Shown: positions 1 through 64,000, numbered from the stretch's first letter. The stretch is 64,000 bases of DNA from Candidatus Bathyarchaeota archaeon (GCA_963768425.1 CAVYHV010000006.1:1-64000); one strand, 5' to 3'. Notes: generated by a model from the sequence alone, not told the origin. Program-made: numbers and translations.

Positions 1-696
1 GAGAGAAAATTGCGTTGAATTGTGCTACTGGCAAATTAGTTTGGGAAATCAACGGTGCTTTCCAAAGAGACGTATCACCTATTGCAGACGGCGAACTGAT
101 GGGTTGGAACGGCTACGACGGACAGATATACGCATTCGGCATGGGACCAAGCAAAACCACCATCAGCGCACCCGAGGTTGGAATAACAACAGCAACACCA
201 ATCACCATAACTGGTTCAGTGACAGACATCTCTGCAGGCGCATCTCAAGCAGCAGTAGCAGCTAACTTCCCCAATGGCCTCCCATGCGTATCCCATGCAA
301 GCATGACGCAGTTCATGGAAGCAGTCTACAGCAGCAGCCAATGCCAAACGACCCCACCGGCGTACCAGTCACCCTATACGTTCTAGATTCCAACGACAAC
401 GACCGAACAATCGGCACAACTTCAACTGGCGCAAATGGCGTCTACGGCTTCGTTTGGAAACCTGACATGACAGGCAACTACACGGTAAACGCCACATTCC
501 CAGGTACACAATCATACTATGGCTCTTCTACTCCACAGCTTCTACCTGGCGCACCATGGCAGCATCGCACCGACATCGACACCACTTACTGGCTTAGCCT
601 CAAATAACACACTCATGTACGGATTCGTAGCGATAATCATCGTAATAGTCATCATCGGCGCAGTACAGCAATCTTCGTCACAAGAAAACACCATAA
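1..696 (+). CDS. C-terminal part of a large secreted PQQ-like beta-propeller surface protein with C-terminal TM anchor (5'-truncated by window edge, frameshifted)
   Basis: ORFs 15-386, 284-607 and 519-734 join into ...YDGQIYAFGMGPSKTTI...PMPNDPTGVPVTLYVLDSN...TM. Close paralog of 30375-33076. Confidence 0.8.
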
Positions 697-712
697 ACCA
701 AAGCGCAAAACA

Positions 713-736
713 AAAAATCCTTCCCCTTTTTTAGTC
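713..736 (+). terminator. Probable oligo-T terminator (AAAAATCCTTCCCCTTTTTTAGTC)
   Basis: Pyrimidine/T tract right after the stop codon. A nearly identical sequence follows the paralog on the minus strand at 30334-30357. Confidence 0.55.
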
Positions 737-941
737 ACCTAAAAAGCTGAGAAGAGATGAAGAGAAATGGCTGAGAAGGCTCTGGTTACATTCAAAATAG
801 CTGCAATTAAGAATTTGAAATTTTTCTTTATTCTCCTAAAGAAAAGAAATTTTCTTCCATAGTTTCCAGAGCCTCAGCAAACCCTAAAACTTAAGATACA
901 CTACCCCATCCTTTTGGAAACATGACTCATTTTAGTAAATT

Positions 942-981
942 TAGCGCTGGGAGGGGGATACTAACCAATTTACCAGTAAAA
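942..981 (-). repeat. att-like repeat 4: degenerate tRNA-Ser 3' end plus conserved arm
   Basis: tagcgctgggagggggat-actaaccaatttaccagtaaaa versus the tRNA end tggcgccgggagggggat (11217-11234); the arm is shared with 4526 and 8013. Confidence 0.8.
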
Positions 982-1078
982 TTTGTTATTGAAATAAGTG
1001 GACAGCCAGAAAGACGTGGAGCTCAGACCAAATAGTTAATCAATTGGTTTGAAGAGTGAGCTTTTGAGGTTGTAAAAA

Positions 1079-1674
1079 GTGCTTATAATTGGGCTAAGTG
1101 GAAGTCCTGAGTCGGCGGCAACACAGACATGATTTTGCAGGAAGCTTTGGCGGCTGCGAAAGCGGAGGGCGCAGAAGTAAAGCTGATTCGAATTTCTGAT
1201 TATCGTATTCAGCCCTGCAACGGTTGCATGGGCTGCTTTAGCGCTAAGAAATGTGTTATAGACGATGACGGTGAAAAACTTTACAAGATCATAATGGAGG
1301 CTGACGGGATACTATTGGGTAGTCCGTCGTATTTTCAAGGGGTCACCGCTCAAATGAAGATTTTTATCGATAGGATAGGTTTTCTCGCGTTGGCTAGAGG
1401 AAGAAAAGACTTTGCGGAGAAGGTGGGCGGCGTAATAGCTGTTGCTCGTCGGTCAGGCGTTTCGAACACCTGTGGCCAGATGATCACATTCTTAACTGCT
1501 GTAGGAATAGCTATCCCAAGCGGCGGACGAGCGTTCTCTATTGGAAGAGAGAAGGGAGACGTTGCCAAAGACCAGGAGGGCATAGATTCTGCGAGGCACT
1601 TGGGAAAAATGATAGTGCAGACTAAAGTTGCTTTAGATAACTCGAGAAAAAGCAACATTAGTTCATATCCCTGA
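1079..1674 (+). CDS. Flavodoxin-fold iron-sulfur flavoprotein / NADPH-dependent FMN reductase (frameshift near 1110)
   Basis: N-terminus VLIIGLSGSP...GGNT lies upstream of ORF 1129. Motifs PCNGCMGC...C and GSPSYF. Confidence 0.85.
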
Positions 1675-1874
1675 TGAAAATAACGATTCTTTCGTAGAGT
1701 TCATTCTAGCCACTGCCGAAATCTAATGATAATTGCTGGTTAGGCAATCACGACCAGACAAACTGTGTTAAAGGAAGCTCCGATAAGAATTCTTGCACTT
1801 ATTTCAAAATCATTGACAAATGATTCAAAATCACGCTTATTTGCTCTTAATGCCATCGATTATAGCTTCAAAAA

Positions 1875-1915
1875 TGGTGCGGGAAGGGGACACAGGCTCT
1901 AATTTAACAGTAAAA
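1875..1915 (-). repeat. att-like repeat 3 (most degenerate copy)
   Basis: tggtgcgggaagggga...ctaatttaacagtaaaa: a tRNA-3'-end-like core followed by the same aattta(a)cagtaaaa arm. Confidence 0.6.
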
Positions 1916-1927
1916 GGCTTTTGTCAA

Positions 1928-1949
1928 AGCTGGGGACGAGAATTGAGCC
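1928..1949 (-). repeat. Degenerate tRNA-Cys 3'-end fragment
   Basis: agctggggacgagaattgagcc matches the reverse complement of the tRNA-Cys 3' end (agctggggatgggaattgaacc, 27674-27695) with 3 mismatches in 22 nt. Confidence 0.6.
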
Positions 1950-2126
1950 TCCTATTTCGTGAACGTTACCCGCAAATCCATGGTTTTTAGGTGCGAGTTA
2001 TTTTTGATTCAATTTTCTGAATCCAAGTTTGCTTAACAATAAGCTTCGATTTCTCTTGTGCAATCTCGTATTTGCTCAAATTAGTATATCCTAAACTTTA
2101 AATTAGTCCCACTTCAATCAAGATAA

Positions 2127-4321
<2,195 letters not shown>

Positions 4322-4525
4322 CACATGATACACTAGCGATGACCAAATGGTAAGCCATCAGCCCAAAATCAGTTCGAGTCAGAATTTGAGTCCTCAATAA
4401 AGTGGAGACTTCGCCCGGGTTTCCCTTTTTTTTGTTTAAAAGAAGGTTTAGCGGACAGCATACCCGTTAAACGACAAGGGTTCTTTTGAGCATATTTTGT
4501 CGTAATAACTTCAACATGCCCTGAA

Positions 4526-4565
4526 TGGCGCCGGGGGAGGGATACTGTACCAATTTACAGTAAAA
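4526..4565 (-). repeat. att-like repeat 2: tRNA-Ser 3' end plus conserved arm
   Basis: tggcgccgggggagggat-actgtaccaatttacagtaaaa. Confidence 0.85.
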
Positions 4566-4669
4566 ATAGTTGTTGTGGCTTTGTTTTCTGCTTCCCAAAA
4601 GCTTTTAGTATATAGCAAGACATAATTAAATCAATATTTTGGCCCAAAATAGCAGTTGGTTACCCGACT

Positions 4670-6134
4670 ATGCGAAAGAAAAATAGAGTTGGGCGGAATT
4701 TTGTTGATAAATACCGCACTTACGTGGAAAACTCGCCTGTTGCTTTCTTCATTATTAATCCCGAAAGTAAATATGTCAAGGTAAATGATGCTGCTTGTAG
4801 ATTACTTGGTTATTCCAAAGAAGAACTTCTAGAAAAAACTGCCTCAAATCTTGTGTTTGAAGAGGATCTTACATTAGCGCGAAAACATCATTCAAAGTTA
4901 AAAGAAACTGGAAAGTCTGTTACAGAGTTTAGGCTAAAGAGAAAAGATGGGCAACCTGTACATGTTATTTTAAACGCAACACAATTACCAGATGGAAATT
5001 TAATGGCTTTCTGCGAAAACATAACTGAACGCAAGAAAGCTGAAGAAGCTCTTTGGGAAAGTGAGGTCAGATATGAGCAGCTTGTTGACAGGCTGCCTGA
5101 AATGGTTTTTGAAATCGACCTAACTGGGCATATTGCTTTTGCTAATATGAGGGCAGTTGAGCTTTTAGGTTATTCGAAGGATGAGCTTGAGGCTAATTTT
5201 GATGCTAATCGTCTTGTCGCTCCTGAGGATGTCTTGCGTTCAAGAGAAAATATGAGATTAATGTTTGCTAGAGGATTGCGCCAGAGTTATGAATACGTTT
5301 TTGTGAGAAAGAATGGAGAGCGTTTTCCTGTTTTATTGAATAGCGAGCCGATCATAAAAAACGACAAAATTGTTGGGGGTTAGGGGAATTGTGGTTGATA
5401 TAACTGAACGTAAGGATATGGAGAAGAGGCTTCAAGAACAAGAACGTTTGGCTGCTATAGGCACTACGGCAGGTATGGTTGGACATGATATTCGTAATCC
5501 CTTGCAAGCTATGACCGGCGATGTTTACTTAGCCAGGGCGGAATTAGTTCATACTCCTCAAAGTAAAGAGAGAAAAAATGCGTTAGAGAATTTGCAAGAG
5601 ATTGAAAAGAGCATTGATTATATCAACAAGATTGTCGCTGACCTCCAAGATTTTGCTAGAGCTATTTGCCCAGTCGGCAAGGAAACAGACTTAGTTCGCC
5701 TTTTCAAAGAAATTCTACTGAAAAGCAATTTACCAGACAGCATCAAGGTTTTTTGCAAAGTAGACAAAGATGCCAAACGTGCTTTTGTTGACCCAGAGTT
5801 GCTAAAACGAGTTTTAAGTAATTTGGTGCTAAACGCTGTTCAAGCCATGCCTGAGAGCGGAGAACTTTCCGTTAGTGCTTTCATCAAAGGTGAAGGCTTT
5901 GTTATTGAAGTTAAAGACACAGGTGTGGGAATACCTGAAGATGTTAAAGCTAAAATATTTACGCCTATGTTCACGACAAAATCCAAGGGTCAGGGACTCG
6001 GATTGGCAGTTGTGAAACGGTTAACTGAAGCGATGAATGGAACTGTGGCTTTTGAGAGTGAACAAGGTAAAGGAACCAAATTCATTGTACGCTTGCCAAA
6101 CAAGGAGCCAGATGGTAAATTGGTTCACAAGTAA
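4670..6134 (+). CDS. PAS-PAS sensor histidine kinase (frameshift in G-run near 5375)
   Basis: Two PAS domains, H-box GHDIRNPL, N-box NLVLNAVQA, DTGVGI, FTTK, GQGLGL. Confidence 0.92.
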
Positions 6135-6248
6135 ACATAGATTTTTTTGAGAAAACAATACCTGCGGTGCGGAAATTGGCGAGGGAGCCATAGCTCCGAA
6201 CTATTCTGAATCCAAACAACCGCAACCAGGACATTTCTATACAGGGTT

Positions 6249-7616
6249 CTACTTTTTGAGTTGAACACCCTGGCGCCACACAGCGCGGATGGACAGCGTG
6301 TCGGAGATGTTCGTCGTTGGGTCCCCATCGACCAGCAGCAGGTCGGCACGAGCCCCTGGAGCGACTCGGCCTCGGTCGGTGAGGGCGAACCGGCGCGCAG
6401 GGGTGGATGTCGCTGCCTGCAGTGCTTCGACCGGGGTCAATCCAGCCGCGACCAGGAGTTGCAGTTCTTGGTGCAAACTGGCGCCGTGGGCGAGTCCCCC
6501 GAGGCTGGGAATAGGCTCCGACACATCACAACCTGCCAGAATATCCACACCCGCCTTGTGGAGGGCCATGACGCCGGCATAAGCATCTTCAAGCTTTCCT
6601 TCGGGGTAGACGTTCATGCTGCGGGAGAGCGAGTCGAGCCACTTCTGGCTCAGCCTGGAACTTACTCGTTTGTCGGCGGCCAGCGCGGATGCGTTATTGC
6701 CAACGGCAGAGGAGATTGTCACCAGGGTGGGGATAACAAACGCGCCGGAGGATGCAGTGGCATCCACAAATTTGGGGGTAGGCTGACTATCAAAGAACAA
6801 GTGTGCCAGCCCATCTACTCCAGCCGCAATAGCTCGCCTGCCTCCTTCAGCGGTCGTCACGTGGGCGATGGCCATCTTACCATTACGATGAGCTTCTTTT
6901 ACGGCTGCATTGAGGGTTTCATCATTCAGTACAGGAAGTCCGGGGAAACCGATACAGGTTCCGTCCTCTATAAAGATTTTAATGTAGTCGGCTCCTTGGG
7001 CGATCTGTTTGTCTACGAATTTGACCGCCTCGTCAGGGGTCGAGACAGTCGGATAACGGAAGAATAAGCGTATAAGTAAGTTGTTGCTTGAACTCATATA
7101 TTCAGTTGGATGACCTCCTGGAGGAGTGAGGCCCATCCCAGGGGAGCGCAAATCAGCGATATCGCTCCGTTCAGCGATTTTTTTACGCATCCTCGGTGTC
7201 CAATGACCGTTCATCTCCAGCTCTGTGGTGACACCAAACAACAGCGCGTCCCGCAAGCCGTCCAGGTCGGTATGCACATGGGAGTCAATCAAGCCGGGCA
7301 TCAGGGTTGCGCCGTGACCATCGATGACAGTTGCCCCGGCTGGTACCTCGCCACCCACCGCCTGTATATATGCCCCTTTGATCACCACAGTCGTGTCGTC
7401 GATGACACGGTCACCGTCGAAGATCCTCGCGTTGGTTATGGCTGTAATCCGATCTTGTAAGAGTACTGGCTTATTTCTGCCACCCCTCAAAACTCCAACA
7501 GCAAGAGTCCCGGCAACAATGGCCGTTACCGTTTTCAGGAAGGTCTTTTTGGACATTTCACGCTCGTGATTATGCTTGTTTTCATAAATGCATTTTTCAC
7601 ATTTCATAGCAGTCAC
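6249..7616 (-). CDS. Metal-dependent amidohydrolase family protein
   Basis: Motifs LMPGLIDSHVH, GADYIKI, AHV, GLAH, GCD, GRVAPGARADLLLVDGDP. Visibly GC-richer than its flanks. Confidence 0.92.
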   Translation of the reverse strand: MTAMKCEKCIYENKHNHEREMSKKTFLKTVTAIVAGTLAVGVLRGGRNKPVLLQDRITAITNARIFDGDRVIDDTTVVIKGAYIQAVGGEVPAGATVIDGHGATLMPGLIDSHVHTDLDGLRDALLFGVTTELEMNGHWTPRMRKKIAERSDIADLRSPGMGLTPPGGHPTEYMSSSNNLLIRLFFRYPTVSTPDEAVKFVDKQIAQGADYIKIFIEDGTCIGFPGLPVLNDETLNAAVKEAHRNGKMAIAHVTTAEGGRRAIAAGVDGLAHLFFDSQPTPKFVDATASSGAFVIPTLVTISSAVGNNASALAADKRVSSRLSQKWLDSLSRSMNVYPEGKLEDAYAGVMALHKAGVDILAGCDVSEPIPSLGGLAHGASLHQELQLLVAAGLTPVEALQAATSTPARRFALTDRGRVAPGARADLLLVDGDPTTNISDTLSIRAVWRQGVQLKK

Positions 7617-7708
7617 GTCGCATATTCCTTCTTATCGTTGTAGTCGAATACAGTCACTTTCTTATAAAAGTACGATGGGGAGATAAAATGGGGCATGGGT
7701 GGGTTTTG

Positions 7709-7733
7709 TGGTGGGCTGCTGGGATTTGAACCC
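7709..7733 (-). repeat. Isolated tRNA 3'-half fragment (T-arm to CCA) of a tRNA not present in this window
   Basis: Minus strand reads gggttcaaatcccagcagcccacca; no D or anticodon arm upstream. Confidence 0.7.
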
Positions 7734-7972
7734 TTGTCTGACTCGATTGTACTGTCATCTTTTTGCAACAAACAATATAACAAGAAATTTCAATGGGGAT
7801 GGAAGTTTGAGTTGAAGTGCGATTCCCTTCCCGTTTAGGGTTCAAATAAGTAGCTTGCATAAAAATTACCTATGATTCCTCTAATTACCGATGAACTGAT
7901 CGTCATCCTGTTTTTTCAAGAGTTCAAATGACGTAAATCTCTAATCTAAATAAACTTTAACTATATAGATTT

Positions 7973-8054
7973 TAGACAAAATAAGCTCAAAAGCGACCCA
8001 AACTCCAGTAAATGGCGCCGGGAGGGGGGGATACTAGTACCAATTTACCTGAAA
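7973..8054 (-). repeat. att-like repeat 1: left arm + tRNA-Ser 3' end + right arm
   Basis: tagacaaaataagctcaaaa (7973-7992) matches tagtcaaaataagctcaaaa (11178-11197). Core tggcgccgggagggggggat at 8013; arm actagtaccaatttacc. Confidence 0.9.
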
Positions 8055-8173
8055 GGCACTGAGCAGTTATCTTTCTAAAATTGAATATTTTGCTTTTTTA
8101 ACTGAACATGTTATGAGGGAACCGTCAAAGAGTCAACGGTACGCTTTTGCCAAAAGTTCTGGTTATCCGTTCT

Positions 8174-9913
8174 CTATTGCTTTTTTTCATGAAGGGCTTG
8201 CTGGTCGAGATAGTACTTTCCGTTGACTTCTACAAAGATTTTCAGTTTTTCTCTTCGTCTTTTTATGAGTCTTACGAATATTCGGGACAAGCCAAGTTCG
8301 TCAGCTGTTAGGGCTGTTTCGGGGCTGATAGCTCCTTTCTGTTTAAACGTCTGTATAGTCTGATCGATTTTTTCGTCTCTCCAGCCCTGCGGCTCGGTTG
8401 TTTCTTGTTGAGTGGGGTCAGGAGGTGTTGGAGCGATGATAGGTTCAGATTGCATTGGTGTTTGGGTTTGTAGTGTTTCTTTAGTTACAAGGTCAGATGC
8501 TTTGGCTTCATAGTCAGTGCCATTTCTACTGCTATCTTCTTTGGGTTCTCCTGAAGGAGTTTGGTTTAGTTTTATGACGACTTCAGTTTTGTTTTTCACA
8601 GAAATGGACATTGGCAATGAAGCAATGTAACCTGTTGCACTGGCTTTAATTGAGTAATCACCATCTTTGAAATCGCCAAAAACAATTTGCCCTTTGCTAT
8701 TAGTGATGCCTGATAAGATTTGTTGGCCGCTCGCAAAGACGTTTGCTCCAGAAATCGTCGATTGTGTTTGCGAATTTTTCACTGTTACTGTGAATTTGCG
8801 TTGGCGACTGTACCATACAAGGATTAGGAGAAGTAACACTATAATGATGATTATGATTATAATTATCCAGGTCCAGTTAAATGAGCCCGCACCTGAACCT
8901 GTAGTAGTTGTGCTAGAAGGACCAGATATGACCGAAACGTCGTTGCTTACGCCATTAGTAACGTATATCGCTTTGTTGCCAGAATCGTAAGTTCCTACCC
9001 AGGGTGAATTTCCAACGGTTATGGTTTCAAGAACTTTGTTTGTGCTGTCAGATATAACTGCAACTTCGTTGCTTTGATGAAGGGCTACGAATACTTCGCC
9101 TCGGGCAGAATCGTAAATTAACCCTTCAACTTGAACTTCGTCGCTCAAGTCCGAAATAGTAGCAACAACCGTGTAGGTGCTATCCGAAATAACCGTGACA
9201 ACTGCTCCATATGAACCCACACCAGTAGATACGAATATCTCACTTTTCCCAGAATCATAGGCCAAGAATGAAGGATAACCAGGCAGGCTCACGGTTGCAA
9301 CTACTGTATTGGTGCTGTCAGATATTACTGAAAGAGAGTAGTTCTTTGAGTCAGTTTCAAAATTGACTACGAATATCTTGCTCTTGCCAGAATCGTAGGC
9401 AATGCTAAAAGGTTCGACTCCTACGGGTATTGTTCCTACCACAGTATTTGTGCTATCTGAAATTACTGAGACGGTGCCGTCGTACTGATTAGTTACAAAT
9501 AATTCGCTCTTTGCGGAATCGTAAGCTATATTGTAGGGGGATTCTCCAACGGGTATGGTAGCAACTACGGCGTTGGTGCTATCCGAAATAACCGAGACAC
9601 TGTTACTATACAAATTGACTACGAATATCTCACCCAATCGAGAGTCATAAGCTACACCGTATGGGTAGCCTCCAACAGGTATAGTTGCAACTACGGTGTT
9701 AGTCCTGTCTGATATAACAGAGGTAGTATTTTCTTGACCATTGGTTACGAATATCTCGCCTTTGGCAGAGTCATAAGCTGCGCCTGAAGGAGCCTTTCCG
9801 ACCGGAATCGTTGCGGTTACACCTAAGGCATGAACATTGTTAACTGCTGACAACACAAAAAATAAAATGAATAACAATACTAGTGGCTTCCAAACTTCAA
9901 CTTTAATAGACAT
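8174..9913 (-). CDS. YVTN/YncE-type beta-propeller membrane protein (signal peptide, ~7 repeats, Ile-rich TM, Ig-like and C-terminal domains)
   Basis: Repeated AYDS.KGEIFVTN...VSVISDSTNTVVATIPVG units; WIIIIIIIIIVLLLLILVW transmembrane helix. Confidence 0.88.
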   Translation of the reverse strand: MSIKVEVWKPLVLLFILFFVLSAVNNVHALGVTATIPVGKAPSGAAYDSAKGEIFVTNGQENTTSVISDRTNTVVATIPVGGYPYGVAYDSRLGEIFVVNLYSNSVSVISDSTNAVVATIPVGESPYNIAYDSAKSELFVTNQYDGTVSVISDSTNTVVGTIPVGVEPFSIAYDSGKSKIFVVNFETDSKNYSLSVISDSTNTVVATVSLPGYPSFLAYDSGKSEIFVSTGVGSYGAVVTVISDSTYTVVATISDLSDEVQVEGLIYDSARGEVFVALHQSNEVAVISDSTNKVLETITVGNSPWVGTYDSGNKAIYVTNGVSNDVSVISGPSSTTTTGSGAGSFNWTWIIIIIIIIIVLLLLILVWYSRQRKFTVTVKNSQTQSTISGANVFASGQQILSGITNSKGQIVFGDFKDGDYSIKASATGYIASLPMSISVKNKTEVVIKLNQTPSGEPKEDSSRNGTDYEAKASDLVTKETLQTQTPMQSEPIIAPTPPDPTQQETTEPQGWRDEKIDQTIQTFKQKGAISPETALTADELGLSRIFVRLIKRRREKLKIFVEVNGKYYLDQQALHEKKQ

Positions 9914-10351
9914 CCTTCAGCCTTTCCTTCAAAGCGGTTATCTCTAAAAAAGATTTAAGGTTTGCGTTTGCTTGTTTGGGGTACTAGTCAGTGAGAACAT
10001 TCTATATGGCCACAAGTACAAGATGACAGCTGCCGTCAACTAATTATCTCAGCGATAAAAATCAAAGGTCAAAATCGGGATCTAACAACTTGCAGTCTGA
10101 TGAATTAGGCACCAAGCTGAGTAACGAAGACTGAACCGAGATAATTGAGTAGGTTGCTGAGGCTCCGGAATCAAAACTGTTAGGAGAAGAAATCAAAGAG
10201 CAAATCAGTAACCTTAATCCTGAGCCTGTTCAAACCAACCGAAATCTCATTTAGCAGTATTTAGGCGGGATAAATATAATTGAGCGCCCGTAATTTTATT
10301 GCACACCGAAGTTGTGAAAACTTAAATCATACATTGCGTCTTACGTTAAAT

Positions 10352-10576
10352 ATGACAATGAAGACGGTAAGCGTAAGAATATCCGAAGAAGAAAAGCGCC
10401 AATTAAAAAAGTATGGCAGATTATCAGACACCCTAAGGGAAGGCATGAAACTCTACCTGAACAAAAAGAAATCCGACGAGTTGCTATGCAAACTGGAAAA
10501 AATGCAATCTGAAAGCAAAATTAAAACCTCAATTGAGGAAGAAATCAAGCTGATTCGAGAGGATAGAGAACGCTGA
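10352..10576 (+). CDS. Putative RHH/CopG-like VapB antitoxin
   Basis: MKTVSVRISEEEK...LIREDRER; its stop overlaps the start of the PIN gene. Confidence 0.8.
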   Translation: MTMKTVSVRISEEEKRQLKKYGRLSDTLREGMKLYLNKKKSDELLCKLEKMQSESKIKTSIEEEIKLIREDRER

Positions 10577-10950
10577 TAGTTGCCGACAGCAGCTTCATAG
10601 TTGAAGGTCTCCTTAAGAATAAAGAATTACTTGCCAATGACCAGATTGTGGCTCCTGATTTAGTTGTCTACGAAGTTACAAATGCCATTTGGAAGCATGA
10701 ACATCTTTTGAAGGACTTAGAAAACGGTAAACTATACGTATCAATTTTCTACGGTCTATTGGAAGCTGGGAAAATAGAGATCCTAACTCCAAACGAAGAG
10801 TTGATGCAGAAATCATGTTTGATTGCAAAACGGCAAGGAATTACAATATACGATGCAGTTTTCGTTTCGCTGGCAATTAAATTAGGCCTGCTCTTAAAAA
10901 GTTACGACAGAATTCAAATTCGAGCTTTGGAATCTGAGAATAGCCGCTGA
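10573..10950 (+). CDS. vapC: PIN-domain VapC toxin
   Basis: The ORF extends upstream to (L)IVADSSF; motifs YEVTNAIWK, TIYDA, SYD. The apparent start is CTG overlapping the antitoxin TGA. Confidence 0.85.
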   Translation: MIVADSSFIVEGLLKNKELLANDQIVAPDLVVYEVTNAIWKHEHLLKDLENGKLYVSIFYGLLEAGKIEILTPNEELMQKSCLIAKRQGITIYDAVFVSLAIKLGLLLKSYDRIQIRALESENSR

Positions 10951-11216
10951 AAACTTGGCGCAGCAGCGCGCTAAGCGTGGACGGCATATTAAAAGTCTCA
11001 GAATCGGGAAACTGAATAGTTAGCGACATTCAGAAAACGAATTTGTTGTAACCGAAAAAAACTACTTTAGTTGATCAAAAGAAGAATTAGGTAAAGAGAT
11101 CGGGCGCTATATCTGTTTAAGAAGCAAAGAGAGAGTAAGTCTCTTGAACCATTGAAGAAATAGGTCAAATTATTGTCTAGTCAAAATAAGCTCAAAAAAC
11201 ACTCTAATTTGAAAAA

Positions 11217-11330
11217 TGGCGCCGGGAGGGGGATTTGAACCCCCGCGGCCCCAGAGGCCACAAGCTGCTTGGTGTTTGCATTTGGCAAGCATCTCCAGGC
11301 TTGCTCCCTGCCTGGCTAGGATACCCCGGC
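11217..11330 (-). tRNA. tRNA-Ser(GGA) with 26-nt intron at 37/38 (11267-11292); CCA encoded
   Basis: GCCGGGG/CCCGGC acceptor, CAAGC-CTGGAG^A-GCTTG anticodon arm, long variable arm, GGTTCAAATCC, BHB-type splice structure. Confidence 0.93.
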
Positions 11331-11654
11331 AATCGAAATCGACGTTGTTATACGCTTATTTGCAACCTTTCTCTGAGTCAAGCGGAATTTAAAGTTTTAT
11401 GAAGTCGAGAAAGCTCCAATTTTGGTAACCGGAAAAATCTCTCATGCGATGTTTATGTACGCGGGTCAAAAAAAAGGCCAAAACACAGACGCAATTTTTT
11501 CAGCAAAAAACAGCGGCGCCATCCTGCTTATGTGAAAAAACATTTTAAGCCAAGCATTGCTTACTAGATAATGAGCAAACAAGTTGCATTGGACAAGGTT
11601 TTTATTAGCGTTTGAAACTTAAACTTCCGCCGTTAAGTTAAAGGATGATTCAAG

Positions 11655-12452
11655 ATGACCTTTCAAAAAACAGATTTCGTAGTAATCAATTATTCCGCAA
11701 AGGTTAAGGAAACAAACGAAGTTTTCGACACCACCTACGAAGATGTAGCTAAAAAAGAGCACCTTCACAAAGAAGGCGAAATACATGAACCTAAACTGGT
11801 TGTGGTAGGCGAAGGCTGGGTCCTTAAAGCCTTAGATGACAGCTTAACAACCATGGAGCTAAACAAGCCTGCAACCGTTGAGATTTCACCTGAAAAGGGC
11901 TTCGGGCAAAGAGACCCTGAAAAAGTCAAGCGCGTACCACTAAGACAACTATTGGCAAAAGAAATCAACCCCGTTATCGGCGCACGCATAGAATACCAAG
12001 GCAAGATGGCGAGCGTCCGTGCAATTGGCGCGGGAAGAGTTCTCTTAGACTACAATCCTCCCTTGGCAGGCAAAACACTGGTCTACGAGGTCACGATCAG
12101 CAAGAAAATTGAAAGCAATGAAGAAAAAATCGCTGCACTTATCCACCGAAGAATCCCTCAGGTTGAAGAAAAACAGTTCACAATAACTATTCAAGAAAAA
12201 ACCTTAACGATTGACATGCCCGAGGTTGCCTTCTACATTGAAGGAATCCAAATTGCCAAACGCGGTATCGCAATGGATATCCAGAAATTCATCCCTGACT
12301 TAACCGAAACAAAATTCGTCGAAGCCTTCAAAGCAGAACCCAAAGCTGCTCCAGCTACGCCAGCGCCAATCGAACCAGCCGCAACTCCAACATCACCATC
12401 ACCGGCGCCCGAACAATCACCCGAACCAGAAACCAAAGCACCCCCAACTTAA
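11655..12452 (+). CDS. FKBP-type (long archaeal, SlyD-like) peptidyl-prolyl isomerase
   Basis: Motifs FDTT, PEKGFGQRDP, DYNPPLAGKTL; Pro/Ala-rich tail. Confidence 0.92.
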   Translation: MTFQKTDFVVINYSAKVKETNEVFDTTYEDVAKKEHLHKEGEIHEPKLVVVGEGWVLKALDDSLTTMELNKPATVEISPEKGFGQRDPEKVKRVPLRQLLAKEINPVIGARIEYQGKMASVRAIGAGRVLLDYNPPLAGKTLVYEVTISKKIESNEEKIAALIHRRIPQVEEKQFTITIQEKTLTIDMPEVAFYIEGIQIAKRGIAMDIQKFIPDLTETKFVEAFKAEPKAAPATPAPIEPAATPTSPSPAPEQSPEPETKAPPT

Positions 12453-12559
12453 AAATCTGGAAACATTCCCAGTTTCCACATCTTATTTTTTAGTATTTGC
12501 TCTACTTAGTCGCTTGACTTTAATTCACTATGTGGGGCAGTCGCTTTCAAACCAAGTGT

Positions 12560-13627
12560 TCAATCGATTATTCCTGTTGCCTTCGCCGTTTTCTCACAAT
12601 CTTCAAAACTCAAGTTTAGCTTCTGTAGGATTGTGTAGCGCTCAGGCCTTATTGTCGCGGCTAACTTCAAAGCCTTAACGACATCGATGTCCGCAACACC
12701 CAATTCTTTAGCGGTAGTCGGTGCCCCTATCAACTTTAAGCTGTTCTTGATTCGCTGCCAGTTTGCCTTGTAAAGATAAGCCGAAAGAATTGACCCTACC
12801 CCACATTGTTCTCCGTGCATAGCATGATGCGAATTCACGATGTCCAGCGCGTGGCTAAACAGGTGCTCGGAGCCGCTGCATGGACGACTGCTTCCCGCAA
12901 TGCTCATGGCAACCCCGCAGCTGATCAAAGCCTCCAGAAGCACCCTTAGGCCTTCATCTTGATGATCCACAATAAGCTTTGCGTTCTGAATAACGAGCCT
13001 CGCGCTCATCAAAGCGAGGCTGGCCGCATACTCGCCGTAATACTCGTTTTGCTCCAAATGTGCCAGCTTCCAGTCCTTTACGGATGTAAACTTTGCGATG
13101 ACGTCCCCGCAGCCGCTTACCATGAAACGCCAAGGCGCTTTAGCGATGACTTCTGTGTCTGCGATAATGGCAAGGGGCGCTTGGGCAAGTACCGAATAGG
13201 GTTTATTGGAGCCTTTAATCGAAGCCAGCGGACTCGCAATGCCGTCGTGTGACACTGTAGTGGGCACGCTGATGAAGGGTATGTTTTTGCTTCTTGAACT
13301 TACTTTCGCAGCGTCAATAATCGTTCCTCCGCCCACGCCGAAAAACACCTGCGGCTTCAAGTCCCGTATCTGATTTTCAATTTCTGAAATATCTTTTGTA
13401 GTCATAGTTTTGACAAGAAGAAAATCAACCGATAAGCCTGATTCAGCGATAAGGTCTGAAACGGTTTTTCCTGCAAGATCGTAACATATCGCGTCCGACA
13501 TTACAAGGGCTCTTCCTTTGAGGCGTAACCGTTTCGTAACTTCAGGAATCCGCTGAAGCGTTCCTTTTCCAACGATGACCTCGCGTGGAAGCTGCATATA
13601 ATGGTAATTTAAAGTCAAGCCTACCAC
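12560..13627 (-). CDS. egsA: sn-glycerol-1-phosphate dehydrogenase
   Basis: Motifs GVGGGTIID, SVPTTVSHDGIASP, SRPCSGSEHLFSH, HGEQCG, RPERYTIL. Confidence 0.95.
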   Translation of the reverse strand: MVGLTLNYHYMQLPREVIVGKGTLQRIPEVTKRLRLKGRALVMSDAICYDLAGKTVSDLIAESGLSVDFLLVKTMTTKDISEIENQIRDLKPQVFFGVGGGTIIDAAKVSSRSKNIPFISVPTTVSHDGIASPLASIKGSNKPYSVLAQAPLAIIADTEVIAKAPWRFMVSGCGDVIAKFTSVKDWKLAHLEQNEYYGEYAASLALMSARLVIQNAKLIVDHQDEGLRVLLEALISCGVAMSIAGSSRPCSGSEHLFSHALDIVNSHHAMHGEQCGVGSILSAYLYKANWQRIKNSLKLIGAPTTAKELGVADIDVVKALKLAATIRPERYTILQKLNLSFEDCEKTAKATGIID

Positions 13628-13946
13628 TGTTAACTAGCAAATTAATCTGACTACGTAGGTTTAAAACTTTGGGAAACCCAACCAAAACACCCCTGGCCAA
13701 CATCCACGGAAAGGAACTGTTTAGGTCAAGAATCTACCGGTTCTTGATTGACAATGAATCTGATCTGCTAATTTGCTTGTTTTGCAAAGAAGTCTTAGCA
13801 AGTCTAAGAAGAGCATCCAACAATTCCTTCTAGTCGGCTTCGCCTTGGAAAATCCAATCTATCGATTGCATGCCTGCATCTCTTTGTTATTTTGAACGTT
13901 AGGGTTATAACCACGGATATTCTTAGTGAGTTGCTGGATGGGTTTT

Positions 13947-14024
13947 GGGCGAGTAGCTCAGTACGGATAGAGCACCAGCCTCCTAAGTTGGGGGTCGAGG
14001 GTTCAAATCCCTCCCCGCCCGCCA
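13947..14024 (+). tRNA. tRNA-Arg(CCT)
   Basis: Cloverleaf with CCAGC-CTCCTAA-GTTGG, GGTTCAAATCC and GCCA end; A6.C67 mismatch in the acceptor stem. Confidence 0.93.
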
Positions 14025-14301
14025 GTAACAATTAAGCCTCATTTCAAGGTTAATTTCTGCTTTCTGACTTTTTTATTGCTAACACTTGTTTTAGTTTGGA
14101 CCCTCTGGGCCTTAACTTTTCTAAGTGAGCTTATTCTCGAATACGAAGCAATAGTGCTGTTACTGTCCTCATGGAAAAGGTCTGATTGGCTCATCAAACT
14201 TAATATGTTTAAATTTAAAGTTGGCGCTCATAGTTTTTCTTTTGGTTACAAGACATTGGGCTTGATGAATTTTGCTCCTTTTTGCGTAAGCCTTATTATG
14301 G

Positions 14302-14322
14302 TTGATTGATTTATTCAATCAA
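14302..14322. promoter_or_regulatory. Probable TetR operator TTGATTGA-N5-TCAATCAA
   Basis: Perfect 8-bp inverted repeat between a TATA-like element and the TetR start codon. Confidence 0.75.
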
Positions 14323-14338
14323 TAGCAAGTGACGATTT

Positions 14339-14956
14339 ATGCCTAGAAGTAAAGAAGCAAATCAGAAGTTAAGAAAGGAGACAACTCAAAAGATTTTGGA
14401 TGGTGCTGTCGCCGTCTTTGCAACTAAGGGTAGCGCTGCAACCATAGCCGAAATTGCTGCAAAGGCAGAAGTCAGCCAAGGATTAGCATACCATTACTTC
14501 AAAAGTAAAGAAGAAATCTTTGCTATCTTGGTTAAGCAGGCTGCAGAAGCAGGGGGTGGACCAGCCAAGCGCATTAATCAAATTCAAGGGACGCCAGGCA
14601 AGCGTCTTGCACTCTTAATTACGTACATTTTAGAGGATTACCGCCAAAACTCCGGTATGGCGCAAATCATGTATAGTGTCTTGGAAGATGAAACTGCACC
14701 CAGCGACCTTAAGAGTCTAGTTCTGAGAAACGGCAAAGCTATACAGGATATTATGCGTCAGCTTATTGTTGAAGGGCAGGCTACTGGCGAAATCGTTGAT
14801 GAAGACCCCGACCAACTTATGGTTGCGTTACTGGCATGTTTTAACGGCCTAATGAAAAGAGCCACCATGCTTGACCCGAACGATGCGAAAAGCCACTTTC
14901 CTGAAGCCAAGATAATCTTGCGAATGCTCAGACCTGAAAATCAAGGAGAGAACTAA
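14339..14956 (+). CDS. TetR/AcrR family transcriptional regulator
   Basis: ATIAEIAAKAEVSQGLAYHYFKSKEEI helix-turn-helix. Confidence 0.93.
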   Translation: MPRSKEANQKLRKETTQKILDGAVAVFATKGSAATIAEIAAKAEVSQGLAYHYFKSKEEIFAILVKQAAEAGGGPAKRINQIQGTPGKRLALLITYILEDYRQNSGMAQIMYSVLEDETAPSDLKSLVLRNGKAIQDIMRQLIVEGQATGEIVDEDPDQLMVALLACFNGLMKRATMLDPNDAKSHFPEAKIILRMLRPENQGEN

Positions 14957-14959
14957 AAA

Positions 14960-16132
14960 ATGAATCGAAAAGGAGTTTGCTATGATGTTGGGCGGGTGAT
15001 GATGGGAAGCCAATGGCGCCCCAAATTCGACCTCAAACAAGTACACCGTGAGCTTGAAATAATCAAAAATGACCTACACTGCAACACAGTCAGAATCTGC
15101 GGCTTAGACCTAAAGAGACTCGAAATCGCGGCGGAGGAGGCGCTCACTCGGGGCTTGGAGGTTTGGCTGTCGCCTGAGATGTGGGACAGAAGCCAAGAAG
15201 AAAACCTACCGTACCTCGAGAAGGCGGCGGAAGTTGCGGAAGCTCTGCGGCAGCAGTTCCCGGGCAAGGTGGCTTTGAGCGTTGGATCAGAGGCGACGCT
15301 TTTCACGCAAGGTATTGTTGAAGGCGAGAATTTCATGCAAAGAATGAATAATCCTTCGTTTTGGATGAACATCCAAGCGGGGAAACACAATGAACCGCTC
15401 AACGCATTTCTGGCTAAGGCATGCCGCGCTGTCAGGCAGACCTTCAAAGGCGAAGTGACGTATTTTTCTGTCCCGTTTGAAAAGGTTGATTGGGGCCCAT
15501 TCGATTTCGTCGGCGTTGATCTTTACCGAGACGTCAGGATAAAGAACGTCTTTGACAAAGTGGTCAAGGGTTTCCTTGCATACGACAAGCCTGTTTTAAT
15601 TGGCGAGTTCGGTTGCTGCACTTACCGGGGAGCAGATTTGCTTGGAGGAACCGGCTTCATCGTCATATTTGGCATGATGAACGATTATCTTGGGGAGAAA
15701 CTATCCATACCCACGCCGTTTGCCGAAATGCTCAAGATCATTCCGAAGGTTAACAATCACTACATTCGAGACGAAAGTTTGCAGGCAAAAGAAATTATTG
15801 AAGAGCTCGCCGCATTCGACGCCGCTGGCGTAGAGGGCGCGTTCGTCTTCACGTTTGTTTCTCCGACCTCCGCCTATAATGATGATCCAAGGTTCGATAT
15901 GGATTTGGGCAGCTTCAGCCTCGTGAAAAGCTACCCTGAGAAAGACACATTCGAACAGATTACATCTGAGAGCGCAAAACAGGGAAAAGAACTTGCAGGC
16001 ATAGAGTCAATGCCAGATCTGTCAGCTAAGTTCGCCAACGTCATCGGCAAGCATGGAAGCGCCTATCCAGATATGCCTTGGGAACCAAAAGAATCATTCC
16101 GAGCAGTAGCTGACTATTATGCCAAACTCTAA
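14960..16132 (+). CDS. Glycoside-hydrolase-like TIM-barrel protein (family often labelled 'abortive infection protein')
   Basis: Motifs KGVCYDVG, DLHCNTVRICG, SVGSE, KPVLIGEFGCCTY, WEPKESF. Confidence 0.6.
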   Translation: MNRKGVCYDVGRVMMGSQWRPKFDLKQVHRELEIIKNDLHCNTVRICGLDLKRLEIAAEEALTRGLEVWLSPEMWDRSQEENLPYLEKAAEVAEALRQQFPGKVALSVGSEATLFTQGIVEGENFMQRMNNPSFWMNIQAGKHNEPLNAFLAKACRAVRQTFKGEVTYFSVPFEKVDWGPFDFVGVDLYRDVRIKNVFDKVVKGFLAYDKPVLIGEFGCCTYRGADLLGGTGFIVIFGMMNDYLGEKLSIPTPFAEMLKIIPKVNNHYIRDESLQAKEIIEELAAFDAAGVEGAFVFTFVSPTSAYNDDPRFDMDLGSFSLVKSYPEKDTFEQITSESAKQGKELAGIESMPDLSAKFANVIGKHGSAYPDMPWEPKESFRAVADYYAKL

Positions 16133-16201
16133 GATGGCGAATAGACACCCGAGGATTCAAACGGGGGCTCAACGCTATCCCCGCCCGCCATAAAACTTGA
16201 T

Positions 16202-16453
16202 TCAGATCTCAATTGCTTTGGCTCCAAGATTAAGCCAGTACTTGCCATATTTTAGCCAAGCAAGGATAACTCGAGCCTCAGCCTCCACATTTTCGATTTT
16301 CGGGGCTGACAGAAAGACAAGTCCGTATTCAAGGAATTTAGATATGAACTTTTCAAGGCAAAGTCGCTGTTTAGCCGTTTTTTTTGACGTTAACTCTTTG
16401 AAGCTCTCATAAAATTGAGGACTAAATCTGAACGCTTTAGTTTTCTTAGGCAT
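16202..16453 (-). CDS. Small hypothetical protein, possible RHH-like N-terminus or remnant
   Basis: MPKKTKAFRFSPQFYESFKEL...; start inferred within ORF 16202-16582. Confidence 0.4.
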   Translation of the reverse strand: MPKKTKAFRFSPQFYESFKELTSKKTAKQRLCLEKFISKFLEYGLVFLSAPKIENVEAEARVILAWLKYGKYWLNLGAKAIEI

Positions 16454-16593
16454 ATGCTTGCCTGCTGTATTGACAAACTGTATCAACAAAGTGTATATAC
16501 ATTGGCCGACCGGTCGGCTTGTACACACAAGAGAGAACCTACCTCCTCGGTCGGAGACCTTTCTGATTTGAATCCTGGTCAAGTTTTGCGAGG

Positions 16594-16884
16594 CTACTTT
16601 TTGCGGTAATTCTTTATCGGCGTCAGAGGGATGGTGTAAGTTTCCATGACCCCTTCTACTAAACGGATTCGGTCGCCGACGAAATGCAGGGCGTTTTCGT
16701 TTGTGTCAGCTTGAAAAAGAACAGCGTAGTCCCATCGTCCGAACACTTGGTAAGCTTCCTCAAGAGTTACGCCTTCAATCGGGTTTTCGCTGAACTCCAT
16801 CAGCGGCTCATACAGTTTAGCAGCCATGTTGGGGCTGATTCTAATCATAGCCAAGTACTTCTGCGTTTTTCCCACATAAGTCAC
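16594..16884 (-). CDS. GYD-domain / Lrp-AsnC ligand-binding-like protein
   Basis: YQVFGRWDYAVLF...GVMETYT pattern. Confidence 0.7.
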   Translation of the reverse strand: MTYVGKTQKYLAMIRISPNMAAKLYEPLMEFSENPIEGVTLEEAYQVFGRWDYAVLFQADTNENALHFVGDRIRLVEGVMETYTIPLTPIKNYRKK

Positions 16885-17067
16885 CTACCAGCAAACTGTT
16901 ATGGGACGTTAAAAAATATTATCCTTCGCTAATCCCGCAAGTGCTGCAGTTGGATTTGCTGAGCATCTTTTAGGTTTTTGTTTTCTTCAAAGGCTGAATC
17001 TTAGCAGTAACTTTTATTTGCTTAATCTTTAATGTGAAGGGTGTAAAACTGGGTAATTTGGAACTGT

Positions 17068-17144
17068 GCCTCGATAGCTCAGCCCAGTAGAGCGGCTGCC
17101 TTGTAAGCAGCAGGCCGCGGGAGCAAGGCCCGCTCGAGGCTCCA
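17068..17144 (+). tRNA. tRNA-Thr(TGT) with non-canonical D and T loops
   Basis: GCCTCGA/TCGAGGC-T-CCA acceptor, CTGC-CTTGTAA-GCAG anticodon arm, T-loop AGCAAGG. Confidence 0.85.
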
Positions 17145-17201
17145 CCCAACCTATCTAACTTAGAACGTTATGTTTTTGAATCAAAAAGGCCGATGAAGGT
17201 T

Positions 17202-17441
17202 CTACTCGGGGAGATCTTCGGTTTCTTCTTTGTCGCCTTTGCCGGTGGGCATTTTGCCTGTAAGTTTGTATTTGCGCGCTTGGGTTGATATAATTTCGTG
17301 TTCAAAAAGTTTCTTCAGTGAGCGGAAGATTTTCTTTGAGCTTTCGCCTGTTTTATCCACTAGTTCCTGCAGGGTCAATTCTTTGCCTTCAGTTTTTAGT
17401 GTTGCAACGATTTTTTCATCTGTTTTATTGAGTTTAACCAT
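17202..17441 (-). CDS. Small winged-helix DNA-binding protein
   Basis: LTLQELVDKTGESSKKIFRSLKKL pattern. Confidence 0.7.
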   Translation of the reverse strand: MVKLNKTDEKIVATLKTEGKELTLQELVDKTGESSKKIFRSLKKLFEHEIISTQARKYKLTGKMPTGKGDKEETEDLPE

Positions 17442-17535
17442 GTCCGTTTTCCTCTTGAGTTTTGCGTCTTTGTTTATTGCTTGTTTGGCTTTTCAATTTT
17501 ACGGTTAACCTGCGGACGGATGGAGATGATTTAGT

Positions 17536-17854
17536 AGCGGTGGACCGCTGCGGTTCGACGTCTAGACTCCGTATGGCGCTTCAAGCCCTACGCTCTTACC
17601 CGCACCCCCTTGAGCGCGTAGCGTCCAAACTTAGGTTGCTCTCTCCCGAGCCTAGCCGGGTTCGCCTGGTAGACAATGAAGCAGCTCCCCTACGGAAACT
17701 GCTCACAGACCGCCAGCCCCAAAGGACGGATAGTCAATGTTTCGGACATGAAGATCCAGGCGGCCTTTTACGCCTCATCCGCAGGTGTCAGCCCGTCGTA
17801 TAGAGGGTTTACGGTTTCAATGGACCCCTACCCCACCGCCTAAGATCCACCGCC
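17536..17854 (-). ncRNA. ffs: Archaeal signal recognition particle RNA (7S)
   Basis: About 320 nt. Ends pair (GGCGGTGGATC / GGTCCACCGCT); helix-8 motif AGGCTCGGGAGAGAGCA; TATA-like TTTTAAAG about 25 nt upstream. Confidence 0.88.
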
Positions 17855-18117
17855 GAATGTGTAAAGGCACACATCAATCTTTAAAACTTTCGCAGTAAGC
17901 GACTGCTTTGACAGGTATTTTTTGGTTCGATTTTTGTTTGTGTTTTAGGTTGCTTTCTTTCAACAGAGCTACCCAGCAGCTAAGGGTCCGTCTTCACTTA
18001 CCTCTCCCCTGTCGTGGAAGTTCGTTTGAGCAGTTGGTTTTTAAGCATTTTAGCCCAATCAGATTTTTGTAAGAGTGACTTATGATTGCGAAGTACTTTG
18101 AGTGGATTTGAGTTTTT

Positions 18118-18354
18118 ATGGTTGAAATAAAATCGCCTATTAGGCTTAAAGACCTTGAAGGTAAAGCGGGTATAGGATTCAAAGCTTTGCTCGGCCTTGA
18201 AGGTTCAAAGAAGGAACTTTACGACAACGACAAGATGATAATAATTAACTTACAGAAGGGTGAGTGCATTGCTTTTATGGATAGTGAAAACAAGGTTTGG
18301 GAGTTGTCAAGAAACTCAAAAGGACGCTATTCGCTACGAAAACTGAAGAAATAA
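18118..18354 (+). CDS. Hypothetical protein
   Basis: 78-aa ORF with ATG start; no recognisable motif. Confidence 0.5.
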   Translation: MVEIKSPIRLKDLEGKAGIGFKALLGLEGSKKELYDNDKMIIINLQKGECIAFMDSENKVWELSRNSKGRYSLRKLKK

Positions 18355-18475
18355 CAAAATACTTGATTTTTATCAGACCTTGTAATGCTTCATGCAAGTG
18401 CTAAGCGGAGGGAGTCTATTTTGTACTGAAATGAAAATCTGACCAAACATCTGAAACCCCAAGTTGCGGTTCTCC

Positions 18476-18898
18476 CTACCACCTTAGAATTAATTTGAAT
18501 ATGCCTAGTGCGATTCCCATGGACGCCACAGCGCTAAGTGCTGTTCCTCCTATCAATGTAGGATAAAACTTGTTTGATCGAACTCCTATCAGGCGACTAA
18601 TAACTGCCACCTGTATGGGCGAAAGCGCAAACACCCCAATGATTATGCCATAAAGACAATATTTGTCAATGAGTCTTTGACCTCTGGCTGTTCTTCTTTC
18701 AAGCCAACTTCTCAGCCCTTTTTTCCATTCCAGTAACCTATCAATTAGAAATATGGATGCTAAAACAGTTGAAATATTTATTGTAAGCGTCACTGCGAAG
18801 ACAAATAGGGGGTCAAATCCGACGGCGACGCCGTATAGCATGCCTCCTCCGCTTTCAAACACGATGGATATGAGAATGTAGAGGTAAATCTGGTACAT
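18476..18898 (-). CDS. Small multi-drug-export-like membrane protein
   Basis: Hydrophobic helices and RLIDKYCLYGII motif; start set at MYQIYL. Confidence 0.6.
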   Translation of the reverse strand: MYQIYLYILISIVFESGGGMLYGVAVGFDPLFVFAVTLTINISTVLASIFLIDRLLEWKKGLRSWLERRTARGQRLIDKYCLYGIIIGVFALSPIQVAVISRLIGVRSNKFYPTLIGGTALSAVASMGIALGIFKLILRW

Positions 18899-19181
18899 CG
18901 ATACACTCCCTTCATGAATTATTTTGATGGCTAAATAGCTTTTGTGGAAAATGGATCTAAAAGCCTCAAAACCAGAACTGGACAAACTGCCTCCGATTTC
19001 AGGAGCAAAATCCGTAAAAACTCGCCATCTTACAGTAAATTAGGATTCAGCCACTTCCTGGCAAATCCAATAACAATAGATTTTAAATACAGCTTGCAAC
19101 ATCAAGATTAATTGGGATAATTATGTTAAAGAAATCCTTTTTTTGCGTTTTTCTGATTTTTTTAAGAGGGGGTGAACCTTC

Positions 19182-19550
19182 TTGAGTAGAAAAGGAGTAA
19201 TTGGCTTCTTACTTTTAGGTTTAGTTGTTGGATTAGCTGTAGGTTACTCGATATCAATAGCTGTCCCATTTCAAACAACTGCGCAGAAACCGACGATATC
19301 GTTGAGTTCAAATTCAGTTAAGGCAGGCGCACTATACACAGCAACACTTACTGGTTTTCCAGCTAACACAGAAATCTACGGCTGGACAGTAAATCAACAA
19401 GTATCTGTTTGTTTCACCGCAGGAACCACTGACGCAAACGGCAAACTTGTAGTATCAGCAAACGCACCTCAAACAGTTGGAACACTGCCATTAGTCGCAT
19501 GCAACAAAGCGGAAACTATCTGGGCCGCCACAAGTCTAACAGTAACCTGA
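19182..19550 (+). CDS. Secreted or membrane-anchored Ig-like hypothetical protein
   Basis: N-terminal hydrophobic helix; beta-rich sequence ending in LTVT. Confidence 0.65.
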   Translation: MSRKGVIGFLLLGLVVGLAVGYSISIAVPFQTTAQKPTISLSSNSVKAGALYTATLTGFPANTEIYGWTVNQQVSVCFTAGTTDANGKLVVSANAPQTVGTLPLVACNKAETIWAATSLTVT

Positions 19551-19688
19551 GCAGAAAAAAGGTTGATGAGCTTATCCCACTCTCTTTAAAAAAATTTAGT
19601 CTACAAAGCTTTCACCGCGCATAAACTTTCCTAACTGCAGATAATCATTTTAGTCATATTGCTGAAGTCATGAGTAGGAAAATGCAAG

Positions 19689-20918
19689 TTGAAAATATCT
19701 AGATCGTCCTTCATTGTATTGTTCTTGCTCCTGGCTCCTTTAGTTGGAAGCGGTTTGCAGCAGACTACTATTCTGGGGCAAACTGTCGGCGGCTCAGGAA
19801 TGATTAGCGGGGTTTTAGCGCATGGGATGACCGCCTCAGAAGCGCAAATGTTGGCCGCCTCTAACATTACTTGGGTCAGCTGTGACGTAACTTTTAATCC
19901 CTCTGACATCAGCAACTGGGATGCGGTTTACTCTTTGGCGCAGCAAAATCACCTATCATTGATGGGTATTCTTGACCAGCACCTGATGAATTACAGCAAC
20001 ATCTTCACCTTAACTGATTGGAGCAACGCGGTAACGCAGGCCGTTGATGCCTTTGGCGGCGTCGTTAAGACTTGGGAAATCTGGAACGAACCCAACTATC
20101 CTAACAACGCCCTAGGCTACTTCGATGGTTCTCCACAAACCTACGTCATCATGTTGCAAACAGCTTACAACGACATAAAATCCGTAGCGCCCTCTGACAC
20201 AGTGATAGGTTTAGGCGGTATGCCTCTATACACAGCTGATAACCCAACCCTCAGCGACACATACGCCATGCAAGCTTACGCTTGGGCGCAGGAAGTCGTC
20301 CAATTAGGCGGCATGTCTTATTGCGACGCCATATCAGTCCACGCTTACCCATATGGACAATACTACCCACAAATAGCTGGAGCATTATTCACGAATTACA
20401 TACAACAATACAGCCAACTATGCGGGAAACCCATTTGGGTAACCGAAGTCGGCCAAGAATCCCTCAGTACAACATGGCAAGCTTCGGAAACCCAGCAATC
20501 CACGTTCTTGGCACAAAGCTATTCCCTGTTTCAAAGTCTGAACGTTAAAGCTTACTTCTGGTATGAACTAAGCGACAATTACACAGCCATCCCAAACTCC
20601 AACTTCGGGCTCTTCGACAACAACGGCAACCCAAAACAGGCGTTCTACACCTATGTGAGCGCCGTAAACGGCGAATCACCCCAAACAACTCCTGTTGATA
20701 CACCGACAGCTTCAACCACATTAATCCCGATCACTAACCCAACGACTTCGCTATCCCCAAGTCCAACCCAAGTAGCAACCTCCACACCGACGGCTTCCGC
20801 AACTGCAACGGCAACAACTGTATCCGAAGAAAACACGCTATCTGTCCTAATCACTGCTTTGGCGGTGTTGGTAGCCGCCGCAACATCTGCTTCTGTGAAG
20901 AAACAGCGGCAAAAATAG
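19689..20918 (+). CDS. Membrane-anchored clan GH-A glycoside hydrolase (GH5/GH39-like)
   Basis: Signal peptide, WEIWNEPN, ISVHAY, KPIWVTEVG, NFGL; Thr/Pro linker and C-terminal TM. Confidence 0.85.
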   Translation: MKISRSSFIVLFLLLAPLVGSGLQQTTILGQTVGGSGMISGVLAHGMTASEAQMLAASNITWVSCDVTFNPSDISNWDAVYSLAQQNHLSLMGILDQHLMNYSNIFTLTDWSNAVTQAVDAFGGVVKTWEIWNEPNYPNNALGYFDGSPQTYVIMLQTAYNDIKSVAPSDTVIGLGGMPLYTADNPTLSDTYAMQAYAWAQEVVQLGGMSYCDAISVHAYPYGQYYPQIAGALFTNYIQQYSQLCGKPIWVTEVGQESLSTTWQASETQQSTFLAQSYSLFQSLNVKAYFWYELSDNYTAIPNSNFGLFDNNGNPKQAFYTYVSAVNGESPQTTPVDTPTASTTLIPITNPTTSLSPSPTQVATSTPTASATATATTVSEENTLSVLITALAVLVAAATSASVKKQRQK

Positions 20919-20997
20919 TTTTCTCACTATTTCTTGGTAAGACCCGCTTGGGCAATCTTTTTATGCAGAGTTCAAGCTATAACTTTTCAGTGGTTTT

Positions 20998-22196
20998 TTG
21001 GCTAACACTTCTTCAGAAGCCAGCGGCTTTAACTCAAGCAAATCCGCCTTCACAACTCTGCTGCTTGTCGTTTTCCTAGACAACTTAGGCTTCGCAGTCG
21101 TCCTACCCTACCTGTACTTCTACGTTCTCGCACTAGGCGGTTCAGCTTTCCTTTACGGAGTGATTTTGGCTTCATACAGCCTGATGTCTTTTATTTTCAC
21201 ACCGGTTATTGCTCGCCTCAGCGACCGCTTTGGAAGAAGAAAAATCCTCATCATCGAGTTGGCCGTTGCCAGCTTAAGCTACTTCGTATTCGGGTTGGCA
21301 AACGCCGTGTGGGTGCTGTTTCTTGGAAGGATGCTTTCGGGAACAACAGGCGCCACCGTGCCCGTCGCGCAAGCTTACGTTGCCGATGTGACATCCCCCA
21401 ATCACAGGCTCAAATATCTAGGAATCATTAGCGCCGCGGCGGGTGTCGCATTCATTTTGGGTCCAGCAGTCGGCGGAACCTTAAGCGCATTTTTCGGCTA
21501 CGCAGTGCCGTCTTTCCTGGTTTCAGCGTTGGCTTTCTCCAACATGGTTCTGGCTTACTTCCGTCTGCCTGAACCGCGAAGTTTCAACATAAAAAAGACG
21601 GTTCTGCCATTCTCCGACTTATTAGCTGTTCTTAAGAAACGAAAAGTCGCGTTGCTCTTGACGATTTACTTTTTGTTTTTCGTCGCTTTTGTTTTCCTGC
21701 AGGCGGTGCTGTCGCCGTGGCTTAAAGCGGTCTTCGGGTTCGGTGCTCTGCAGACGGGGTTGATATTCTTCTTTTTCGGAGGCGTCAGCGCGTTGGTGCA
21801 GGGGTGTTTTTGCCCGCTCTTAACAAACGTTTCAGTCAACTTGCATTGGTACTGCTCAGTACCGGGGTTTTAACGGTGGGGCTTGTGGCTTTGGCTGCCT
21901 TTGAGAACCTTGGCTACGTGGTGGCGGTTGCCGCCTTCATCGCCTTCGGCTTCGGAATCGAGTACGTGACCCTTAACACGTTGATTTCCCTCAACACCCC
22001 CAAGGAAGCGCAGGGAGGAGCTTTAGGAGTTGCTTGGGCAATAGCCGGGCTAGCCCAAACCATCGCGCCTGTCTTAGCCACCGCCGCATTCTATCTGGGT
22101 TCAAATATCGGCTTTATCGGATTAGTCTTCATCATTTCCGGAGCAATCTCAGCCGCCACCATCCCGCTGGTCCTCACCTTCAAAAAAGCTGCGTAA
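20998..22196 (+). CDS. MFS transporter, DHA1/TetA-like (frameshift near 21805)
   Basis: Motif A LSDRFGRRK and GPAVGG; ORFs 20998 and 21804 are contiguous halves. Confidence 0.9.
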
Positions 22197-22412
22197 GAGT
22201 AGAAATGTGCTGTTCACAAGCGCACGAGGCGGCTGTTATTAAAGCTGCCCTTCAGGCTTGATGGCCATTTTCCTGCGGATTTCCTATCTTTCGCAGAGAA
22301 TTAGTCATTTTCCTCAACAATTGCCCTCTTTCATAGTGGGGTTTTGAGTGTTCCTATACGATTAGTCTTAAATTCATTGGGCAGATAGCTTTCAATTCCC
22401 TGATGAGACAAC

Positions 22413-23177
22413 ATGTCGAATTCGAAAGCAACCGATGAAAAAGCAGATTTCGCAAAAACAGCTGCAAAACTCAAGGAAGCGATGGCTTATAGAAACGCCC
22501 GCCGGTATGAGAGTGCTTTAAGAGCGATTGATGATGCTCTTTTGATTCAACCTGCCTCCGCTATTGCTTGGCTCACAAGGGGCGTGGTTTTAGCGGAGCT
22601 TGGCCGATGCAACGAGTCGCTGGCATGCTTCGACAGGCTGCTTGAGTTTGACCCGTCTTCTGCAGTTGCCTACCGATTGAAGGGCGGAACGTTTGAGATG
22701 CAGGGTTCTTACGGGAAAGCCGCCGAATGCTTCCTGCGGGCAGTCGATTTGGAACCGGGCAACGTGGATTTGTGGTTGAACTTGGCGAATTCTTACAAGA
22801 AACAGAAAAAATATGAAGACGCCCTAAAGGTTTACCAGCGAATGCTTGAACGTGAACCGCAAGACCCCAAAAACCAATATTATGTCGGTGTAGCGCTGGG
22901 GGATTTAGGCAAGTACGAAGAGGCAATAAGTTTTTTCGATGAAGCCCTAAGGCGAAAACCTGACTTTAGCGATGCAACCCTTGCGAAGGGATTTGTGTTG
23001 ACGAAGCTGGGCAGAAAAGATGAGGCGAAGCAGTGCACCGACAAACTATTGGAGGCAAAGAAGGAGCAGCCTGCGGATGCCAAGGGCCACGATTACGCTT
23101 CCATGAATGATTCTTGCAGAAGAGACTTCGAGGCGTCACAGCGAAAGTTCAAAGATAACTTTGCTCCGCCAAAATGA
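22413..23177 (+). CDS. Tetratricopeptide repeat protein
   Basis: About five TPR units (AW..RG..L..LGR..E...FD..L..DP). Confidence 0.88.
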   Translation: MSNSKATDEKADFAKTAAKLKEAMAYRNARRYESALRAIDDALLIQPASAIAWLTRGVVLAELGRCNESLACFDRLLEFDPSSAVAYRLKGGTFEMQGSYGKAAECFLRAVDLEPGNVDLWLNLANSYKKQKKYEDALKVYQRMLEREPQDPKNQYYVGVALGDLGKYEEAISFFDEALRRKPDFSDATLAKGFVLTKLGRKDEAKQCTDKLLEAKKEQPADAKGHDYASMNDSCRRDFEASQRKFKDNFAPPK

Positions 23178-23198
23178 AATGCCAAGCTGTTGGAGCGG

Positions 23199-27484
<4,286 letters not shown>

Positions 27485-27537
27485 TTTTGTACGTTAAAAA
27501 ACATGGAGTCAAAATTATTTAAGGGTTTAGCAACATT

Positions 27538-27552
27538 TATAACATCGTTATA
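27538..27552. promoter_or_regulatory. Sulfur-regulon palindrome TATAAC-ATC-GTTATA (cysS / tRNA-Cys divergent promoter)
   Basis: Perfect inverted repeat; the motif recurs five more times before sulfur genes. Confidence 0.7.
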
Positions 27553-27622
27553 CTGTTGAAATAACAACCAAAAAACGGAGCCCTCAATATTTTTATGAGG
27601 GAAACCCGCAATAGAAATCTCT

Positions 27623-27695
27623 GCTGGGGTGGCCGAACGGCTCAGGCGACAGCCTGCAGAGCTGTTATATGTGGGTTCAATTCCCATCCCCAGCT
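27623..27695 (+). tRNA. tRNA-Cys(GCA) copy 1 (CCA not encoded)
   Basis: GCTGGGG/CCCCAGC acceptor, ACAGC-CTGCAGA-GCTGT anticodon arm, U73. Confidence 0.95.
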
Positions 27696-27985
27696 CTTTT
27701 TCCGAGCCCTCTGCTTTCACGGGATGATTTAACGGTTTAATTGCGTTTCTTCAAAAGCTTTGCGTCGCCAATAGCATAGACATGTTCGAATCCGTTTTCA
27801 ATCAACTGGGTTGTTTAAGATTGTTTGAGCTTGAATTCTCAGGTTGAAGGGTGGAGAAACCCGAATTATCATGTGTCATTCTGTTTAAACTGAAGTTAGA
27901 TAATATCGAGAAAGTAGTTGAGGAAGCGTTACAATAAAAAGATGTTAGATGAATTGTTTAAATAGAAATTTATTATATCTTGGGT

Positions 27986-28977
27986 ATGCAAAAAATTGGG
28001 CAATTCAAGACCGCCTGGAATTTTTTTAACTATCTGGATGACGAGACATTTTTTGGCGGCGGCTTGGATATAACCAACAGGTGCAACCTCCACTGCACAC
28101 ATTGCTATTGGGGACGCCAGAAAAAGAACCCCGGAACTGAACGATGAGCAAATGATAGTTTTTATGAAAAGCCTCCGCCGAGATGGATTAAGAATAATTT
28201 ATCTTCTGGGGGGAGAGCCCCTTCTCACGGCCAAAAATATGTGCAGAAGCCGGCAAGATTTTTGACTTTACTCTGATTTTTACAAATGGCACATTGGGAT
28301 ATCCCCCGGTGAACAACGCCAGATATGCCCTTTCTATTGATGGACCGGAGGAGATTCATGACAGCATCCGCGGAAAGGGAACATTTCAGAAGGTAACTGA
28401 GATACTGGATAAACAATCAACAAAGGTTATGATTCATGTTACCGTTTGTAAGTCGAACAAAGATCATTTGAAGGAAATAGTTGAAGACTTCATCTACCGG
28501 AAAAATGTCAGGGGAATATACTTTTGTTTCTTTTGTCCAAGCGTGAAACAGGATGGTAACAAGGAAAAGATTTCTTTGCAAGAAAGGGACAGGGTGATAG
28601 ATGAAATCGTCAATTTCCGCAAAAGGTATGGCAGCAAGATATTTTTTACGGAACGTGTTGGTCACTACATGAAAAGTGATGGCGGTATTGGATGCTGGAA
28701 CTCCCTTGAAAAGTGCATAACCAAGAAAGTGTTCAAGTTCTATGCTGCGGATGGAAAATACAAATACCACTGCGCCTATGGTGCAGAAGCGGAGTGTATG
28801 CATTGTGGCTGTAGCCAGGTTCCGTTAATGCATGCGTTGAGGGACAGAGATTTTGAGTCATGCGTGATGGTGTATCGTGATTATTGGGGGCTTCCTTATC
28901 ATAACGATTTTATTGTCAACTCTGTGCTAAAACTCAAAGCAGGGAAATCGAGGATTGGAGATGAACCGAAAGAGTAG
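27986..28977 (+). CDS. Radical SAM protein A (frameshifted)
   Basis: ITNRCNLHCTHCY, GGEP, SIDGPEEIHDSIRG and C-terminal C...CMHCGC. Confidence 0.85.
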
Positions 28978-29860
28978 ATGGTATTATTATCAGCGGGAAT
29001 TGAATTGGAAACTGCTTAGGGACAGGTCACCTATTGTTGCGGCAATTAAAATAACGCAAAGGTGCAATCTGCATTGCACGCACTGCACTTGGAGCAATAA
29101 GATAACCAAAGATTTGTCAGTGGCAGAATGGAAGGGTATCATTGACGATCTGTATGATAAAGGTGTGTCTGCCATGGCAATCGAGGGCGGCGAGCCAACT
29201 CTGTATAATGGAATAAAAGAGATTGTGGAATATATAAAATCAAAAAACATGTTTGTTATTTTCATAACAAACGGAACTCAGGATATTTCTGGAATATATC
29301 CTGATGTCTTTTGGATTTCCATAGACGGAATGGAAAAATCAGACAATAAGATCAGGGGTGCTGGTCACTTTGAAAAGGCAACAGAGACAATAAGGAAGAA
29401 CCGCGATAAGAAAATAATTGTCCTTTCAACTATATCAAAAACAAACTCGGATGATATTGAGGCTATGTGCAAATATTTTTCTGATTCAAGTCCCGTGTTT
29501 GGTTTGATGTTCAATTTTGAATACCAATATTGCGACATTGAGGATGTTGCGTTGGATGCCGAGCAAAGGGCGAAGGTTGCAGAGAATATAATTGGTTTGA
29601 AAAATAAATACCCGAAAGTTCTAAGTTCAGTGTCATATCTTCGGACAGTCGGCAAAAATAAGAAATGTTACCCGTGGCTTCTTGTTTCTGTGACGGCTGA
29701 CGGTAAACAGAGAAACGACTGCATGGTGAGGCATATAGAGGAAGATGATTGCTCGAAGTGTGATATGTGTTGTTATGGCGAGCTGTCGAGAATGTATGAG
29801 ATGAAATGGGATACTGCAATGTTTTGGTCGAAGAACGTGGGCCTTCCAAAACTAATATGA
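28961..29860 (+). CDS. Radical SAM protein B
   Basis: TQRCNLHCTHC, EGGEPT, ITNGT, SIDG and C-terminal C...C...CSKCDMCC. Confidence 0.9.
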   Translation: MNRKSRWYYYQRELNWKLLRDRSPIVAAIKITQRCNLHCTHCTWSNKITKDLSVAEWKGIIDDLYDKGVSAMAIEGGEPTLYNGIKEIVEYIKSKNMFVIFITNGTQDISGIYPDVFWISIDGMEKSDNKIRGAGHFEKATETIRKNRDKKIIVLSTISKTNSDDIEAMCKYFSDSSPVFGLMFNFEYQYCDIEDVALDAEQRAKVAENIIGLKNKYPKVLSSVSYLRTVGKNKKCYPWLLVSVTADGKQRNDCMVRHIEEDDCSKCDMCCYGELSRMYEMKWDTAMFWSKNVGLPKLI

Positions 29861-29862
29861 TC

Positions 29863-29995
29863 TGGCTGTTAGGTCATAAGAAGTTTGAGAACACTTCAGT
29901 CTATACTCGTCTTATATTTTTCAACTTTATTGATTATATTTTGTGAAATAGCTAAAAATTTGGAAGAAGCAACCGCACTTATTGACGCTAAATAG
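29863..29995 (+). pseudogene. Tyrosine recombinase/integrase C-terminal remnant
   Basis: Translates WLLGHKKFENTSVYTRLI (LGH...T..Y catalytic box II), then EIAKNLEEATALIDAK; no N-terminal part is present. Confidence 0.75.
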
Positions 29996-30374
29996 TTCTA
30001 GTGCACGTAGTCTCGACTAATCATAGTTTAACTGTTGCTTAGAAGGGTCATCACCAAAAGTGATAGTGCCTCTCTATAGTAACCATCAATCGTTTGGATG
30101 ATGGAAAATGGGATTGACAAGCTCCATGCTTTCAGTACTGCAAAAAAGTCGGCGTAACTGTAGGCTTGAAAACTGCGCTATTTTCTTAGGCATTGAACCC
30201 AAAGGCTTATGGAGGCATCAACATGCAACCAACCTCTGTAAACCATAAACGGGCAAAGGGAATCGAACCTCAATTCAAAAGCTCATAGCCAGCTCTTTTT
30301 TCGTAAAGAAATCTTTTCAACATTACTTTGAAGGACTAAAAAAAGGGAAGGATTTTTTATTTTGTGACTTTAGT

Positions 30375-33076
30375 TTACGGTTTTTTCTGAGCATTATCAT
30401 TGCGAGTGCGGCGATTCCCACGATTATTATCACGATTATTGCAATTCCTATGTACATGACGGCGTTTTGTGTTGCTACCCCGGTAAGTGGTGTTGCTGTG
30501 GGTGCTGCTGTTGCTGCGGGTGAGCTGGCGTAGAATCCTGTGGAGGCTGTGGATCCGTAGTATGATTGTGTGCCTGCAAATGTAGCGTATACTGTATAGT
30601 TGCCTGTGATGTCAGGTGTCCAGTAAATGAGTAGTCGCCTAAACCGTTTGTAGTTGTTGTGCCTATTGTTCGGTAGTTACCGTTGGAATCTATGACCGTA
30701 AATGTCACTGGAACCCCAGTTATATCGTGTGGCATTGGCTGCTGTTCGTAGACTGCTTCCATGAACGGTGTCATGCTTGCGTCGGATACGCATGGTAAGT
30801 CCGTTGGGGAAGTTTGCTGCGACTGCCTTTTGTGATGCGCCTGCGGAGATGTCCGTTACTGAGCCCGTTATGGTTATCGGAGTGGAAGTTGTAACGCCAA
30901 CATCTGGTGCGGTAATAGTGGTTTTGCTTGGTCCCATGCCGAAACCGTATATCTGATTGTCATAGTCATTAATCGTCGTCATTATACCGTCTGAAATTGC
31001 CGGGGCACTCGTAATGTCGAAACCCAATATGCTCCATACCAGTTTCCCATTAGTGCAGTTTACTGCGAGTTCACTAGATCCGCGGAATAGTGGGGGACTG
31101 TACATGTGCCCTTCTGGAACGAATAGCACTCCATCAGCGAGAGAGCCGCAGGTGAATGTCCATAGTGGCCATACTCCATAAGGAGTGTTGGACCCAGCGG
31201 GACCAGATAGTGTGTTAGTGTTTGTCTGCCATGCGATTGCTCCTGTTGCCATGTTGATGGCCCATATGTCGCCTCCGAAGCCCCACAAGTAAAGTACTCC
31301 ATTTGCAAGAACCGCTTGATAGCCGCCGATGCTGTCATAGGGATTAGCGTTGCCAAGGTTTGTTGTCCATAGATTCGTCCCTGTTGTCAAACTGTAACCA
31401 ACAAGTGTGGACGTCTCTTCGTTAACTACGGCGTAGGCTCCATCTCCAACTGCCGCAATAGATATCCTTGAGAACGGGGTTTCTGTCCTATTAGTTATCC
31501 ATATTTGTGCTCCCGTGTTTGCGTTGTAGCCTGCTTCAATTTGGAAGCCAGACTGGAAGAATTGTTCTCCCGTGTAGCCTGCATCAGTCATAAGTATGAC
31601 GCCGCTGTTGATTGACGAAATCGCCAAAGTTCCAGGTAAAGCCGAAGCCGATGGTAAAGCAACACCATTAAGAGATGTAGGTAGTGGCACTGTCCACATT
31701 AATCCAGCTGAGAATTGAATAGTGGATCCCAATACAGGCCTCCAAGACCAATTTTGGTAGCCTGGGGCTTGACCATTAGGGTACAGAATTGCTTGTGTCG
31801 AATTCCACATATTCAATGTTGGTGCACTTGGATTAGTAGCGTTGACATAGTAGCCAATCAGGTCTCCACTTTGATCTTCAATCATCGTCAGTGGTGCAAG
31901 TCCGGATGCGGCAGGCGCGTTGACAATGGTGAGTATAGGTTCTCCAGTCATGGCATCTAGCATTCCATACGTTGCTCCAGTGTTTGGGGGTATTGTAGGT
32001 TCTTGGACCCAGAGGTAAGATAAGCTTCCATACTGATTGGGAGACACATAATCGTAAATTTGACCGCATCTAAGTGTGGTTGTGTAAGGTACTGCGCCTG
32101 AAGTTGTTAAGCCTCCCGAGGTTTCAAGTAAACCCTGTTGCAGAAGTGGCACCGTGTAATTAAGACCAGTATCAGTCCATAATGTTTGTCCAGTCTGTAA
32201 GTTTACTGCGGTAATGCCTGCTGGATCTTGGTTAGAGTTCGGGTACTCTGTGTAGTAGAGAATTCCACTTATGATTACTGGTGCAAATTTCGGTTCATAT
32301 TGTGACGTCGAGTAGAAATTGCTAGTGTCGGATCCGCCGAATTCTCCTCCAACTAAGCCTCCGAAAGCCTCAGGCTTTGTCCAAAGGATGTGAGCGGTTG
32401 TTGGCGCTGTAGTGTAGGGGTTATAATTTCCGGTGATATTGTACTCTCCTGTGTTGGCAAAGGTTGATGTGCCTAAACCAAGCCAGTTTCCGCTAATAGT
32501 ATACCATTCGTCGTTCACTGATTCTATTGGGCGACTCCAGTAACTTGTCGGAAGTGGATTTTGGGGGATTGCTGCTACTGGAGTTTGTTGCACTACAAGG
32601 GTGTATGATAGGCTAGTGCTTGGTTCATAATAATCACCGATGAATGCCTTTGTTGCTGCAGTTGTGGTGGAAATCAGATTATTTCCTGCTAATGTCTGTC
32701 CCGGGAAGCTCATCTGGAAAGTGTAGTTACCGGTTTGAGTTGGTGTATAATCTGTATGGGTTCCTCCTGTATCATCAGCTGTAAACGTTCCAAGTTTAGA
32801 GGTGGTTCCATCAGGCAGCTTTACTGTTACTGACAAGCCGGTCCACCTGTCGCCGTAAACGCCGCTTGCTGTTGGTGTCGGTAAACCGAGCCAGAAGCCA
32901 ACGTTGACTGTTTGGCCAATTCCTGCAGGGTTAGGATTTACTTCAATGTAGGCGTATGTTGGAATCTGCCATGGTGGCGAATGCGCATTTGCGTTTGGTA
33001 TTAATAGCATTGAACCTGTCATAGAAAGTATAAAGAATATGCTAATTGCTATAGCTGCAATTTTGTTTTTCAACAT
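30375..33076 (-). CDS. Large secreted PQQ-like beta-propeller surface protein with TM anchor (frameshifts near 30790, 30620 and at the 3' end)
   Basis: Signal peptide; PNPAGIGQTV, PLPTSYWSRPI, HILWTKP, TG..LW repeats; paralog of 1-696. Confidence 0.85.
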
Positions 33077-33343
33077 TTTTCTTTTTTCTCCTAAATTTTT
33101 AGCGCTGAGAAGAAGCATAGAAACGCCTCTTCCCCGAGCTCGCACCATCTTTGCCCTTTTTGATATAAATAATTTGGCTAATTCACACGGCGCGATCTAG
33201 AGCGAATAAAGGCAATTTTCCATTTAGAAAGATAAAAAAATTAATGAAATACTGCGGTTTTACTTCAAAAAACGACCTTCACCAAACTAAATCTGATGAC
33301 TAAAGGAGAAGGGAAGTTGTGCAAGTGATTGTTCACATCAATA

Positions 33344-33370
33344 TGGGTTCAATTCCATTCCCCAGCTCCA
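33344..33370 (+). repeat. attR-like copy of the tRNA-Cys 3' end, retaining CCA
   Basis: tgggttcaattccattccccagctcca versus tgggttcaattcccatccccagctc at 27672-27696. Confidence 0.85.
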
Positions 33371-33390
33371 TATCCATAGAAACCGAAAGC

Positions 33391-33990
33391 TTAGCTTTTT
33401 CTGGAGAGCAAAAAGAAACCATATTCCCCAAACAGGTTCGGCAGAAAACGCACTTGTCTTTTGCCGGACTTGACGAAGGCGTTTTCAATGTGGATGTCTT
33501 TGTTCTTGCAGTAGTCCCTGAAGTCGTTTAAGCTGAGGAAATGCAGGTTCGGCGTGTTGTACCATTGATATGGGAGTGCTGCGGTGACGGGGACGCGTCC
33601 TTTGAAGAATATTTCGGCTCTGGCTTTGTAGTATGCGAAGTTGGGGATGCCAACTATGGTTTTTTTGCCTACCCGAAGCGCTTCTTGTAAGGCGAAATCG
33701 GGTTTTTTCACTTGCTGTAGAGTCTGGTTTAAGATGACGTAGTCGAAGGAATTGTCTTCATATTCGGAGAGTCCTGTATCGATATCCTGCTGGAAAACGC
33801 TTAACCCTTCGGCGACACATCGAACAATAGCCTGCTCGCTGAGTTCAATGCCTTGGGCACGCACATGTTTTTTCCGTATTAGGAACGAAAGGAGTTCTCC
33901 GTCTCCGCATCCGAGATCCAGCACTGATGCACCGTCAAAAATCCAGTCAGCGAAGGCTCTGTATTCAATTCTGTCAGCGAGCTGCGTCAT
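33391..33990 (-). CDS. metW: Methionine biosynthesis protein MetW
   Basis: [24 protein letters not shown]; directly downstream of metX. Confidence 0.93.
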
Positions 33991-35131
33991 TGTTGCTGCT
34001 CCTTGTATTGTTGTTGTAAACGCTCTTCAAGAAATTCCCAACTAATTGTGCCTCTTGCTCTGTTTCCAGAAGGAAGGCATCGTGACCATAAGTCGAGTTG
34101 AATTCACAGTAGCTTGCGTCAACGCCTGCCAGTTTGCAAGCCTTCACTATCTCCTGTGACTGGTATGATGGGTAGAGCCAATCCGACTTAAATGCGAGAA
34201 CAAGCACTTTTGTTTGCAACCCTCTGAAGATGTCTCCGAGGTTGTGCCCGTTTAAGATGTTGAAGTAATCTATGGCTTTGGTTATGTACAGGTAGCTGTT
34301 TGCATCAAATCTCTTGACAAAGTTGTCGCCTCGGTAGCGAAGGTAACCTTCAACCTCGAAATCCACGCCGAACTTGAACGCAGCTTTCTCTTCCTTGAAT
34401 TTTCGACCGAACTTTTCAGCCATTGAAGCATCGCTCATGTAGGTTATGTGTCCAATCATTCTTGCTATGGCTAACCCTTTAGCAGGAATGCTGCAGCCGT
34501 AGTAGTTGCCATCTCGCCAGTCGGGATCAGCCATGACCGCTTGCCTGCCAACCTCGTTGAAAGCGATCTGCTGAGGCGTATGCTTCATCGTCGTCGCAAT
34601 AGGTATTGCGGCTCGAATCCTTTGGGGGTAAGAAACCATCCACTGCAAAACCTGCATACCGCCCATGGAGCCCCCGATTACAGCTAAAAGCTTCTCTATT
34701 CCTAAGTGGTCAATGAGGTGACGCTGCGCATTAACCATGTCTTTGATAGTTATCAGTGGGAAATCGATACCGTAGGGTTTACCCGTTTTATGGTTTATTG
34801 AAGATGGTCCAGTGGAACCCCTGCAGCCGCCTAGAATATTGCTGCAGATCACAAAGTACTTGTTAGTGTCGACACCCATGCCTTCACCGATAAGATTGTT
34901 CCACCAACCGCCGGATCCGGTGACATGGGCATCACCGCTGAGCGCGTGCAAAACGAGGATGGCGTTGGATTTATCTTTGTTGAGTGTGCCGAAAGTTTCG
35001 TACGTGAGTGTTATTGGACCAAGGGTCTCGCCTGATTCAAGAATAAGCTCTGCTGGGGGTTGTGCAAAAGTGAAGGTTTGGGTTTGTGAATTTTCCAGTT
35101 TGCTTATCCTTGTGAACTTGTTTGCCTCCAA
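33974..35131 (-). CDS. metX: Homoserine O-acetyltransferase
   Basis: Motifs HALSGD, GSTGPSS, GGSMGG, RFDANSY, GHDAFL. Confidence 0.95.
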
Positions 35132-35150
35132 AAATTAGGGGGAATGCAGC

Positions 35151-35165
35151 TATAACGCTGCTATA
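35151..35165. promoter_or_regulatory. Sulfur-regulon palindrome TATAAC-GCT-GCTATA before metX
   Basis: One mismatch to ATAAC-N3-GTTAT. Confidence 0.55.
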
Positions 35166-35168
35166 GAT

Positions 35169-36473
35169 TTAAGGTTTCGCCGATGCTTTCAATGCTTTAT
35201 CCAAATCTTCGATGATGTCCTCTGGGTCTTCGATGCCTACAGATAACCTGATGTAATCCTCCGTGACTCCTGTTGCCTCCTGTTCTGCCTTGGTTAGTTG
35301 CTGGTGGGTTGTAGATGCCGGGTGAACGATTAGGCTCTTTGTGTCGCCGATGTTTGCCAAGTGCGAAAGAAGCTTCACTGACTCGATGAGTTTGCGTGCT
35401 GAATCTTTGCCGCCTTTGATTCCAAAGCCAACCAGACCGCCATAGTTGCCTTTGAGGTATTTTTCCGCGATCTTGTGGTTTGGATTGTCAGTCAAGCCCG
35501 GATAGATGACCCAACTTACAAGCGGATGCTGCTTTAGGAATTGTGCGACTTTTAAGGCGTTTTCGGAGTGTTTGCGTTGTCTGAGTGGCAGTGTTTCTAT
35601 GCCTTGCAGGAAAAGCCAGGAGTTGAATGGGCTCAATGCGGGACCTAAATCTCTTAGCAGTTGGAGGCGTACTTTGAAGATGAAGGCTACGTTTCCTAAG
35701 CTTGGGAAGTTGCTGAATTTATCCCAATATTTGATGCCGTGGTAGCTAGGGTCTGGTTCGGTGAACTCTGGGAATTTGCCGTTGTTCCAGTTGAATTTGC
35801 CGCCGTCAACGATTATGCCGCCTAAGCTGGTTCCATGTCCACCGATGTACTTGGTTGCTGATGCTACGATTATGTCGGCTCCGTATTCGAGGGGTCTGAC
35901 AATCCCTATGCCTACCGTGTTGTCGACCACGAGAGGTATGCCTGCATCATGCGCTATTTTAGAGAGGGCTTCAAAGTCGGGAACATCAAGTTTTGGGTTG
36001 CCTATTGTTTCAGCGTAGATCGCCCGGGTCTTGGAAGTTATGGCTTTCTTGAACTCTTCCGGTTTTTGGGAATCAACGAACTTCACAGATCTACCTAGTT
36101 TTGGAAAAGTGTAGTGGAAAAGCTGGTACGTTCCGCCGTAAAGGTTGTTTGCCGAGACGATTTCATCCCCGACGCGGGTTATCGCTAGTAGCGCTAAGGT
36201 TTCAGCTGCTTGTCCAGAGGCTACTGCCAACGCGCCCGTGCCGCCTTCAATGGCTGCTACGCGTCTTTCGAAGACATCGGTTGTCGGATTCATCAATCTG
36301 GTATATATGTTCCCCAGCTCTTTTAGGGCGAAAAGATTCGCCGCATGATCGGTATTTTTAAAGACATATGAAGTCGTCTGGTAGATCGGAACGGCCCTTG
36401 ACCCTGTTGTTGGGTCAGGTATTTCTTGACCAGAGTGGACTGCTACTGTGTCTAATCTTCTTTTTGAGGTCAT
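35169..36473 (-). CDS. metY: O-acetylhomoserine/O-acetylserine sulfhydrylase
   Basis: Motifs [41 protein letters not shown]. Confidence 0.95.
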
Positions 36474-36523
36474 TCTTTAATTGCTCCTTTGAATTTTTTA
36501 TTTTTGATTAACAACAACATCTA

Positions 36524-36536
36524 ATAACGCCGTTAT
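36524..36536. promoter_or_regulatory. Sulfur-regulon palindrome ATAAC-GCC-GTTAT before metY
   Basis: Perfect motif about 50 nt upstream of the metY start. Confidence 0.7.
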
Positions 36537-36683
36537 ATGCCTTCTTGCAAGAAATATTCCAACAAGAATATGTCTCAATCAAACATCAACCCACCTCCAT
36601 CATTAGAGATGATTCCCCTAAAACCACAGCCACAATAGTTTGCGTCGGAGTGCAAAGGTTTTTTAGTGGTGGCTCACACAAAA

Positions 36684-36698
36684 AATAACGCTGTTATT
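36684..36698. promoter_or_regulatory. Sulfur-regulon palindrome AATAAC-GCT-GTTATT before the ThiI-like gene
   Basis: Perfect motif overlapping TATA-like TTATATG. Confidence 0.7.
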
Positions 36699-36720
36699 AT
36701 ATGCTCTTGGGGATAAATAA

Positions 36721-37698
36721 GTGAAAGCATTAGGCATGTTATCAGGCGGTTTAGACAGCACCTTAGCAGTGAAACTTATCCAAGAGCAGGGAATAGATGT
36801 TGAAGCCATCAACTTCGTAACACCGTTTTGCCAATGCAGAAAAGGCGGATGTGGCGCTGCAGAAGCCGCAAAAACCTTCAACATACCCCTCAAAATGGTC
36901 AACGCAGGCACAGATTATTTACGCATGGTCAGAAAGCCAAGGTTCGGATATGGAAAAAACCTCAACCCCTGCGTAGACTGCAGAATATACATGCTAAAAA
37001 AGGCAAAACACTTCGCAAAACAAATCGGAGCAAAATTCATCTTCACCGGTGAAGTCCTTGGGCAACGCCCCATGTCACAGCATAAAGCAGCCCTCGATCT
37101 TATAGAACGAGAAGCAGGTTTGCAAGGAAAAATTCTTCGTCCACTGTCGGCTAAGCTTTTACCAAAAACGGAAGCAGAGACAAAAGGACTTGTTGAAGAA
37201 GAAGCGCTCAGAGACATAAGTGGGCGTTCAAGGAAACGTCAAATTGAAATGACCAAAGAATTTAACATCGTTAATTACCCTTGCGCGGCAGGTGGATGCC
37301 TCCTCACCGACAGACAATTTGCCAAAAGACTTCGAGACCTTTTCGAGCACAAAAAGAGAATAACCATCAAACAAGTTAATCTGCTCAAAGTGGGCCGACA
37401 CTTTCGGTTCGGGAAAAACAAGATTATTGTAGGAAGATCCGAAGCTGAAAACGGACTGTTGCTTAGAACTAAACAAAAAACCGATTATTTCTTTGAAGTG
37501 CCCGATTGTGGAAGCCCAATTACTATTCTTCAAGGACCAAAAACACGAGCTACGATAGAGAAAGCTGCAGCTTTAACCGTTTTTCACTCGGACAAAAAGA
37601 CGGGAGCAGTTCCAGTAAATTTCGGAAAAAATAAGCCCGACAGGAAAATAGTTATCTCAGCACCGCTTCAGGCAGAAGTTGATTTGCTTAGGATTTAA
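36721..37698 (+). CDS. ThiI/MnmA-like PP-loop tRNA sulfurtransferase with C-terminal NFACT-R/DUF814-like domain
   Basis: Motifs SGGLDS, NPCVDCR, TGEVLGQRPMSQ, GGCLLTD, GRHFR. Confidence 0.8.
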   Translation: MKALGMLSGGLDSTLAVKLIQEQGIDVEAINFVTPFCQCRKGGCGAAEAAKTFNIPLKMVNAGTDYLRMVRKPRFGYGKNLNPCVDCRIYMLKKAKHFAKQIGAKFIFTGEVLGQRPMSQHKAALDLIEREAGLQGKILRPLSAKLLPKTEAETKGLVEEEALRDISGRSRKRQIEMTKEFNIVNYPCAAGGCLLTDRQFAKRLRDLFEHKKRITIKQVNLLKVGRHFRFGKNKIIVGRSEAENGLLLRTKQKTDYFFEVPDCGSPITILQGPKTRATIEKAAALTVFHSDKKTGAVPVNFGKNKPDRKIVISAPLQAEVDLLRI

Positions 37699-37790
37699 GC
37701 CGACGCTGTTCTTTTCTCTTATTTAGGCGAAAAGACTAATCGTTTTGTGTTCGAAAAAACGATGCGCCAAAAAGAAAATACAAAAAACGG

Positions 37791-38147
37791 TTAAATGTAG
37801 TATTCAGGTTTGGAAGATTCAGAGATCAGTTTTTCTTTTTTACAGAAAGTGACGCAGAGAGTGCAAAAACCAGGCGTAATATCTTCAGCGGTAATCTCTT
37901 TATTGATTAGCTTTCTGGCAGTTTCGTGCGCCATCGTTTGTAGTTTTGGCATGAACGCCTCAACATGCTCTATGCCTTTGTAAGCACGTTTGGAACTAAG
38001 GTATTGGCTAACGGCGGCTTGTGTGGTTCCGAGTTTTCTGGCTGCTTCAGTTTGGGAAAGATTGTATTTTTGTACGAGTTCCTTAGCTAACATTGATCTG
38101 AAAATAGGCAGAACGTATTTGCCGACCATTTCACATTGAGGGTCCAT
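37791..38147 (-). CDS. Small HTH transcriptional regulator with Cys motifs
   Basis: PQCE...SQTEAARKLGTTQAAVSQYLSSKRA...FCTLCVTFC. Confidence 0.85.
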   Translation of the reverse strand: MDPQCEMVGKYVLPIFRSMLAKELVQKYNLSQTEAARKLGTTQAAVSQYLSSKRAYKGIEHVEAFMPKLQTMAHETARKLINKEITAEDITPGFCTLCVTFCKKEKLISESSKPEYYI

Positions 38148-38161
38148 TACAATCGTATCAT

Positions 38162-38176
38162 TATAACGCACTTATA
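38162..38176. promoter_or_regulatory. Sulfur-regulon palindrome TATAAC-GCA-CTTATA before the HTH regulator
   Basis: One mismatch; abuts TATA-like CTTATAAG. Confidence 0.55.
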
Positions 38177-38214
38177 CTTATAAGTCGTTTCAAATCAATC
38201 AACCTCTTCAGAGA

Positions 38215-38304
38215 CTATAAGGCTTGTTCTAAATCCGCATGTAAATCTTCGTAATCTTCAATTCCAAAGGATAGCCTGAGCAAATTATCCGTAACACCCA
38301 TCTG
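38215..38304 (-). pseudogene. C-terminal remnant of a Cys/Met-metabolism PLP enzyme (MetB/MetC-like)
   Basis: Minus strand reads QMGVTDNLLRLSFGIEDYEDLHADLEQAL*; the rest of the gene is absent. Confidence 0.75.
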
Positions 38305-38405
38305 GCAAAAAACCGGAATAAACAGAACATAATTATCACGCGGTACACAGGCGTGCCTTATTTCAAAAAGAATATAGCATCGTCAAGACTCAATTATAAA
38401 ACAAG

Positions 38406-38960
38406 ATGTTCCCAGAACTAGAAGACATTGCCAAACGCCGTAAACTACTGGGCCTTAAACAATCAGATTTAGCCAAAGCAGCGGGCGTAAGCCAATCCCT
38501 AATCGCCAAACTGGAAGCAGGAACAATAGACTCATCCTACACCAAAGTAAAAGCAATCTTCGACGTGCTCGAACGCTTAGAATTCAAGACCAAAGTCCAA
38601 GCTGAAAAAATCCTCCACACCGAAGTCGTCAGCGTCCAAAAGAGTGAGCCGGTTTCAGAAGTTGTAAAAATCATGAAAGAACACGGTTATTCACAGATAC
38701 CCGTCTTCGATGGGAAACAGCCTGTGGGAAGCATTTCGGAAAAGGCGATTCTGCGGCAGATTTTGGCTGGAAAAGACTTGGAGGAAATCTCTAAGCTGCC
38801 GACAGAAAGGATTATGGAGGAAGCTTTCCCGCAAATCAATGAGGATGCGCCGTTATCTTTGATTACTAGTCTTTTGCAGAATTATTCAGCGGTTTTAGTG
38901 TCAAAAAAAGGCGTGATACTGGGCATTATTACGAAGGCGGATTTGCTGCGGATGCTTTGA
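38406..38960 (+). CDS. XRE-HTH + CBS-pair transcriptional regulator
   Basis: GLKQSDLAKAAGVSQSLIAKLE; CBS motifs YSQIPV and GIITKADLL. Confidence 0.9.
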   Translation: MFPELEDIAKRRKLLGLKQSDLAKAAGVSQSLIAKLEAGTIDSSYTKVKAIFDVLERLEFKTKVQAEKILHTEVVSVQKSEPVSEVVKIMKEHGYSQIPVFDGKQPVGSISEKAILRQILAGKDLEEISKLPTERIMEEAFPQINEDAPLSLITSLLQNYSAVLVSKKGVILGIITKADLLRML

Positions 38961-39071
38961 CGCAAGACGGTTATTTTTAAGTATGAGGATTTCTTCTGAA
39001 TTGGTTACAAAGTGCTTTTATTAATGAGCTGAAGCGCGCCAAAAAAGCTTTAAGCGTCGCCGTTAAACTTT

Positions 39072-39084
39072 ATAACAGTGTTAT
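39072..39084. promoter_or_regulatory. Sulfur-regulon palindrome ATAAC-AGT-GTTAT before cysK
   Basis: Perfect motif overlapping TATA-like TTTATAA, 16 nt before the start codon. Confidence 0.7.
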
Positions 39085-39099
39085 GTGGCAGTGATTTAA

Positions 39100-40050
39100 T
39101 TGAAAATAAACAATAACGTATTAGAAACAATAGGCAAAACACCGCTAGTTCGCCTGAACCGATTAACCGAAGGCATAAACGCCATTGTCGTCGGCAAAAT
39201 AGAATCAAGAAACCCAGGAGGAAGCGTCAAAGACCGCATATGCCTAAGCATGATTATTGAAGCAGAGAAACAGGGCTTAATCAAACTAGGCACAACCATC
39301 ATTGAACCGACAAGCGGCAACACAGGAATTGGCTTAGCCATGGTAGCAGCCGTAAAAGGCTACAAACTAATCCTTACCATGCCAGAAACCATGAGCATCG
39401 AAAGACGCAGTCTACTCAAGGCCTACGGCGCACAACTCGTCCTCACACCAGGGCCAGAAGGCATGGGCGGCGCCATCAAAAAAGCTGAGGAAATAGCTGC
39501 GCAAACGCCCAACAGTTTCGTGCCGCAGCAATTCAAGAATATAGCCAACCCAAAAATCCACCGCGAAACCACAGGCCCAGAAATATGGGAAGACACTGAT
39601 GGCAAAGTAGACATTCTGGTTTCGGGTGTAGGCACTGGAGGAACAATAACCGGAGTGGCACAATACATAAAACCACTAAAACCCGCCTTCAAAGCAGTAG
39701 CTGTAGAACCCGCAGCTTCGCCAGTTTTGAGCGGGGGACAGAAGGGACCGCACAAAATTCAAGGGATAGGTGCTGGCTTCAAACCCGACGTGTTAAAACT
39801 TGATTTGGTAGATGAAATATTCAAAGTGACTGACGATGACGCTATCAAGACGGCGAGGCAACTGGCACAAAAAGAAGGCTTGCTTGTAGGCATATCCTCA
39901 GGTGCAGCAACGTATGCGGCGCTTGAAGTCGCGAAGCGAGCAGAAAACAAAGACAAACTCATCGTTGTGATTCTGCCAGATACAGGCGAACGTTACCTCA
40001 GCACGATCTTATTCCAAGAACCAGCAGAGCAGATTCCGACTGCTTTATAA
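39100..40050 (+). CDS. cysK: Cysteine synthase A (O-acetylserine sulfhydrylase)
   Basis: Motifs [40 protein letters not shown]. Confidence 0.96.
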
Positions 40051-40085
40051 TATCCTTTTTTTATATTTGCAAGCAGGAAAGAAAA

Positions 40086-41135
40086 ATGGTAACAAAAACC
40101 GAAAGGTCACAGCCCAAAGAAGCAGAGCAAGCAACCTGCAAAAAAGAAGAAGGCACATGGAGTCCAGAGAGCGCTCTTAATGCGCTTCTGAGTAACCATT
40201 ACAAAGTGGAGAAGGACTGGGTTGAGAAAGGCTTGCCAAAACTAGTGGATGAAATGGTGGCTAATTATGAGAAGTTTGGCGGTATGGACCACCTTACTGG
40301 GCGAGATCTTCCTTCGCAAGAAGTAGTTGTGGAAGTATTGGAAGACTTGTTAACTATTCTTTTTCCCGGATACTTAGGGAAGGAAGAAATCACCAAAGCT
40401 AACATAAAGTACTATCTTGGCACCAAGCTGAATTCAGTCTACATTCGCCTTACGAGCGAAGTTGAAAAAAGTTTGAAGTATATTTGCCGGAAAGCTGGGA
40501 CATGCCCCCAAGACATATGCCAATCACGTGCGCAAATTGTCGTTAAAGAGCTTCTTGAAAAGCTTCCTGAAATAAGATCTATGCTAAGCGGTGACATTCA
40601 AGGCGCCTATGAAGGTGACCCGGCAGCCGTGAGCACCGATGAAGTGATTTTGAGTTACCCGTGTGTGCTTGCAATTACAACTTACAGGATAGCACATGTG
40701 CTTTACCTCGACAGTGTACCCTTGATCCCCAGAATAATGAGTGAGCACGTTCACTCCCTAACAGGTATAGATATTCATCCAGGAGCAAGAATAGGCAAAA
40801 ACTTCTTCATCGACCATGGCACAGGCGTCGTCATCGGCGAAACCACTGAAATCGGGGACAACGTTAAACTTTACCAGGGTGTAACCTTGGGTGCGCTGAG
40901 TTTTGCCAAAGACGAGGAGGGTAACATCATCAAAGGAAGAAAACGGCACCCAACGATCGGAAACAACGTGATTATCTATTCGGGAGCGACAATCCTTGGG
41001 CGAAACGCTGTGGTCGGTGACGACGTTGTCATAGGTGGAAACGTGTGGGTAACTTCACCAATTGCCCCGGGAACCAAGATAACCATTACACCCCCTGAGC
41101 AGAATTACAAGAAAGAAAAACGCGTTGGAACCTGA
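40086..41135 (+). CDS. cysE: Serine O-acetyltransferase (long N-terminal, EpsC-type)
   Basis: Motifs [39 protein letters not shown]. Confidence 0.93.
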
Positions 41136-41292
41136 ACAGGCAAAAGTTTAGTCTTCCATCGTTTCTTGTTCCCGTTTCCTTTTCCTTTTAAATAAGGATG
41201 AATTTAGAAGAAGTGCTTTTTGTGCGGTACGCTGCACTTTTGGCTTAAACAACCTTATATAAAAGCTCGTAAAGATTTGATGTGCAGGCTAC

Positions 41293-41368
41293 GCCTAGGT
41301 GGCCGAGTCGCATAAGCAATCGCCTGCAGAGCGATTTTACAGGGGTTCAATTCCCCTCCTAGGCTCCA
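41293..41368 (+). tRNA. tRNA-Cys(GCA) copy 2 with atypical D-arm
   Basis: GCCTAGG/CCTAGGC-T-CCA acceptor, ATCGC-CTGCAGA-GCGAT anticodon arm, AGGGG-TTCAATT-CCCCT; TATA-like CTTATATAA upstream. Confidence 0.85.
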
Positions 41369-41506
41369 TTTCCGCTTTTCCCAAGCTTTTGCGTGGTTCC
41401 TGAATATTTGAAGTTCAGTTCTTATTTTGGGATGTGAAAGAATCGGTCTGCTTTGGTATAGTGTTTATATTACTTTACCTTGATTTAATAAAAAAGAGTG
41501 AATTCG

Positions 41507-43996
41507 ATGCAAGCTTGGCCTAAAGAATACAGTTTTCTCGAAATAGAACGTAAATGGCAGCAGAAATGGGACGAAACAGGCATTTTCCGATTCGACTGGA
41601 ATGACACCAAGCGTGTTCCATTCAGCATAGATACTCCTCCGCCTTACCCATCAGGCGAACTTCACATGGGAAACGTTCTGAACTGGACTTATTTTGATAT
41701 CGTTGCGCGCTATAAGAGGATGCGCGGTTTCAATGTTCTTTTTCCGCAGGGGTGGGATTGCCACGGTTTAGGTATAGAAATTCAAGTTGAAAAGACTAAT
41801 AACATCCGTAAAAGGGACTTGCCGACCGACAAGTTCCGCGACATGTGTATTGCGCTGGTTGAGAAGTACATCGCGATGATGAAGGAAGGCATCCTTAGAT
41901 TGGGTTGCAGCATTGATTGGACAACTGAGTACCGCACCATGGACCCAGACTATTGGCGCCGCACTCAACTCAGCTTCATTCTCCTTCACAAGAAAGGTTT
42001 CATGTATCAGGGAACTCATCCAGTTAATTGGTGTCCACACGACGAAACCGCAATAGCCGACGCTGAGGTCGACTACGTCAAACGAGAAGGCACACTACAT
42101 TACATTCGCTTCCCAATTGCAGGAACGGATAATTTCTTGATGATTGCCACATCCCGTCCGGAGTTCATACCCGCTTGCGTCGCTATCGAGGTGAACCCGA
42201 AAGATGAGCGCTATTGCAAGTACATCGGCAAAACAATCACTGTACCAATCGTAAACCGCGTCGTTACAGTCATCGCAGACGAATGCGTGGATCCAGCTTT
42301 TGGCACAGGTGTGGTTATGATTTGCACATACGGCGATAAAGAAGACGTCAAAACCGTCCTCAAACACAAGCTACCCGTCATCACCCTGCTTACTGAGAAC
42401 GGGCGCATCAACGAAAACGGCGGTAAATACCAGGGCCTATACATGAACCAGGCACGCGCTGCCATCTTCCAAGACTTGACGGCTGCTGGTTTTATTGAGA
42501 AAACCGAGAAAATCAGTCAGGAAGTAGGCGTTTGCGACCGCTGCAAAGCCCAAGTAGAAATCCTTGAGCGCAAGCAGTGGTTCATGGAAACACGCAAACT
42601 CACTGACGCGGTTGAAAAAACAGCTAACGAAATTGAGTGGTACCCTGACTTCATGAAGAACAGGCTTATCGATTGGGCGAAATCGCTTGATTGGGACTGG
42701 GTCATCAGCCGCCAAAGGATCTTTGCAACTCCGATTCCAGTTTGGTTCTGCAAAAAATGCGGGGAACTAATCCTTGCAGATGAGGAGTGGGTGCCTATCG
42801 ACCCCAAGCTTGAAGGTCCACGCATCAGCAGCTGCCCCAAATGCGGTGGAACAGAGTTCGCGCCCGAAACGGATGTTTTCGACACGTGGATGGATTCCTC
42901 AATAACCTGCGCTGTTCATGCGGGTTGGCCAGACCGTGTAGATTGGCATAGACTTTTCCCTGCAAGCATGCATCCCTCTGGCACGGACATCATCAGGACT
43001 TGGGCTTACTACCTCATGGTTAGGCATCTTGCGCTTTTCGACGAAACCCCATTTAAGAGCGTTCTGATAAACGGGATGGTGCTGGGTCAAGACGGCAGAA
43101 AAATGAGCAAATCCCTCAAAAACTACATGGCGGCGCCTGAAGCCCTCAACAAATACGGGGCAGACGCTATTCGCCAATGGGCTGCAGGGGGAGGCGCAAC
43201 TGGCTCTGACATTCCCTACCGCATTCAGGATGTCGAGTACGGAAGAAGGTTTCTGGTTAAGCTGTGGAATGCGTCGGGGTTCGCAAGCAAACTCTTAAGC
43301 GACTACCAACCAGGCAACGAGGCATCGATGGATCTTCAGCTTTTGGACCGCTGGATGATTAGCCAAACTGAAAACGTGATTAAAAGAGTCACTGACGCCT
43401 ACGAGAAATGCCAATTCAACATTGCAGTGGAAGAAATCCGCAACTTCACCTGGCATCTGCTCTGCGATTCCTACTTGGAAGCCGTCAAAGACAGGCTCTA
43501 CCGACCTGAGTTGGCGGGGCAAGCCCAAAAAGTCGCCGCTCAACACGTGCTTCACGAGGTATTGTATCGTGTGCTGCAGCTTCTGTCGCCAGTTGTTCCC
43601 CACTTGACTGAAGAGATTTACCAGTGCATATACGCCGACGAAAAGGGCTACGGCAGCCTCCACGTTTCCCCTTGGCCCCACTGCGACGAGTCAATGGTGG
43701 ATGAGCAAGCGGAAAGGCAAGGCAACATTGTGCTGGGATTAATCAGTGAGGTTAGACGGGAAAAAGCAGAAAAACGCCTGCCGCTAAACATGCCGGTCAA
43801 AGTCTTAACGGTTTACGCTGGCGACCAGTCAGTCGCCGAAGCCATCAAAAGCGAGTTAATTGACATTTGCGGCGCTTGCAAAGTGGAAAACCTCCAAGTT
43901 CTACCTTCCGAAGGCGAGGGTAGAGCGTTGGCTCAATTCCCCACAGTGCACTTCCTCGCGGAATATCGGCCCCCAGTAGCCAGCCAAAAAACCTAA
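41507..43996 (+). CDS. valS: Valyl-tRNA synthetase (archaeal type)
   Basis: Motifs DTPPPYPSGELHMGN, DWVISRQR, DVFDTWMDSS, KMSKS. Confidence 0.95.
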   Translation: MQAWPKEYSFLEIERKWQQKWDETGIFRFDWNDTKRVPFSIDTPPPYPSGELHMGNVLNWTYFDIVARYKRMRGFNVLFPQGWDCHGLGIEIQVEKTNNIRKRDLPTDKFRDMCIALVEKYIAMMKEGILRLGCSIDWTTEYRTMDPDYWRRTQLSFILLHKKGFMYQGTHPVNWCPHDETAIADAEVDYVKREGTLHYIRFPIAGTDNFLMIATSRPEFIPACVAIEVNPKDERYCKYIGKTITVPIVNRVVTVIADECVDPAFGTGVVMICTYGDKEDVKTVLKHKLPVITLLTENGRINENGGKYQGLYMNQARAAIFQDLTAAGFIEKTEKISQEVGVCDRCKAQVEILERKQWFMETRKLTDAVEKTANEIEWYPDFMKNRLIDWAKSLDWDWVISRQRIFATPIPVWFCKKCGELILADEEWVPIDPKLEGPRISSCPKCGGTEFAPETDVFDTWMDSSITCAVHAGWPDRVDWHRLFPASMHPSGTDIIRTWAYYLMVRHLALFDETPFKSVLINGMVLGQDGRKMSKSLKNYMAAPEALNKYGADAIRQWAAGGGATGSDIPYRIQDVEYGRRFLVKLWNASGFASKLLSDYQPGNEASMDLQLLDRWMISQTENVIKRVTDAYEKCQFNIAVEEIRNFTWHLLCDSYLEAVKDRLYRPELAGQAQKVAAQHVLHEVLYRVLQLLSPVVPHLTEEIYQCIYADEKGYGSLHVSPWPHCDESMVDEQAERQGNIVLGLISEVRREKAEKRLPLNMPVKVLTVYAGDQSVAEAIKSELIDICGACKVENLQVLPSEGEGRALAQFPTVHFLAEYRPPVASQKT

Positions 43997-44004
43997 ACTC
44001 ACGT

Positions 44005-44823
44005 TATTTTTCCAATATTATTGTTGCTTTTTTCAATTCAGAAGCGAGCTGCTTCCAACTCCCTGAGCATGGCAGCAGGGTCATTTCTGTTTTTTTGGAT
44101 TAGGTCGATGAAGGCGCTTCCGACGATTACTCCGTCTGCTCCCGCCGCAACGATTCGTTTTACATGCTGCGGTTTTGAGACTCCGAAGCCGACTGCCAAA
44201 CAAATCTTTCCCGTAGTGACTGGCAGAACCCGTTTGATTAGCTCTATTGTTGAGTCTTCCACTGTCGTTTTTGCGCCTGTCACGCCGAAGTGGGAAACAA
44301 GGTAAAGAAAACCTGAAGAACACTGAACAATCGCTTTAAGCCGCTCCGGGCTAGTGGAGGGAGCTGCCAAAAAAATCGTGTCTAACCCAAAATATGCCGC
44401 CGCTTTCCTGAAGTCGCCGGATTCTTCAACTGGCAAATCGGGAACAATGATGCCGTCAACCTTGCATTCCTTGGCTAAACGGCAAAACTTCTTAAGTCCC
44501 ATCCTGAACACGGGATTGTAGTAGGTCATTATCACGATTGGTGTGTCGTGGTTTTTTCGTATCTCTTTTGCAATTTGTAGTACTTTTGCTGGTGTTGTGT
44601 CTGCTGACAATGCTCGAATGCTTGCAGCTTGAATTGTCGGTCCATCCGCAATTGGGTCAGAAAACGGCAACCCCAACTCCAAAACGTCTACTCCGCCTCG
44701 GATTAAGGCGTCAGCTATTTGGGCCGTCATCTCTATTGTTGGGTCCCCTGCGGTGACGTAACCGATGAGGGCAGCGTTTCCCTGGGCTTTGGTTTTTTGG
44801 AATGCCTGCTCTATCTTGCTCAT
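44005..44823 (-). CDS. trpA: Tryptophan synthase alpha chain (probable 3' frameshift)
   Basis: Motifs [33 protein letters not shown]. Confidence 0.95.
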
Positions 44824-46016
44824 ATTTTTGCTCCTATGTAGTCGGCAACTGTTTCGACGTCTTTGTCGCCTCGTCCTGAAAGAGTCACCACGATTGATTG
44901 GGTTTTCTTCATTTTCGGGGCAAGTTTTATGGCGTAGGCTACAGCATGGGATGACTCCAAGGCAGGGAGAATTCCTTCTTCTTTGCAAAGCATTAGGAAT
45001 GCGTCTATTGCTTCTTTGTCTGTAGCTGAAGCATACTTTGCTCTTTTGAGCGTTTTGAGGAAGGAGTGTTCCGGTCCGACGCCTGGATAATCTAAGCCAG
45101 CGGAAACACTGCTTGTGTTCTGGATTTGTCCGTTGACGTCCTGCAGCACGTAGGTTAGCATGCCATGGAAGACTCCTTCGGCTCCTGCGCCCAAAGACGC
45201 CGCGTGCTTGCCCGTTTCTAATCCTTCGCCCGCAGCTTCCACCCCGTAAAGTGAAACGTCTGCGTCGTCTTCGAACGGATAAAACGTGCCTACCGCGTTG
45301 CTTCCGCCGCCCACACAGGCAACCAAAGCGTCTGGAAGGCAGCCTTCTATTTTTTGGAATTGCTCTTTAAGTTCCTTGCCGATGACGCTTTGAAAATCGC
45401 GAACCATCATCGGGTACGGGTGAGGACCAACAACGGAGCCGATCAGGTAGTAGGTGGTTTCCAGGTTTGTTACCCAATCTCGGAAGGCTTCGTTTATCGA
45501 GTCCTTAAGCGTTTTTGAGCCTGTTTCCACAGGGTGCACCTGCGCGTTTAGAAGCTTCATGCGGAAAACGTTCAGGCGCTGCCGTTCACAGTCTTCCGTG
45601 CCCATGTAAACTTCTGCTTTCAAGCCTAACGCAGCGCATGCAATCGCCGTTGCCACGCCATGCTGACCCGCGCCTGTCTCTGCAATCACCCGCGTCTTGC
45701 CCATCCGTTTAGCCAGCAAAGCCTGCCCCAAAGTGTTGTTGATTTTGTGTGCGCCGCCATGGGCGAGGTCTTCGCGTTTAAGATAGATTTTGGCGCCGCC
45801 TATCTTGCGCGTCAGGTTTTCAGCAAAGTAGAGCGGTGTGGGTCGCCCGACGAAATCCGCCAAATAATAATCCAGTTGTTTCTGGAAGGCTGGGTCTTTT
45901 TTTGCTTGCTCATAGGCTTCTTCCAGTTCCTTAATTGCGCCCATCAGGACTTCGGGAACGAATCGTCCGCCATATTTCCCATATTTTCCGTCAACTGGAT
46001 AATCGCTTAACTTCAT
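44820..46016 (-). CDS. trpB: Tryptophan synthase beta chain (TrpB1)
   Basis: Motifs [43 protein letters not shown]. Confidence 0.97.
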
Positions 46017-46796
46017 TTTGCATTCACAAACTCCTTGACTTTTTCTTCAATGTTGCGGCATGACATCATTGCTGAGCCGACCAGAAAAGCCCTGGCGCCG
46101 CTTTCACGGAGGAAAGAGTATGTCAGCAGAAGTTTTAATTCCGCTTTCACTTACCACCAGTTTGCCGTTTGAACCGTTTTTCTCTAAAATCTTTTTGGTC
46201 ACGTTCAAATCCACCTTAAAAGTTGCAAGGTCTCGGTTGTTTATCCCAACCAAATCCGCGTCTGTTTTCACGGCTGACTGAAACTCTGCCTCAGTGTGGG
46301 TTTCAAGCAAAACCTCCAGACCCAGCATGTGCGCTCCGGCAATCATTTCATCAAGGGTTCTGTCGCAGTAGCCGCGGTCAAAAAGCGCCTTAATCAACAG
46401 AACCGCGTTGGCTCCCATTTTATTTGCAGCATAAACCTGCACAGGGCTAAAAATAATGTCTTTCATCAGAATCGGAATCTGGACGGCTTCTCTTGCTGCG
46501 GCTAAAGCTTCCAACGAGCCGTCGAAATGTTTAGGCTCAGTTAAAACCGACAAAGCCACAGCTCCGCCTCTCTGCATTGCCCTCGCAACCTCGCCTGCGT
46601 CAACATTCTTTCTTGATTATGCCTGATGATGGGGAAGCAGCTTTGATTTCCGCTATGACTGGGATTGATTGGCATCTGCAAAATTGCTTTTCGCAAACTC
46701 AGGTGTATGCTTTCGACTGGCTTTGCTTTTTCGTAGTATTCGCTCTTCGATGGTTACTTGGGCGACATGCGCCAACACGTCAAGGTAGTCACTCAT
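46013..46796 (-). CDS. trpC: Indole-3-glycerol phosphate synthase (frameshifted)
   Basis: Motifs [34 protein letters not shown]. Confidence 0.92.
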
Positions 46797-47851
46797 ATTT
46801 TGCTTCAAACTCCTCAAGTTTAGATAGGCTTCCGCCTGAAGCCCCAATCAACGCTTTAAGTTTGCCGTAGGCTGCGCCGCTCAAGATTGATTCGCGGGCT
46901 AATTCCATGCCGCCCAAGAAGTCATCCGCTTTTCCGCCTAAAACGATTCCCGCCGCACTGTTAACTAGCACAAACTCCATTTTCGGGTCGTCAGTTGCCA
47001 GGTTGCCGCTGAGTATTTTGAAGAATACTTCCAGGCTTTCCTCAGCCGAGGACACCTGCAAATCAGCGACGTTTGCCTGCTTTACCCCAAAGTCGCTTGG
47101 CGAAACCTGTAGCTCCGTGACTTTGCCATCCTTCAACCATGCAACCGCCGTTTTTCCAACCGTTGAAATCTCATCTAAACCGTCCAATCCATGGACAACC
47201 ATGGCTTCCTCGCAGCCCAGGCGACCCAAAGCGTAAGCCATCGGAGCAGTCAGTTTGGAGTCGTAGACGCCGAGCAGTTGAGCGTTTGCGCCTGCGGGAT
47301 TGGTTAAGGGTCCGAGAAGGTTGAATACTGTGCGGATGCCGATTTCCCGTCTGGCTTCAGCCGCGTACTTCATAGCTGGGTGGAATGCTGGAGCAAACAT
47401 GAAACCTATCCCCACCTTCTCTATGAGGTTTTGAACGCTTTGTGGATCCAAGTATAGATTTAAGCCAAGTTTTTCCAGTACGTCGGCGCTTCCGCTTTTG
47501 CTGGTCACCGACCTGTTTCCATGTTTAGCCACTGGGACTCCTGCGCCAGCGATGACAAAGGCAGCTGCCGTGCTTACGTTGAAGGTTTTTATTTTGTCTC
47601 CGCCTGTCCCGCATGTATCTACAAGGCGACCCTTCACAGCGGGGATGGATTTGGCTGCTTTCTTCACGCATCACGGACGCGAAGGCAATGAGTTCTTCAA
47701 TTGCTTCGCCTTTCATCCGCAGAGCGGTTAGGAACGCGGCGGTCTGCGAGTTTGTTGCTTGACCCGACATGACTTCACGCATGATTTCGCCTGACTCAAC
47801 GCTGGTTAAGCTGTTGCCTTCGATGAGTTTCTGTATGCCTTCCCGAATCAC
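46789..47851 (-). CDS. trpD: Anthranilate phosphoribosyltransferase (frameshifted)
   Basis: Motifs [36 protein letters not shown]. Confidence 0.95.
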
Positions 47852-48435
47852 AGCCGCCTCGCCTCCAAAAAGTTCTTGATGATGAGTTTGCCGTCTTCGC
47901 ACAGGATAGATTCAGGATGAAATTGCACGCCGTCAATCGGGTACTTTACGTGGCGAACACCCATGATTTCCCCGTCCTCAATGCATTCTGCCGAAATTTC
48001 CAAACATGAGGGCAACGAGCTGCGTTCTCCTGCAAGCGAATGATACCGCGTCGCCGTGAATGGATTTCGGACACCTGCGAAGATGCCTTTTTGGTCATGT
48101 TTTATGATGCAGGTTTTTCCGTGCATGAGCCGTTTGGCATGGACGATTTTTCCGCCGTAAGCATGGATTATTCCTTGATGACCGAGGCAGACTCCAAGAG
48201 TTGGGGTTGTTTGGCTCATGGTTTGCAGGATTTTGGTGCAGACGCCAAAGTACCGTTCGTCTTCGGGTGTGCCTGGACCCGGCGAAATCACGATTCTGTC
48301 AGGTTTAAGCGCCTGTAGTTGCTTCAAGGTTACTTTGTCGTTTCGGTAAACCACGGGGTCCCCGCCCAGTTCGCCGATGTACTGGACAAGGTTGTAAACG
48401 AACGAATCGTAATTGTCGATCACAAGCACTTTCAC
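47848..48435 (-). CDS. trpG: Anthranilate synthase component II (in frame with trpE as sequenced)
   Basis: Motifs IDNYDSF, SPGPG, GVCLGHQ, RYHSL, QFHPES. Confidence 0.93.
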
Positions 48436-49833
48436 TGTCCCTTCGCCTCCAGCCCTCTCCAGCGCCTGCATCAGCGCTTTCGCTTTATGCTCAGTTTCAA
48501 ACCACTCCTGCTCAGGCACCGAGTCAGCCACGACTCCTCCGCCTGCTTGAATGTAGGCTTGGTTTTTCTGGGCGAAGAGGGTTCGGATGGTTATGGCGAA
48601 ATCCGCGTTTCCGTTGTAGGAGAAGTAGCCTACTGCGCCAGCGTATGGTCCACGCCTAACAGGTTCCAGTTCATCGATGATTTCCATGGCTCGCACTTTG
48701 GGTGCTCCAGAAACCGTTCCCGCTGGAAAAACAGCCCGCAATGCATCGTAGCTTTGAAGATCATCCTTAAGCTGCCCCACCACCCGGGATACAATGTGCT
48801 GCACATGGCTGTACTGGTGAACCTTCATGAACTCAGGAACGTGAACGCTTCCGTACTTGCTGATTCTTCCAACATCGTTGCGCGCCAAATCAACAAGCAT
48901 CACATGTTCGGCGCGTTCTTTGGGATCAGCAAGCAACTCAGCAACCAACCTGCTGTTCTCGTCTGGGTTCTCAGCGACGGGTCGGGTGCCCGCAATTGGG
49001 AACGTTTCAACAGTCCTGTTTTCGACGCGAACGAGCATCTCTGGGCTGGCTCCGACAATTTGGCGGTCGCCTGAACTGTAATAGTACATGTAGGGCGAAG
49101 GGTTAATGGTTCTTAGCGCCTCATAGAAAAGGATTAAGGTTGCCTTTTACTTGGAATTGGAAACGTTTAGATGGAACAACCTGGAAAATGTCGCCTGCCC
49201 GAATATACTGCTTTGGCTTTTTCCACTGCAGTTTCGTAGGTTTCTTTTTTAATGTTTACTTTAGGCTGAGTGTATGATAACTGCTCAGGGTCAATGGGCT
49301 GCTTAAGGAGGCTCTCAACTTCTGGGAGGCGGTTTTCGCCTCGGTAATAGTAGAAGGCTTGTTTTTTCACATGATTGAAAACAAAGCCGTCGTCAAATAT
49401 CCCCATTTCCAAGTCGGGAAAGCCAAGGTCATCCACGCTGTTTTCGGGCAGTTTTTCCCAGTAACGTACTGCGTCATAAGAAATGTAGCCGACTGCTCCG
49501 CCGACAAATCGGAACTCCGTATTTGGAACTGCTTGATCTTTAAGAGGTGCTCTACAGTTTGGAGCGGGTCATTTGTTTTCTCGGTGATGGTTTCGCCTGT
49601 TTCTTCGTTTTTGACTTGGGCTTTGCCGTTTTTGGTTTGGATGGTTATTTTTGGGTCGAACCCGATGAAGGAGTATTGTGCGAGTTTTTTTGGTCCTTCG
49701 ATTGACTCTAAAAGATAGGTGGTTTGGTATTGTTTTTGGAGTTTTGAGAATATTTCGAGGGGTTGTTGTTTTAGGGTGATTTTTTTGATTTTTAGGGGGT
49801 TAGCTGGTTTGGTTTTTGTCGTTGTTGTGCCAA
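48436..49833 (-). CDS. trpE: Anthranilate synthase component I (frameshifted; start approximate)
   Basis: Motifs LLES...[43 protein letters not shown]. Confidence 0.92.
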
Positions 49834-49922
49834 AGGCGATTCCCCATTTTTGTTAGTTCTCCGTATGGTTCAGAAGCATACTTCAATGTATTATTTAAGG
49901 CTTATCTGCACAAAACTGTACA

Positions 49923-50251
49923 TTATAGCTTAGGCTTAAGAACAACACTCATCCAATCCAAATAAGCCTTCGACCCTTCAACAATCGGAAGCGCCAAAAC
50001 CTCAGGAACCTCATAACTATGCAGACCCTTAACTTGCTCCGCAACCTCCGCAAACAAGTCCCTACGCGACTTCATAACAATCAAGCATTCCTCAGCCTTC
50101 TCAATATTGCCAACCCAATGAAAAAACGATGTAACTGGATTAACAATGTTTGCGCAGGCGATTAAACGTTCTCCTTAACAAGCAACTGCGAAATTTTTTC
50201 CGCTTCTTGCTTATCCTTCGCCGTAACCAATATGACGATGTAATCGTTCAT
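49923..50251 (-). CDS. cutA: Divalent-cation tolerance protein CutA (frameshift near 50175)
   Basis: Minus strand reads LIACANIV...HSYEVPEVLALPI...YLDW. Confidence 0.88.
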
Positions 50252-50676
50252 GCTTCTCACCAATGTAAAGTTGGTTTTTACCCATAAAAAGTTGTATGTG
50301 CCAAAACTCTGCCTAGGTCTGCCGAATGAAACTTGTAAGAATATTTGATAACTGTTAATAATTAGAAGAAATGAGAATGAAATTAGTTAGTTATCGGGTA
50401 CAAAGTTGCTAGTGGAGATATTGAAATCTTCAGTTCGTCTTGTTTGAGTGTTTTCGGTTTTTTTGTTGTGATTCTTGTTTCTGTGTCCTCATGAATTTGG
50501 GCTGGTAAATTGCACATGGTTTTGCCTCCTTTTTCTTGTTTATCAAGAACATCGGCGTTTTTAGGGGTACCCAGCATATTCTATATAGGGCTAATTTTTT
50601 ATTGATACTTGACGCTGTTTCTTTCTATTTGTTGGGATTAGAATTTAAATTTCCGTTGAAATATTCTCAAGTAGGG

Positions 50677-51183
50677 ATGCTCTTGAAAGAAGAACAGTTT
50701 AAGGTTTTAAAAACTCTGGGTGAAGCCACAAGCCGCATGGATTTAGCTGTTTGCTCAAAAAGTTAACTTAACCACGGACCAAACAATTCATCAAATCCAA
50801 GAACTAGCCAAAGAAGGGTTTCTGCAAAAAGTCGGAAGCGGCGGCTACGGCATAACACAAAAAGGAAAAGCAGCCCTCAAAGTCTTCACGACTGTTCCGA
50901 AAGAGATGGGTTTTCACTTTTACTACGGCGTCGATCAACCTTCAGAGTTTACCGCTGAATCACTTGAACAGTTCTACCGAGATTATCAAGCAAATCAGTG
51001 TCGAATCCGTTGAATTTCACCTTTACCGCGGCGACTTTGGGAACTGGTTAACGGAAGTCTTCAAAGACCCAGAGTTCAATGGCGAATTAGACCGCGTCAA
51101 GACCGCGGGTTGAAGGGCGAGGAGCTTAGAGCGGAACTTTTGAAGGCGCTTGACGCAAAATACGGCTTAGAGAGTTTATTTAA
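50677..51183 (+). CDS. wHTH + DUF5752-like protein (frameshifted)
   Basis: LAKEGFLQK...YGITQKGK, then FHFYYG...SVEFHLYRGDFGNW. Confidence 0.7.
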
Positions 51184-51191
51184 TCTGGGTT

Positions 51192-51646
51192 TCATTGGTT
51201 TAGTTTAATCCACCATTCGGGAACCCGTGTGTTTTTTCCGCATATCCCAAGTGTCGAAGGGTTTGATATCCAAGACTGGTGTGCCGTCGTAGGCGTCTAA
51301 GACCGCGAACTGTCAAAGTGTTGCCTTCAACTTTTAGCAGTTCGACAAGTGTTAAGCCAATGGGGTTAGGTCGCTGGTTGGTTCTAAGTGCGAAGACTCC
51401 TAGCAGAGGCATATCCATTCTTCCTCTTGGATGAAACTTCAAAGCCCGATGTCTGGTTGACTACTTCGTTGAGCCAAAAAAGCACAAACACATGCGAAAA
51501 ACCTTCGATGCCCATCCAAAGCTTCGACTAACTCTGTCTTAAGAACAATTCTTGAAGTTCTCGATTTGTCTTTGACTTCATTGCCAACTGCGTCGGTTTT
51601 AACGTAGCCGATCGGAGCTTAAAGTGATTTTTTCGTCAGAAGACAT
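51192..51646 (-). CDS. trmO: tRNA t6A37 N6-methyltransferase TrmO/TsaA (frameshifted)
   Basis: GVFALRTNQRPNPIGLT...DGTPVLDIKP. Confidence 0.88.
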
Positions 51647-51807
51647 CGTCACTACACTCAACCTTTCAGTGAGTTGGAAAGTTATATAAGCATTCAATTT
51701 TGGATAATGCCTGTTACTGATTTCTTCAGCGGATACTGGAGTTTAGCTATGAACTTATTCGTATGCAGTTCACAACACTATTATTTCTTCTTTGAGAAAC
51801 ATTTGTT

Positions 51808-52486
51808 ATGTTGCGTATTGGTCACAGGGGCGCTCGGGCTTACGCGCCTGAAAACACCTTGCGAGTTTTAAGAAAGCAATAGAAATCGGCGTAGACGCAA
51901 TCGAGCTAGATGTTAGAAAAACCAAAGACAACCAACTTGTCGTCATCCATGATGACGATGTTAAACGGACAACAAACGGCGAAGGCTTAGTCTGCGAACT
52001 CACGCTCAAAGAAATCAAAAGTTTTTCCGCTGAAGGCGGCGAGAAGATTCCGACATTGGAGGAAGCGCTGGATTTTTTGGATAAGAAAGTCAAGGTGTTT
52101 GTGGAGCTGAAGGAAGAAGGCATTGAAAAACAAGTGCTCTCGGCTAGTGCATGAGAAGGGACTTGGAGAAGAACGTGGTAATCACTTCTTTCTTGAGGAT
52201 GCACTCAAAAAAGTCAGAGAATTGAATGACAAAGTTGAGACGGGATTGATTTATGCGAAGCACAAGAACCCGCTTAAGGCTGCGTTGGAGTTGAAAGCGA
52301 ATTATCTTTTGCTCTCTACAGGTTCATGCATACAGCTAACGTTGAGAAAGCGCATGAGAACGGCTTAAAAGTGGTAGTTTGGACCATAAACAACCCAGAG
52401 GAAGTCGAAGAGTACACCAAGAAAGGCGTGGACGGCATAGCAAGCGACAAACCAGACATACTCATGAAAGCCAAACCCAAACCTAA
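51808..52486 (+). CDS. Glycerophosphodiester phosphodiesterase (frameshifted)
   Basis: Motifs IGHRGA...PENT, IELDV, IHD, VWTIN, GVDGIASDKP. Confidence 0.9.
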
Positions 52487-53410
52487 TGCATAAGGATCGG
52501 CGCTTTCAGAACCCGCTCAATCTTTTCCGTTTCAACCCGGCTCTCATCATTCAGCGGCGTCAACTGTATTTCAGCGGCTGACTTAACTCCTAAACCCAGC
52601 TCCGCCGCCCGCTTAAGTTGGTCCTGCTCGAAAACGTCTGCTTCGCCGACTTTGCCTTTTGCACCATACATTTTGAGAATCGCTACTCCCACGGCGTCGA
52701 TGGCTACTCGGTCGCGGCTTGCAAGCAAAAGCTTCGGCTCAACCAACGTTCCCTTTTCGGGTCCGCCCGTCACGAAGGCTTTTATTCCATCCATCAAAAC
52801 AAAATCCAAGTTGTAGCTGCAGTTTATTTCCGCAATCATTTGGCGCTGGTATGGTGAACCATGCAGTTCCCACATGTAATCGTACATTCCGCCTGGAACC
52901 TTCTTCGCCACCAAACCAACGGAGTTTTTCAGTGAAAGCGTAAAGTGCCCGCCGAACCTGTGCGTTTTTAGACAGCATGTTTGCACAACCTTTGTCAGCG
53001 TCATGGAAGACTTTAGCCATGTAAAATCCCTTAAGCCAATGTGTGCCGTCTTTTTCAACTTTCATCCAATCTTCCTTGCCAACGTCATCTAAAACAACCG
53101 CTTTGAAACCCAATTCCTTCGCGAGCGCTAAAACACCCATTTCCTCAAGAACCTGCTCCGTGTCGCCCATGCCGCTGCGTTCAGCTAAAGTTATATCGCT
53201 TGCCCCAGCGTCCTTCAAGCTCTGCACAAGGGCTCTTAGCGTGTCAATGTGGGTTGATGCTGGAAACGGGTCAGCACTGTTATAGTTAGCCTTCAAAGCA
53301 CCTGTTTTCCCAGAGTAGTCGCCTAAATCAAACTTTTCAAGCAGCACAGGAATGCCCGTTGCCCGATCCGTCGTTTTCAAAACAAAAACTTCGCCCAAAG
53401 AATCCGCCAT
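52483..53410 (-). CDS. DUF362 domain protein (frameshift near 52995)
   Basis: Motifs LKANYNS...STH, LKTHRFGGHFTLSLKN, DRVAIDAVG. Confidence 0.85.
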
Positions 53411-53537
53411 AAGAACACTCCATAAAAACATAAAAGTGCAACGAAGTTATTAGTTTTTGATTGCATCAAGTTGCAGTCACAACAGCACCGCAAGCTCTAT
53501 ATTATCCAATGAAACTTTTTTCAAAAGCAAACCATGC

Positions 53538-53615
53538 GGGCCCGTGGCTCAGTCAGGCTAGAGCGGCGGACTCTTAATCCGTAGGTCGCGGGTTCAATTC
53601 CCGTCGGGCCCGCCA
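53538..53615 (+). tRNA. tRNA-Lys(CTT)
   Basis: GGGCCCG/CGGGCCC-G-CCA acceptor and GCGGA-CTCTTAA-TCCGT anticodon arm. Confidence 0.96.
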
Positions 53616-53651
53616 AAATTAACTTAAGACTTTTTTGTCTCGAAGCTTTCT

Positions 53652-54581
53652 CTACAGTTTTCGTGGTTTTGGCGGTTGATTTCTCGGCGTGTCAGGGTTT
53701 GTTTTGGTTTCCGTGTTTAGCAGTTGCTTTAGCCGCCAGATTAGTACGTCTCGGTCGTTGGGTTGTTGTTGCATCCATAATTCACGGTATTCCCTGAACT
53801 GTTGCCCCGTGATTTTCCCTTTCGATTGCAAATCACCCAGCAGCTTAACGAAGCCTCTGAGTTCTAGCTGCGCGTTGGTTTCTACGTTGCTCATTTTTCC
53901 CCCGCTTGTTTCGGCTGCAGCTGGTTCTTTGTCGGGCGGTGGATAAGTGTTGTAAAGGAAACGAGCGAAGTAAGCTGTTTCCCAGGACCTTATCAATGGC
54001 GCGCTATCTTTGGCTTTTAGCAACTCAGTTGTGTAGTAAGCGTATTCTGCTCCAAGAGAGTAAAATTTGGTTCCAACACTTGGGGAATCGGCTATTCGGT
54101 TAAAGAAATACTTTAGATGTTGGGTACTGAAGATCGGCAGTACTGCTGCGCTTTCATAGTTGAAGCAGAAGATGATTTTTTTGGCTAATTGCTTGTCGTT
54201 TCCTAATCCGTTTATTTTTTCCCAAGGCGCATCCACTTTCTGAGCTAAGGATTTGTTCTTGTCCACTGCAGTATGGAGCAAACTTTTGAAATCGGCAAGT
54301 TGCAGCCTGATATTTTGGTAGACACTGGAGTTCTGAATTGTGAGATGTCCAATTGGCTCGAGGCTATACACTAAATAACGAAAGAATTCGCCTGTTTCGT
54401 TTGAGTCTCGCTTGAAGATTTTGTCGGTGTCCAGCCAATCTATGGATTGTGGGTTTTCCGCGAAAGGAAATTTTACTCTAAACTCCTTCAGTATCCGAAG
54501 AGCATTGTTAACTTCGCGTTTTATTACTCCGTCTTTATCGTAGGCGTTTGCCTGTTCAAGCACTAAACTACTTCGTGACAT
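53652..54581 (-). CDS. Hypothetical protein
   Basis: 309-aa intact ORF; no confident family assignment. Confidence 0.7.
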   Translation of the reverse strand: MSRSSLVLEQANAYDKDGVIKREVNNALRILKEFRVKFPFAENPQSIDWLDTDKIFKRDSNETGEFFRYLVYSLEPIGHLTIQNSSVYQNIRLQLADFKSLLHTAVDKNKSLAQKVDAPWEKINGLGNDKQLAKKIIFCFNYESAAVLPIFSTQHLKYFFNRIADSPSVGTKFYSLGAEYAYYTTELLKAKDSAPLIRSWETAYFARFLYNTYPPPDKEPAAAETSGGKMSNVETNAQLELRGFVKLLGDLQSKGKITGQQFREYRELWMQQQPNDRDVLIWRLKQLLNTETKTNPDTPRNQPPKPRKL

Positions 54582-54747
54582 TTTTCAGCCATACCTGTAT
54601 TGCTTATAGGCAAATAAGAAGGTTGCACAATAGGCAGCAGATCTTGCTTCTTGGACAGCATTTAAGTTCACTTTGAATCAGGGAAGATTGACCGATAGCA
54701 ATCCATGTGTTTGATCTGAATTCTTTTTGCAGTCAAATGGCTTGCTT

Positions 54748-55374
54748 TCAAGTGCTGCTGCTTTTTCTCTCCCATATTCGTCTGATGAAGCGCATGAATA
54801 AAGGGGCTATCCAGAGAATCAATCTTAAGTGAATGGATGTTTTGCTGGTTATTGGTATCGCTAAACTCCAAAAGAAGGGAAGGACTGAAATGAAGAAGAT
54901 TGCTGCACCCACTATCTGTGAATTTCTCATCGCTGCGTAATGGCGAAGTAACTCTTCTGGTCTTTTTTTGTCAGCTAAAATGGAGTTAGCAAGGAGCGCT
55001 TGGATTGCGAATAATCCTCCCAAGTCCAAAGCGTAAAGTATCGAAACATATTGTATTGGAAGGGTAGACGAATTAAGTTCGTTAAACAGGAAGGGCTCAA
55101 TGGAAACCAAGAACAGCAGCAGAATATTTAGTTCAACTTCTCTTCTCGTTTCTATGCGTACGTTTGACATAATGCGAGTGTAGCCGTACCAGACGCTGAT
55201 GAGTATGAGAAAACTAAACGCATAATACACTATAGACTCAACCAAGTTTTGAAAACTGCTTGGCGCTTGCCCAATCAAGGTAAGTGCGCCTATAGAGAGG
55301 GCTAATCCGAAAATCAAGTCGGAGAGAGTTTCTATGCGCGATTTCGGCGTTGATCTTTCTTTTTCCTCAGCCAC
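54748..55374 (-). CDS. TMEM175-family membrane protein
   Basis: SRIETLSDLIFGLALSI (RxxxFSD-like motif) and about six TM helices. Confidence 0.8.
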   Translation of the reverse strand: MAEEKERSTPKSRIETLSDLIFGLALSIGALTLIGQAPSSFQNLVESIVYYAFSFLILISVWYGYTRIMSNVRIETRREVELNILLLFLVSIEPFLFNELNSSTLPIQYVSILYALDLGGLFAIQALLANSILADKKRPEELLRHYAAMRNSQIVGAAIFFISVLPFFWSLAIPITSKTSIHLRLILWIAPLFMRFIRRIWERKSSST

Positions 55375-55462
55375 GGAATCAACCTCAAGGCTACTGGTAC
55401 ATTTTGTTTTAGGCAGAATATAGATTTAAGCATTAAATGCTAAAACGGAAGAGACGGTGTTT

Positions 55463-57073
55463 CTATTTTTTGGCTTGTTTGAATTCTTCTCTTGTTTTCA
55501 TTTGCCGTCTCTTCAGATTGTAGCCAAGAGAGAAGTCGTGTGCTGCGTCACGGATTTTTCTGAGCAGAAGCATCATTCGGCTGTTTTTGTCGAAGACTTT
55601 GGGCGTCGCGTCGTCTTGCATATAGATTTCTTCATGCTCCTTCGCCAACCCAATCAACGGAAGCTTTAGGCCGACAGTTTGTAGAGCCGCTTTTGCCGCG
55701 CTGACTTGGCCAGGTCCACCATCTATCAGCACCAAGTCAGGTAGCTGGCTTTTTTCTTCAACTAAACGTTTGTACCTTCGCGCCACGACTTCGTTGACGG
55801 CTGCGAAGTCATCTTGTCCAGTGAAGGTTTTGATTTTGAATCGTCGATAGTTTTTCTTATCAGGTTTTGCATCTTTGAAGCTGACCATGCCTGAAACGAC
55901 ATGTTCCTGCCCCAAATTGGAAATGTCAAAGCACTCGATTATGCGCGGCAGGGTTGGGAGTTTAAGCTCATTTTGCAGATCGACTAGCGCGCTATCGACT
56001 TCTAATGTTGACTCAAGGTTTTTCTCTGCCAGCTGGACGAGGGCAAGCTTGTCGGCTTTTCTGGGTATGACTAAGGAAACGGGCGCTAACCGTTTTGTTG
56101 ACAAGAATTCTTCAAGAGCCTTTTTTTCTTCGGGTTCTTGCCAAACGGGCTTGCTTAGCAGGATTTCTCTGGGAATTCGGTTGCTTGTGTAGTATGCTTT
56201 GAGAAATTCCTGTTCAACCTGAGGCTGCAAATCAACGCTGAACTGTTTTTTCCCGAGCAAAACGCCTTTTCTGACTCCCATTTGGACCGCGAGCATTTTG
56301 TCGCCGACTTGCTTGAAGGCTAAGATGTCTTGGTCGAATCGGCGTTCGTTATCAACGATCTGGTGTTCTGTTACGAGTCTTATGGATGCAATTTGGTTAC
56401 GCAGTTCCAAAGCGGTTTCGTATTTCTGGTCTTGGGCGGCTTGCTCCATTTGGGCGTTGAGTTGTGTGATTGTTTGCTGGTAGTTTCCGTTTAGAAAGGA
56501 TCGTGCCTGCTTGATTTGCTCGGCGTATTCTTCGGCGGTGACTTTTCCTATGCACGGGGCGTTGCAGAGGTGTATGTGGTAGTTTAGGCAGGCGCGTTTG
56601 TGCATGGTTTTGCATGTTCGCAACTTGAATACTCGGACGACTAGGCGCTGTAGGTCTTGTCGTATGAAGCCTTCTGTGTAGGGTCCGAACGATTCGAGTT
56701 TACGCGCCACTTTGCGGCTAGTAAGCACCCGCGGATAAGGTTCCCGTGTAAGCGAAATATAAGCGAAGGTTTTAGCGTCCTTTAGGTCAATGTTGTACTT
56801 TGGCGAATGCTGTTTCACGAGTTTGTTCTCCAAAAGGAGAGCTTCAACCTCGTTGTACACTATGATCCAGTCGATGCTGCGGATTCTGGAAACCAGTTGC
56901 CTCGTTTTGGCTGAGTGGTCGTTGCTTAAAAAATAGCTTTTGACGCGAGAACGCAGATTTTTGGCTTTGCCAATGTAGAGTATTTCGTCTGTTTCATCTC
57001 TGTATAGGTAAACGCCTGGGCTGGTTGGAATTTCAGAGCTTTTGAAATCTGATGCACTCTTTATTTGGATCAT
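55463..57073 (-). CDS. uvrC: Excinuclease ABC subunit C
   Basis: GIY-YIG motif (PGVY...YIGKA), ECFDISN, DGG; short form with no obvious C-terminal HhH domain. Confidence 0.95.
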   Translation of the reverse strand: MIQIKSASDFKSSEIPTSPGVYLYRDETDEILYIGKAKNLRSRVKSYFLSNDHSAKTRQLVSRIRSIDWIIVYNEVEALLLENKLVKQHSPKYNIDLKDAKTFAYISLTREPYPRVLTSRKVARKLESFGPYTEGFIRQDLQRLVVRVFKLRTCKTMHKRACLNYHIHLCNAPCIGKVTAEEYAEQIKQARSFLNGNYQQTITQLNAQMEQAAQDQKYETALELRNQIASIRLVTEHQIVDNERRFDQDILAFKQVGDKMLAVQMGVRKGVLLGKKQFSVDLQPQVEQEFLKAYYTSNRIPREILLSKPVWQEPEEKKALEEFLSTKRLAPVSLVIPRKADKLALVQLAEKNLESTLEVDSALVDLQNELKLPTLPRIIECFDISNLGQEHVVSGMVSFKDAKPDKKNYRRFKIKTFTGQDDFAAVNEVVARRYKRLVEEKSQLPDLVLIDGGPGQVSAAKAALQTVGLKLPLIGLAKEHEEIYMQDDATPKVFDKNSRMMLLLRKIRDAAHDFSLGYNLKRRQMKTREEFKQAKK

Positions 57074-59973
57074 GCAGTCTGCTTCACTGCCAAACCTAGT
57101 TCTTCCTGCGGACGGTTAAGCATTTTCTGCAAAAATTTTCCCGTGTGGGAACCAGCGATTTCAGCGACTTCTTCAGGTGTTCCCTGCGCCAGCAGTTTTC
57201 CCCCTGCGGCTCCGCCTTCAGGACCCAAATCAATGAGGTAATCGCAGCTTTTTATAACGTCCAAGTTATGCTCGATGATGTAGACTGTGTTGCCGTTGTC
57301 AACCAGTCTGTTCAGCACCCGAATGAGGCGTTTAGTGTCGTCAAAATGCAAGCCCGTTGTGGGTTCGTCAAGCATATAGACGACGTGTCCCTTCTTGTTT
57401 TTGCTCAGTTCGCGGGTGATCTTAATGCGTTGACTTTCCCCGCCTGAAAGAGTGGTTGAACTCTGACCCAGCTTAATGTAACCTAACCCGACGTCCAGAA
57501 GAGTGGTTAGTTTGCGGGATATCCGCGGGGTGTTCTCGAAGAATTTGGCTGCTTCCTCCACTGTCATGTCTAAGACTTCAGCGATGTTTTTGCCTTTGAA
57601 TAGGATGCTTAGCGTTTCTTTGTTGTAGCGTTTGCCTTTGCATTCGCTGCATTGCACGTAAACGTCTGGCAGAAAGTTCATTTCGATTCGCAGGACGCCG
57701 TCGCCTTGGCAGGTTTCACATCTGCCGCCTTTCACGTTGAAGCTAAAGCGTCCCTCTTTGTAGCCGCGCGCTTTAGCCTCTTTGGTTGAGGCGAAAATGC
57801 GCCTAATCTCATCGAAAAGCTTGGTGTAGGTCGCTGGGTTGCTTCTGGGAGTTCTGCCGATTGGGTCTTGGTCGATAACTATTACGTTGTGAACCAGAGG
57901 CGGGAAATCGATTGATTCGTGTTTGCCGATTTTATCAATTTTCTCCCCGAACAACTGCCGCAACTTAGGAATAACGGTCAAATTCATCAGGGTGCTTTTG
58001 CCCGAACCTGAAACGCCTGTCACTCCGCATAATACGCCGAGCGGCAACTGGAGGTTAAGGCGTTTTAGGTTGTTTTCTTCTGCGCCCTTGACTGTGATAT
58101 AGCCTACGGGTTTGCGCCTGGAGTCTGGCAACTCGATTTTGAGTTCGCCAGAAAGGTATTTGCCTGTGAGGCTGCGTTTGTTAGCCATTATTTCTTCAGG
58201 TGAGCCTTCAGCGACGACGTGTCCTCCGTGGACTCCTGCGCCGGGACCCATGTCAACAATGTAGTCAGCTTTCCGAATGGTTTCTTCATCATGCTCAACA
58301 ACGATTAACGTGTTGCCTAAATCACGCAGACGATGAAGGGTGCTAATGAGTTTAGCATTGTCGCGCTGATGCAAGCCGATGCTGGGTTCATCCAAAATGT
58401 ATAGGACACCCATGAGGTTACTACCGATCTGAGTGGCTAAACGAATCCGCTGGGCTTCGCCGCCTGACAGCGTCCTTGCCGCTCGTGAAAGAGAAAGGTA
58501 ACCTAACCCAACGTTTTTCAAAAATCCTAGCCGCTCATTGATTTCTTTGAGCACCTGCTTGGCAATTGCGAGTTCCTTCTCGTTTAGTTGTGGTGGCAGG
58601 TTGTGGAAGAAATCAACTGCTTCTTCAATGGAGAGGTCTGTCACGTCTATGATGCTTTTGTCAAGGACTTTTACTGCGAGCACAACGGGTTGCAGTTTTT
58701 TGCCTAGGCAGGCGTTACATGGTCGTGAGGTCATGAATTTTTCGATGTCTTCTTTTCGCCATTCACTTTCCGTCTGCCGATAAAGTCTCATGGTCTGAGG
58801 GATTACGCCTTCCCAACCATCACGCATCCACATGCTAGCGCCGTTTGACCATTGCCCACTTAAAGGTTCCCTGTCGCCATAAAGTAGAACGTGAAGTTGC
58901 TCAGCAGTGAAGTCTCTTATCGGGGTGAAAACATCAAATCCGTGCTTTTTACCTACCATTTGAAGCTGCTGTGCACGCCAGCTTAGATCCATGCTGCCGT
59001 AAACCGTCAATGCGCCGTCCATAATGGAGAGGTTTTTATTCGGGATAACTTTGTCTTCGGATATTTCTGTGATTTCACCTAAGCCATGGCACGTAGTGCA
59101 GGCGCCGAATGGAGAATTGAATGAAAACATGCGTGGTTCAAGAGCTTCGAAAACGATTTCGGGGTGGTTAGGGCATGCTCCATAGGTGCTGTACATTGTT
59201 TCGTCTTCAAAGCGTTCAAGCTCCTTCTTTTTTTCCGCATCAGCTTCCATTTTGGAGTCGATCACAATCATCGTGCCTTTGCCGACTTGAAGAGCCTGCT
59301 CCACCGCTTCGCTTATGCGACTGCGTTCTTCATCAACGATTTCCACCGTGTCAATTACCGCTTCAATCCAATGCTTCTCATACCGCACAAGCTTAAGTTC
59401 ATCTTTGATGATGTCGGCATCGTAGATTTTTTGGTCTACCCGTATATGGGTGTAGCCTTGTTTTTTCAGGTCTTCGAAAACTTGCTCATGAGTTCCTTTT
59501 ATGCCGCGGATTATTGGGGCTAAGAATGTGAAGGTTTTCTTTTTTTCTGCCATGATTAGGCTAGTTATGTTTTCGGCGCTTTGCGGGTGGATTGAGCTTC
59601 CGCATTTTGGGCAATGATGTGTGCCAGCTCGGGCGAAAAGAAGTCTGAGGTAATCGTAGATTTCAGTTACTGTTCCGACAGTTGAACGTGGATTTTTGCT
59701 GGTGCTTTTCTGCTCAATCGAGATCGCTGGAGATAACCCTTCAATGGAGTCAACGTCGGGTTTATCCATTAAGCCCAAGAACTGTCGCGCGTAAGCGGAT
59801 AAGCTTTCAACGTAACGTCGTTGTCCTTCGGCATAGATCGTGTCGAAAGCAAGGGTGGATTTTCCTGAGCCTGAAAGCCCAGTGATAACTATGAATTTGT
59901 TTCTGGGAAGTTCCACATCTATGTTTTTGAGGTTGTGCTCTCTAGCACCCTTAATTGAGATGTTGTCTCTCAT
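57070..59973 (-). CDS. uvrA: Excinuclease ABC subunit A
   Basis: Motifs [26 protein letters not shown] and a second ABC domain. Confidence 0.97.
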
Positions 59974-60031
59974 GACGAAACCAGTTTCCTTCTCCACTTA
60001 GGTAAATTGTAACTTGTTTAGGCAGGACAGA

Positions 60032-62012
60032 TTAGAACCTTTTTGCTATAAACCCCGCATTTTCTGGGCTACTTTCATTTTCTATCTTTCTTGCTAACGC
60101 CAAATTCAGCTGGGAAATGGTGTCACGCAGTTCAATAGCTTTCTCGAAATCAAGTTTTTCAGCGGCTTCCCTCATTTTCGCGTCTAATTCGATTATTTGA
60201 CGTTGAATGTCTGACTTGGGAAGGTGCTTTGTGCCCTTGATTGTGCTTTCCTTATGGGAAACGCTCTTAATGATCGTGGTGGGTGTGATGTTGTGGATTT
60301 GGTTGTAGCGTTTCTGGAATGCGCGGCGGTAATTGGTAATTTTCAAAGCTCTTTTAATCGAGTTTGTTTCGACGTCTGCGTACAGGATTACTCTGCCGTT
60401 CACGTTTCTTGCAGCTCGTCCAATGGTTTGGATAAGGCTGCGTTCATCTCGCAGGAACCCTTCTTTATCAGCGTCCAAAATGAAGATGGTTGCCACTTCT
60501 GGGATATCTAAGCCTTCCCGCAGCAGGTTGATTCCAACCAAAATGTCAAAATCGCCAACGCGAAGCTGCCGCACAAGCTCTATGCGGTCTAAGCTGTCGA
60601 TGTCGGAGTGCATGTAGCGTACGCGAAAGCCCTCTTTGACAAGGTAATCAGCCAAGTCTTCGGCCATCCGTTTGGTGAGGGTTGTGATTAGGATTCGGTC
60701 GCCGCGCTCTATGGTTTTCTTTGCTTCAGCCATCAGATGCTGCATCTGACCCGCGATGGGGTGAACTTCCACTTCTGGGTCAAGAAGCCCTGTTGGTCGA
60801 GTGATTAATTCGACGGGTTTGCCGCTTTTTTCCAATTCGTACTCGGCTGGGGTTGCTGAGACGAAGAGGACTTTACCCATTTTTCCTTCGAACTCGTCAA
60901 ACTTTAGTGGTCTATTGTCTAGGGCGCTGGGTAGTCGGAAGCCGAAGTCGACGAGGTTCTTTTTTCTTGCGTAGTCGCCATTGTACATGGCTCGGGACTG
61001 CGGGATTGTTTGGTGGCTTTCGTCGATTATTAGCAGATAGTCTTTTGGGAAATAATCCATCAAGGTGAAAGGCGGTTCGCCTGGTTTGCGTCCGTCGAAG
61101 TGTCGGCTGTAGTTTTCCATTCCTGCGCAGAACCCGATTTCCCGAATCATCTCCAAATCGTAGTTTGTGCGTTGCTTAAGCCTCTGAGCCTCCAGCGGCG
61201 GCAGGTCGGGAAGCCTCTTCTCCAGTTCCTGCTTGATGTGTCTCAAGTGCAAGTGCATGTTTCTCTTCGGGAACAACGTATTGGCGGGCAGGGTAAAGCG
61301 TCAATCTGTCTACTGCAACTTTGACGTCGCCTGTTATATGGTGGACTTCTTTGAGTTTCGCGATTTTGTTTCCGTCCAATTCAATCCGCAAAATATCGTT
61401 CTCGTAAGACGGCACAATATCGATGGTGTTGCCTCTCACGCGGAATCTTCCGGGCTCAAGAACCATATCGTTGCGTTCATATTGCATTTCAACCAGCTCG
61501 CGGATAAGGTCTTGCCTTGCGATTTGTTTCCCAACCGCCAGATCCAGTGCCATGGTTCGGAAGTCCTCTGGGTTTCCAAGGCTGTAAATGCAGCTAATGC
61601 TAGCGACAATTATGGTGTCGTTTCGGCTTACCAGGCTGGAGACGGCGTGCATACGCATCTTCTCGATTTCTTCGTTCACGTCGGAGTCTTTTTCAATGTA
61701 CATGTCCTGAGCTGGCAAATACGATTCAGGCTGGTAAAAATCGTAAAACGAAATGAAGAATTCAACTCGGTTGTGGGGGAAAAGCTCTCGTAGTTCACCG
61801 TAAAGCTGCGCAGCCAAAATCTTGTTGTGCGCAATGATTAGTGTTGGCTTTTGCAGGCGGTTGATTACGTTTGCCATGATGAAGGTTTTGCCGCTGCCTG
61901 TGATGCCGAGAAGGGTTTGTTTCTCTTTTTTGGCGAAGTTGGCGGCTAGCTTTTCGACGGCTTCAGCCTGTCCAGGCGACATTTTGTATGGTGCGATAAG
62001 TTCAAACTGCAC
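60032..62012 (-). CDS. uvrB: Excinuclease ABC subunit B (frameshift near 61255)
   Basis: Motifs [38 protein letters not shown]. Confidence 0.96.
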
Positions 62013-62269
62013 TTTAGCTTCTCCAACACCCTTCTAAGAAATGACCCAACCGTTTGAACTAATAAGGTTTTTTCTATGAGAGTGCAACGTTGTACATGAC
62101 ACGTGTCATGAAAGCTTAGAGAGAGGTTTGCTAGCACGAAACACTTATTGTTTAAGTGGAATTCCGTTAACTCCCAAAAGAACAACTGTTCTAAGAATAA
62201 TTTAATCAAACTCACATTGGCAGCCATCACAGAAAAATGCGACAGAATAGCTGCGTTAAGTGAGTTACT

Positions 62270-62564
62270 TTATGAGACTTTTAGTGTGCCGAATTTGCCG
62301 ACGTTAAGTTGGTTTTCGCCTTTGAAGCTGGTTATGTAGCCGTTGTCGATTTTTATGTTGTCGCCGACGTTAACCATGTCAATCTGCTCGTTCCACAGCG
62401 TCAGTTTGATGCTGCCTGTTTCGTCTGCAACCACTGCGTCAACGATGCGGTACGTTTCGTCTTTAAAGCGGGATTTGACTTCGCGTCGGGTCGCCTTTTT
62501 CAACAACTTTTGCTTCAACACTTACCCGTTTCATCCCATCCTGCAAATCTTTAATTGCCGTCAA
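62270..62564 (-). CDS. ssb: Single-OB-fold single-stranded DNA-binding protein (frameshifted)
   Basis: IKDLQDGMKRVSVEAKV...VADETGSIKLTLW...LNVGKFG. Confidence 0.88.
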
Positions 62565-62713
62565 CTTAATTCACCTAAACTATGTTCCTCGCTAAAGGGT
62601 TTTCAATTGCAAAGGTGAATTTCAATCATATAAATCTTGCTTAAAGAATAACCTGACTGCGTAAGCTGCAGGGAAAAAAGCAAAAAGCCCGAAAAAAGAG
62701 GGTTAGGCGATGT

Positions 62714-63964
62714 TTAGACGAGTCCTACGAGCAGAAGCGACAGAAAGACGGTGACGGCTACGGCGACAGCGGCGATTGTGATTCTTTTTGTCATCGAGAA
62801 CTCTGGTTTTAGTGATCCAACTATTATTGTGGATAAGGCGCCAAGCCAGACGTAGGAGACGATGAACATTATGAAAACTACGGTTCCGAAGCCTGCGGTG
62901 GCGGCGTTGATGCTGTTGAGGATGGTTTGCGACTGGGTTGTTAGGCTGCTTGCTGCTCCAGCGTAGGTTGTGGCTCCGAAGAAGTTGAAGCGCACTCCAA
63001 GTGTTATGTCGTAGGGGTAGTAGAGCGTGGGCAATGTGGCTGCGGCAAGAATGTTAATCAATGCTCTGATAGTCCATCACAAACAACGCGAAGCCTGTGG
63101 CGACGAAGAGGGGTTTCCAAACATGAGCTGGTTTTCAAGCCGTAAAAGAACAGGTAGATTATCCCTGTTAAGACGAACCAGATTAAGATGAATTCGAAAC
63201 CATACGAAGACAGAAACTGCTCAACAAGACCCAGGCTGTCGGTTTGCACAGGCGTACTGGTATTGTCCTCGGAAGAATAAGGCGCCGATTCGGATGGTTA
63301 TGTTTGAGTTAGCTGGATAGGTTAGGCTTAGTTGTAAAGCCGTAATGTTGCCCCATGAGGGAGTGCCGGTGGGTGTCCAACCTGACGCTTTTGGTCCAAG
63401 CGGGATGGTTAAGTTGTTCCAGACGTTAACTGTCGCCGTGTTTAAGGATGATGTTAAGTCATAAGTGTAGAAGCTTGTGTCGTTAAGTGAATACAAAGTT
63501 AAAGAGGCACTTTGAGGCATCGAGGAAGGTGCCACCTGCTTCATAGTTATAGACAGGTTTTGAAATCCCGACGGGGCATGCAGTCGACGTTAAATACGTT
63601 GCTTAACGCCGCCGTTATGTTATTTGTGTGGGTAGCATCCATTTCTAAGCTGCTGTTTCCAAACAGGCTGTAGTTGGTGTCGAGGGCAGCAACGAAGATG
63701 CTGTAGTTGAATGGGTCAGCGAAATTGTCGCTTAAAGCGCACGTTTGAGCTGCTCCCACGACGTTGAGTTAATGAAATCCTGTTGCTGAGCCAACCTGAG
63801 GCATCAGTGTTCTCTGTGTAAATCTTTGAGAACTGGACAAACTCGAAGCCCATGGCTAAGCCGACGAAAAGGATCAGAACCAGAAGTGCGCCTAGATATT
63901 TTGGGTTTTCAATAATTTTCTTGAAGGCTTTTGCAGGTGCGTAAATTACTTGCTGCGAGGTCAT
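62714..63964 (-). CDS. Membrane protein with Yip1-like TM segments and an extracellular beta domain (multiple frameshifts)
   Basis: ORFs 63716, 63547, 63221, 63058 and 62714 are consecutive pieces; N-terminal P..AF..I.ENP followed by a TM helix. Confidence 0.6.
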
Positions 63965-64000
63965 TTAGAATCAATCTCTTGGCTCCTCGCTACTTGTGTT

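Follow-up and report, generated by a model that had tools for sequence, protein, structure and literature searches.

The 10.3 kb behind the tRNA-Ser(GGA) gene of this Bathyarchaeota DNA (the window is the whole stretch analysed, 64,000 nucleotides) consist of five or more small units, each 0.9-3.2 kb long, which are stacked one behind the other and lack a recombinase gene. The separator from unit to unit is a copy of the last 15-18 nt of the tRNA, the arm attached to it is a Bathyarchaeia-wide signal, related genomes differ by the presence or absence of core-bounded units, and one of these, encoding a YVTN protein, recurs in other arrays, where its ends are the same. The units are probably att-bounded non-autonomous cassettes, inserted serially at the tRNA end by a candidate trans-acting recombinase.

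Organization of the array

The anchor of the array is an intact tRNA-Ser(GGA) gene, found by Rfam at 11220-11330 (-) where it scores 39.7 bits (gathering cut-off, 29). It was missed by ARAGORN with default settings and called as c[11217,11330] once introns were allowed. The repeated core corresponds to the last 18 nt of the gene (11217-11234). As stated in the sequence-only reading of this DNA, displaced 3′ fragments occur behind the gene at 8013, 4526 and 942, each with two mismatches to the 18-mer (none at 11217), together with a degenerate copy at 1875. By chance, 0.03 matches would be expected, and four matches were obtained in 0 of 100 shuffles. The same reading considered the copy nearest to the tRNA as the best conserved; this holds for the flanking left arm only, because all three cores have two mismatches. 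The features, counted from the contig end (position 1 of contig C6), are the following.

1-941 (+): distal flank; 3′ end of a multi-copy PQQ/Big-domain surface-protein gene and a conserved 55-nt tail
942-959 (+): core copy, two mismatches; the most distal in the window
960-1874: cassette 3b, 0.9 kb; right arm 960-981; FMN_red-type flavoprotein 1129-1674 (+), Pfam
1875-1892 (+): degenerate core copy (TGGTGCGGGAAGGGGACA); arm-profile match 1886-1940, E 3.8e-07
1893-4525: cassette 3a, 2.6 kb; degenerate right arm 1893-1915; catalase-peroxidase katG 2148-4321 (+), Pfam
4526-4543 (+): core copy, two mismatches; left arm in degenerate form at 4484-4503
4544-6175: cassette 2b, 1.6 kb; right arm 4544-4567; PAS histidine kinase 4670-6134 (+), Pfam PAS and HisKA/HATPase
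6176-6186 (+): truncated core copy TGGCGAGGGAG, without right arm
6188-8012: cassette 2a, 1.8 kb, composite; amidohydrolase 6249-7616 (-), Pfam; 68-aa ORF 7654-7860 (-); left-arm region
7709-7733 (+): fragment of another tRNA's 3′ end, 25 nt; reverse complement with TGG, acceptor and T arm
8013-8030 (+): core copy, two mismatches; left arm directly before, 7973-8012
8031-11216: cassette 1, 3.19 kb; right arm 8031-8056; left arm 11178-11216
8174-9913 (-): cassette 1, YVTN/YNCE-type propeller protein, Pfam
10280-10576 (+): cassette 1, VapB-like
10648-10950 (+): cassette 1, PIN, N-terminally short, Pfam
11217-11330 (-): tRNA-Ser(GGA) gene, 26-nt intron, CCA encoded; Rfam, and ARAGORN with introns
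11655-12452: FKBP gene, tRNA-side neighbour
12560-13627: Fe-ADH gene, tRNA-side neighbour

Pfam returned the gene content that had been read from the sequence: FMN_red, peroxidase/katG, PAS with HisKA/HATPase, amidohydrolase, YNCE/YVTN-type propeller and PIN. In C6, 1-nt indels split the kinase frame and shift that of katG. These indels are absent from a twin contig, C2, 97.4% identical, where katG encodes 731 aa and the kinase is whole, with 505 aa. The four segments that the sequence-only reading had delimited are indeed bounded by repeats, except that its 3.5-kb segment is a composite, because it contains two further joints which that reading had missed, at 6176-6186 and 7709-7733. In a metagenome contig (L142), the tRNA itself starts exactly at the point matching the truncated core at 6176-6186.

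An integrated unit begins with the right arm, GAT-ACTAGCA-CCAATTTACCAGTAAAA, and ends with the left arm, ..CAAAATAAGCTCAAAA.., followed in relatives by ACTGGTAAAA. The arm CCAATTTACCAGTAAAA is attached to each full core copy. As had been claimed, the right arm, ACCAATTTACC(A)GTAAAA, comes after each full core copy and after the degenerate one at 1875, and a second arm, TAG.CAAAATAAGCTCAAAA, precedes both the tRNA end and the 8013 copy (11178-11197 and 7973-7992, 95% identical). Arms are partly degenerate at 1875 and 4526, and the truncated joint at 6176 has no right arm. No conserved reading frame was seen on reading the arm sequences. Inverted ends of about 13 nt surround the core in six relatives (G016, G013, G088, G099, G106 and G029) and, among 79 metagenome joints, in 13, at a constant 12-13 nt in 12 of these; G038 has a perfect inverted repeat. 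Between the right inverted repeat and the direct repeat, which measures 15 nt when its CCA is left out, lie 7-9 nt; the left inverted repeat of the window is degenerate. Inverted 13-nt ends together with direct repeats are also compatible with a transposon.

Distribution of the arm and of the cassettes

With at most one mismatch, the arm was found in 22 of 61 relatives, the reversed-pattern control giving one match. It is present in 83 stretches of species-representative genomes, where 76 of the 80 matches listed come from Bathyarchaeota/Bathyarchaeia, and in at least 120 metagenome contigs. In the genome under study (G000), it is also found behind other tRNA 3′ ends, as at a Ser(TGA) core on contig C10, 1 kb from that tRNA. 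The scan suggested by the sequence-only reading thus finds the arm both elsewhere in this genome and across Bathyarchaeia. Its 17-mer is nearly invariant across an order, beside many different tRNA cores, and is conserved between families in which its flanks are unrelated. In 80 genome loci, all 11 tRNAs that were called are on the side and strand predicted by the cassette model.

When content and order are compared at tRNA-Ser(GGA), as that reading had also suggested, relatives differ exactly at core copies. The closest genome (G103) has the same array minus cassette 1 (YVTN and VapBC) alone, with breakpoints at cores. Its FKBP neighbour is 99% identical, and the sequence next to its tRNA shares homology with that on the left of the 8013 joint, the homology breaking at the 7709-7733 tRNA fragment. 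In L142 (about 94-95% identical), the kinase runs directly into the tRNA, positions 6188-11212, that is 5.04 kb between two core copies, being missing. Cassette 1 is missing from both of these relatives, 93-95% identical, and cassette 2a, present in G103, is missing from L142 and from G016, where the kinase cassette (2b) also adjoins the tRNA. Other cassettes occupy the same tRNA in G013, G061, G088 and G099. Close relatives hold different rows of cassettes; blocks are therefore still being added or removed. The chronological order that had been proposed is visible in so far as the differences nest for the most part and the newest unit lies beside the tRNA, but it is blurred by the composite middle segment and by losses: the kinase cassette is missing from G123, so that nesting is incomplete.

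In G106, beside tRNA-Ser, and in G029, at an internal position, a cassette of 2.2 kb is formed by the YVTN gene. There the gene keeps its own conserved upstream region, and the cassette shares its right arm and its promoter-plus-left-arm end with cassette 1, which brings the number of species to three. Cassettes often consist of one gene, the joints being no more than about 200 nt away from its ends. Breakpoints are inside the 18-nt core despite longer homologous flanks: the tRNA and FKBP-gene flanks are 80-99% identical among relatives, and the joints give 40-100 nt of similar sequence. The differences between relatives also fit precise loss by homologous recombination between direct repeats of 40-60 nt, as well as gains through homologous exchange with relatives. 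Of the signs that the earlier reading had advised to look for, neither an empty site nor a circular form was seen in assembled contigs, the latter among 80 metagenome contigs.

Proposed insertion in trans and alternative models

The whole genome was searched in six frames with PF00589 and PF16795. These matched seven places and one place, respectively, none of them on C6:1-11330; the sole PF16795 match is on contig C8. The statement that no segment encodes an integrase is therefore correct, and no integrase fragment is detectable in six frames in any of the five units, cassette 1 included. C2 runs on for 17.7 kb beyond the end of C6, with 10 ORFs and no integrase, and neither remnants of integrase or transfer genes nor a neighbouring autonomous element were found in the window or in C2. 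Outside the array, G000 carries tyrosine recombinases; it has no serine recombinase and, at 91% completeness, no match to PF01867 (Cas1).

A search of 4-8 kb around the arm revealed integrase-like ORFs at 3 of 80 metagenome loci and at 2 of 80 genome loci (5/160 in total). Over the same 4-8 kb per locus, none of the 160 loci showed an ancestral autonomous element with these arms, and no recurrent protein family emerged near the arm from a comparison of 733 ORFs, the largest cluster covering 5 loci. None of the recombinase families adjoins the arm or follows its distribution. An abundant family of 430-500-aa integrases adjoins tRNAs, but without the arm, and the arm-bearing G012 has no member of it at E<=1e-10. 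Relatives of the C28-type integrase are found in 8 of 15 arm-bearing versus 10 of 21 arm-less genomes of the genus; for Cas1, these numbers are 8/15 and 9/21. Integrases adjacent to tRNAs are common, being present in 87 of 101 genomes of the genus; around seven convergent loci of this kind, searched over 20 kb, one tRNA-end repeat was seen (L095), with no arm beside it.

Considering these data, the following mechanism seems the most likely. Each unit would be a non-autonomous cassette; once joined, its ends would make up an attP-like site composed of left arm, core and right arm. This site would be recombined with the core at the tRNA 3′ end by an enzyme encoded elsewhere, most likely a tyrosine recombinase. 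Insertion would restore the tRNA and place the new cassette beside it, the older ones being pushed outward. We infer the enzyme, a circular intermediate and, for each difference between relatives, insertion rather than precise loss. Serial capture in trans, as put forward in the sequence-only reading, thus agrees with the integrase-free units, their shared arms and their core-bounded differences, whereas no recombinase is linked to the site by proximity or co-occurrence.

In another model, the units would be residues of integrase-bearing elements of one family, integrated serially at tRNA-Ser, which then lost the integrase and most genes, the arms being kept by common descent. Serial integration followed by decay is well documented, as in tycheposon islands, where partial tRNAs occur together with fragmented integrases (10.1101/2020.12.28.424599), and the definition of CIMEs would fit as well (PMC5704250). 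The degenerate joint at 1875, the truncated one at 6176 and the abundance of tRNA-adjacent integrases in the genus go in the same direction. However, decay would have to be complete even in cassette 1, which is missing from relatives 93-95% identical and yet shows no integrase fragment. The rarity of integrases near the arm, the single-gene cassettes with joints so close to gene ends and with the same ends in three species, the one armless repeat at the seven convergent loci, and a 17-mer kept across families between unrelated flanks also speak against this model, which we consider unlikely. If, instead, the joints were portable patches of homology, cassettes would be swapped, lost or gained with DNA of relatives sharing the tRNA, the FKBP flank and the joints, without any dedicated recombinase. 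The similar sequence at joints and the identity of the flanks would allow this, no integrase is required for segments between direct repeats to be lost precisely, and no recombinase is tied to the site. Such exchange leaves unexplained the near-invariant 17-mer at many tRNA cores across an order, the confinement of breakpoints to the 18-nt core when longer homologous flanks are available, and the fixed palindromic layout of internal joints; as the source of the array it is quite improbable.

It may also be imagined that the units are miniature non-autonomous transposons with terminal inverted repeats of about 13 nt, CCAATTTACCAGT / ACTGGTAAA(A/T)TGG, which would duplicate 15-18 nt of the tRNA end through a casposase or an unknown transposase. 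The inverted ends of the six relatives and the 13 metagenome joints, perfect in G038, and the 15-nt direct repeat are in favor of this, and tandem casposons at one site are known (PMC6563490). Against it stand the lack of a Cas1 match in G000, the near-equal frequency of Cas1 in genomes with and without the arm, the 7-9 bases between the right inverted and direct repeats, and the degenerate left inverted repeat of the window, so that this origin is very unlikely.

Relation to known systems

Integrons, which have been reported in Archaea too (10.1101/2022.02.06.479319), resemble this array in that small cassettes without their own recombinase, each with a recombination site, are added at one fixed site beside an anchor. 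The term integron-like, used in the sequence-only reading, is nevertheless kept as an analogy only, and an integron proper is rejected. There is no intI-attI-Pc platform, the anchor being a tRNA 3′ end; no recombinase lies in C6:1-11330 or next to the tRNA, where the FKBP and Fe-ADH genes are located, and none of six G000 recombinases reaches the TIGR02249 cut-off for the integron integrase (best 149.4 bits versus 265). As single-stranded DNA, the joints at 942, 4526 and 8013 fold no better than shuffled sequence (z = -0.44, -0.39 and +1.38), unlike attC sites; the only joint to fold well belongs to another family (G038, z = -3.2), and no conserved RNA-type structure was found. Finally, instead of promoterless co-oriented cassettes under Pc, gene orientations along the array are mixed (+ + + - - +) and the YVTN cassette has its own upstream region.

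pdif modules of Acinetobacter plasmids are moved by the host XerC/XerD and have 28-bp sites in inverted pairs. Like the present cassettes, they combine small cargo, including toxin-antitoxin pairs, with short conserved sites and no recombinase of their own, presumably being served in trans by a housekeeping recombinase; the present sites, in contrast, are chromosomal and consist of direct repeats derived from a tRNA. When SSV-type (suicidal) integrases capture genes, the integrase gene is split and one half stays at either border of the element; such capture in archaea was reportedly described by She et al. in 2001. Foreign DNA is likewise fixed behind archaeal tRNA genes between tRNA-end repeats, but neither PF16795 nor PF00589 matches on C6:1-11330, which speaks against an SSV-type element. 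For a classical tyrosine-integrase tRNA island, the intact tRNA and its displaced 3′ fragments are as expected; the integrase gene inside the element is lacking.

Family 2 casposons (PMC6563490) target a tRNA 3′ end, have direct repeats of about 15 nt and inverted ends, and are stacked in tandem, as here. A casposon or mini-casposon is not supported, G000 giving no Cas1 match at 91% completeness; there is also no polymerase, and a spacer separates inverted from direct repeats.

The closest known kinds are tycheposon islands and CIMEs with tandem accretion. Those of Prochlorococcus have cargo modules at a few tRNA genes with partial tRNA copies between them, incoming elements pushing older ones into the island, and niche-adaptive cargo (10.1101/2020.12.28.424599). 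The separation of tRNA-gene cargo modules by partial tRNA copies is common to both. Tycheposons carry their own tyrosine or (large) serine recombinase, a hallmark absent from the present units, and often replication genes, whereas here integrases are rare near the arm and units are smaller. CIMEs, such as the relatives of ICESt1/ICESt3 in streptococci, keep attL/attR and have no integration genes; they are described as decayed ICEs/IMEs that move together with a neighbouring ICE (PMC5704250). They resemble this array in being att-bounded and stacked in tandem at a target gene's 3′ end, the units here having tRNA-end direct repeats as bounds and no integration or transfer genes. Unlike CIMEs, the present units mostly hold 1-3 genes, have no integrase or transfer trace and no adjoining helper element, and share a short class-wide end signal at several tRNAs.

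The tRNA-Ser(GGA) array

The assembly of this Bathyarchaeota genome (G000) amounts to 2.96 Mb in 33 contigs. The window starts where contig C6 starts and covers 64 kb of it, so that the array abuts a contig end. The tRNA-Ser(GGA) gene carries a 26-nt intron. ARAGORN fails to call it at default settings, and introns must be allowed; Rfam gives it 39.7 bits (gathering score 29). Copies of the last 18 nt of the gene, CCA included (the core), recur with a frequency far above the chance expectation of 0.03, four matches being reached in 0 of 100 shuffles. Each core copy is followed by a right arm, GAT-ACT(A)G(T/C)A-CCAATTTACC(A)GTAAAA. The features, and the units assigned with Pfam, are as follows.

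11217-11330, minus strand: tRNA-Ser(GGA) with its intron
8013, 4526 and 942, same strand: core copies, 2 mismatches each
1875-1915: degenerate core and arm
Before the tRNA end and before the 8013 copy: left arm TAG(A/T)CAAAATAAGCTCAAAA, the two being 95% identical
Before the 4526 copy: degenerate left arm
6176-6186: additional joint, truncated core TGGCGAGGGAG
7709-7733: additional joint, 25-nt reverse complement of the 3′ end of another tRNA
First unit outward from the tRNA: YVTN/YNCE-type propeller protein and VapB-like/PIN pair
Second unit: amidohydrolase
Third unit: PAS histidine kinase
Fourth unit: katG
Fifth unit: FMN_red flavoprotein

The sequence-only reading had described tRNA-Ser-anchored repeats with arms, delimiting units devoid of integrase. 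This description is borne out and is extended by the two additional joints. Directly behind the truncated core, a perfect 5-bp hairpin, GGAGC-CATA-GCTCC (6187-6205), stands in place of the conserved arm.

On C6, katG (2148-4321), the PAS kinase gene (4670-6134) and a PQQ-like flank gene (3-607) are each split by a 1-nt homopolymer indel. The twin contig C2 (L009, 97.4% identical) holds the three genes whole (731, 505 and 233 aa, respectively). The C6 indels probably reflect errors in the consensus or very young pseudogenes; another contig, C27, is like C2 a strain-variant duplicate inside the bin. A second katG, at C14:37892-40219, has 89.7% DNA identity to the window copy and is also broken into two ORFs (187 and 538 aa). 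An arm-bearing joint (C14:34953-35007) lies 2.9 kb from it. This paralogue was considered as a moved cassette and rejected: homology covers only the gene and about 150 nt upstream, joints excluded.

The window also holds an archaeal SRP RNA (17538-17852, minus strand, 146.5 bits) and two tRNA-Cys(GCA) genes, 13.7 kb apart (27623-27696 and 41293-41368). Finally, positions 700-890 belong to a multi-copy family of PQQ/Big-domain surface-protein genes, found at at least 14 other places of the genome (e.g. C17:37997, C28:13321, C10:101753) and sharing a 55-nt 3′ tail, TTCTCC..CAGAGCCTCAGCAAACCC. A tRNA-3′-like fragment occurs within about 100 nt behind this tail in 5 of the 15 copies examined.

Variation of the array among relatives

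The FKBP-side neighbourhood was compared in 21 regions, from 20 genomes of the genus and G000. A tRNA-Ser(GGA) gene is present in 11 of them, and further arm-bearing joints accompany it in six (G000, G103, G016, G061, G088, G099); two more genomes, G013 and G106, have arm-bearing joints. The closest genome, G103 (FKBP 99% identical), shares with G000 the flank and the flavoprotein, katG, kinase and amidohydrolase genes, at 90-93% identity. Cassette 1, the first unit outward from the tRNA, is missing there, and the flank on the tRNA side of G103 can be aligned to what lies left of the 8013 joint of the window. Adding 8031-11216 to G103 thus gives the arrangement of G000, both breakpoints falling in the core. 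In the metagenome contig L142, which has 94-95% identity to G000 over the kinase and over the tRNA-FKBP-FeADH stretch, the sequence downstream of the kinase passes straight into tRNA-Ser. Compared with L142, G000 has an extra 5.04 kb, bounded on both sides by TGGCG(A/CC)GGGAG. As in L142, an intact 496-aa kinase cassette adjoins the tRNA in G016. In G123, katG is present and the kinase is missing, which indicates that losses or replacements occur too. Hence, gene content and order are not identical in all relatives, and the arrays differ precisely at the cores. Homologous exchange, as another origin for such differences, appears quite improbable.

The YVTN gene is patchy: at E<=1e-150, it is found in 8 of 100 other genomes of the genus, and the best homologue of its product is 73% identical. 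It stands directly beside tRNA-Ser(GGA) in G106, as the single gene of a 2.2-kb cassette, and makes up an internal cassette on another contig in G029. Both the right arm and the end made of the upstream sequence plus left arm are the same in these two cassettes as in the window.

In assembled contigs of 20 public runs, each containing at most 0.18 of the sampled words, a joint from 1821 to 11212 was found in three runs, with one contig per run (side 31-34 nt, likeness threshold 90). It hints weakly at a strain whose flavoprotein cassette stands beside the tRNA. Stretches 7813-8680 and 9983-10850 have little or no cover in these contigs, which allows no inference. Joints that go backward fall within the YVTN repeats. 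As to circular contigs, terminal repeats were seen in none of 80 metagenome loci.

The arm across Bathyarchaeia and the search for a recombinase

A profile trained on metagenome copies alone retrieved 18 arm sites in G000 at E<=0.1. The genuine tRNA-Ser(GGA) and tRNA-Ser(TGA) genes are among them, and three of the sites belong to C2. Several of the sites sit behind 3′ ends of other tRNAs, such as a Ser(TGA) core on C10, 1 kb from that tRNA. The 17-mer is present with at most one mismatch in 22 of 61 relatives, often in several copies, with same-strand pairs 1-7 kb apart; a reversed control pattern gave one match. In a one-genome-per-species collection, 83 stretches match the gapped pattern GGGAT-N5-8-CAATTTACCAGTAAAA (76 of the 80 matches listed being Bathyarchaeota/Bathyarchaeia MAGs); at least 120 metagenome contigs match it as well. 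Exact matches in IMG/VR viral contigs were set aside as chance matches, all 21 being devoid of a tRNA-like core. The cargo around the arm is unrelated between sites: among 733 ORFs compared, the largest common family was found in 5 of 80 loci. Where tRNAs were called in the 80 genome loci, all 11 stand on the same side and strand as in the window. Thus, the arm recurs in G000 and beyond it and, judging from its sequence distribution, is a lineage-wide signal.

In relatives, ACTGGTAAA(A/T) immediately precedes the core and is the inverse of the TTTACCAGT of the arm. Of 79 metagenome joints, 13 have the same inverse before the core, 12 of them at a constant 12-13 nt. With this motif before the core and the arm after it, the cassettes have short inverted ends, flanked by 15-18-nt direct repeats. 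A transposon-like nature of units so built nevertheless seems very unlikely. In G038, from another family, the palindrome is perfect and the single-stranded DNA fold reaches z = -3.2; the joints of the window fold as single-stranded DNA no better than shuffles. Sense copies of the arm also exist, in which it overlaps the CCA end of genuine tRNAs (L238, L013). The left arm is missing beside the tRNA in G123, G003 and G019, and is therefore part of the cassettes rather than of the native trailer. A sense T-arm-acceptor-CCA (GAGAGTTCGAATCTCTCCCGGGCTACCA) lies about 20 nt past the arm in 18 of 77 metagenome joints (e.g. L099, L107, L119, L123) and is followed by a further conserved stretch, so that two tRNA-like ends stand back to back. 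The genus block GAGTCGGACCGG..TTACCCC may be a degenerate form of this element. Two other readings were rejected, namely an RNA structure at the joint (RNAalifold on nine joints: -2 kcal/mol, 4 pairs) and, for the arm, a coding remnant of a split SSV-type integrase (frames not conserved between copies on inspection; no PF16795 or PF00589 matches).

A six-frame search of the whole genome for PF00589 and PF16795 found 7 and 1 places, respectively, none of them in C6:1-11330. Beyond tRNA-Ser(GGA) lie genes for FKBP and then Fe-ADH. On the other side, C2 reaches 17.7 kb past the C6 contig end, and no integrase is found among its genes; this extension encodes, among others, a PQQ-type surface protein, TrmB, PAS kinases, PAP2 and SnoaL. 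The array shows no detectable trace of a large integrase-bearing element, and it is unlikely that the units are decay remnants. An integrase-like ORF lies within 4-8 kb of the arm in 3 of the 80 metagenome loci and in 2 of the 80 genome loci.

G000 (91% complete) encodes five PF00589 proteins above the cut-off and one SSV-type protein. Its tyrosine recombinase genes are located at C14:260427-261785, C28:17805-19166, C30:106 kb, C30:110 kb and, for a XerA-like gene, C30:143 kb, with the SSV-type gene on C8. None of its recombinases attains the NCBIfam cut-off for an integron integrase or XerA, and neither Cas1 nor a serine recombinase was found. A family of 430-500-aa tyrosine integrases occurs in 87 of 101 genus genomes (e.g. 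G000 C14:260232-261785, L004/L073; loci L059-L088). Of 30 loci, 24 have the integrase no more than about 130 nt from a tRNA, with which it is co-oriented in 9 and convergent in 15. Co-oriented members stand upstream of tRNA-Pro(GGG)/Arg(TCG)/Asp, and convergent ones behind tRNA-Leu/Cys/Ala; beside tRNA-Leu(TAG), the flank is alike in several species, as if the integrase were a resident gene. The arm is absent from all examined loci of this family. Over 20 kb, seven convergent integrase-tRNA loci gave a single tRNA-end repeat (L095), with no arm beside it. Among 36 genus genomes, the arm showed no association with the presence of either the C28-type integrase or Cas1. The L054 integrase family is nearly ubiquitous in genus genomes. 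Two loci ordered integrase, tRNA, cassette and arm (L054, L055) were not taken as arm-linked, because the cores at their arms mismatch the neighbouring tRNA; proximity was treated as coincidence. Separately, the last 400 nt or so of L142 hold an integrase fragment, 63% identical to that at C30:110 kb of G000, convergent behind tRNA-Arg(CCT). It sits 2.7 kb from the tRNA-Ser array, where G000 has other genes (14076 onward). Since no recombinase family examined accompanies or tracks the arm, a trans-acting tyrosine recombinase can only be inferred, by exclusion and by analogy.

Possible mechanism and comparison with known systems

Considering these data together, we find it probable that the units are att-bounded cassettes, served in trans and stacked by serial site-specific insertion at the 3′ end of tRNA-Ser(GGA). 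More tentatively, a lineage-wide cassette system of Bathyarchaeia may be envisaged, parallel to integrons in function and built from other parts. In such a model, the 3′ ends of several tRNA genes would be the capture sites. The cassettes would comprise one to a few genes and bear the conserved palindrome ACTGGTAAA - tRNA-tail core - CCAATTTACCAGTAAAA as their signature. Their insertion, excision and reshuffling would fall to a putative dedicated recombinase, whose gene would lie elsewhere or on extrachromosomal DNA that escaped binning.

Bathyarchaeia are abundant and uncultured and, to our knowledge, little is known of gene exchange among them. A lineage-wide system would provide these archaea with a common pool of accessory genes. 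Part of their accessory genome would be accounted for by a cassette format that is class-wide, recombinase-less and marked by a 17-nt signature, the cargo here being a catalase-peroxidase, a flavoprotein, a sensor kinase, a surface protein and a toxin-antitoxin pair. The signature would offer a simple sequence handle to map flexible genes in MAGs, and the format would imply a site-specific recombination system with a putative new enzyme. If the units were only decay products or patches of homologous exchange, the locus would be an ordinary tRNA island.

No description of the arm or of integrase-less cassette arrays in Bathyarchaeia was found among the papers listed in the literature searches, which does not prove absence. 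The interpretation initially proposed holds in part: integrase-free units share arms and differ in content at cores. The array fails every defining feature of integrons tested (no IntI-level recombinase, no attC-like fold in the window joints, mixed gene orientation). It also differs from SSV-type gene capture in having no split integrase, and from casposons in that Cas1 is missing in G000. Re-use of one tRNA site is established: tycheposon islands are described as re-using such a site, older elements being pushed outward and partial tRNAs left (10.1101/2020.12.28.424599), and arrays are also formed by tyrosine-recombinase elements of archaea and bacteria and by casposons in tandem (PMC6563490). 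CIMEs are elements whose att sites are kept and whose integration genes are missing (PMC5704250). The array matches this functional definition of a CIME. Unlike CIMEs, however, it has neither remnants nor a helper element alongside, its units are gene-sized and carry a class-wide 17-nt end signal, and several different tRNAs serve as sites for arm-bearing units.

Follow-up and report, generated by a model that had tools for sequence, protein, structure and literature searches.

The window analyzed here, a stretch of 64,000 nucleotides from a Candidatus Bathyarchaeota archaeon, carries a split cysS gene, two tRNA-Cys genes, a metY-metX-metW operon (O-acetylhomoserine sulfhydrylase, homoserine O-acetyltransferase, and MetW), a gene for a PP-loop ATPase, two genes for helix-turn-helix (HTH) proteins, here called HTHcys and HTH-CBS, and a cysK-cysE operon (Table 1). 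An earlier note on this DNA had identified the genes correctly (cysS, tRNA-Cys, the met genes, a ThiI-like gene, the HTH genes, cysK, and cysE). Two kinds of palindrome, P1 and P2, stand upstream of them; start codons and intergenic assignments are taken from a crude ORF map.

Table 1. Genes and predicted operator sites of the locus, in coordinates of the window.
Feature	Position	Strand	Remarks
cysS, split, read in three frames	26060..27484	-	ATG at 27484
P1 site, perfect, spacer ATC	27539..27551		between cysS and tRNA-Cys; overlaps TATA-like TTTATAA
tRNA-Cys	start 27623	+	
metY-metX-metW operon	33391..36473	-	
P1-like site, one mismatch	35152..35164		between metY stop and metX start
P1 site, perfect	36524..36536		50 nt 5' of metY ATG (36473, -)
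P2 site, ATATTCC-N4-GAATAT type	36554..36571		metY promoter, 33 nt upstream of P1
P1 site, perfect	36685..36697		23 nt 5' of GTG start of PP-loop/NFACT-R_2 gene
PP-loop ATPase (ThiI / tRNA_Me_trans HUP domain) with C-terminal NFACT-R_2	36721..37698	+	
HTHcys, 118-aa XRE-type HTH protein	37791..38147	-	
P1 site, one mismatch	38163..38175		15 nt 5' of HTHcys ATG, just 3' of TATA-like box
P2 site	38358..38375		5' of HTH-CBS gene
HTH-CBS, HTH_3 and two CBS domains	38406..38960	+	
P1 site, perfect	39072..39084		15 nt 5' of cysK start; overlaps TATA-like TTTATAA
cysK-cysE operon (cysteine synthase A, serine O-acetyltransferase)	39100..41135	+	
Second tRNA-Cys	41293-41368		after cysK-cysE

A scan of the window for the palindrome ATAACNNNGTTAT confirmed the four perfect sites that the earlier note had reported, in the promoters it had named, against 0.04 expected; none of 100 shuffles reached four. 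With up to one mismatch, ATAAC-N3-GTTAT occurs nine times (1.39 expected), comprising the perfect sites, the two one-mismatch copies already reported (35152 and 38163), and three unlisted ones at 4801, 28901, and 38678, the latter two inside ORFs. The absence of perfect copies outside the cluster, also claimed earlier, holds for the window but not for the genome, where there are three more: one (C22:102093) lies 48 nt 5' of a DsrE-IscS-IscU operon, and the other two are inside long ORFs. Genome-wide, the loose motif is in no excess over a reversed-pattern control (7 vs 8), and the signal lies in clustering, promoter position, and a constrained spacer, not in the bare genome-wide count. Among 144 distinct sites in loci gathered through protein similarity, 134 have an R-N-Y spacer (25% by chance), making P1 a 13-base 6-1-6 palindrome, ATAACR-N-YGTTAT (extended form T-ATAACR-N-YGTTAT-A). 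In this form, ATAACRNYGTTAT is found perfect four times in the 2.96-Mb genome, and all four are the promoter sites of the window.

Since P1 resembles and overlaps TATA-like sequence, and the loose motif is no commoner than its control, it might belong to the promoter itself, or be palindromic and A+T-rich by chance, with no regulator reading it. We regard this as extremely improbable, given the clustering of four perfect sites, a palindromic constraint that reaches into the spacer, and a narrow gene set whose functions are consistent across families. The earlier note had held that equal frequency before unrelated genes would speak against a regulon. As a control, the crude ORFs of 20 neighborhoods were scanned; just 37 of 316 have a P1-type site within 70 nt upstream, and by gene position nearly all of these are HTHcys, metY, cysK, PP-loop, or other sulfur or iron genes. 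P1 is best read as an operator that is conserved and serves a sulfur (Cys/Met) regulon.

Conservation in orthologous promoters, which the earlier note had proposed as a check, was found for metY and cysK, whereas two of its six listed targets (cysS/tRNA-Cys and the PP-loop gene) are not conserved. P1 with at most one mismatch stands 39 to 63 nt from the metY start codon in 19/19 orthologous promoters (18 perfect, one mismatch in G008), a count that, like the others given here, overstates independence because the sampled genomes are kin within one class. It also precedes cysK in all five neighborhood loci that hold this gene, and in G001, G008, and G009. In contrast, none of five orthologous cysS loci in relatives has P1 within 1.5 kb (cysS is intact in five relatives, with frames of 473 to 486 aa), and the PP-loop promoter site, kept in G020 (L035), has a plausible one-mismatch counterpart in only one (G012) of five other relatives. 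The sites at cysS/tRNA-Cys and at the PP-loop gene are lineage-specific; cysS would be a regulon member in this genome only, and the PP-loop/NFACT-R_2 protein is a predicted thiolation enzyme that would belong to the regulon in this genome. The one-mismatch site between metY and metX, possibly a weak internal operator, has an identically placed counterpart in G020 (L042), a close relative, and none in the remaining metY loci of that scan.

In relatives, P1 also precedes IscS-IscU, TusA, DsrE, sulfite reductase, ThiF/ThiS, Thi4, HcyBio, and iron-uptake genes. In G020, a stretch of 36 kb holds 14 P1 sites. These stand upstream of DsrE-TusA-IscS, metYXW, sulfite reductase, and TusA/PALP, and also of NMT1-type ABC transporter, EamA, and Liv-type transporter genes. 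The targets are TusA-IscS-IscU, DsrE, metY, cysKE, and HTHcys itself in G040; sulfite reductase/IscS-NifU, ThiF-JAB/ThiS, Thi4, and FTR1 in G038; and DtxR-FeoAB in G026. HTHcys is in an operon with ThiF or ThiI in G025 and G027. In G180, P1 lies 22 nt before HcyBio+CBS, the alternative homocysteine enzyme, a non-orthologous replacement within a functionally coherent regulon. Relatives extend the regulon beyond the Cys, Met, and tRNA-thiolation genes suggested earlier, to sulfite reductase, iron uptake, and genes of sulfur relay and Fe-S assembly.

Orthologs of HTHcys (102 to 132 aa) have P1 at a near-fixed distance of about 28 nt before their own start. At up to one mismatch, the site was found at 23/24 loci (the 24th has two mismatches), at 27/29 loci across the class, and in 78/80 named species genomes, there at the same place and with the same kind of mismatch (fifth base of the distal half-site); these samples overlap, with four genomes of the 29-set repeating the 24-set. 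In other families of the class, the own-promoter site is perfect. Genomes with a strong HTHcys match (n = 65) hold 247 P1 sites vs 67 reversed-control sites, with sites exceeding the control in 51 and falling below it in 3, whereas those without a match (n = 59) hold 41 vs 29, with 11 above and 11 below. The genome-wide P1 excess tracks the presence of HTHcys. Because P1 almost always stands before its own gene and the excess follows its presence, HTHcys is the best regulator candidate, and we consider it probable that the protein is a P1-binding, autoregulated repressor of the sulfur regulon.

Several genomes depart from this pattern. No intact HTHcys ortholog was found in G024 (93% complete), G009 (56%), or G008 (100% complete), yet perfect P1 is kept at metY in G024 and G009, and in G009 also at cysK, while G008 keeps P1 at cysK and a one-mismatch copy at metY. 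Recent loss, assembly gaps, or another binder can explain these cases; G008 also holds a decayed remnant of the HTHcys gene, which counts in favor of HTHcys. G033 has an ortholog, yet no perfect RNY site genome-wide. The three genomes without intact HTHcys, and the frequency with which regulators are themselves regulon members, would suit an unlinked transcription factor reading P1, with HTHcys as merely one more target. This seems quite unlikely to us: the own-gene site of HTHcys holds its place throughout the class, also where no other target is shared, the P1 excess follows HTHcys, and no other regulator was consistently linked to P1 loci in the 20 neighborhoods. A paralogue of HTHcys also has a palindrome before its own gene, a different one (ATGAC-N4-GTCAT), and therefore in both subfamilies seen here the gene carries its own palindrome upstream, which likewise argues against an unlinked factor.

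The earlier note had named two candidate regulators. One, HTHcys, whose own promoter has a P1 site, is retained; the orthologs of the other, HTH-CBS, have a distinct palindrome, P2 (ATATTCC-N4-GGAATAT-like), at 19/21 loci. P2 also stands upstream of metY in 19/19 cases, 32 to 34 nt upstream of P1 (33 in 18/19), including those where the HTH-CBS gene is not adjacent. A reading in which HTH-CBS is the protein that binds P1, with its CBS pair as sensor of SAM or an adenosyl ligand, draws on its gene order, since in most genus members HTH-CBS and metY diverge from a common intergenic region that holds P1, and on co-occurrence (each of the two genes is in 18/24 genomes of the genus, the sets differing in 2); moreover, HTH-CBS and P1 are both kept in the three genomes without intact HTHcys, and distant homologs have the P1 half-sites at another spacing (ATAAC-N5-GTTAT). 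However, ATAAC-N3-GTTAT is near HTH-CBS orthologs only where these are divergent to metY; where they are elsewhere (this genome, G005, G007, G014, G015, and G040), P2 but no P1 is upstream. P1 regulons also exist in families whose sole HTH-CBS homolog is 35 to 40% identical and has another palindrome, and P1 precedes nearly every HTHcys gene examined. In G004, which has HTHcys, no P1 lies within 1.5 kb of metY and no HTH-CBS was detected, which fits a coupling of HTH-CBS and P2 to metY, not to the wider regulon. We therefore regard HTH-CBS as a very unlikely reader of P1, although some cross-talk of its homologs with P1 half-sites is conceivable.

Instead, we infer that HTH-CBS is a second regulator, which would bind P2 before its own gene and metYXW. 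Because P2 stands at both, metYXW is probably under dual control through P1 and P2. HTH_3+CBS homologs occur in every family sampled; they resemble HTHcys in having an XRE-type HTH and a palindrome before the own gene, and differ in the operator and in the CBS pair, a likely ligand sensor, with one member coupled to metY in the genus. We know of no characterized HTH_3+CBS protein, and a literature search found none among the titles and abstract openings that it listed.

P1 overlaps a TATA-like box or stands between the box and the start codon, and at cysK, the PP-loop gene, and HTHcys it ends 15 to 23 nt before the start codon, abutting or overlapping TATA-like sequence. Because of this position, HTHcys, most likely binding P1 as a dimer, would repress by blocking TBP/TFB or RNA polymerase; a repressor role also fits archaeal promoter geometry, in which repressors sit at or abut TATA near the start codon. 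Some archaeal regulators act as both activator and repressor, and at metY the greater distance of P1 from the start codon leaves its relation to the core promoter uncertain. Activation or dual regulation by HTHcys is a minor possibility, against which the sites at the other three genes speak. As a repressor, HTHcys would act on its own gene through an operator that is weaker by design, and in this genome on metYXW, cysKE, the PP-loop thiolation gene, cysS/tRNA-Cys, and probably DsrE-IscS-IscU. Across the Bathyarchaeia, the predicted regulon would take in sulfur assimilation, sulfur relay and thiolation, the synthesis of Cys and homocysteine, Fe-S assembly, and, in some cases, iron uptake.

HTHcys matches Pfam HTH_3 (PF01381) at residues 30 to 62 (27.0 bits, cut-off 23, E 4.6e-6), indicating an HTH of the XRE/Cro-C1 type, and most close homologs have precomputed PF01381/PF09048 labels. 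A profile of 20 orthologs matches residues 1 to 110 of two proteins, P0185 and P0256, that also carry ThiN (PF10120, E 7e-49 and 1e-51), the architecture of the archaeal regulator ThiR. In hhalign, the HTHcys module and the N-terminal part of these fusions align with 99.7% probability (E 3e-26, 33% identity) over the whole 110 residues, Cys motif (PxCE and CxxC) included; a domain search found no ThiN match in the 118-aa protein. HTHcys would thus be a stand-alone form of the DNA-binding module of HTH+ThiN proteins. ThiR is reportedly a thiamine regulator with palindromic, lineage-specific operators, said to have been found by comparative genomics. HTHcys would share the module, but differs in lacking the C-terminal ThiN ligand domain and in a regulon of Cys, Met, Fe-S, and sulfur-relay genes, in which Thi4 (G038) is the only thiamine gene.

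In function, the predicted regulon resembles those of two bacterial regulators of the Rrf2 family, IscR and CymR, which act on Fe-S assembly and cysteine metabolism. The likeness lies in a putative autoregulated small dimeric repressor, in a regulon where IscS-IscU and, for some lineages, iron uptake are tied to cysteine supply, and in three conserved Cys as potential cluster ligands. In contrast, HTHcys is of an unrelated family (no Rrf2 match among its Pfam or NCBIfam matches) with another operator. SurR of the Thermococcales, an ArsR-type winged-helix protein with a CxxC switch, switches hydrogenase and S0-reduction genes through GTT-N3-AAC. The two have in common an archaeal sulfur link, a CxxC motif, and a short palindrome with N3 spacing, whereas HTHcys has the opposite half-site order (ATAAC-N3-GTTAT), an HTH_3 fold (fold searches listed no ArsR-type structure), and a regulon of Cys/Met/Fe-S biosynthesis.

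Cys5, Cys95, and Cys98 are invariant among HTHcys orthologs. As a direct sensor, HTHcys could use them to ligate an Fe-S cluster or accept persulfide, from sulfur-relay enzymes co-transcribed in some lineages (ThiI, ThiF) or perhaps the neighboring PP-loop protein. Without cluster or sulfur it would then leave P1, so that Cys and homocysteine synthesis, IscSU, sulfite reductase, and iron uptake are turned on. However, the motif may be structural, because PxCE ... CxxC is also kept in relatives of other function, namely the ThiN-fused proteins and a uvrBA-linked paralogue. The proposal that sulfur and Fe-S homeostasis in Archaea has in HTHcys its first described master regulator, one that senses sulfur directly through Cys, is therefore tentative and somewhat doubtful. 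If true, a single DNA-binding module, sensitive to redox state or metal, would underlie the HTH-Cys family of archaeal regulators, with members for sulfur, for thiamine (with ThiN), and the uvrBA-linked paralogue.

A pattern scan recovered the palindrome cluster that the earlier note had described around the Cys/Met genes of the window. The loose palindrome ATAACNNNGTTAT occurs in perfect form at 27539, 36524, 36685, and 39072, four matches against 0.04 expected, and 0 of 100 shuffles gave four perfect matches. With one mismatch allowed, there are nine matches (1.39 expected), including the copies at 35152 and 38163 that had also been reported and others at 4801, 28901, and 38678, the last two lying within open reading frames (ORFs). 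The identities first given to the genes at and around these sites held as well. Across the whole assembly of the organism (33 contigs, 2,958,400 bases, 44% G+C), the perfect loose motif occurs seven times, four of these being the window's own; one copy on contig C22 lies 48 nt upstream of an operon for DsrE, a cysteine desulfurase (in two pieces), and NifU_N, and the two remaining copies sit within long ORFs. However, the reversed, non-complemented control motif occurs eight times; therefore, the loose motif is not enriched genome-wide and its bare count carries no signal.

The frequency argument fared better once the spacer was considered. Among 144 distinct perfect sites, taken from loci fetched solely by protein similarity, 134 have a purine-N-pyrimidine spacer, where 25% would be expected by chance, and the operator is therefore better written as a 6-1-6 palindrome, ATAACR-N-YGTTAT (P1). 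In a set made up partly of loci picked by the refined pattern, P1 is preferentially preceded by T and followed by A. Perfect P1 occurs exactly four times in the own genome, all of them promoter sites of the window. At one mismatch, the refined motif gives 36 matches genome-wide, 27 of them intragenic on a crude ORF map (81% coding); because such matches are mostly intragenic and the loose motif equals its control, we make no claim of genome-wide enrichment for mismatched sites. Rfam returned no family at six loci carrying orphan P1 sites.

Coordinates of the genes and palindromes of the Cys/Met cluster (positions in the window unless a genome and contig are named)
Feature	Position	Strand
cysS, in three frames	26060-27484	-
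tRNA-Cys(GCA) next to cysS, P1 upstream	27623-27696	
metW, metX, metY	33391-36473	-
P2 (second palindrome), first copy	36554-36571	
PP-loop (ThiI-like) gene with NFACT-R_2 domain	36721-37698	
HTHcys, small Cys-bearing HTH_3 protein	37791-38147	-
P2, second copy	38358-38375	
HTH-CBS, HTH_3 and two CBS domains	38406-38960	+
cysK, cysE	39100-41135	
Second tRNA-Cys(GCA), just after cysE	41293-41368	
Location grouped with the palindromes of the HTHcys paralogue	G000:C23:60775 (own genome)	

The two tRNA-Cys(GCA) genes, 84% identical, bracket the Cys/Met cluster. Many genes are split by frame changes, namely cysS, a radical SAM gene (28000-28977), and uvrB (60032-62012) in the window and iscS and an EF-2-like GTPase gene elsewhere in the genome (G000:C22:100094-101279 and G000:C6:105510-107619, respectively). 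cysS is unbroken in five relatives, and the split genes are probably assembly indel errors rather than pseudogenes. An 823-aa PQQ_2/beta-propeller protein (30677-33148) lies between the end of cysS and the met operon; a homolog adjoins the met operon in the relative G014 as well, and another homolog, in G001 (locus L231), has P1 some 60 nt upstream. Public sequencing runs matched at contig level only, with small shares. In one RNA library from peat, two contigs match the window at 99% or more, within metY (35888-36101) and cysK (39355-39544), which show neither transcription nor transcript starts.

Conservation in orthologous promoters, which the earlier note had proposed as a check, was clear for metY and cysK and largely lacking for the cysS, PP-loop, and metX sites. 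In 20 neighborhoods of about 20 kb around HTHcys orthologs, perfect P1 precedes metY in all 13 loci that hold this gene, and it precedes cysK in all five of them that hold cysK. Counting every metY locus fetched, P1 is found at no more than one mismatch in 19/19 (18 perfect, with one mismatch in G008). In contrast, the cysS site is absent at this tolerance from all five orthologous and all three paralogue loci. The PP-loop site is shared with the close relative G020, and a plausible copy with one mismatch was seen in just one of five further relatives (G012, 11 nt upstream). The one-mismatch copy between metY and metX has a counterpart in G020 alone. A G014 site with similar flanks was considered as an ortholog of the cysS/tRNA-Cys site and rejected, since the alignment was unconvincing.

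The earlier note had named either the Cys-bearing HTH protein (HTHcys, 118 aa) or the HTH-CBS protein as the reader of the palindrome, and the promoters of the two genes point to the former. P1 at no more than one mismatch lies at -27 to -32 before HTHcys orthologs in 23/24 loci (one truncated locus left out), and the 24th has it with two mismatches. Sampling the class more widely gave it in 27 of another 29 loci (four genomes of which were already in the first set), the exceptions being one masked and one degenerate upstream region, and it was found at -25 to -32 in 78 of 80 loci from named species genomes; these three samples overlap. All self-sites of the genus are one and the same weak variant, in which the promoter-distal half-site has a changed fifth base (ATAAG 60, ATAAT 11, ATAAA 7), and other families carry perfect P1 there; a TATA-like box directly precedes the self-site. 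As a control, crude ORFs no shorter than 100 aa were counted in the 20 neighborhoods; just 37 of 316 have such a site within 70 nt upstream, and by gene position nearly all of these are HTHcys, metY, cysK, PP-loop, or other sulfur or iron genes. HTH-CBS, on the other hand, lacks P1 wherever it lies away from metY.

The occurrence of P1 also follows that of HTHcys over 201 genomes from the class. In the 65 genomes whose profile match is strong (E ≤ 1e-30), there are 247 P1 versus 67 control sites, with P1 exceeding the control in 51 genomes and falling below it in 3. The 59 genomes lacking a match at 1e-15 have 41 P1 versus 29 control sites (11 genomes with more, 11 with fewer), and in the 77 genomes with an intermediate match, 73 versus 27. 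Because related genomes are not independent, we take this tracking as support and attach no test statistic to it. Close homologs of HTHcys and all 80 named-species loci are labeled Bathyarchaeia or Bathyarchaeota, including Candidatus Bathycorpusculum, apart from a few evidently mislabeled bins. Three genomes (G008, G024, and G009) have P1 at metY, with one mismatch in G008, and G008 and G009 also have it at cysK, while a search for an intact HTHcys ortholog found only a paralogue in each. Marker genes put the completeness of G008 at 100%, and G024 (93% complete) and G009 (56%) are both fragmented. A decayed HTHcys remnant lies at G008:C13:~109310-109700 (locus L243); it is interrupted by stops and has an internal gap, its end is still ortholog-like, and it points to recent loss. 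The genome G004 (71% complete) has an HTHcys ortholog, with no site within 1.5 kb of metY and no HTH-CBS detected. No HTHcys profile match was found in G006, where the four sites examined are all within ORFs or between convergent genes, and G007 and G217 have zero P1 and no ortholog-level match.

A second palindrome (P2, consensus ATATTCCAAAAAGAATAT) accompanies HTH-CBS instead, at -41 to -46 before its orthologs in 19/21 loci. Where HTH-CBS lies away from metY (the own genome, G005, G007, G014, G015, and G040), P2 is still present and P1 is absent. P2 also precedes metY in 19/19 loci, 32-34 nt upstream of P1 (33 nt in 18 of them). The simplest reading of these arrangements is two regulators with two operators, in which HTHcys is predicted to control the sulfur regulon through P1, and HTH-CBS to control itself and metYXW through P2. 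Of the 10 distant HTH-CBS loci listed (35-40% identity, other families), eight (L085-L092) have ATAAC-N5-GTTAT directly before the start, and the remaining two (L083 and L084) have an ATTACT...AGTAAT palindrome instead. Since the N5-spaced copies use the same half-sites as P1, some cross-talk is possible. Our guess for the ligand of the CBS pair is an adenosyl compound such as SAM.

Other genomes give the predicted HTHcys/P1 regulon a wider content. One 36.6-kb contig of G020 (C90; L093 and L094) is a "sulfur island" with 14 P1 sites, before DsrE-TusA-cysteine desulfurase, metYXW/HTH-CBS, sulfite reductase (NIR_SIR), and TusA/PALP genes; before transport genes (ABC transporter genes with an NMT1-type binding protein, Liv-type permeases, and EamA together with a binding protein of Liv type); and before a BcrAD/HGD-D operon, an AsnC-type gene, and two further genes. 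The BcrAD/HGD-D operon is 2-hydroxyacyl-CoA dehydratase-like, and one of the 14 sites precedes a B3_4-domain gene. In G040, from another family, P1 precedes TusA-IscS-IscU, DsrE/thioredoxin-like, metY, and cysK-cysE genes and the HTHcys gene itself. G038 has P1 between sulfite reductase and IscS-NifU, between ThiF-JAB and ThiS, and before Thi4 and FTR1, and G026 has it before DtxR-FeoA-FeoB. A 2x[4Fe-4S] ferredoxin gene (G001 and G012) and a radical SAM gene (G016) carry sites too, and in G025 and G027, a ThiF or THUMP-ThiI gene follows HTHcys. P1 is strongly expanded in G180 (25 sites versus 0 control), where 14 of 16 sites examined are intergenic on a crude map and one lies 22 nt before HcyBio+CBS, a non-orthologous homocysteine enzyme. 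Also in G180, P1 precedes genes for a BlaI/Penicillinase_R-type regulator, an FtsX/MacB permease, a flavin reductase, a lipocalin-like protein, and several unknown proteins. A common theme runs through the regulon: reduced sulfur is supplied and trafficked for Cys, homocysteine, Fe-S clusters, and cofactors or tRNA that are thiolated. Iron uptake joins this theme in two families.

P1 ends 15 nt before the start codon at cysK, 23 nt before it at the PP-loop gene, and 15 nt before it at HTHcys, and in these promoters P1 overlaps TATA-like sequence or lies directly against it. The metY site is 39-63 nt from the start codon. In textbook archaeal promoters, the TATA box sits some 26 nt upstream of the transcript start, so a protein bound at P1 would block recruitment of TBP/TFB or the polymerase. 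Judging from this operator position, HTHcys would act as a repressor on P1. It may be released under sulfur or Fe-S shortage, and it would autoregulate through the weak site in its own promoter.

In an alignment of 20 HTHcys orthologs, Cys5, Cys95, and Cys98 are invariant (PxCE ... FCxLC); a fourth Cys is found in part of the genus only, and other families have an extra CxxH ... CxxC tail. The AlphaFold model (AF2, pLDDT 77) has six helices. In the PDB, Foldseek found nothing at E ≤ 0.001, the best wide VIA-align hit (Z 6.2) falls within the noise that the tool states for models made of helices, and the best PDB sequence profile match had an E of 0.005. Thus, no solved structure was found to be similar to HTHcys beyond the HTH, and these searches are silent on the C-terminal Cys region. 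The profile matched 1852 clusters at E ≤ 0.001 among 1.84 billion cluster representatives, including 313-323-aa proteins that fuse the whole module to ThiN (PF10120); hhalign aligned HTHcys with these fusions over 110 columns (probability 99.7%, 33% identity). HTH+ThiN is the architecture of ThiR, reportedly the archaeal thiamine regulator. For an HTHcys homologue, Protein Atlas gave unnamed "transcriptional regulator" clusters only, with leads to Methanobacteriota and Thermoplasmatota. Because the ThiN fusions and a stand-alone paralogue of the own genome keep the Cys motif, it is a feature of the family. It may be a structural metal site; sensing of sulfur or Fe-S clusters through it, which the earlier note had suggested, we entertain as a rather unlikely hypothesis.

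The paralogue (C8:75658-76059, 133 aa) has the same Cys motif, and its gene is preceded by a tandem ATGAC-N4-GTCAT (G000:C8:76093-76125). This palindrome also lies at 62096-62109, 84 nt upstream of uvrB-uvrA, and at G000:C20:1942, upstream of a second, intein-bearing uvrB-like gene, and paralogue promoters in G007, G008, G009, G024, and G040 have the same or a near-identical one. The paralogue is a candidate DNA-repair regulator.

A literature search of titles and abstract openings, with supplements and the ThiR study outside its scope, found no transcription factor or operator for archaeal cysteine, methionine, or Fe-S biosynthesis and no description of the stand-alone HTHcys module. At this level of search, the HTHcys/P1 regulon is not described in Archaea. 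Its operator-repressor logic is ordinary; what is new is the operator and the stand-alone branch of a ThiR-type module, and in function the regulon would be analogous to those of bacterial IscR and CymR. A precise operator, a candidate protein, and a coherent regulon are now defined across a whole class of uncultured archaea that abound in sediment and peat, and the prediction could be tested in vitro using short DNA duplexes and only two proteins, both small. The ThiR-type DNA-binding module is thereby extended to new regulons, unannotated genes bearing P1 become candidates for sulfur metabolism, and the operator offers a handle for using metatranscriptomes to infer the status of Bathyarchaeia with respect to sulfur and iron.
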